Shown in pieces: positions 1 through 34,012 of a stretch of 34,012 bases of DNA. Made by a program: the position numbers and the translations under genes. This DNA comes from a virus (taxonomy: Duplodnaviria; Caudoviricetes): the IMG/VR virus record IMGVR_UViG_3300017783_000100, positions 1-34,012 of that record. The stretch is one strand, 5' to 3'. Position 1 is the stretch's first letter. The number at the start of each line of letters is the position of its first letter. The notes under the pieces are model-generated. The model worked only from the letters and a program-made list of their open reading frames with translations. It was not told where the DNA came from and did not search any database.

Positions 1-476
1 AAATTAACATATAAAGCAAAGTTATCTCCTAAAAGATCTTGATAGGTTTCTAAAAGTTTGTATACACTTTTCCAAGTTGAAAATACACTTGCTCGAGGTA
101 ACTTTCTATCTCTTGAAAAATTAGAGATAAAAGATATCATTGGATGAGTATAAACCATAACCATAAATACATCATATCCTTTAGCTAAAAGATCTCTAAC
201 TTTAGAAGGATTAGATGCTGTTGTATCCCAAATAAAAGACTCACCTTTCTCACTTGCAGCTACTACATCTTTATCTACCTGACCTGATGCTGCGCTTAAG
301 TTGTTATGGTATGGATGTTTAGGATCTTCAACGTATGTGTCAGGGTTATACTGTTTTAATCCTTCGAGGCCGAGCTGTTTTAAAAGATAAGATTTACCGG
401 TACCTGCACCTCCGGCCATAATAACGGCTTTAGGTTTACCATTTTGCTCTAATATAATATCTGATAATTTAATCAT
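1..476 (-). CDS. Zeta-toxin-like / AAA_33 P-loop kinase (partial, runs off window start)
   Basis: Not in the ORF track. Hand translation from ATG at 476 gives MIKLSDIILEQNGKPKAVIMAGGAGTGKSYLL...YNPDTYVE...FIWDTTASN...VFMVMV. It has a Walker A motif (GxxGxGKS), an NPD motif and hhhDTT, as in zeta-like kinases. The start overlaps the stop of 469..747. Confidence 0.8.
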   Translation of the reverse strand, partial: MIKLSDIILEQNGKPKAVIMAGGAGTGKSYLLKQLGLEGLKQYNPDTYVEDPKHPYHNNLSAASGQVDKDVVAASEKGESFIWDTTASNPSKVRDLLAKGYDVFMVMVYTHPMISFISNFSRDRKLPRASVFSTWKSVYKLLETYQDLLGDNFALYVN

Positions 477-747
477 TTTTTCTTTTATAATTCCTGTTCT
501 CTCCACTTCTCCTACCTTTAGCTTCAACTCTTACTTTAGGTTTAACTACAATTACCCTTTTAGGTATGTAGTAAGGAGTATAGTATTTATACCTCCTATA
601 CTGTGGTCGATACGAATACGGATAATATTGATTTTCTACTATAACCGTTGTTTGTTTCACCGGAATATGTCCTAGCGTTGCTAACTCGAACGTACCACAG
701 CTATATAAAGATAAGAAAAAAAACGCAATTATCCAAATGTTTTTCAT
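469..747 (-). CDS. Small predicted lipoprotein (Tyr/Pro-rich, basic C-terminus)
   Basis: MKNIWIIAFFFLSLYSC|GT has a basic n-region, a hydrophobic h-region and a lipobox-like LYSC. ATGA overlap with the upstream gene. Confidence 0.65.
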   Translation of the reverse strand: MKNIWIIAFFFLSLYSCGTFELATLGHIPVKQTTVIVENQYYPYSYRPQYRRYKYYTPYYIPKRVIVVKPKVRVEAKGRRSGENRNYKRKND

Positions 748-1526
748 AGTTTTAGAGTTGTCGGGTAACTATTATAAATAGGTTCAACTGTAGGGTTCTC
801 TAAGTTATAAAGTTTATAGATAGTTTCGAATAAATCAAAGTTGTAATCTATTTCATCTACTACTTTTATCTTCCAACCTTTACCTTGATATACTCCTTCT
901 TTTTTAGACGGACCTCTAGAATGAGCTTTTAACCATACAATTCCTGTTCTTTGTATCTCAATACCTTTAGTTTCTTTCAAGGCTTTGGCGTAAGCAGCTA
1001 ACTGGAGGTCATAAGATTTATGTAAACTATTAGAAGTTTTTAAATCGAGCAACCATACTTCTCCATCCATCTTTACTACTAAATCTGCAGTACCGGCATA
1101 CTTATATTCGTCTGAAAAAACAAAGTCTTCGGTTGATATTAATTCAGGTTTATGTGTATTCCAAAACTCGTAAAACTTTAAAATCATACCCCATACTAAC
1201 TGAGAGTATTTAGCGTTTCCGTAATCGTCCATCCAGGAGACTTCTTCTCCTTTAACTAAAGCTTCAGCAGCTTCATGGACTTGAGTACCTTCTTTACCGG
1301 CACGTCTCATAATAAGATCGGCATTATGCCCAACGTCTTTTAACCAATTGTCAAAAAACTTATTCTTGGGCATATACTGGAGTATAGTAGTTACGGACGG
1401 ATAGTATACTCCTTCCGATCTCTTATAAACTCTCCTATCAAGAAAGTTAATCTGTTGAAGTTGCGGTTTGAATTCTAGTCTGCTTTTAGCATTCTCTTTT
1501 AGAATATTCATTCCTTGCTGTATCAT
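744..1526 (-). CDS. PD-(D/E)XK (Cas4-like) phage exonuclease
   Basis: Motifs YPSVTTIL, GTQVH, YAGTADL, LLDLKTS and QLAAYA. Confidence 0.88.
   Translation of the reverse strand: MIQQGMNILKENAKSRLEFKPQLQQINFLDRRVYKRSEGVYYPSVTTILQYMPKNKFFDNWLKDVGHNADLIMRRAGKEGTQVHEAAEALVKGEEVSWMDDYGNAKYSQLVWGMILKFYEFWNTHKPELISTEDFVFSDEYKYAGTADLVVKMDGEVWLLDLKTSNSLHKSYDLQLAAYAKALKETKGIEIQRTGIVWLKAHSRGPSKKEGVYQGKGWKIKVVDEIDYNFDLFETIYKLYNLENPTVEPIYNSYPTTLKL
773..780 (-). promoter_or_regulatory. Candidate late promoter TATTTATA for the lipoprotein/kinase genes
   Basis: CTATTTATAATA lies inside the 3' end of the nuclease gene, 25 nt before ATG 747. The same 12-mer occurs at 32297-32308. Confidence 0.5.
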
Positions 1527-2446
1527 AGGTCTAATTTATGCACCATCAGACTTGACAGGTCTAACTCTTGTGCTTGTTGAATGTGGGAAGTAAAATCTTT
1601 GAACCCCATTTCGGATGGATCTTTGTCTTTCATATCCACCATAAAGACTTTTTTGCCTTGGTTTAAAAACGTTTCTGCTATTTCTAATGCTTTATCTTGT
1701 GCATCTAAGTCTAATGCAATATAGATATCTGTTAACGGGCTGGTTAGTATTTTTTTATATAAACTCTTTGAGATGTTTTTTCCTAATATAGGAATAGCAT
1801 TTCGACGAATGGCAATGGCATCGAATGCTCCTTCACATAAAATAATAGGCTGGTTCCAGTTTATAAGATTCTCAAAAAAGATTATGTCTTTGGAAGCTTC
1901 AGGATTTTTGTACTTAAAGTAGCTGCCATCATAACTTCTTGCAATAAAATAATTGAGCTGATTGGATGCAGAATAGCTTGGGATAACGACTCTTCCTCCA
2001 TATTCTCCACTTGTGCAGTATCCAATATCATATTTAATAAAATCATTGTCGCAAAGTCCTCTCTCATATAAGTATTTTTTTACTAGATTAGCAACTACGG
2101 ATGTGGTTGAAGCGGAATATAAAGGTTGGTATTCTTTCGGTAGTTCTATTATAGATAGCTGCTTGTACTGTATTTGTGAACCTTTGGGTAAGTACTTAAG
2201 TATCTCAGCTGCTTGGTCTCTCGGTGTTTTAAGCTGTCTAAGGAGTGATCTAATAGTACGACCTCTGGTTTGACACACCCAGCATTCCCAAGGATTCTGT
2301 CCTTCTTCGTTGGTTGCCATGTTGATCTCCAGCTTAGGCTTCCGGTGATTGCAGAAAGGGCAATGAAAAGCGTAATTCTCTCTAGCTCTTTTATGAGATT
2401 TACCTAAAATATTCTCAATCGAACCTAGTAGAAATGTATAATCCAT
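1523..2446 (-). CDS. DNA primase (zinc finger + TOPRIM; DnaG/T4 gp61-like)
   Basis: CPFC...CWVC zinc ribbon, YLYERG, RVVIP, KYKNP, CEGAFDA, ALDLDA and KDPSE. Confidence 0.93.
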   Translation of the reverse strand: MDYTFLLGSIENILGKSHKRARENYAFHCPFCNHRKPKLEINMATNEEGQNPWECWVCQTRGRTIRSLLRQLKTPRDQAAEILKYLPKGSQIQYKQLSIIELPKEYQPLYSASTTSVVANLVKKYLYERGLCDNDFIKYDIGYCTSGEYGGRVVIPSYSASNQLNYFIARSYDGSYFKYKNPEASKDIIFFENLINWNQPIILCEGAFDAIAIRRNAIPILGKNISKSLYKKILTSPLTDIYIALDLDAQDKALEIAETFLNQGKKVFMVDMKDKDPSEMGFKDFTSHIQQAQELDLSSLMVHKLDL

Positions 2447-2470
2447 AGGGAGTCCGTAACTATTATCTAT

Positions 2471-2499
2471 AATATACGAAAAGTATCTGAAATAGGCAA
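2471..2499 (-). promoter_or_regulatory. Host-sigma-type (early/middle) promoter for primase-exonuclease
   Basis: The minus strand reads TTGCCT-N17-TATATT (context TTTTCG-TATATT) in the 54-bp gap upstream of the primase ATG. Confidence 0.65.
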
Positions 2500-2500
2500 C

Positions 2501-2914
2501 TTATGATACATCCATTTCGGTAGTATCTATAGCAATACCATGATCTTTCATAGCATCGATTACTTTATCGATTTTTTTATCTGTAGATATATCAACCCCG
2601 GAAGTGTCCTGTAGGAAGTCTTTTACTCTTTTAAGATCGTCGTCTCTTTGTTTTTCTCCGTCTATAGAGATAGAATATAAATCACCATTAGTTGTATAAG
2701 CGATAGTAATTTGTTCGATATTATCATTCCACCCTTCGTTAATGGTATCCATCGCTTCTGCTACTGCTACTCTGATTGTACCTTGGAGTAGACCATCATT
2801 TGGAATATCGTACTTTTCAGAGATAGCGTTAGAGACATGCTCTACGATTACATCGTATTTTTGCATCTCTCCTGCAATACTCAGCTCACTAAGAATAATA
2901 TCGGTTAATTTCAT
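2501..2914 (-). CDS. Acidic hypothetical protein, possible internal head protein
   Basis: N-terminus MKLTDIILSE resembles a capsid-targeting sequence. ATGA overlap with the 47-aa ORF. Confidence 0.6.
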   Translation of the reverse strand: MKLTDIILSELSIAGEMQKYDVIVEHVSNAISEKYDIPNDGLLQGTIRVAVAEAMDTINEGWNDNIEQITIAYTTNGDLYSISIDGEKQRDDDLKRVKDFLQDTSGVDISTDKKIDKVIDAMKDHGIAIDTTEMDVS

Positions 2915-3054
2915 CTTCCTTGTCCTCTATATTTCTTTCTGTAGTTTTTACTACTTTTTAATTTCGACGTTTTAGACTTAGCATGTACGCCCGGTCTTTT
3001 TTTTGCTGGGTTATCTAAAACTATAGCGCTTCCAAAAGCTCCTTTTTTTGCCAT
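2911..3054 (-). CDS. 47-aa highly basic small protein ending in YRGQGR
   Basis: Not in the ORF track. Hand translation gives MAKKGAFGSAIVLDNPAKKRPGVHAKSKTSKLKSSKNYRKKYRGQGR*. Its TGA overlaps the next ATG. The C-terminus resembles small basic proteins of T4-like marine phages (recalled, not searched). Confidence 0.8.
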   Translation of the reverse strand: MAKKGAFGSAIVLDNPAKKRPGVHAKSKTSKLKSSKNYRKKYRGQGR

Positions 3055-3056
3055 CG

Positions 3057-3122
3057 TTACTCGTTACAACTACACCCGCAATCACACTCTCCGTCAAGAC
3101 AGTTTTTACAATTACAGTTCAT
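3057..3122 (-). CDS. 21-aa Cys-rich, metallothionein-like micropeptide
   Basis: Not in the ORF track. MNCNCKNCLDGECDCGCSCNE* has 7 Cys. Its ATG overlaps the cupin TGA (ATGA) and its TAA ends 2 nt before the next ATG. Confidence 0.7.
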   Translation of the reverse strand: MNCNCKNCLDGECDCGCSCNE

Positions 3123-3388
3123 AGTTTAATTACTTTAAGTTTTAAATCTCCGGTACCTTTAATCAATCTATGATATGTACCCTTTTCTATAAATAGTCTA
3201 CCTAAATCTATAGGTACTTCGTTGTCGTACTGGAATTGCCAGTCAGTTTCATGGAGAGGTTCTATAATACGATCTTCTCTGTCTTTATGCCAGACTAACT
3301 CGTCTTGAGTAACTTCTTGAGTAAAAACTCTCTCTTGACCTTCTTCTACGTAAGGTCTACCAGTATCCTGAAAAGTTTCTTTTTCCAC
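3119..3388 (-). CDS. Small cupin-fold putative metalloprotein
   Basis: WHKDREDR (H-x-D-x-E) and LFIEKGTYHRLIKG match cupin motifs 1 and 2. The GTG start overlaps the upstream gene by 32 nt and is uncertain. Confidence 0.65.
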   Translation of the reverse strand: MEKETFQDTGRPYVEEGQERVFTQEVTQDELVWHKDREDRIIEPLHETDWQFQYDNEVPIDLGRLFIEKGTYHRLIKGTGDLKLKVIKL

Positions 3389-3902
3389 CTAATGATTTCC
3401 AATAACGTCCAATATTACAAGCCCAGTATCCTGGTGCTGTTTTGTCTTTTTTCTGTGCACATTTATGACGAGCGGCAAATGAAGCTCTAGCTCCAGGCTC
3501 ATCTATTTTTACGTTTAATCCTGTTGTGCCTCCAAAATTAACTTTTACTACGTTTCCTTTAGCGTTCTTAGTATAAACTACAAACTTTTTAGGACCACCT
3601 CTTTTAGGCTTATTTAACGGTACGTCTTTACCTCTGTATTCTGCTTCGTCGACTGTGGGTAGATCTAAAGGTACTTTGTCTCCTTCATATAGACCATACT
3701 CTCCTATGTCGGTAGATTCTAATAATTCTAAGTCTTCTTCGTTGAGTTGTATTTTGCCGTCTCTAAGGGCTTCTCTAGCTTCTTTAAATAAAGATATAAA
3801 CTTCTCGCTAGAATAACGGTAGACATTCTCGTGTAAAGTGAGTCCATGTTCTACATGGTAGTTTAACGATGGAATATCTATAAGATCTTTTATCTTAATC
3901 AT
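3357..3902 (-). CDS. Conserved-looking phage hypothetical protein (acidic N-half, basic C-domain; possibly DUF6321-like)
   Basis: C-domain AEYRGKDVPLNKPKRGGPKKFVVY...KVNFG...RASFAARHKC...GYWAC. The family name is recalled, not verified. Confidence 0.6.
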   Translation of the reverse strand: MIKIKDLIDIPSLNYHVEHGLTLHENVYRYSSEKFISLFKEAREALRDGKIQLNEEDLELLESTDIGEYGLYEGDKVPLDLPTVDEAEYRGKDVPLNKPKRGGPKKFVVYTKNAKGNVVKVNFGGTTGLNVKIDEPGARASFAARHKCAQKKDKTAPGYWACNIGRYWKSLGGKRNFSGYW

Positions 3903-4377
3903 TTATGAAATCTTTCTTATAAAACTTACCTAAAATGTTATCGTTTATATAGTTATTTCTTTGCTCCAGTACCTCTTTTATAAATAGATACTTACACTCA
4001 TAATACGTTAGAAGCTTTTTATTTGGTACAAAGGTAAGAATTTTTCTTTCAAATTCAAACTGTTTTCCTTCTTTTACAAGCTGAACTATATCTTTATGAG
4101 AACCGTAATAATCTTTCCAATCTGATTCTTTTATTACTTTCTTTTTAGCCGGTACCCTACCGCCTATACCTTTTGCTTTTCTTTCTTCTTTTAAAGCTTC
4201 GGTTTCTCTTTTACCTATTCTAACGTTGCGTTCGAAAAATAAAACTTTTTTACCTAAATACTTTCTGTCGGTAGGTTTGTGTAATACTTCGTATATGAAG
4301 CCGTAAGTATTTTCTGGCATGTCAGAAATATCTGTTATAATCTTTCCTTCATACCACCATGTGGGTATTGTAACCAT
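3895..4377 (-). CDS. denA: GIY-YIG nuclease, T4 endonuclease II (DenA)-like
   Basis: GFIY...YLGKK, ESDWKDYYGS, FERKIL, YYE and YINDNILGKF follow the EndoII-like pattern. Confidence 0.72.
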   Translation of the reverse strand: MVTIPTWWYEGKIITDISDMPENTYGFIYEVLHKPTDRKYLGKKVLFFERNVRIGKRETEALKEERKAKGIGGRVPAKKKVIKESDWKDYYGSHKDIVQLVKEGKQFEFERKILTFVPNKKLLTYYECKYLFIKEVLEQRNNYINDNILGKFYKKDFIND

Positions 4378-4386
4378 ATAAAAAAT

Positions 4387-5784
4387 TTATGCAAACGATA
4401 TTTTACAAATTGCTGTACCGTTTGGTGAAAAGTATAAACAACCGGCTCCTGCTGAACCAGAAACCCATATTGCTCCGGCGGTAAGTGGATTAGGTGTTGA
4501 ACCTAAAGTTCTTATATTCATAGTAGAATTAGAACCTGAGATGTTAAGGTTGTTTACAAATGTTTGACATTGCTGATGATAAAAAGATTTTCTGTAGCAT
4601 GCATCTGCGTTGTATTCTTCTGTAGATGTTACGCAGCTTTCCCCAGCAAAAGCTATAGCCGAATCTTTACTTCCTCCATATCCATGTCGTTGCCTGGTAG
4701 CTGGTAATGCTGTTCCGACTGACCAAGTAGTACCGTTGTATTCTTCAGTACAGGTTCTATTAGCAGTAGGATTCCCTCCGTACCCTAAAGCAGCATTTTG
4801 TACTCCAGCAGCGCCTGAGTTTACTCTGTTATTATTTAAATTTCCACTATTAGACCAAGTAGTGCCGTTATACTCTTCTGTACAATTAGTCGTCAACATA
4901 GGGATGCCTGCGTTTCCTCCAAATCCTAATCCTGCATTTTGTGTTCCTGTGCCTGTAATTGTCGATCTTCCTAAATTTAAACTGTTTGATGTTGACCAAG
5001 AATTACCATTATATTCTTCAGTACAAGTTAGGTAATCACCAGGAACACCTGCGTTAAGTCCACCAAAAGCTAACGCTGCGTTTTGAGTTCCTAATCCTCC
5101 TAGTCTAGCTCTACTTTGATTTAAGTTAACCACTACAGACCAAGTGTCACCGTTATATTCCTCAGTTTGATCGGAATAGTTAATCGTAGGAGCACTTATT
5201 CCTCCGAACGATAAAGCAGCATTTTGTGTTCCGGCTCCTCCCATCCCACAAGCCTTAGTATTTAAATTACCTGAATTAGACCAGGTCGAACCGTTATATT
5301 CTTCAGTAGCTGCTGTGTGAAATGGAGCACCAAATCCTTGATTGTAACCTCCAAAACCTAATGCTGCGTTTTGTGTTCCTGCACTTCCAATACTGTCTCT
5401 ACCGGTACTCATAGTACCACCGGCTGACCATGCACCGTTGGAAGATGAAAGGTAATTAAATTCATTTGAACCGTCTACTTTTAGACCGCCGATTATATCT
5501 GCTTGACCTTCGAAAGGAAAAGGATTAACTTCGGTTAAACCGCTTCCATCACCGTTTATTGAACCAGATATAACAGTTATATTTCCTTCAACTTCTAAAG
5601 AACCTGATATACCGGCAGAACCGGTGTATGGAAAATCATCTACTGCACCACCTCCAGATATTCCGGTCAAACCGCTACCGTCTCCTACAAAAGAGCCGCT
5701 TAAAGAACCACTATATCTACCGGGTAGATCTGTTGTAAGACCTCCGGTTGTAATATTAATTGATCCTGTTAATTGTAGTGCCAT
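4387..5784 (-). CDS. Tail-fibre/receptor-binding protein with six-bladed Kelch-like propeller (paralog C)
   Basis: Six GTQNAALxFGG...TEEYNGxxWS repeats, N-terminal GSFVGDGSGLTG fibre motif and C-terminal GCLYFSPNGTAICKISFA. Confidence 0.8.
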   Translation of the reverse strand: MALQLTGSINITTGGLTTDLPGRYSGSLSGSFVGDGSGLTGISGGGAVDDFPYTGSAGISGSLEVEGNITVISGSINGDGSGLTEVNPFPFEGQADIIGGLKVDGSNEFNYLSSSNGAWSAGGTMSTGRDSIGSAGTQNAALGFGGYNQGFGAPFHTAATEEYNGSTWSNSGNLNTKACGMGGAGTQNAALSFGGISAPTINYSDQTEEYNGDTWSVVVNLNQSRARLGGLGTQNAALAFGGLNAGVPGDYLTCTEEYNGNSWSTSNSLNLGRSTITGTGTQNAGLGFGGNAGIPMLTTNCTEEYNGTTWSNSGNLNNNRVNSGAAGVQNAALGYGGNPTANRTCTEEYNGTTWSVGTALPATRQRHGYGGSKDSAIAFAGESCVTSTEEYNADACYRKSFYHQQCQTFVNNLNISGSNSTMNIRTLGSTPNPLTAGAIWVSGSAGAGCLYFSPNGTAICKISFA

Positions 5785-5794
5785 AGTTTAATAG

Positions 5795-7201
5795 TTAAGC
5801 AAATGATATTTTACAAATTGATGTTCCGTCTGGTGAAAAGTATAAACAGCCGCTGTTAGCTGAACCCGATTGCCAAATCATTCCTTCGGTCAATGGGTCG
5901 GGTGTTGTATCTCTATTTGCCAGATTAAGTAAAGCATCTGCTGTTGCAGATCCTGTCACATATAATTGGTTTGAATATACGGTATTCTGTTGACTATAAA
6001 AGTGTTTTCTATAGCATGCATCTGCGTTGTATTCTTCTGTACAGCTTCTAAAACCAGGGGAACTCCCGCCAAAAGCTAAAGCAATATTCTGTTGTCCTGC
6101 TCCACCCGGGCACATACGTGCTGTAGCTAAATTTTCACTAGTAGACCAAGTAGTACCGTTGTATTTTTCTGAAGTAGCAAGTACTACGGTAGGACTAGTC
6201 CATCCTGCAAATGCTAATGCTGCATTTTGTATCCCTGCTCCTCCTGCGTTATACTTAGGGGTAGGTAAAGCTCCGCCTTGTTCCCATGATACTCCGTTAT
6301 ATTCTTCTGTACAACTTGCAACTGGGTTTCCACCGAATGCTAAACCTGCGTTTTGAGTTCCTGCTCCTGCTAAACGAATTCTAGCACAAAGCAGAGAACC
6401 GCCGGCAGACCATGATGATCCATTATATTCTTCAGTACAGGATACATTACAAGTAGGTGTTGCACCGCCGCATTGACCGCCGAATGCTAAACCTGCGTTT
6501 TGAGTTCCTGCACCACCTAAATAACATCTACATATGTTTAATGCACCGCCTATACTCCAAGATGATCCATTATATTCTTCAGTAGAAGTTAAGATTACAG
6601 GAGGATCTTGTCCACCGAATGCTAAACCTGCGTTTTGAGTTCCTGCTCCTGCAAGTTCGTCTCTAGCTGTGTTTAAATCCCCACCTACTGACCAAGATGA
6701 ACCGTTGTATTCTTCTGTGTATGCTCGTTGATAAGGTGATGGATTTGAATAACCCCCAAAAGCTAAAGCAGCATTTTGTGTTCCTGCTCCACCTAAACCT
6801 GTGCGAGCAAAATTCATATCTCCTCCTGCAGACCATGCACCGTTAGATGAACTAGCAAAATTAAATTCAAACTCTCCATCTAATTTAAATCCTCCTATAA
6901 TATCGGCTTGTCCTTCGAAAGGAAATATCTGTACATCTGTAAGACCGCTTCCATCTCCTATTATAGAACCGGATATTACTTCTGTAATTCCGTCTACTTC
7001 TAAAGAGCCTGAAATGATTGCTGAACCGGTATATGGAAAATCACTACTACCACCTCCACCCCCACCCCCACCGGTTATTCCGGTAAGACCAGACCCATCT
7101 CCTACTAGAGAACCTGAGAAAGAACCACTATAGACTCCGTCTCGGTCGGTAGTAATACCGCCTGAGGTTAAATTGATCGATCCTGTTAGTACTAGTGTCA
7201 T
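5795..7201 (-). CDS. Tail-fibre/receptor-binding protein with six-bladed Kelch-like propeller (paralog B)
   Basis: Same architecture, six blades and C-terminal GCLYFSPDGTSICKISFA. Confidence 0.8.
   Translation of the reverse strand: MTLVLTGSINLTSGGITTDRDGVYSGSFSGSLVGDGSGLTGITGGGGGGGGSSDFPYTGSAIISGSLEVDGITEVISGSIIGDGSGLTDVQIFPFEGQADIIGGFKLDGEFEFNFASSSNGAWSAGGDMNFARTGLGGAGTQNAALAFGGYSNPSPYQRAYTEEYNGSSWSVGGDLNTARDELAGAGTQNAGLAFGGQDPPVILTSTEEYNGSSWSIGGALNICRCYLGGAGTQNAGLAFGGQCGGATPTCNVSCTEEYNGSSWSAGGSLLCARIRLAGAGTQNAGLAFGGNPVASCTEEYNGVSWEQGGALPTPKYNAGGAGIQNAALAFAGWTSPTVVLATSEKYNGTTWSTSENLATARMCPGGAGQQNIALAFGGSSPGFRSCTEEYNADACYRKHFYSQQNTVYSNQLYVTGSATADALLNLANRDTTPDPLTEGMIWQSGSANSGCLYFSPDGTSICKISFA
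6329..6652. repeat. Three identical 32-bp blade repeats within Kelch paralog B
   Basis: CCGAATGCTAAACCTGCGTTTTGAGTTCCTGC occurs at 6333, 6480 and 6615. Copies 1 and 3 are identical over 42 bp (6329-6370, 6611-6652). Confidence 0.9.
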
Positions 7202-7210
7202 ATGTTATTA

Positions 7211-8626
7211 TTAAGCAAATGATATTTTACAAATTGATGAACCGTCTGGGGTAAAATATAAACATCCAGCTCCGGCTGAGCCTGATTGCCATACTGTACC
7301 GGCAGTTAAAGGGGAAGGTGTATCTGTTCTATTTGCTAGATTAAATACTGCTTCTACTGTTGATGAACCGCTTACATATAGCTGGTCTGCATATACTGTG
7401 TTTTGCTGTGTATAAAAATGTTTTCTATAGCATGCATCTGCGTTGTATTCTTCTGTGCAAGTACTGCAATTGTTAGCAGGTAAACGTCCTGCAAATGCTA
7501 ATGCTGAGGTTGAACTTCCAGCACTCCCAAGTTGCTGTCTGGCTACATTTAAAGAACTTCTATTTGACCAAGTATTACCGTTATATTCTTCGGTATTTGC
7601 TAGGTAAGAAGGAGAGCAGGCTGGGTTTGTGCCTCCGAATCCTAATGCTGAGTTTTGAGTACCTGAGCCTCTTAATCCTCCTCTGTTAATATTATTTAAA
7701 TTTCCTCCAATACTCCAAGCAGTTCCATTATATTCTTCTGTTTGTGTGTAAGTTGGAGCTGGTCCTCCTCCAAAACTTAAACTTGCATTTTGTGTTCCTG
7801 CTCCGCCTTGATCTTCAACTGCTGCGTTAAGATTACCTCCTGAAGACCATGTATCACCATTATATTCTTCTGTTGCATTGCTATCAGTTCCAGTTGGAAC
7901 CCCGGTTATACCTCCAAATGCTATTGCTGAGTTTTGAGTACCGACACCGCCTAGTTGGTTTCTACCTGTCGACATAGGAGTTACTTCTGACCATGTATCT
8001 CCGTTGTATTTTTCAGTACATGCATATCTAAAAATAGGACTTGGACCATATCCTCCAAAAGCTAAAGCAGCATTTTGTGTTCCGGCTCCTGCAAGAAGTG
8101 ATCTACCGAAATTTAAAGGAGATTTTACACTCCAAGCACTTCCGTTGTAAGCTTCAGTACAGGTATACCCAGATGTAGGTCCTGGTGTATCTCCTGCCAT
8201 TGATAATGCTGCGTTTTGTGTTCCGGCTCCAGCATTAGCAAACATAGCTACATTCATACTAGCTCCTACAGACCATGTATCGTTCGAAGATGAAAGGTAA
8301 TTAAACTCTCCTGCACCATCTACTTTTAATGCTCCTATAATATCTGCTTGACCTTCATACGGAAATGGATTTACCTCGGTTAAACCGCTTCCTTGGCCTC
8401 TTAAAGAACCTGATATTATAGTTACTGGACCTTCAACTTCTAATGAACCAGAAATAATAGCAGAACCGGTGTATGGAAAATCACTACTACCGCCTACAGA
8501 CACACCAGTTAACCCGCTTCCATCTCCTATAAAAGAACCAGAGAATGAACCGCTATACCTACCGTCTTGGTCGGTAAAAGCAGCTCCGGTTGTAATGTCA
8601 ATTGAACCTGTAAGCTCTAGTGCCAT
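7211..8626 (-). CDS. Tail-fibre/receptor-binding protein with six-bladed Kelch-like propeller (paralog A)
   Basis: Same architecture, six blades and C-terminal GCLYFTPDGSSICKISFA. Confidence 0.8.
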   Translation of the reverse strand: MALELTGSIDITTGAAFTDQDGRYSGSFSGSFIGDGSGLTGVSVGGSSDFPYTGSAIISGSLEVEGPVTIISGSLRGQGSGLTEVNPFPYEGQADIIGALKVDGAGEFNYLSSSNDTWSVGASMNVAMFANAGAGTQNAALSMAGDTPGPTSGYTCTEAYNGSAWSVKSPLNFGRSLLAGAGTQNAALAFGGYGPSPIFRYACTEKYNGDTWSEVTPMSTGRNQLGGVGTQNSAIAFGGITGVPTGTDSNATEEYNGDTWSSGGNLNAAVEDQGGAGTQNASLSFGGGPAPTYTQTEEYNGTAWSIGGNLNNINRGGLRGSGTQNSALGFGGTNPACSPSYLANTEEYNGNTWSNRSSLNVARQQLGSAGSSTSALAFAGRLPANNCSTCTEEYNADACYRKHFYTQQNTVYADQLYVSGSSTVEAVFNLANRTDTPSPLTAGTVWQSGSAGAGCLYFTPDGSSICKISFA

Positions 8627-8638
8627 AATTATAACGGT

Positions 8639-11600
8639 TTAGGTTAATCTTATTGCTATGAAGTTTCCACTTCTATATAAACCTCCTAGTGGCACTCCTC
8701 CTGCTGCTGCTGCGGTATCGTCTGCATAATTTAAGCTTTGAGATACTTGTGCAAGTACTACATGTCCGTTTTCAAGTGTAAATGAAGTACCTGTTGGAGT
8801 ACTGCCTGATACTGTTAGTGAGCCTGATATTACTGCATCTCCGTCGAATGGGAAACCTTGACTCGATACTCCGGTTAATCCACTACCATCTCCAGTAAAG
8901 CTGCCGGTAAACGAACCTGTAAACGGTGCAGTAAGACTAGTAAACTGTGCAGATGAAGATACAACCCCAGCAGGTAAAGTTGCAGTAATTCCGGTTATGT
9001 TAGTTCCGTCTCCAGCAAAACTACCAGTAAACGAACCTGTAAATGGGGAGGTAAGAGTATCAAATTGTAATGAAGAAGAAACAACTCCGGCAGGTAGTGT
9101 AGCTGTTACTCCTGTAATACCAGAACCGTCACCAGATAGTGCTCCGGTAAATGAACCTGTAAAGGAACCAGTAAACGGAGAAGTAAGAGTATCAAATTGT
9201 AAGGAAGATGAAATAAGGCCATCTGATGTATTAGCTAATCTATTCCATGCTCCGCCGTGTGCAAAGTACATCGCACCATCGGCATGGCTATGTCCTATAG
9301 CTCCATGATATGTTGAAGCGTCTGGAAATGCTCCTTGATTTGCATAATAGAATGGTATTACTGCACTAGTAGTACTTGTGCTTCCTCTATCGATTACAGA
9401 TTGTAAAGTATCTGCTTCAGTGATATTTGTTAATCCGCTACCGTCTCCGGTAAAGCTACCAGTAAAGGAACCTGTAAACGGAGCAGTAATGTCAGTAAAC
9501 TGAGCTGAACTAGATACTGAGTTAGCAGGTAGAGAAGTTACTATACCTGTTAAGTTTGATCCATCTCCTACAAAGCTTCCTGTAAACGATCCAGTAAAAG
9601 CAGATGTTATATCAGTAAACTGTAAAGAAGAGGATACTACTCCTGCTGGTAATGTAGCTGATATACCGGTTAATCCGCTACCATCACCTACATACGAACC
9701 GCTAAATGATCCGCTAACTCCTCCAGTTGCATCTGTAAAGTCGGCATTTTCTCCTGAACCAGATACTGTTAATGAACCTGTTATGCTGGTTGTGCCTGTT
9801 TGTATATTACCAGCTAAACCTGTTAATCCGCTACCGTCTCCGGTAAACGCACCTACAAATGATCCTGTAAATGATCCTGTAAATGGTGCTGTGGTATCAT
9901 CGAATACAGAAGAGTTAAGGTTAGTTAAAGCACTACCGTCTCCTTTAAAATGAGAAGCTGTTATTGCAGCACCAGCTGATAAATTATTTACAAATGTAGT
10001 ACAAGCTTGAGTGGAAGTAATATTAGACCCTAAAATAAATGACTTATCATGAGTTAATACGTTTGTTGAACCTCCTACTATAGAAGCACATTCACCTGTA
10101 ACGCAGTTATCTTCTCCTCCTAAAATAGAAGAGTAACTACCTGAAACAATATTTCTTGACCCACCTAATACAGAAGCTCTACAGACTGCTGAAGATATTA
10201 GATTGCAGCAGCCTCCTACTACCGAAGTATATGTTCCATTAGCTTCGTTTGTTTGACCGCCTATCACATTTGCATAACAAGCAGTAGCTTTATTTAAATT
10301 ACCACCTCCTATAAATGAACAAGTACCAGAACCGGAATTTGATGTACCTCCTACTATTACACTATGATCTTTAAGTGAGATGTTATTTTCACCTCCTCCT
10401 ATAAGAGTATAGCTTCCTGAGGCGTAGTTTGTATTTCCTGATAAAACTGCTGAACCGGAAGTATCTGCTGTATTGCTAATACCTCCTCCAATGACAGTAT
10501 AATCGTAATTTGCACTACCGGATATACCACCTGCTACAGTACTATACGAACCGCTAGCTATGTTTTGTATACCACCGCCAACTGTGCCTTGTAAGCCAGA
10601 TACTGTGTTGTTTCTACCACCGGCTATAACAGCCCCGCAACTATTAGCTGCTACAGTATTGCAAGAACCTCCACCGATTGTAACATAATCTGCTGTTTGT
10701 GCAGAAGAGTTTAAACACCCACCTGCTATTACACCGAATGCACTAGAACCTGTGTTGAGTTCACCGCCCCCTATAAATTGAGAGTCAGCAAGACAAGCTG
10801 TGTTCTTGCATCCTCCTACAACTGTACCATGTGCGCAAGTTGAGGTGTTACATTCACCGCCTCCTATAAAGGAACAGTTGCCTGTTCCAATATTTGTAGT
10901 ACCTCCTACGACTGTAGATAGAGTACCGCCAGCACAGTTATTGTTACCACCTACTGCTGTAGAACATGCTGCTGATGCTGTATTTAAAGTACCTCCTAAT
11001 ACTGATGAGAATGCACCTGAAGATTTGTTACTTCCGGTTATATGAACGATTGAATTAGCTCCAGAACCTGTTACATATATTCTATATTTTAAATCTGGAG
11101 TTGAAGTAATACCTGTTAGTCCAGATCCTTCTCCAACAAATGAACCGGATATTGTTGAACCTGTTATTGCTCCTGTTGCTGATATACCACCGGCAAATTC
11201 AATTGTACAAGTTGAAAAATCTCCTTTAATAAGAGGAGTTCCTTGAGCGTTATTGATATAAAGCTGATTTGATTCTGTAGTTCCTGTGGAAGGACCTGCT
11301 CTAAATCCTATATAAACGTTACCGGTTGAAGCACCAGTTAAACATTCACCGGCACGAACTCCTAAGGCAGTGTTTGTACCACCTGTAATGTCCCCATCTC
11401 CTCTCATTGCATCTTTTCCCAAAGATACGTTATCAGAGCTTTCTATTTTATAACCTGAACAGTTACCTATTAAGGTATTATTATTTTCTGTCGTAACACA
11501 AAGACCAGCTACATCACCTATAGTAACGTTTCTATCTCCGGTTGTAATATTACATCCTGCTTCATGTCCTACTGCTGTATTACATAAACCTTCAGTATTA

Positions 11601-12559
11601 CTTTCGAGAGCGTTAGCACCTATAGCTGTTCCTTTTTCACCTGTAGTATTGGATTTTAAAGCTTGGAATCCTACAGCTGTATTGCAGCTATTATTACTAC
11701 CGTCTCCTGTATCGTTTCCAATGCTTGCTTGGAGAGCTTGATGACCAACTGCTGTATCTCCTACTGTCTGTGTAGCAGATTCTCCTGCTTCGTTACCAAT
11801 ATATACATTACTTGAACCTGATACTAAAAGATTACCAGCTTGTAAACCGATTGCAATTGTATTTCTAGATTGTGTAGTTTCTTCTAAAGAACCTGAACCG
11901 ATTCCGATAGAAGTTGAATCTCCTGTATTAGAGATAAAAATATTTTCGTCTAAGGTTGTATCTCCTTTTAGTTGTACTGTTATACCTGAACCGGATACAA
12001 CTAATGAACCCGTAATGGAGGAATCACCATTTCTACTTCCATCCCATTCTTGGGAAGGTAAATTTGTTAACCCGCTACCATCTCCTACATACGAACCTGA
12101 GAAAGAACCGCTTACTCCAGCTGCTAAAGTTAGATCTACATTTGAACCAGATACAGTTAAAGAGCCTGATATTTCAGCATCTCCAGTAAATGGAAAGTTA
12201 CTTAAGCCTGTTAAACCGCTACCGTCACCTTTAAAGCTTCCTGAGAAAGAACCGGATAAGTTACTACCTGATGCTTGATAGCCGTTGATGTTAAGTCCGG
12301 TAAGCCCGCTTCCATCACCTACAAATGAACCGCTAAAAGAACCACTAACACCACCTTCGGCATTTAAAAGATCAACATTAGCTCCTGAACCTGAAATAAC
12401 TAAAGAGCCGGTAATATTAGAATCACCATTTCTAGATCCATCCCATTCAGCTGTTGCGGTTATGCCAGTAAGTCCTGAACCGTCTCCGAAAAAACCAACA
12501 GAGGAAGTTACGCTTCCACTGATTATGAGATTGTTATTTATTATGTGTTCGTTAGCCAT
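8639..12559 (-). CDS. Long tail fibre (1306 aa) with GSFxGDGSGLT repeats and YadA-like beta-roll repeats
   Basis: Repeated SGSFSGSFxGDGSGLTG, NTAVGxxA repeats, GGxxN repeats, C-terminal LPAGVVSSS repeats and a terminal YADDTAAAAGGVPLGGLYR module. Confidence 0.82.
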   Translation of the reverse strand: MANEHIINNNLIISGSVTSSVGFFGDGSGLTGITATAEWDGSRNGDSNITGSLVISGSGANVDLLNAEGGVSGSFSGSFVGDGSGLTGLNINGYQASGSNLSGSFSGSFKGDGSGLTGLSNFPFTGDAEISGSLTVSGSNVDLTLAAGVSGSFSGSYVGDGSGLTNLPSQEWDGSRNGDSSITGSLVVSGSGITVQLKGDTTLDENIFISNTGDSTSIGIGSGSLEETTQSRNTIAIGLQAGNLLVSGSSNVYIGNEAGESATQTVGDTAVGHQALQASIGNDTGDGSNNSCNTAVGFQALKSNTTGEKGTAIGANALESNTEGLCNTAVGHEAGCNITTGDRNVTIGDVAGLCVTTENNNTLIGNCSGYKIESSDNVSLGKDAMRGDGDITGGTNTALGVRAGECLTGASTGNVYIGFRAGPSTGTTESNQLYINNAQGTPLIKGDFSTCTIEFAGGISATGAITGSTISGSFVGEGSGLTGITSTPDLKYRIYVTGSGANSIVHITGSNKSSGAFSSVLGGTLNTASAACSTAVGGNNNCAGGTLSTVVGGTTNIGTGNCSFIGGGECNTSTCAHGTVVGGCKNTACLADSQFIGGGELNTGSSAFGVIAGGCLNSSAQTADYVTIGGGSCNTVAANSCGAVIAGGRNNTVSGLQGTVGGGIQNIASGSYSTVAGGISGSANYDYTVIGGGISNTADTSGSAVLSGNTNYASGSYTLIGGGENNISLKDHSVIVGGTSNSGSGTCSFIGGGNLNKATACYANVIGGQTNEANGTYTSVVGGCCNLISSAVCRASVLGGSRNIVSGSYSSILGGEDNCVTGECASIVGGSTNVLTHDKSFILGSNITSTQACTTFVNNLSAGAAITASHFKGDGSALTNLNSSVFDDTTAPFTGSFTGSFVGAFTGDGSGLTGLAGNIQTGTTSITGSLTVSGSGENADFTDATGGVSGSFSGSYVGDGSGLTGISATLPAGVVSSSLQFTDITSAFTGSFTGSFVGDGSNLTGIVTSLPANSVSSSAQFTDITAPFTGSFTGSFTGDGSGLTNITEADTLQSVIDRGSTSTTSAVIPFYYANQGAFPDASTYHGAIGHSHADGAMYFAHGGAWNRLANTSDGLISSSLQFDTLTSPFTGSFTGSFTGALSGDGSGITGVTATLPAGVVSSSLQFDTLTSPFTGSFTGSFAGDGTNITGITATLPAGVVSSSAQFTSLTAPFTGSFTGSFTGDGSGLTGVSSQGFPFDGDAVISGSLTVSGSTPTGTSFTLENGHVVLAQVSQSLNYADDTAAAAGGVPLGGLYRSGNFIAIRLT
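8870..9945 (-). repeat. Tandem ~39-aa coding repeats (LPAGVVSSSxQFxxxTxPFTGSFTGSFxGDGSxxTG) in the fibre C-terminal half
   Basis: About six degenerate copies are visible in the translation. Boundaries are approximate. Confidence 0.8.
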
Positions 12560-12570
12560 AATCTTTTATA

Positions 12571-15105
12571 TTACACTACTCTTTTAAAAGCTGTTATTAA
12601 TGCATTTATTTCAAAAGTTCCAGACGTAACATTTACTTTAAATATTGCTTCAGTTGTTGAACTAGCATCTACTGAAAAAGAAGTACCTGTAGCAGCTCCT
12701 GTAGTAATAGTATGTTCTTCATTTACTACTGAATTACCAGCTCTATCCCAGCTACCTAATACTGTACCGACTTTTTTACTTGCTTCAGAAGAATCTGTTA
12801 AAGCATAATCGGCTTTAAAACCGGTATAACCATTTGAAGCATCAATCGCAAACGTGTATAAGTTTGTATTAGCTGAAAACCCTGTAGCATTAATTTGAAT
12901 AAGCTCTACTCCTGGACCTCCTGGGTAGCTACCTGAAGCAATAGTAACTGTACCGCCTACATCTAGAGCACCTGATACTATTAATGAACCTGAGATATTT
13001 GAATCTCCGTCTCTACTTCCGTCCCATTCTATTCCGGTTAATCCTGTAAGGTTACTACCATCTCCTACAAAACTACCTGAGAATATAGAACCTGAGATTG
13101 CAGCTACATTTGTAAAGTCTACTACTTCTGTAGAACCAGAAACTATTAATGAACCTGTAATAATAGCTGAACCGTTTCTTGTACCGTCCCAATCTGCTGT
13201 GATACCTGTTAGGTTAGTTCCATCTCCTTGGAAAGAGCCGCTAAACGATCCGCTTACACCGCCTCTAAACTCTACTTGACAAGTTGAGAAGTTACCTTTA
13301 ATTAGAGGAGTTCCTTCGGCATTATTAATGTAAAGTTGATTAGATTCGGTTGTATTATTTGTAGAAGGACCAGCTTGATACCCGATATATACGTTTGAAC
13401 TACCACCAACAGTTTTAATACCTGCTTGAGAACCTAATGCTGTGTTGTTGCATCCGGAAGCTAATATACCTAAAGAATTTTCTCCAATAAAAGTATTTCT
13501 TTCACCGGTAGTAATATTTAAACCAGATTGATATCCTACTCCTGTGTTAAAACAACCTGTTGAGATAGAGTAATTTGATTTATACCCAACACCGGTATTA
13601 CTATGTCCGGTTGAAGATGCTCCACCCATTGAATCACCACCTAAAGCAGTGTTTGATATCCCAGTGTTAAGCCCAAGAGTATTTATACCTACTCCGGTAG
13701 ATTTACTTCCAGCTTGTTTACCTGCTTTACATCCTATAGCTACCAACCCACTAGTATCTCCTGCTGTAAGGCATTGGCCGGCTAGGTAACCTAACGCAGT
13801 ATTTCCTGCTCCAGTGCTGGTGCCAAGAGCAGATGTTCCTATACCTATAGCATTAAATTCAGGTCTATGTATTTTTATTCCTCCATCTATAGTTGTAACA
13901 CCATTAAGAGTAATTGTTGAACCTGAAACAACAAGTGAACCTGTAATTGATGTTGGTCCTTCAACGCTTAAACTTCCTGATATAATAGCAGAACCGGTAT
14001 GAGGAAAAGCATTAGAGGTAATATTAGTTAGATTGCTTCCATCTCCTGTAAATGAACCGGAAAATATCGACCCTGATATAGCGGTAGTATTGGTTAAATC
14101 AACACTAACAGAAGAACCAGAAACTGTAAGAGAACCAGTTATTACCGCATCTCCGTTATGAGGAAAGGCTGTTAAGCTGAGGCCAGTAAGATTAGAGCCA
14201 TCACCGTGGAAGCTCCCTGAAAATACTGAAGCTGATACTTCTGAGTTAATAGTTAATTGCCCGGTAGAGAAGTCTCCGTAAATTAAAGGAGTGTCGTTTG
14301 CAGTGTTATTTATATAAAGTTTATTACTTATACCCATACTACTGGCAGGACCTGCTCCAGAACCTAAAAGAACGTTTGCACACCCAGAGCTAATATTTGC
14401 TCCAACGTCAGCACCAACTGCTGTGTTAAAATTACTTGTACCGGTTAAGCTTTCTAAAGCACACTGACCAATTGCTACAGTTTTAGAAGATGCTGTGGCA
14501 TTTCCTAATGAAGCAACTCCAATAGTTACGTTTCTTGTTCCTATTAGTAACTGTCCTGCTTGATGACCTATAGCTAAAGTACAGGATGTGCTTGCACTCT
14601 CTCCTGCTAGATGTCCTAAAAATATATTTCTATTTGTACCGTCGGAATCTACATCTATACTTCCGGTTAAAATTATTTTAGAGCCGTTAAATTTAAATTT
14701 ACTTTCTCCTTGAATAGAGGTAGTACTACCGTTTGAGGTAAATATATTATGCTGATTGTTGTTATTTAAGGTTAATGTTGTACCACCGCTACCTCCGGTA
14801 GGAAGCTGTATATCATCATAATCAGTTACTCCTGTTGGAAGGTAATACCTATCGTTAGGAGGGTTTAGAGCTGCATCATAGTAGGGATCAATCCAGTTAC
14901 CACATGCAGCGGCTTCTCTTACTTCTGGTGCTATATCTCTATGAAGCCTAAGAGTTTGGCCGTTATTTTGTAGAGAAGCTGAGTAGTAGAGTAGTCTATA
15001 ATTGTTATCCTGCTCACCGCCGGTAAGATCTCCATTCCGTTTTGGTGTGCCTACATTATTAAGCTCTACCAGATAACAGATACATGAGTTACTAAATTTC
15101 GACAT
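12571..15105 (-). CDS. Tail fibre (844 aa) with YadA-like head repeats
   Basis: N-terminal LTGGEQDNNY..YYSAS anchor-like motif, NTAxG repeats, two SNxLYINN..TPLIxGxFST necks and WDGxRxG repeats shared with the 1306-aa fibre. Confidence 0.8.
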   Translation of the reverse strand: MSKFSNSCICYLVELNNVGTPKRNGDLTGGEQDNNYRLLYYSASLQNNGQTLRLHRDIAPEVREAAACGNWIDPYYDAALNPPNDRYYLPTGVTDYDDIQLPTGGSGGTTLTLNNNNQHNIFTSNGSTTSIQGESKFKFNGSKIILTGSIDVDSDGTNRNIFLGHLAGESASTSCTLAIGHQAGQLLIGTRNVTIGVASLGNATASSKTVAIGQCALESLTGTSNFNTAVGADVGANISSGCANVLLGSGAGPASSMGISNKLYINNTANDTPLIYGDFSTGQLTINSEVSASVFSGSFHGDGSNLTGLSLTAFPHNGDAVITGSLTVSGSSVSVDLTNTTAISGSIFSGSFTGDGSNLTNITSNAFPHTGSAIISGSLSVEGPTSITGSLVVSGSTITLNGVTTIDGGIKIHRPEFNAIGIGTSALGTSTGAGNTALGYLAGQCLTAGDTSGLVAIGCKAGKQAGSKSTGVGINTLGLNTGISNTALGGDSMGGASSTGHSNTGVGYKSNYSISTGCFNTGVGYQSGLNITTGERNTFIGENSLGILASGCNNTALGSQAGIKTVGGSSNVYIGYQAGPSTNNTTESNQLYINNAEGTPLIKGNFSTCQVEFRGGVSGSFSGSFQGDGTNLTGITADWDGTRNGSAIITGSLIVSGSTEVVDFTNVAAISGSIFSGSFVGDGSNLTGLTGIEWDGSRDGDSNISGSLIVSGALDVGGTVTIASGSYPGGPGVELIQINATGFSANTNLYTFAIDASNGYTGFKADYALTDSSEASKKVGTVLGSWDRAGNSVVNEEHTITTGAATGTSFSVDASSTTEAIFKVNVTSGTFEINALITAFKRVV

Positions 15106-15112
15106 CCTTTAC

Positions 15113-15130
15113 TGTGTTTTATATAAATAT
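15113..15130 (-). promoter_or_regulatory. Candidate late promoter (ATATTTATATAAAACACA)
   Basis: Intergenic, immediately upstream of ATG 15105. An identical 18-mer occurs at 19534-19551. Confidence 0.7.
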
Positions 15131-15146
15131 CTTTTTTATTCTTTTG

Positions 15147-16877
15147 TTATTCTCCAACATACATTATAAATGCTAGTGCGTAATAAGGAGGTATATGATT
15201 ATCTGATGGAATACCGTGCTTGTGAGTTTTACCGCCTCCAATAGCATTTTCTTCCATCGCTAAAACAGCTGTGTCAGTGAGATTACCTACAGCTAATTCT
15301 GAACTAGGGTTGCAATTATCTGTTGCTCTACCAGTGCTAGAGCTATTTCCATAATCATTAGCCATTGCAGCAAAGTTTTTGAATACTGAATCCGGTGTAG
15401 AGTGACAGTGAGAAGGCATTTGATCAACGGTCAGTACGTGTCCATTTGTATCACCGGTATGATTGTGAGTTCTATCACCTCCTATCGCCAAGGCATCGTA
15501 ACCTTTTGAAGGAGCTCCGGCTACTGGGTGGGTTGTGTTTGCACCTCCTGCACCAACGACAAATCTTTCTCTCAAATCAGGGATATCTATACCGTTCTTA
15601 CTACCACCCTCACATAGTACCCAACCTGTGGGTATTTCAGTAACTAAACCTCCCCACATAATGATACCTCCTTTTGGAATCGGAGCAGCATCTAAATATT
15701 GAATTAATCCGCCACTACCTTGAACAAGAGTTTTAGTAACTTGAACGATCGAATCGTCAAAGCTTTCATTTCTTACCAGTTCCGGTATTGTATTAAAAGT
15801 TGCACAACCTTCTACTTTAATATTTCCTGAACCTGATATATTACCCTGTACGTGTAGTTTGGCTTTAGGGTTTACCTGACCAATACCTACATTACCGTCT
15901 ACTTTAAAAGTAGCTATGGTGCAGTTTGCTGTATCATTACTTAGGAAATCTCCTCCGCACCCTCTTACAATAGAAAAAGATTGTTTGTTGTTTGGTGCTG
16001 TACCTGCGTTTACTCCTATTACTACATTTCCTCCGTCATTACCTTTAGGTGACTGGATTAATAATCCTTGTCCGGTATTTCCTCCGGAAGGTAATTTATT
16101 TTGGTGTATATTAGAGCTTCCTATACGGTGTAAAGAGTTACTGTTAATAGTATTACCTATAGAAAACTCACCTACTACAGTTAAAGGAGTATCAGCATTA
16201 TCTCCAATTCCATTACCTATTGCTACTCCTTGATTTGTTACTCTTATCTTTCTACTTATTATACAATCGCTTCCACCTAAAAAATTAGAATAACCTATTT
16301 CTAAAGGTTTCGAAGTAAATAAATGTATATTTTTATCAGCTTCATCGTTTCCTGGAGATGTCTTACCTAATCTAAGAAAAGGAGAGTTACCAATGTTAAT
16401 AGAATAAAATGCTTTTGTATTCTCTGTTTCTCCTGAGCTTTTAGGTTCTAATCGTATTTCACCTATCGTTGAAGAAGTCGTACTTTTCAAATGTAAAGGA
16501 GCACTTGGATTGTTTAGTCCTACACCTAATCTATTATCTTTAAATACAAATTCAGTATTTGTTGCAAATTGATTTACACTGTTTCCTGTTCCGTGAAAAA
16601 TAATCTGTGTAGGATCCCCTGGTACTGAGACTGTTTCGCCTGGTGCTGATTCTGGAGTTCTAGGAAGAAGTACTTCCATATACCTATCTGCTTCATAACC
16701 TGAGTCGAGTTCATTAGAACCGGTATAGTATAATCTAAGTTTATTTAAATCTCCGTCTATTACAGAGGAAGCAGAGTAGAAAAAAGAAGAGAAGTTTTGA
16801 TCCATCTCATTAAAAGATAGAGATGAGTCTTTTTCTAATCTTAAAGTAATTCCGTTATTATTTTTTATCAGGCTCAT
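15147..16877 (-). CDS. Tail fibre with phage tail-collar domain and HxH needle (short-fibre-like)
   Basis: IPKGGIIMWGG...IPTGWVLCEG...PDLRERFVVGAG collar, then HNH/HCH/HKH and terminal PPYYALAFIMY. N-terminal LSFNEMDQNF anchor motif. Confidence 0.85.
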   Translation of the reverse strand: MSLIKNNNGITLRLEKDSSLSFNEMDQNFSSFFYSASSVIDGDLNKLRLYYTGSNELDSGYEADRYMEVLLPRTPESAPGETVSVPGDPTQIIFHGTGNSVNQFATNTEFVFKDNRLGVGLNNPSAPLHLKSTTSSTIGEIRLEPKSSGETENTKAFYSINIGNSPFLRLGKTSPGNDEADKNIHLFTSKPLEIGYSNFLGGSDCIISRKIRVTNQGVAIGNGIGDNADTPLTVVGEFSIGNTINSNSLHRIGSSNIHQNKLPSGGNTGQGLLIQSPKGNDGGNVVIGVNAGTAPNNKQSFSIVRGCGGDFLSNDTANCTIATFKVDGNVGIGQVNPKAKLHVQGNISGSGNIKVEGCATFNTIPELVRNESFDDSIVQVTKTLVQGSGGLIQYLDAAPIPKGGIIMWGGLVTEIPTGWVLCEGGSKNGIDIPDLRERFVVGAGGANTTHPVAGAPSKGYDALAIGGDRTHNHTGDTNGHVLTVDQMPSHCHSTPDSVFKNFAAMANDYGNSSSTGRATDNCNPSSELAVGNLTDTAVLAMEENAIGGGKTHKHGIPSDNHIPPYYALAFIMYVGE

Positions 16878-17848
16878 TATAAATCTATTTTAGCTACTAT
16901 GGTCATATCTGAATCTCTTGATATAGGAATCGGTTGACCGGTTTTTGCTATTGCAATTAATTCGTTTGCATCATTATATAGCCCCACTGTTGTAATATAC
17001 GGAGAAAATTCTTCTCCTGCAACATTTTCGGCTATGTCTCCATTGCTACCACTTATAGCTGAAGGATTTAATGTATGTGTGAACTCTCCTTCTTTAAGCT
17101 TACAGTGGAAGTTATATGTATAAATAGGATGAGTTGATTTCCATTTTACCTCACCATTTATATAATTATTGTAATATCTAGCAACACTATCGTTTGCTAA
17201 TATAATTTGACCGTGGGAGTATATAATATTTCCTACTTTATCTTTGTTAGGTTCATCAGAATATTTATTTTTTAGAAATAAATTTCCTTCTCCGTCGTCA
17301 ACAATAGTTTCTTGATATCCGGGAATTCTAGGTTTTCTTCTTCTTCCTCTAGTACTCCCCGCACCAGATCTCCATGCTATTCCTGATCCATATAAAAAAC
17401 CTACATTTTCTACTACTCCGTTAGCATAGCCTGCTACTACATACTCTTCTGTGTCACTGTCTGGTTTAATCTGAAAGGAATCAGGCTGTATAGCTGTTCC
17501 GTAAGTATCTCTAGGAAGAGAATAAACAGAAACTATATCGCTTAAATCTCTTGAACCGCTGATATTGTAAGAGGATTGAAGAAAGTTTTCAAAGGAAGAG
17601 CTAGTTAGCATTTCTCCATCGGTAAAAGAACTGTAATATAGATGACGTACACTTTCGTATACTAATCTCCTGTCATAATTTTTATGAAGATTTCTAGCAG
17701 AGACTGTGTAAACTCCGCTACCGCTATAACCAGGTAAATTAACAACTCCGTAATCTGAGTATTGGCTACCGCTTACTGTCCAGTTCTTTTTAGCAGTATA
17801 TGTGCTTACATATACATCTTGGGAGTTGAATTTCTTGTATGTACTCAT
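16877..17848 (-). CDS. Baseplate/fibre-attachment structural protein (DUF3751-like C-terminus)
   Basis: C-terminal PYITTVGLYNDANELIAIAKTGQPI. Paralog of 17852..18859. Confidence 0.65.
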   Translation of the reverse strand: MSTYKKFNSQDVYVSTYTAKKNWTVSGSQYSDYGVVNLPGYSGSGVYTVSARNLHKNYDRRLVYESVRHLYYSSFTDGEMLTSSSFENFLQSSYNISGSRDLSDIVSVYSLPRDTYGTAIQPDSFQIKPDSDTEEYVVAGYANGVVENVGFLYGSGIAWRSGAGSTRGRRRKPRIPGYQETIVDDGEGNLFLKNKYSDEPNKDKVGNIIYSHGQIILANDSVARYYNNYINGEVKWKSTHPIYTYNFHCKLKEGEFTHTLNPSAISGSNGDIAENVAGEEFSPYITTVGLYNDANELIAIAKTGQPIPISRDSDMTIVAKIDL

Positions 17849-17851
17849 TCA

Positions 17852-18859
17852 TTAATAATCAAGCTTGATTCGTATTAATGCCTCTTTAGTAAAGTCTTTT
17901 AATAAAGGTCTTGAAAGTTTTGCAATACCTAACAGATCGTTACTGTCGTTGTATAAACCTACTGTTGTAATATAAGCTTGCGGTGAGTTAATCATTACAT
18001 CGTGTCTTAATTCACCTGAGCCTGTAATATTAGATGGGTTAGTAGAATAATTAAATTCACTATTTCTAACTCTTACAAATACAAAATTAGACGATACTGT
18101 TTCTTCAGATTGAATAGAACCTGAAGCACCTGTTGATATCGCGCTAAAGAAACGCTTAAGGTTATCTGAATCATCTGCAATACCTATACCAATTCCTTCA
18201 GGAGCATTTAAATTTAACGCACTAGCATTTAAAAGAGCTATTCCTACATCAGGTAAAAATTTACCGTAGCTTCCTTGATTAGTTGTATAACCTGTACCTG
18301 AATGAGCTGAACCGTTAGAGCCGCTAACTATTTCGAATACTCTACCTGCATCTACAAATGATATAGAAGTAATATCTTTACTGTTATCAGTTAGGTGTAA
18401 TGTATTACTACCGTTTGTAAGTTTTAAGTTAAAGCTTCCTGGAAGTAGTTTTTCTTTATATCTTGCTCTATCAAAAGAGATAGCAAAAAAGTTATCTTGA
18501 GCTACTGTGCCAAACGTAAAATCTATATCTTCATCACCGAATACTAAATTTCTATATTGGCCGTATATAGTTGAGGTTGGAGATTTACCTGCTTCCGAAC
18601 CATTGTAATTATCACTTCCATTACCGCTTTTATGACCGTAGGCTATAGAAAACTGAGTTGTTGCAGTTGTTGCAGTAGCCGCACCAGGGTTTGGATCTTG
18701 ATCGTAAACCTCAAAATAGAATTTACCGTTGGATGATGCTACTTGATTTGATGCTGTATGAAAGCTAGTTAAATATTTTGCACCATTAGAAAATAAAGGA
18801 GCAACTACTGATTCAGCACTTATTGAAATATCTTCCGGGTCTAATCTTTTAAATGACAT
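17852..18859 (-). CDS. Baseplate/fibre-attachment structural protein (DUF3751-like C-terminus)
   Basis: C-terminal AYITTVGLYNDSNDLLGIAKLSRPL and structural-module context. Confidence 0.65.
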   Translation of the reverse strand: MSFKRLDPEDISISAESVVAPLFSNGAKYLTSFHTASNQVASSNGKFYFEVYDQDPNPGAATATTATTQFSIAYGHKSGNGSDNYNGSEAGKSPTSTIYGQYRNLVFGDEDIDFTFGTVAQDNFFAISFDRARYKEKLLPGSFNLKLTNGSNTLHLTDNSKDITSISFVDAGRVFEIVSGSNGSAHSGTGYTTNQGSYGKFLPDVGIALLNASALNLNAPEGIGIGIADDSDNLKRFFSAISTGASGSIQSEETVSSNFVFVRVRNSEFNYSTNPSNITGSGELRHDVMINSPQAYITTVGLYNDSNDLLGIAKLSRPLLKDFTKEALIRIKLDY

Positions 18860-18865
18860 ATCTTA

Positions 18866-19525
18866 TTATTGATTTACTTTTACAATAGTTACCGGTACTG
18901 ATACTCTAGCTCCTGAATCTCTACCTACAACGGTAATAGAAGTCTGAAGTGTTGATTGAGAACCAAATAAAGTATTTACTGTAGTTGCTGTTAGGTTAAT
19001 AGATGTTCCTACTACTGTTTTAGAAACGTTAGTTCCGAGAGTTGTAGTTGAGTTAAGTCTTTCTGCTTCTTCTGTGTTAATACCTACACCGTTGAATGTG
19101 CTTAATACTCTAGCGTCTGCAATAGTAGCTGTGTAACCTCCGGCTTCGAAAGCTTGAGAAGAACCAAGATAGTTTAATGTTTGAGGAGTAATTGCAAGAG
19201 ATGCTCCTTGTTTAAGTCTGATAGATGTATAACCTACGTCTAAGATAGGCAGTTTAGCTGTACCTCTAGGAAGAGTAGTAACTTTATATTTTAAAGATTG
19301 AGTTTCGTCAGGAAATGCTTCCAATAGTGGCATATTCTCGATAGCTTCTCCGTAATACTGTGATCCAAGGTTATGATTTGGATTATATAGAGTATAGTCT
19401 ATCTCATCATCAGAAACTGCAAATTGTGTAATTTTAAAAGATCCGTCACCTCTTGCAAGTAACTCTCGTCCTTTTTTGGTTAAGATTGCATCTACTGTTA
19501 CAATCGAATTATCTAAATATCCCAT
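18866..19525 (-). CDS. Virion structural protein (DUF3751-like N-terminus)
   Basis: VDAILTKKGRELLARG..FKITQFAVSDD resembles the start of P2 gpH-type tail-collar-fibre N-domains. Confidence 0.6.
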   Translation of the reverse strand: MGYLDNSIVTVDAILTKKGRELLARGDGSFKITQFAVSDDEIDYTLYNPNHNLGSQYYGEAIENMPLLEAFPDETQSLKYKVTTLPRGTAKLPILDVGYTSIRLKQGASLAITPQTLNYLGSSQAFEAGGYTATIADARVLSTFNGVGINTEEAERLNSTTTLGTNVSKTVVGTSINLTATTVNTLFGSQSTLQTSITVVGRDSGARVSVPVTIVKVNQ

Positions 19526-19533
19526 TTCTTAGT

Positions 19534-19551
19534 TGTGTTTTATATAAATAT
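19534..19551 (-). promoter_or_regulatory. Candidate late promoter (ATATTTATATAAAACACA)
   Basis: Intergenic, 8 nt upstream of ATG 19525. Identical to 15113-15130. Confidence 0.7.
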
Positions 19552-19570
19552 ATTATTTTTACGTTTTATT

Positions 19571-20842
19571 TTAAGCAATAGAGCTAGAAGTAAATACATT
19601 TCCGTATTTATCTGTTTCTAAAATTAATCTTGATTCTTTTACTAATACTTTAGCATTTTCAACTAGTTCAATTTTTGTTGTACCGCTACCGAATTCAAAT
19701 AGTTTAGTTGGCTGTACAAGTTGTATATGTTGATTACTAATATGGTTATTATCTTTACTATTTATACCTCTGTCTGACAGGTATGCTCTTTCTACAAATA
19801 GTCTGTTATACTTTAAATCTGTTTTTTCAACTCTTATAAATTCTTGAGTATCAGTAGAACCTGAGATGAAAAGTATATCTCCGGCATTAACTAACGAGCC
19901 TGAAGAGGCAGTAGGTATAGGTTGAATATCTAATACTCTACCGGTATTAGCTGTTCCTGAAAGATTATACGATGAAGATACTAATCTAAATAATGGTAAC
20001 TCTTCTACGCCTGAATGGAATAGTTCTTGATAAACTCTATCCTGTTCTAGAGAGCTTGAAATTTTACTGTTTTCAACTACATTTGAAAATACCTCTCCGG
20101 TGAATGTTCTTCCAGTAAACGAAGGAGATACACCACCAAACTTTTCAGCATCAGTTTTAGTACCTTTATATCTAGAATTAACTAAGCCTGTGGTTGTATA
20201 ATTACTTTCAGGTATTTGAGCTGATGTAGCTGATTGTGCTAAAAGAGGTTCTATATTTACAGGGTTAATGTCTAGCTTATCTCTATCTGCAACTTGTCTA
20301 CTAACTGAACTTCTATTTTCAATACTATTTCCGATAAGAGGATTAAAATCATTGAGACTAAAATTTAGATTTTCAATCAATGGAAAGAGATAAACCTGTT
20401 CACCTCGGCTTTGTCCGCTCAAATTTACTTCATTAAAATCTGTATCTCCATCAAAAGTGGTGTTACTTGGCCAGTAAGCTATAAATTCTGCAGGTTTGAC
20501 TTTAAAGTAAAAGAATTTTCTCGGTTTTGTTAAACCTTCTATCGACACGTCAAATGTTGTTCTATTTACTACCTTTAATTCAAATGATTGAGTTCTACTT
20601 TCATAAGTAACATCAAAAGAAATCTTTTCAACCTGCTGTAATATATTTTCTATATTATAGTTACTGTCATCATCGAAAGTTTGAATTCTTTTAGTACTCA
20701 TACTAACTCCTGAAATCAGTCCTAGGTCTCTATTGTCTCTTTTTCGTGAAGGGGTATAAAAATCGTAGTTTACGTTTATAAACTCTTCATTTGCCATGGT
20801 AGCAAGAACTTGATGTGTCGCTAAAAATAAATCTTCTCTCAT
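19571..20842 (-). CDS. Hypothetical protein, probably virion structural
   Basis: 423-aa ORF inside the baseplate module with repeated SSS/SGS motifs. No family recognised. Confidence 0.55.
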   Translation of the reverse strand: MREDLFLATHQVLATMANEEFINVNYDFYTPSRKRDNRDLGLISGVSMSTKRIQTFDDDSNYNIENILQQVEKISFDVTYESRTQSFELKVVNRTTFDVSIEGLTKPRKFFYFKVKPAEFIAYWPSNTTFDGDTDFNEVNLSGQSRGEQVYLFPLIENLNFSLNDFNPLIGNSIENRSSVSRQVADRDKLDINPVNIEPLLAQSATSAQIPESNYTTTGLVNSRYKGTKTDAEKFGGVSPSFTGRTFTGEVFSNVVENSKISSSLEQDRVYQELFHSGVEELPLFRLVSSSYNLSGTANTGRVLDIQPIPTASSGSLVNAGDILFISGSTDTQEFIRVEKTDLKYNRLFVERAYLSDRGINSKDNNHISNQHIQLVQPTKLFEFGSGTTKIELVENAKVLVKESRLILETDKYGNVFTSSSIA

Positions 20843-20877
20843 TTTTTTAAAGTGAATATTATCCTTGTTTTCTTTTT

Positions 20878-23800
20878 TTAAAATTTACCACTACATGTAA
20901 GTTTATCTATTAGGTATCCTTGCTTATTGATTGTTATTCTCCCAGGAATGTCTTGAGAACTGTCTCCATCTTCTACTTTATTCTTATTATCAGAAGGTAT
21001 ATAAGCTGCTTGAACACTAGAATAACCCGGGGGGGAATAAACTTGTGTAAGTTCTTTATTTTTAAAGAATCTAACATTAGATTCATTTCCGTCTGGTTTT
21101 GCTGCTTCATATAACTGCTGAGGTGTCATAAATTTAAGTGGAATAATAAAATCGCCCTTAAACTTTACACCGTAGTAGAGTAGTACCGGGTCATTAATTT
21201 TATCTGCTGCATAAGTTAATTTTTCATTGCATATATTATCCCCGCTTAGGGTTTCAGAACATCGTTGTTCGTCTAAGTAACAATTTTGTTTTCTAACCTT
21301 GTTAGTACTTCTTCCTGTTCTAAGTACTATAGATGGATTTTGATCAACACCACCTGTAGATTTACCTTCGTCAACATTAACTGGACCTGTTGGACCAGCT
21401 ATACAATTGGTTGATGTAAAGTCGTTTATTGCTAAATATCTGATATGGGTTAGTTGGTCTGCTGCTTTTGCAGGTGGATCTAAATAGATAGTATTTACGA
21501 TATTTGCTGCTGTAAAGTCACCTGTAGGTGGAAAGCTAGTCACTCCTTTTGGGAGTCTATTCCACCTTTCTTGACCGTTTAGAATCACTAATGGATAATC
21601 GGTCTCGTAATTAACGTTACCACCTGAGGATGTCTTAGTCCCAATTGGTATTTCTCCACCTACTCCTTTAGTAAATAATCTAACATAGTACCTAGTAATA
21701 TTTCCATTTTCATCTTCTTTATCATTATCGTACTTAAAGTGCATTGAAGGTGAACGTTTTATAACTACTCCAGTACTTTCAGTCTCCATCGCACAGTCAG
21801 TGTGTAAAAATTCTTTAGCAGCTTGGCACGTTTTTCCTTTTTGAGCTGCTACTTCATCTTTTACAGTAATTGTAATTATACTACCGTTGGTAAAAGTACT
21901 TTTATTAAAACTAAAATTTTCCGGATCATTTATTTCAGTTTCACCTCCATTGTCTATTCTGTAGGTAAATTTGTAATCGTAGTTTACCTCTAAACCAGTA
22001 AAGTTTTGAGTTAAATCAACATTTGTCATCGACCTGTTAGATGTTTTTTGCACTTCAGGATCTTTAGCAGCTAGAGCACATCTTATAAAAATTAATGGTC
22101 TTTTACCTTCACAGTTAGGAATACCAGTATTCTTTCCTTTTATCGTTACAGTATCATACTGATTTAATGTGGTGCCATCCCATACTTCAATACTGGTAGG
22201 TTTATTAATTAATGTTGAAGTTGAACCGTCTGGGTTTTCTATTGGTTTTTCGGTGTTAGGTGGTTCTAATATAAAGAAAAGTTGAGCGCCAGTTCCGACA
22301 AAATCTACTAAATCTAATTCATTTCCTCTAGCATTACTAGTATCTTGAAAGTTTTCTTCAGTTACAAACCATACAAATTCTTCTTTATCATCTAATAAAC
22401 AAATATCGGTTACAGGTTCTTTTAAGAATCTGATATTATACTTAATAGTCGGGTAATTAATTTTCTTAAAAGGATTTCCTGTGTTAAGTTCACCATCAGA
22501 TAATTGAATTTCTGAATTTCTAAGTTCACCGTCAAATCTTGCTTGTTCTGCATTTTTAGTCTTTAAGCCGAAGAAATCTTTTAATCTTTCACCATCAGGA
22601 GTTTGTATCAGTTCGCTATAACTGGTAGAGTATTCTCCTGAGTTTTTTAATGGGTAGGGTAGCGGAGATGGCGTACCTGCTGAGGATATACTACCTGTAG
22701 CTACTCCTTGATAAATTCCTCCGTGGGAGCCTGAATATTCTCCTATACTTATTGAACCGCTATACTCCGGCTGTGTTACAGATACAGCTACTGATTTAGC
22801 TTTAGATTTATCTAAGATATGTGGTTTAATTATAACTCCGGTATCTACGGTTGATCTTGCAGGTACAAAATCTTTTATCATTTTAAATACAACGTTATCA
22901 AAGAATTTTATTAACCGTACAAAGTCTTTGACGTCATATTTTTCTGTAATATCAGCTAGAGCTGTTTTAACTTGAGCAAGCAAACCATTATAACTATCTG
23001 CTGTAAGATCTCTAGGGTCACCGATATAATCGTCTACATTAAATGTACTACCTAAAGTATTTACTATTAAAGCATTTAAGTTGTCAGAAGGTGAAAATCC
23101 TACTTCAATATTATGCAAATCTTGATTGTAAGTATCTTCCGGTTTAGTAATAGTTGTAAACTGAGATAGGGTACTACCGGAAATAATAGTATCGTTGTTA
23201 TCAGTTCTTACATTACTAGTTTCTAAAGAAGATTGAAGTTCGGTTCCGAAAAACGGTCTTTCAGAATTTAATCTACCACCGCTTGTCCTTATCTTCATTA
23301 TATTGTAAGGAATACCGAAACAGTTTATTAACGCTCTTAACCCTCTTTGAGTACCTTTTGTTTTAAGTAGGAAAGGTAAATTATGGTAAATTCTTTTATA
23401 TACACTTTTTTGATATAAGTCTTTTGGTAGAGTATCGAAAGGATCTACTACTTTTTCAGTAACAGTTTTAGTAGTTTGTACTTCTTGAGTTTCGAATTTG
23501 GTAGAAGTAGTAACAACATCTGGTGTGTCACTAATTACTACCTCTACTTCTAAATCATCAGCTCTGAACAGTCCAGATGTTATGGATGGGTTAGTATCTG
23601 TATAATCACGAGTTGTCCCTGCTCGGAAAAGAATTCCCAACCAGTTTCCATCAAAATCTCTAGCAGAAAACTCGAAGGATGGATTATTTAAAAAAGTATT
23701 AATACGATTATCTTTAAATGCAATTAGACCAGGGTATCTCCCCATTTGGCTTTTATCGTAGGTTCTGTTGCCTGTAAATGAAGTTTGACCTTTTTTAAAT

Positions 23801-25800
23801 TTATAAGGCCCGTAGGTTCCTGCTGGTACGACTTCTCCTGTTACTGGGTCAGTTCTATCATTAGAAAAAGTAAAAGTAGCATAGAAAATACCTAAAGTTT
23901 CAAATCTTTGTAAATTCTCTGGGTTGCTTAGCAGTTCTTTGCTTTCAGGGGTTAAACCGTTCGTAAAAACTATTTTTGGATAACCTTCCATTAAATCGGA
24001 AATCTCTTGTACAGAAAAGGGATAAGAAGGTTCAAAAAATCTTCTAAATTGAGCTGGGGTGATATTCTCTCTGTCAACATCAGGGTTCTCGAAGGGGTGT
24101 CTTTTATCAGGATCCTTTAAAAACCCTCGAAAAAATATTGGGTAATCTTCTATTGTTACCCTTGTATAAGAAGGTCTTAACTTTATTGCTAATCCTGTAT
24201 ATTCTCCTTCTGTTACTTCAACTGGTACTTGTATTTCTTTAGTACCTATAACCTCTTTTGTGCGAGTTACTATATTACCTGCCTGAACATTTTCGTTAAT
24301 ACCCTCTCCGGTATCTTGAGTAAATTCTCCTACAAAGTATTTAAATAAATCTTCTAATGAATTTGAAGAATTGTATAATTTAACACCTAAACTCTTAATA
24401 GCTTCTTCTACTAAATCTCTAGATACACCAACATTTAGTCTGTTGTCTGCATTATACTTATCTGATACAGCTTTTGAATAAATCCATAGATTATCAAAGT
24501 GCTGTGCGATCATCTGAACAAATAATGTATACTGAGCGTTATTATCATCTTCTCTGATGAAAGCCGGTATAGTATTTGTTAAAGCATTAAAGTTAGAAAC
24601 ATCATAATTATTTGCAGCAGTTCTTTGGCTAGTAAACCAAGTAATAGCTTCAGAATTTGAAGATTCTAAATTTACATAAGGCTTTTTGCCGTTAGCTTTC
24701 GGCCAAGAGTTAGAACCGCTTTCAAAGTATAAAAATCTTTCGTAATGATCGAAGTTATTAACTATACCTTCAATTAAATTTTCATAGTACTGTTTATCGC
24801 TTGTAACCCCGCTACTACCAAGTTCGCTATTAATATTCTGAATACTAGAAGAGTAGTTATTTAAAAGATCTAATTTATACTTAAAGTTAATTAACCTTTC
24901 TTCAGCAGATGAAAAGTGAATAAAGTCTTCGTAGTTTGTATGATCTATAGATAACTCTGCTCCTTTTTCGTTAAATAGAGAATATACTTGATAGTTTGAA
25001 TTATCTACTGAGTAGCTAAATAGCTCATCATAGTTAAAATACTGTGAAGGAGTAGAAGTATTATCTTCTAAATCTATATTAAAGTTAGCTTCTCTTAATC
25101 TTGGAACAGTAGGTGCGTCAGGAGTAAATTCAGCTTCTATTTCATATGCTATAGGATCAGAAACGAATTCACATACATCTAAAGTAGCTTTTAAACCTAC
25201 CGAGATAGGAAGAGGTTCATATAATTTTACCGTTACTACTTCTTCTTCATCGCTATAATCTATATTAATACCGATAAATAATTCGTTGTTACCTAAATTT
25301 AATCTAAACTCTGAAAAGAAAGAAGTATCTTCTATCCTATCTTTGATAGCTAAAGCGTACTTTTTAAGGTCTTCATTTAAGATACCGGTAGAGCTAAGCT
25401 TAAGCTCTGTTCTATCATTTGATATCTCTTTGATGTAAAGTTTAGGTCCAAGCTTTGCTTCAGAGAATAAATTATTGAAGAATATATATAAAAGCTTTAC
25501 CCCTCCATTCCTATAACCGTAAGCTATAGCATCTTTTTCTGGATCAACTGAAATGGTAGAAGAACCTTCTTTACTGCCTCCAGAACCTAACTCAATCTTA
25601 TAGTTAGTATAGCTTGAAATAGATCTTAAAAGGGTATTACCTACTGTATATATATGTAATTCAGATACATGCTTTTGAGAATCAAATGCAGAATTAACAC
25701 CAAAAGATTCTATAAGATTAGTATCTTCTGCTGAATATTTTTCATACTGTGCAAGTTCTGTTGCAGCAGTAGGTATAACTTTATATTTATTATCCGCCAT
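20878..25800 (-). CDS. Large baseplate wedge protein (gp7/gpI-like core) with inserted and C-terminal accessory domains
   Basis: LTNTIPAFI..D, FVQMIAQHFDNLWIY, HNLPFLLKTKGTQRGLRALINCFG and IKDFVPAR follow the gp7/gpI-type pattern. Located downstream of gp25 and gp6. Confidence 0.68.
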   Translation of the reverse strand: MADNKYKVIPTAATELAQYEKYSAEDTNLIESFGVNSAFDSQKHVSELHIYTVGNTLLRSISSYTNYKIELGSGGSKEGSSTISVDPEKDAIAYGYRNGGVKLLYIFFNNLFSEAKLGPKLYIKEISNDRTELKLSSTGILNEDLKKYALAIKDRIEDTSFFSEFRLNLGNNELFIGINIDYSDEEEVVTVKLYEPLPISVGLKATLDVCEFVSDPIAYEIEAEFTPDAPTVPRLREANFNIDLEDNTSTPSQYFNYDELFSYSVDNSNYQVYSLFNEKGAELSIDHTNYEDFIHFSSAEERLINFKYKLDLLNNYSSSIQNINSELGSSGVTSDKQYYENLIEGIVNNFDHYERFLYFESGSNSWPKANGKKPYVNLESSNSEAITWFTSQRTAANNYDVSNFNALTNTIPAFIREDDNNAQYTLFVQMIAQHFDNLWIYSKAVSDKYNADNRLNVGVSRDLVEEAIKSLGVKLYNSSNSLEDLFKYFVGEFTQDTGEGINENVQAGNIVTRTKEVIGTKEIQVPVEVTEGEYTGLAIKLRPSYTRVTIEDYPIFFRGFLKDPDKRHPFENPDVDRENITPAQFRRFFEPSYPFSVQEISDLMEGYPKIVFTNGLTPESKELLSNPENLQRFETLGIFYATFTFSNDRTDPVTGEVVPAGTYGPYKFKKGQTSFTGNRTYDKSQMGRYPGLIAFKDNRINTFLNNPSFEFSARDFDGNWLGILFRAGTTRDYTDTNPSITSGLFRADDLEVEVVISDTPDVVTTSTKFETQEVQTTKTVTEKVVDPFDTLPKDLYQKSVYKRIYHNLPFLLKTKGTQRGLRALINCFGIPYNIMKIRTSGGRLNSERPFFGTELQSSLETSNVRTDNNDTIISGSTLSQFTTITKPEDTYNQDLHNIEVGFSPSDNLNALIVNTLGSTFNVDDYIGDPRDLTADSYNGLLAQVKTALADITEKYDVKDFVRLIKFFDNVVFKMIKDFVPARSTVDTGVIIKPHILDKSKAKSVAVSVTQPEYSGSISIGEYSGSHGGIYQGVATGSISSAGTPSPLPYPLKNSGEYSTSYSELIQTPDGERLKDFFGLKTKNAEQARFDGELRNSEIQLSDGELNTGNPFKKINYPTIKYNIRFLKEPVTDICLLDDKEEFVWFVTEENFQDTSNARGNELDLVDFVGTGAQLFFILEPPNTEKPIENPDGSTSTLINKPTSIEVWDGTTLNQYDTVTIKGKNTGIPNCEGKRPLIFIRCALAAKDPEVQKTSNRSMTNVDLTQNFTGLEVNYDYKFTYRIDNGGETEINDPENFSFNKSTFTNGSIITITVKDEVAAQKGKTCQAAKEFLHTDCAMETESTGVVIKRSPSMHFKYDNDKEDENGNITRYYVRLFTKGVGGEIPIGTKTSSGGNVNYETDYPLVILNGQERWNRLPKGVTSFPPTGDFTAANIVNTIYLDPPAKAADQLTHIRYLAINDFTSTNCIAGPTGPVNVDEGKSTGGVDQNPSIVLRTGRSTNKVRKQNCYLDEQRCSETLSGDNICNEKLTYAADKINDPVLLYYGVKFKGDFIIPLKFMTPQQLYEAAKPDGNESNVRFFKNKELTQVYSPPGYSSVQAAYIPSDNKNKVEDGDSSQDIPGRITINKQGYLIDKLTCSGKF

Positions 25801-26140
25801 TTTGAGCTAATTCTGATTCTAAATCGTTTATGGTTGAATTTGCTTCTACAAGCTGTAATCTAAGTTGTGTAATTTCATCTAAAAGAGGTTGAATTTCTTC
25901 GGTAGATTTTTCATAATCTACTAGTTTAGAACTCTCTTCTATTAGAAATGTATGAGAGTTTTCAGGCCCTTCTAAAGGTATTATATAATAGAGTTTATCA
26001 TATAATCTAAAAAGTTCTTCAACAGTATCGGTATCAACAGCAGGTACAGGTTTAGTGAAAGTTTTAAACTCTCTATCAACTACCTGATCGAATTGAGTTT
26101 GATCAAATACAGTTTTGCTAACTTTAAGATTTCTAGCCAT
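25790..26140 (-). CDS. Hypothetical protein with C-terminal coiled coil
   Basis: IQPLLDEITQLRLQLVEANSTINDLESEL heptads. Overlaps both neighbours. Confidence 0.6.
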   Translation of the reverse strand: MARNLKVSKTVFDQTQFDQVVDREFKTFTKPVPAVDTDTVEELFRLYDKLYYIIPLEGPENSHTFLIEESSKLVDYEKSTEEIQPLLDEITQLRLQLVEANSTINDLESELAQNGG

Positions 26141-27248
26141 TACGTACTACCTTAAATATGTTTTTATTATCGATGATAACTGTGCTACCGTCTAATTCGG
26201 TTTTAATTAAGATACGATAATATCTTTCCGGCTGCAACCCTCCCATATATACATCAAAGAAAGGTCCATTACTGTCACATGAAATTTTAGTAAACTCTGT
26301 ATCGAAGTCAACTATCATTTCTTCTGTGTTTTCATCTCTCAACCCCCAATATGAACCGGAAGGTAAAGCATAGTCTGTTGTGTACACAGAAGATGTTTGG
26401 AAAGCACGGGTTGGATATTTAGGTCTAGATATTACTCTAAATCTCTTTTTACCAGTATCAGCATACTTACCGACATTATTTTTTATATCAATAGTTGCTT
26501 GGTCGGTAGAAAGTAAAGATAAACTACCGGTATTATATGTACTATCATTCCATTTAAACTCTAGGTAAGGAGGGTAAATAGTATTTGTATCTCCTCCAAA
26601 ATATTTTAATCTTATAGAAGCTGAAGTATATCCTTCTAAACTATCCTGCAGTTTAAGTATAAATCCTCTATTAGTTAAAGAACCGGTATAAATCTGCTTT
26701 ACTGCTGATGTTACGTTTAATGTAAGATCGTGAGTTGAGTTTAGACCGTGATTTTGAGATGCTTCAACATTTTCTCCATTTGAAGATGTATACCAGTTAC
26801 CTCCACCAGTAGTTGCTCCAAAAGATGCTGTTACTCCGGTAACAAATGGTCCTGTCGGCCAAGCATTAGTTTCATTAGCTGATATATTTGTCCAGCTTAC
26901 GCCAGTTTTATTAGTTGGTAGATCTCCAAATTTGCCTGTACCGTTATCCCAATCGTTACCGTTGATATAGATAGGGTAACCGTAAACTGTGTAATCTACT
27001 GGAAGTTCTGATGCTTCTGCTAGATATAAATGTATACTAGAGCTAAAGTTTGTATTACCTATTTCATTATTTACTACACTATCAATGTCAGTATCTGAGA
27101 ATTGAAGTAGTATACGGCTTGTTTGACCGGTATCAGATGTGTTTGGATACCCTCCAAGCTCTAATATTTCGTCTTTACCTGCGTTTCCTAGAGGAGTTTC
27201 GGTGAAGATAAATGTATCTTTTTCAGGAAAAATTCTATATACTGCCAT
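26133..27248 (-). CDS. Virion structural protein with DNRLRE-like beta-sandwich domain
   Basis: PEKDTFI...NAGKDEILEL...SRILLQF...NRGFILK...PYLEFKW pattern. Coupled (TAATG) to gp6. Confidence 0.58.
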   Translation of the reverse strand: MAVYRIFPEKDTFIFTETPLGNAGKDEILELGGYPNTSDTGQTSRILLQFSDTDIDSVVNNEIGNTNFSSSIHLYLAEASELPVDYTVYGYPIYINGNDWDNGTGKFGDLPTNKTGVSWTNISANETNAWPTGPFVTGVTASFGATTGGGNWYTSSNGENVEASQNHGLNSTHDLTLNVTSAVKQIYTGSLTNRGFILKLQDSLEGYTSASIRLKYFGGDTNTIYPPYLEFKWNDSTYNTGSLSLLSTDQATIDIKNNVGKYADTGKKRFRVISRPKYPTRAFQTSSVYTTDYALPSGSYWGLRDENTEEMIVDFDTEFTKISCDSNGPFFDVYMGGLQPERYYRILIKTELDGSTVIIDNKNIFKVVRNG

Positions 27249-29071
27249 TACAATGTTGTTATTCTACCTTTTATATCGCTATTGGGGTATTTTACTTCAA
27301 ATATCATCGGATCGTATGAAGGATATACTACATTACGTTTTGTAGCTCCTTTTACGTCATAGGCGTATTTTGAATATATACCGCCTTGTTTATTAACAAC
27401 TTCGATATTTTCTACCGTTTGAACTCCTTTTACTCTATCAAGAAGAGTATAAATTAAAGAAAGGTTAATAGGTTGATTGATAGACCATTTAGATATATCA
27501 AAGAAGTCTTTTAATTCGTTAGTACAGTTTAAAAGTACATCTCTACCGTTATAGTTAGGTCTTATCATTATATCAAAATTGATACCTACATTTACCACAA
27601 ATGCATCTTTGATTGAAATAGCATCTGTGATCATTTTATACTGTGAGATATAAGTTTTAAGATTTTCTTTTAAATTATCAGTCGCATTTACTACTTTTTT
27701 GTTTCCGTCAAAAGCTAGTACATACATAGATAAAGCTAAAGGATTGGAGTCTATAATATTATTAGCAGTTGAGTTTCGACTTACTAACTGGTCTTGAGTA
27801 ACATATGCTTTAGCTATCGAACCAAATTGAGAAGGTAAAGTTAAAGCTCTAAAAGAGTAATCCTGTAAAGTGACAGCTCGACCTTGTTCGGCAAAAGCCC
27901 TTCTAGAATTTTCTCTTAATTCTTCTACTGTATCTCCGTCTCTTCCTCCGGTTGCCGGTTGCAAGTTTGTAAAAGATAAAGAAGACACTACAGTAGCATC
28001 TGCATCTGCTTGTGTTACTACTGTCTTTTGGTTAACAACGGTATTAGCAGGTACGTTAGACTCTACACCACCCCCTACTAAGTATCTAATAGTTAAAGTA
28101 GTGTCTGAAGGTGCAACTCCATAAGCTGAGGAGTATAAGAAATTATTCGGGTCGTAATTTTTATCTATAGTTGATACTTTGTCAGTTGAACCTATTCCTA
28201 CATTCAAAGGGTTAGGTAAAAAGTCTGTATCTAATTGACCGGTTATACCTGAGCCGAATTGTACTAATAACTGTCCAGAAGAATTAAATCTAGTTACAAA
28301 TCTTCTTGGTACTCTTGTAGCTGTTAAAACATAAGGTACTGTTGTTGAATCTGTTCCTTCATTTGCTACTTCTTCAAATATAGTGTCTTGACCTAAAAAT
28401 GGCACTTCGCTATATACTTTTCCATCACCGTCTGTAATATCTAATACACGGATAATCTTCTCATCATCTACAGTAATAGTTAAAAATTGCTCAGCTGCTC
28501 CTATTGTTTCTGTTACGGTTTTTACTGTCCCAGAGGTAGCCTTTACTTTTTTAGTTAAAGTATATTCAGCAGGATTTCCATCACCGTCGAGACTAGCAAT
28601 TCTCACTTCTGTAGGATCGTACGAAGAAGAAACTCCGAAATCAATCTTTCTATCAATGATAAAATTGATATCTCCATTTACTGAAGCTCCTATAACTGCA
28701 TTTGAGTCTATAGTTAGTGCTTGAGAATAATCTGGATTATAGTTTGCTGTTTTACCTACTCTGTGGCTTACACTTAACTCTACTTCAGATATAGTAGATA
28801 CTTTAGGTTTATATCCAAGCATATAAGCAAGGTTATAAAGATTGTCAGGTTCTTTAGCATACTGTAAATAAGTTTCCTGTAACTGAGTGTCTTGATAAAA
28901 CGACAATACATCTCCAACATATGCTGCCATTTCGATAAACATAGTACCAGGAGAGGTTGGAGAGAAATCATTATAAGTATCAGGAAAGTAATTCTTAGCA
29001 TACTGAACAAGCTGATCCTTAAAGTCTGTAAACTCCCGGTTAATGTATTTTATATCTCTTTCTTGAGCCAT
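27248..29071 (-). CDS. gp6: Baseplate wedge subunit, T4 gp6-like / baseplate J family
   Basis: YINREFTDFKDQL..YFPDTYNDF..SPGTMFIEMAAYVGDVLSFY, FGSGITG, YLVGGG, ATGGRDGDTVEELR and RAVTLQDY. Confidence 0.9.
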   Translation of the reverse strand: MAQERDIKYINREFTDFKDQLVQYAKNYFPDTYNDFSPTSPGTMFIEMAAYVGDVLSFYQDTQLQETYLQYAKEPDNLYNLAYMLGYKPKVSTISEVELSVSHRVGKTANYNPDYSQALTIDSNAVIGASVNGDINFIIDRKIDFGVSSSYDPTEVRIASLDGDGNPAEYTLTKKVKATSGTVKTVTETIGAAEQFLTITVDDEKIIRVLDITDGDGKVYSEVPFLGQDTIFEEVANEGTDSTTVPYVLTATRVPRRFVTRFNSSGQLLVQFGSGITGQLDTDFLPNPLNVGIGSTDKVSTIDKNYDPNNFLYSSAYGVAPSDTTLTIRYLVGGGVESNVPANTVVNQKTVVTQADADATVVSSLSFTNLQPATGGRDGDTVEELRENSRRAFAEQGRAVTLQDYSFRALTLPSQFGSIAKAYVTQDQLVSRNSTANNIIDSNPLALSMYVLAFDGNKKVVNATDNLKENLKTYISQYKMITDAISIKDAFVVNVGINFDIMIRPNYNGRDVLLNCTNELKDFFDISKWSINQPINLSLIYTLLDRVKGVQTVENIEVVNKQGGIYSKYAYDVKGATKRNVVYPSYDPMIFEVKYPNSDIKGRITTL

Positions 29072-29481
29072 TACTGTTCAAAATTTATTACTAACGAATC
29101 TTCTATATTAGTTTCAGATATTGTATACGCCATAGTAAAATATACCGTATTGGTATCTGGTTGTGCATTTAATTGCATATCAGTAGTTACAACTCTAGGA
29201 AAGTATACGCTCAAGCCTTCCTGTATTACGCTTTTTATTTGATCTATCTTATCTTGAGTTAGTTGATCAAAAAGTAAATTTCTTAAACCACTCCCAAAGG
29301 TTGGATTTAAAAATCTTTCTCCGGCACCGGTTAAAAAGAAATTTATCATATTAGTTTTTATAGCATCTTTTGTTTCGTAAGTAGTATTAAATACACCTGG
29401 ACCTGTAAAAGGTAGAGATACTCCAACACCTTTACGTGGTTGGAGATCTAACGGATCTATTTTTTTTACTTCGAATGCCAT
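29071..29481 (-). CDS. gp25: Baseplate wedge subunit, gp25/GPW family
   Basis: AIKTNMINFFLTGAGERFLNPTFGSGLRNLLF...YFPRV, directly upstream of gp6. Confidence 0.9.
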   Translation of the reverse strand: MAFEVKKIDPLDLQPRKGVGVSLPFTGPGVFNTTYETKDAIKTNMINFFLTGAGERFLNPTFGSGLRNLLFDQLTQDKIDQIKSVIQEGLSVYFPRVVTTDMQLNAQPDTNTVYFTMAYTISETNIEDSLVINFEQ

Positions 29482-29482
29482 C

Positions 29483-29917
29483 TTATGCTACTCCGTATTT
29501 TTCTTTATCTTTTTCAACAGAAGCTTTATAAACAGCTCCTGCTTTCTTAACAAAATCAAACTGTGATATATCTAAACCTGGAGCTGGTCGACCTGAATCT
29601 ACCATTCCCATATTAGATGCCATCATTTCGGCAAAGTTTGGTTTTTGAACCATGTCAGAAGTACCTGATACTACATTCCGGTATTCATCGTTATTCATAG
29701 AAGCTTTAGTTTGATTAATCATCTCCTGGATCGGATCGGATGATTTAGCTGTCTGTACTTCTTGAATCTTAGTTGGTGATTCAAATTTTTGAACATTTGG
29801 TTTAGCATCTGGCTGACTGGCAACACGAACTGCTTCTGTAAGCATATCCTGTAACTCCTCCTTAACAGCTGCTTTAACCTCTTCTCGTATGATTTTTCTT
29901 AATTGATCGAGTTTCAT
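29483..29917 (-). CDS. Hypothetical protein, possible protease-processed head-associated protein
   Basis: N-terminus MKLDQLRKIIREEVKAAVKEELQDMLTEAV, preceded by TATTTATA. Confidence 0.55.
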   Translation of the reverse strand: MKLDQLRKIIREEVKAAVKEELQDMLTEAVRVASQPDAKPNVQKFESPTKIQEVQTAKSSDPIQEMINQTKASMNNDEYRNVVSGTSDMVQKPNFAEMMASNMGMVDSGRPAPGLDISQFDFVKKAGAVYKASVEKDKEKYGVA

Positions 29918-29920
29918 ATA

Positions 29921-29928
29921 TATAAATA
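29921..29928 (-). promoter_or_regulatory. Candidate late promoter TATTTATA
   Basis: Lies in the 17-bp intergenic gap, 3 nt before ATG 29917. Confidence 0.62.
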
Positions 29929-29934
29929 GTTATG

Positions 29935-30753
29935 TTATGGAAGTTGATTATCTATTCTAAATTTTAATTCTTTTATTAATACATCAGTAGAAGAAGCAAA
30001 CGAGGAAGGACCTCTTAACACTATTACCCCTATCTGATCTTTTGCTACTGCAAACCTTCTAGGTGCTATAGAAGGAGAGTTTGGATCGGTTTGTACAGAC
30101 AAGGTATAATCTTTTCCGTTAGCACTTCTAAAAGATACGTCTGTGTTAGTACCAACTGTTCCTTCTTTATTTGCACCTTCAGTTGCTTCTTTAATAAGTT
30201 TAAGTTGTTCTTCTGTAAAGCCTCCGTTTTTAGAACATTCTTCTATTGAAGGGCTTAAAGAATCTAATCTAGATTTTAAATTTACTAAATCTGAATCAAC
30301 ACTCCCTAGTATTGCTTTACAAGCTGCTATATCGTCTTCAATGGAAGCAGCCAATTCACTAGCTAATCTTAAAAGATCTGCGTATTTATTTGTTATAGCT
30401 ATAGGAAGAGAAAAGATAACACCTACCGGGCCTGGGCCTCCTACTGTTGTTAATATAGGAACAACTTTTAATACTGAAATGACATTGATAGCTACTGTTA
30501 ATGTAGTTTCAAGTCTGCTTACCATTCTTTCAAATGGTTTAATTCTTCCTCTTAGATTAGCTGTATTCCTTGATATAAGATTTAGCGTATTTACTATTCT
30601 TACTAATTCGTTAGGAGAAGGGCATTGATTTGAAAATTGAGTAGTGATAGAACTAACCTCATCCAAAATTCTACCTCTAGCATCAGCTTTTATTTTACCT
30701 ACTTGAGCTCCTACTACTCCCGCTAAATTAGATGGTTTTATTCTGTAGCGCAT
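29935..30753 (-). CDS. Hypothetical alpha-helical protein with central hydrophobic hairpin
   Basis: Coiled-coil-like segments flank VAINVISVLKVVPILTTVGGPGPVGVIFSLPIAI. Coupled to the spike gene. Confidence 0.55.
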   Translation of the reverse strand: MRYRIKPSNLAGVVGAQVGKIKADARGRILDEVSSITTQFSNQCPSPNELVRIVNTLNLISRNTANLRGRIKPFERMVSRLETTLTVAINVISVLKVVPILTTVGGPGPVGVIFSLPIAITNKYADLLRLASELAASIEDDIAACKAILGSVDSDLVNLKSRLDSLSPSIEECSKNGGFTEEQLKLIKEATEGANKEGTVGTNTDVSFRSANGKDYTLSVQTDPNSPSIAPRRFAVAKDQIGVIVLRGPSSFASSTDVLIKELKFRIDNQLP

Positions 30754-31913
30754 TATTCAGTAAATACTTTTTTAGACTGTAAGGGACCTGTTTTTCCTTT
30801 TAAAATTTTTAAAGTAGCAAGTGCTGCTGAACCTTCTGTGTTTAAGCTTCCTACCGGTCCTCCACCATTAGCTGCTATAGACATTGATTGAGCTATTCCA
30901 GACATTATATCTATCAGCTCTTTCATATAATTTATAGTAGCTGTTCCTTTCAGGACAGGCTCTTTAGTACTTTGAGGAGCTTTTGCAACTTTCTCTCCTA
31001 AAAATATAAGTTCAGCATCTATCGATACTTCTTTTACTCCGTCTAAGTTTATATAATTACTCTGAAGTTCTAAGTATTCATTAGAGTTAAAAAATATACC
31101 TTCTTCTTTAGCATTAAAATATAACCTACCTCCATTTATAACTACTTGTGAACCTTTATATTCATTGGCAAGAGGTGGTTTTATTCTAACTCCATAAGAC
31201 TCTACTTTATTTCTTACTTGGTTTAAAGGTACTAAATGATCTGATGTTAAATATATAGATGAAGCATCTTCGTTTATATCCTCTATAATAGGGTCATAAG
31301 GGTTATCAGCTTGTTTTTGACCGTTACTTAGTATAGTAAGAGGCTTTCCTATATTTGTTCTATCTACAAATTCGTTTTTAGGAGAAGGAAATCCAGTTAA
31401 TCTAAGTGATTGACCTTGTCTGCCGTCTAGTATAATATCGCCAGGGAAAGGTTGCATAGGGTTTACATTAGTTAACTCATCTATATCCTTACCTAGATCT
31501 AATTCTTTATCTATATCATCTGGAAATGCAGCATGATTTGGGTGATTCCATAAATTAACTATAGTATTGTAATAAGTCTTAACGTTTAAGTTAGAGGTAT
31601 CTAAACCGTAACCAGGTGCGGACGTTAAAAGTACTATTTCGTTCTTAAGAGGAAACTTTCTTAGGTCGCTAGATATAGGATAAGCAACAGGTAAGACAGT
31701 AGAATCTGATTCTTCTATGTCTTTTTTAAGTAATCTATACTTTATTGCACCTACAGCTTCAGATCTTCCTAATTTGTCCCATTCTTCATGGGTGTCATCA
31801 AGGATAACATCAACTACCCGGACAGGAATCATATTATTCCCACCAGAAGATGATTTTTTAGCAGGGTCAGTTGCTAAAGGTACGTTAGAGTAGAGATTAT
31901 AAGAGTAGTTCAT
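30753..31913 (-). CDS. Baseplate hub/central spike, gp5/gpV/VgrG-like (no lysozyme domain evident)
   Basis: OB-fold-like VRVVDVILD...AYPIS...FPLKNEIVLL, GDIILDGRQGQSLRL and beta-helix-like SQVVINGGRLYFNAKE. Upstream of gp25. Confidence 0.68.
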   Translation of the reverse strand: MNYSYNLYSNVPLATDPAKKSSSGGNNMIPVRVVDVILDDTHEEWDKLGRSEAVGAIKYRLLKKDIEESDSTVLPVAYPISSDLRKFPLKNEIVLLTSAPGYGLDTSNLNVKTYYNTIVNLWNHPNHAAFPDDIDKELDLGKDIDELTNVNPMQPFPGDIILDGRQGQSLRLTGFPSPKNEFVDRTNIGKPLTILSNGQKQADNPYDPIIEDINEDASSIYLTSDHLVPLNQVRNKVESYGVRIKPPLANEYKGSQVVINGGRLYFNAKEEGIFFNSNEYLELQSNYINLDGVKEVSIDAELIFLGEKVAKAPQSTKEPVLKGTATINYMKELIDIMSGIAQSMSIAANGGGPVGSLNTEGSAALATLKILKGKTGPLQSKKVFTE

Positions 31914-32287
31914 TATAATTCTTTGTCCGAATCTTCGTCTTTATGTATATCGTCTACGTTTTGAGCTGTTTCTTCCGATTCTTCAAGTAAATCTTGTAAT
32001 TCTGAGAAGTCAAACATCTCTCCGTCACCGCCTTTGGCTTGAATTGCTTCAATTCTCTGTACAACGGTTGCTAATTTTATAAGATGCTCGTCATTTTTAA
32101 CACCTATCTCCATATACTCTTTGATCATAGGTACAATTAATGTAGCATCCCCAATATTTTCTATTAAAGGCTTAAGTTCTCCTATCAAACCTCTTACTTG
32201 AGCACGGGTTTCCGTAGAGTTATCGTAGATTTCACCGAAAATATCAGATAAGGTCTTCTCTCTGAATATAGTTTTATCTAAACTCAT
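31913..32287 (-). CDS. Hypothetical helical protein
   Basis: 124-aa ORF with an acidic tail, preceded by TATTTATA and coupled by TAATG to the spike gene. Confidence 0.6.
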   Translation of the reverse strand: MSLDKTIFREKTLSDIFGEIYDNSTETRAQVRGLIGELKPLIENIGDATLIVPMIKEYMEIGVKNDEHLIKLATVVQRIEAIQAKGGDGEMFDFSELQDLLEESEETAQNVDDIHKDEDSDKEL

Positions 32288-32299
32288 AGTCTTTTTTAT

Positions 32300-32307
32300 T
32301 ATAAATA
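32300..32307 (-). promoter_or_regulatory. Candidate late promoter TATTTATA at the head of the baseplate operon
   Basis: Intergenic, 12 nt upstream of ATG 32287 and directly after the sigma-factor stop. Confidence 0.68.
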
Positions 32308-32309
32308 GA

Positions 32310-33014
32310 CTACAATGGCTTATTGTAAATTAGCCCTTGCTCACTCAAAATCCTGTGATTTATATAAAAATCCTCTTTTAGAACCGATATAACACGAGTT
32401 AAGTGAGGAGTTTCACACTCTGTCATCTCTCTAATATAGATATACAGTGCTTTTTTCTTAAAAATTTCAAGATCATACCGAGTTTTAAAGACGGTTAACA
32501 CAGCATCTGCGATTTCTTGATCAGATTCTTTAGGAAATAACTCTTCTAGGTTAGAATACGCTTCTTCTATCCAAGAATCTAAGAAAGTCGCTAAAGAGAT
32601 AGCGTTTTTAGAGCGTACATCTGTGTCTACCTCGTAAGAATCTTCAACATCATCAAAAGATCCTATTTGTTTAAGCTTTTTATAGTTTTTATTGTTATAA
32701 TTAATAAGCCAACGTTTAACTATAGTGCCGAAATAGGAATAAGCTTTTGCTCCATTAGTAGGATCAAACTTATCTATCTTTTCAGACATTAACATAGTAA
32801 CAACTTCATGTTTTAAGTCTTCTATTTTTTCAACATCTGTATAATAAAACTTAAAAGTATGTATTATATTCTCTGCTAACTTATAAAAAGGTAAGTATAT
32901 ATGTTCGGTGAATATATTATTTCTATATTCGGTGTCTTCTGAGTTATTAAACTTTACTATATAGTCTTCTGTCTCTTTTGTAAAGTAATTACTACTAGCT
33001 TTCTTTCTTGCCAT
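32310..33014 (-). CDS. gp55: Phage sigma factor, T4 gp55-like (late transcription)
   Basis: NYF, FYKLAENII, DLKHEVV and KFDPTNGAKAYSYFGTIVKRWL resemble sigma region 2 as in gp55. Confidence 0.72.
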   Translation of the reverse strand: MARKKASSNYFTKETEDYIVKFNNSEDTEYRNNIFTEHIYLPFYKLAENIIHTFKFYYTDVEKIEDLKHEVVTMLMSEKIDKFDPTNGAKAYSYFGTIVKRWLINYNNKNYKKLKQIGSFDDVEDSYEVDTDVRSKNAISLATFLDSWIEEAYSNLEELFPKESDQEIADAVLTVFKTRYDLEIFKKKALYIYIREMTECETPHLTRVISVLKEDFYINHRILSEQGLIYNKPL

Positions 33015-33288
33015 AGTTTTCCGGGAGCATGTATCGGTCTAGCTCTTCTTGAACAGTTTTCATTGATTCAAAAAATAACCCAACCTCATCATCTGATTGA
33101 AAGACCCCTCGTTCATCTAGATTCTGCAAGTGTTTTTGTGATTCTGAAATAGTTTTTGAAATACTCTGTAGGTATTGTACTTGATCTTGTACAACATCTT
33201 CATATTTTTCTACTTTTACCAATAGGTTACGTAAAGCAACTATAGATACTATAAGTAATATACCTAGAATAATGGATAGTACCAGCAT
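32995..33288 (-). CDS. Small membrane-anchored coiled-coil protein
   Basis: N-terminal TM segment MLVLSIILGILLIVSIVAL followed by heptads. Confidence 0.65.
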   Translation of the reverse strand: MLVLSIILGILLIVSIVALRNLLVKVEKYEDVVQDQVQYLQSISKTISESQKHLQNLDERGVFQSDDEVGLFFESMKTVQEELDRYMLPENYGKKES

Positions 33289-33289
33289 T

Positions 33290-34012
33290 TTATAGATTTT
33301 TTAACATATTTTGTAATCCTGAAGAGGAATTTACTCTTTTTCCTGTTGAAGATTGTGATTTTTTCGTTTTAGCATCGGTTGTACCGCCGTTTCTTTTCCA
33401 AATATCGTACTCTACCTTAGAAGCTAGAAAATCTGCTGAGTGTAAAATAGAAATTATGCTAGTTTTCTGACGTGAAGTAGGTTGATGACTGAAGAAATAC
33501 GCTTCATTAGCTTTATCGAACACTCCATCATGGCATCTAATAGCTAAATACTCTTTCTGATTAACTTTAATGCCGAACTTCTGGAGTAGGTATAGAGAAC
33601 GATCCTGAATAAGCATAAAGTCTAACTCTGGATTGTTAGTATACATTTCATTGAGCTTATCTTGACGCCATTTATCAGTTTGAGGTAAATAGTTAGGTGC
33701 TTCCCCATTACCCATCTTACCTAAATCGTGAAATAATGCGGCAAAAACAAGTTCTTCTTCGGTGAAGTCTACCTCTCCACCCATTTCCTTATACAACCTC
33801 ATTTGTTTTACCGCATATTCCACAACTCTATTAACGTGATCAACGTATCCTCCGGGAAAAGCATTATGATACCATGTTTTACCACTAGCAGGAGCCATAA
33901 TATAGGTATCCTCCATATGTTCAATCATAGATTTAACCGAGTCTTTACGTTCGGTAATGTAAGTATCTATAATTTTAAGATGCTTTTCGTAATTTTTTTG
34001 TATAAGTTCGGC
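33290..34012 (-). CDS. HD-domain phosphohydrolase (partial; true start beyond window end)
   Basis: APAS..YHNAFPGGYVDH, LFHDLGK, CHDG and HSADF. The frame stays open from 33928 to 34012 (AELIQKNYEKHLKIIDTYITERKDSVKS). Confidence 0.85.
   Translation of the reverse strand, partial: AELIQKNYEKHLKIIDTYITERKDSVKSMIEHMEDTYIMAPASGKTWYHNAFPGGYVDHVNRVVEYAVKQMRLYKEMGGEVDFTEEELVFAALFHDLGKMGNGEAPNYLPQTDKWRQDKLNEMYTNNPELDFMLIQDRSLYLLQKFGIKVNQKEYLAIRCHDGVFDKANEAYFFSHQPTSRQKTSIISILHSADFLASKVEYDIWKRNGGTTDAKTKKSQSSTGKRVNSSSGLQNMLKNL

Follow-up and report, generated by a model that had tools for sequence, protein, structure and literature searches.

A conserved nine-cysteine micro-gene of Immutovirus-like phages and small-genome marine Bacteroidota likely encodes a minimal metallothionein-like peptide

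The beta domain of vertebrate metallothioneins holds a nine-cysteine, three-metal cluster in about 30 amino acids. Zn3Cys9 clusters have been described for Bud31 and MSL2 CXC (PMC7614390). The fungal family-8 copper thioneins of Neurospora crassa and Agaricus bisporus comprise 26 amino acids with seven cysteines, and their copper binding has been demonstrated; the metallothioneins of Cryptococcus and Tremella are built of seven-cysteine units, with Cu5 clusters of seven cysteines and modular growth (PMC4755600). Among bacterial representatives, SmtA (56 amino acids) and PmtA (70 amino acids) employ histidine ligands, and smtA is accompanied by the repressor SmtB (PMC12193353). Phage “metallothioneins” have been mentioned as candidate auxiliary genes in metal-polluted soil and in fumaroles (PMC12917443, PMC13317609).

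The gene analyzed here belongs to a conserved family of micro-genes in Immutovirus-like phages and small-genome marine Bacteroidota whose products, judging from their sequences, are likely minimal metallothionein-like metal-thiolate buffers. The family consensus, M-x-CxCxxCxC-xxx-CxCxCCxC-stop, comprises 20–23 amino acids with a cysteine spacing of 1-2-1-3-1-1-0-1; the allele in the window (the entire stretch of 34,012 nucleotides that was analyzed) has a spacing of 1-2-4-1-1-1. Like the fungal copper thioneins, the peptides are very short and combine CxC motifs with small spacers, and the window allele also has seven cysteines (PMC4755600). However, this is a likeness in anatomy: the family has nine cysteines in 20–22 amino acids, and the spacing of fungal family 8 (CxC-x5-CxC-x3-CxC-x2-C; PMC4755600) differs from that of the window allele (CxC-x2-C-x4-CxCxCxC). 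With the Zn3Cys9 systems, the family shares the nine cysteines, the count required when three divalent ions are each coordinated tetrahedrally and three of the thiolates act as bridges, whereas the clusters of Bud31 and MSL2 are embedded in larger proteins (PMC7614390) and not in peptides of 20–22 residues with a C-terminal CCxC.

As in the case of SmtA/BmtA, PmtA, and MymT, the bacterial members are small, cysteine-rich, stand-alone chromosomal genes (PMC12193353), but they resemble SmtA/BmtA neither in length nor in Cys/His ligands, with 21 amino acids in the window allele and histidine in only 1 of 112 distinct family peptides. Whereas smtA has its SmtB repressor, none was recognized by eye beside the inspected bacterial copies of the family. 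Bacteroidota are not listed among the bacterial metallothionein producers in the accessible text of PMC12193353, yet the family occurs among them. The phage candidates are given without sequence or family in the accessible text of PMC12917443 and PMC13317609, and only the idea of a phage metallothionein is in common. The original prediction was not aware of a described equivalent; none was found for the nine-cysteine family, but phage “metallothioneins” in general had already been mentioned in these sources.

The peptides show the sequence features of the metallothionein class: low mass, a very high cysteine content, CxC, CxxC, and CC motifs, and few aromatic residues. A profile search of the PDB returned only wheat Ec, at a non-significant E of 5.3; of the 19 members compared with Pfam, a single one matched the family Metallothio_2 (E 6.4), which is also not significant in a search of low power for 21 amino acids, and a profile search of NCBIfam gave no metallothionein match. 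An Atlas metallothionein match of locus L309, with a score of 0.80, is a lead only.

The window is a virus record of 34 kb with nearly every gene on the minus strand, and its baseplate and tail genes continue in the same orientation and with short gaps down to position 2501. The features around the micro-gene are:

2471..2481, minus strand: promoter-like TTTCGTATATT, before the primase gene; sole exact match in the window
2501..2914, minus strand: acidic protein of 137 aa; closes the co-oriented run that starts in the baseplate and tail genes
2911..3054, minus strand: 47-aa Lys/Arg-rich protein (phrog_516, E 0.006)
3057..3122, minus strand: 21-aa, seven-cysteine micro-gene, MNCNCKNCLDGECDCGCSCNE; divergent allele of the 20–23-aa, nine-cysteine family
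3119..3388, minus strand: 89-aa protein (GTG start) with a cupin fold; His34, Asp36, Glu38, and His73 are invariant
3123..3137, minus strand: A-rich start context of the micro-gene, within the 3′ end of the cupin gene, with A at −3 and −6 and without a Shine-Dalgarno motif
3357..3902, minus strand: 181-aa protein upstream of the cupin (phrog_7595, E 8e-12)

The primase of the window shares 65.6% identity with that of a Flavobacterium Immutovirus (next best 37%), the gene order of Immutovirus agrees with that of the window around the cupin, and the 181-aa gene holds the equivalent position. This likeness, together with the co-oriented gene order, points to a host among Bacteroidota and to late expression; the position of the micro-gene at the far end of the tail and baseplate run likewise suggests that it is probably expressed late in infection. 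The primase and exonuclease genes come after the promoter-like motif. At one mismatch, TTTCGTATATT has three matches in the window, which is within chance, and the same motif also stands before new units in related phages; it likely marks where the peptide-bearing run stops.

Several other genes of the region deserve mention. The 47-aa protein, with its weak match to phrog_516, has a conserved C-terminal end of the YRGQGR type and is possibly a nucleic-acid binder. At 4387–8626 on the minus strand, three genes of nearly equal length (465, 468, and 471 aa) stand in tandem; the two that were translated have Cys-containing, Kelch-like “CTEEYNG” repeats in common, and the set is likely a paralogous group of receptor-binding genes. 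Many of the region's small acidic genes share brief N-terminal motifs (MKLxxIxL.E, MxKLKTYNEFVNE) that are followed by unrelated bodies, as seen at 2501–2914 of the window, in slot genes of L006, L016, L053, and L063, and in upstream genes of L084 and L095. These motifs recall, in our estimation, the capsid-targeting leader of T4, in which case the region would presumably be a cluster of packaged internal proteins.

The open reading frame at 3057–3122 encodes seven cysteines, arranged as CxCxxC and CxCxCxC, and no aromatic residues. Its ATG (3122–3120) shares an ATGA with the TGA of the upstream gene, and only two bases (3055–3056) separate its stop codon from the next ATG (3054). Both the composition of the 21-aa peptide and its exact tiling between the neighboring genes had been claimed in the original prediction and are borne out by this reading frame. 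At least seven cysteines occur in 1 of the 131 window ORFs of 15–30 amino acids, versus none of 18,801 such ORFs in 100 order-2 Markov simulations. The region 3057–3122 is spanned with zero letter differences in all four DNA runs that were compared (none marked as source, and chosen out of 14 strong matches); because the contigs of these four runs carry identical letters, an assembly error is ruled out. The micro-gene is real and lies below the thresholds of gene callers, as had been predicted together with its metallothionein-like anatomy, but it is not phage specific, because it also occurs on the chromosomes of marine Bacteroidota.

An A at −3 is present in 69 of 80 phage copies and 16 of 19 bacterial copies, compared with 177 of the 542 minus-strand ATGs of the window. 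Such an enrichment is expected for the start sites of Bacteroidota, but where the gene overlaps a cupin it is not independent evidence, because the same bases also encode the cupin. Judging from the ATGA overlap, translation of the micro-gene may be coupled to the cupin stop; no excess of promoters or terminators was found around the micro-gene. None of the RNA contigs (four runs of six) covered positions 3020–3085 of the window allele. One RNA contig of depth 2 (X16) stops at position 3105, and its loose end matches by eye the sister nine-cysteine allele; it is not evidence of transcription.

The family extends well beyond this locus. A search with a cysteine pattern, made without reference to the cupin, yielded 119 loci out of an estimated 270, mostly stand-alone ORFs of 20–23 amino acids on large, AT-rich phage contigs with varied neighbors. 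This first pattern had fixed six cysteines and left Cys10, Cys19, and Cys21 free; all three are present in 63 of 63 distinct matches with a K/N start and a 15-nt spacer and in 64 of 75 of all matches. Across all loci, nine cysteines are found in 110 of 112 distinct peptides, in four different spacings, and eight in one, although this count is partly circular because one of the search patterns had fixed nine cysteines. About 45% of the family's residues are cysteine, compared with 33% for the window allele; the remainder are small or charged, and aromatic residues occur in 2 of the 112 peptides. A 36-aa form with 13 cysteines (L309:601–711, minus strand) has arisen by duplication of the N-terminal half-module, which resembles the growth of fungal metallothioneins by tandem duplication (PMC4755600).

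A possible objection is that the ORF arose by chance or only reflects the antisense strand of a simple repeat, given that cysteine patterns readily catch simple repeats, which make up about half of the matches to the nine-cysteine pattern. The estimate of about 620 stretches for that pattern is inflated for the same reason: its 109 distinct matches comprise 47 stand-alone genes of 20–22 amino acids, the L309 form, and otherwise simple repeats. Nevertheless, this explanation is extremely improbable and is refuted by conservation, given the null result of 0 in 18,801, the conserved start, stop, and slot, the synonymous variation, the bacterial orthologues at a fixed site, and the stops that interrupt both alternative same-strand frames in 70 of 70 genes.

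None of the PHROG, Pfam, and NCBIfam scans run here recognizes the family, and ten exact sequences are absent from a collection of 15 billion proteins, which may reflect length cut-offs. A catalogue of small phage genes from IMG/VR may contain family sequences without naming them. The same may be true of the small-protein catalogue PMC11364881. Neither metal nor cysteine nor metallothionein comes up in the accessible text of PMC11323111. No published description of the family was found in the literature.

In many related phages, the gene run ends with a conserved hairpin whose GATTCATAGC core is constant while its stems co-vary; after it come a terminator-like stem and a promoter-like motif (L083:3075, L090:837, L092:3080, L101:599, L106:3311, L111:2626, L131:133, and others). 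It usually precedes a gene of about 430 amino acids with a GAGxxG start, which we take to be flavoprotein-like. The hairpin has no match in Rfam (eight loci); it accompanies some copies of the Cys gene but also occurs where that gene is missing, and the window lacks it.

A short, cysteine-rich ORF that is followed in some phage copies by a conserved hairpin and terminator could serve as a leader peptide that senses cysteine, or its product could be a precursor that is matured by modification, but both are very improbable. A precursor should show a leader region, whereas the first cysteine of the peptides is at residue 2–4; no radical-SAM or YcaO family was detected among the 26 window proteins scanned against Pfam, and none was recognized by eye in the bacterial loci. 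RiPP precursors of the ranthipeptide and thiazole types were rejected on the same grounds, since there is neither an N-terminal leader nor a linked modifying enzyme among the 26 window proteins, and the cysteine-rich “substrate peptide” that the original prediction had offered as an alternative likewise has no support. A cysteine-sensing leader is at odds with the location of the micro-gene inside a tiled run, where it is not the first ORF of the transcript, with the variable genes 3′ of the copies, none of which is a recognizable cysteine gene, and with the independence of the hairpin from the Cys gene and its absence from the window.

The gene upstream of the micro-gene has no match in Pfam or PHROG, and a PDB sequence search with its profile gave nothing meaningful. 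However, the AlphaFold2 model of the protein (pLDDT 90) matches cupin-fold proteins in Foldseek, Fe(II) cupins among them, which supports the label “cupin” that the gene had been given from its sequence; the best match is HppE (E 2e-3, probability 1.0), and no row reaches E ≤ 1e-3. His34, Asp36, Glu38, and His73 are invariant in 36 cupin sequences and likely represent a metal site.

Among the best 80 of 264 cupin relatives, whose loci were gathered without any cysteine filter, 13 have a nine-cysteine ORF of 20–23 amino acids at the same −4 overlap. The original prediction had pointed to the region downstream of cupin homologs; the slot, the cysteine spacing, and synonymous variation of the cysteine codons proved to be conserved. 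The other 67 loci lack an intact peptide in the slot and have unrelated genes at the −4 overlap or a cupin joined directly to the basic gene; locus L020, where the 47-aa basic gene directly follows the cupin, is a case of clean absence. In Immutovirus, the slot holds two small hydrophobic ORFs, and the family profile has no match anywhere in the genomes of Immutovirus and Melnitz. A tblastn search of 50,697 phage records found no cultured carrier, although low-complexity filtering could have masked the query. The closest relatives of the window are about 96% identical on both flanks yet carry a different nine-cysteine allele in the slot, which indicates that the gene behaves as an exchangeable cassette. 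The micro-gene is dispensable.

The cupin is the commonest gene upstream of the pattern-found phage copies (35 of the 96 with enough upstream DNA; the record of the window is itself in this count, and one locus enters it twice). This association, the invariant His/Asp/Glu/His set of the cupin, its match to Fe(II) cupins, and two in-frame gene fusions might suggest that the peptide serves specifically to donate metal to the neighboring cupin enzyme or to act as its redox partner. One fusion is complete, with nine cysteines (L300:533–997, minus strand); the other ends in a truncated four-cysteine remnant, inside which the next gene begins (L044:1980–2258, plus strand). Yet such a partnership is quite improbable, because the gene directly upstream is not a cupin in 61 of the 96 phage copies or in any of the 19 bacterial copies, an intact peptide is missing from 67 of 80 cupin loci, and unrelated genes occupy the same −4 overlap. 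Moreover, overlapping start and stop codons fuse easily, and both fusions retain the internal ATG. The cupin is the commonest but not an obligatory upstream neighbor.

A pattern scan of 185,579 species genomes in GTDB gave 12 matches. Seven of these are family genes of low-GC Bacteroidota; of the other five, one is a phage-like contig found within a bin, and four do not belong to the family. The carrier genomes are small (1.2–1.6 Mb in the five that were checked; about 1–1.7 Mb among the small genomes overall). Of 61 genomes related to G005, 20 have profile matches, all of them among the 34 small genomes G005–G038 and none among the other 27. The 15 loci of the G005 type that were fetched all encode nine cysteines and share one fixed site, which adjoins a tRNA-Arg gene and a gene that we presume, from its motif, to encode a cation antiporter. 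Among 41 genomes around each of two further lineages, the profile matched four and seven, respectively. In an order-wide pattern scan of 401 genomes, G001 was the only family match among the matches listed, which indicates a patchy distribution of the bacterial gene.

The bacterial copies stand alone. Judged by eye in the ORF lists (with a profile scan at L207 only), none of the inspected copies has a recognizable metal-sensing regulator beside it, and the sole copy with a recognizable metal-related neighbor sits before a gene of the MerC family (E 1e-14). Four of 89 copies have a small hydrophobic ORF 3′ of the Cys gene; these four are from bacteria, no phage copy has one, and no fusion to such an ORF was seen. 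At L202, L203, L204, L209, L389, and L391, a hydrophobic ORF of 36–53 amino acids is closely coupled to the Cys gene, an arrangement that no examined phage copy shows. Three bacterial copies of 22 amino acids with an extra spacer residue (L396–L398) have a promoter-like box, presumably of the Bacteroidota type, that ends 2–5 bases before the ATG, suggesting a leaderless mRNA. A locus from Woesearchaeota (L206, around position 3001, minus strand) encodes a 39-aa (or 78-aa) ORF with ten cysteines that opens with a CxCxxCxC spacing and is possibly a longer, separate Cys-rich peptide.

Among 14 distinct bacterial orthologues found by profile, the cysteine codons have a pN of 0 and a pS of 0.92, TGT and TGC alternate in eight of nine cysteine columns, and the non-cysteine positions have a pN/pS of 0.61. 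A separate pN/pS analysis is circular with respect to cysteine, and the conclusion therefore draws on the profile-found orthologues: their codon substitutions indicate that the family is under purifying selection on its cysteines. The odd and fixed number of cysteines and the free spacers fit the stoichiometry of a metal cluster better than the pairing of disulfides.

A cysteine content of 45% in small genomes of about 1–1.7 Mb, together with the lack of a visible metal regulator next to the bacterial copies, could also point to a thiol redox buffer, a store of sulfur or cysteine, or an Fe-S scavenger instead of a buffer for Zn, Cu, or Cd. This is improbable, because neither storage nor bulk redox chemistry needs an exact spacing and nine invariant cysteines, and because CxC motifs within 21 residues are unlike the CxxCxxC motifs of ferredoxins. 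Metal binding and redox roles, however, are not mutually exclusive.

By contrast with the family norm, the window allele is the only seven-cysteine peptide among 112 distinct sequences; the original prediction captured the metallothionein-like anatomy, but the seven cysteines that it described are an outlier in a nine-cysteine family. Compared with the nearest subtype, Cys10 is replaced by Asp and the last cysteine by Asn, one Glu has been added, four of ten non-cysteine residues are changed, and two cysteine codons are changed silently; the net charge is −3. No second seven-cysteine allele was found in IMG/VR, and a further scan of JGI data for such alleles gave 15 matches, all with nine cysteines. 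The JGI match L214 is not independent, because it is identical to the window allele in length and sequence.

These findings raise the question of whether the family is metallothionein-like while the window copy is decaying under relaxed selection and forms no proper cluster. Its solitary position among 112 peptides, the nine-cysteine allele carried by relatives with flanks of about 96% identity, the lack of an independent seven-cysteine allele in the IMG/VR and JGI scans, and the existence of a truncated four-cysteine remnant fused to a cupin (L044) are in agreement with decay. However, the start, the stop, the overlap, and the 2-nt gap are all intact, seven cysteines have been kept with synonymous TGT/TGC changes while most of the surrounding spacer codons have changed, and the Asp that replaced Cys10 is a possible ligand. 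Fungal units with seven cysteines are functional copper thioneins (PMC4755600), and the allele is unchanged in four of four runs, though these represent the same strain. Decay of the window copy is on the whole unlikely, but with two of nine cysteines lost while four of ten non-cysteine residues changed, selection and drift on this allele are not separated. The allele may be a form of lower capacity or with a preference for Cu, or it may be decaying.

A metallothionein-like anatomy is indicated by the fact that only the cysteines matter, that nine are kept across different spacings, and that no partner gene is required. The peptide would be translated by coupling to the cupin stop, and its thiolates would enclose a small cluster of metal, thereby buffering soft metal ions in the infected cell. 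Since it has neither a signal peptide nor a hydrophobic core, it is probably cytoplasmic and would fold only on metal. The nine-cysteine form could bind three divalent ions (Zn or Cd, in an M3Cys9 cluster) or several Cu(I), whereas the seven-cysteine form of the window would bind fewer ions, as a Cu5Cys7-type cluster like that of the fungal seven-cysteine units or as about two Zn with the help of carboxylates. In the phages, the gene would act as an exchangeable auxiliary gene whose product stores Zn or sequesters toxic Cu or Cd during virion production; in the bacterial hosts, it would serve as a housekeeping metal buffer. More tentatively, the family could represent a new, independently evolved lineage of metallothioneins. 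Marine Bacteroidota would then have their first metallothionein, and no complete peptide for a nine-cysteine, three-metal cluster would be shorter; their large lytic phages would carry the gene as an exchangeable cassette and would retune it, in this case to an acidic seven-cysteine form that prefers another metal, so as to control zinc or copper during infection.

The natural versions with nine, seven, and 13 cysteines and those fused to a cupin make cluster stoichiometry and metal preference directly testable, and their synthesis is cheap. If metal is bound as proposed, the size limit of a natural multi-metal thiolate cluster would fall to about 20 residues. The family would then add a metallothionein to abundant small-genome bacteria of the ocean, which are not listed among the producers in the accessible text of PMC12193353, and lytic marine phages would carry a host-type metal-buffer gene that has been missed by annotation.
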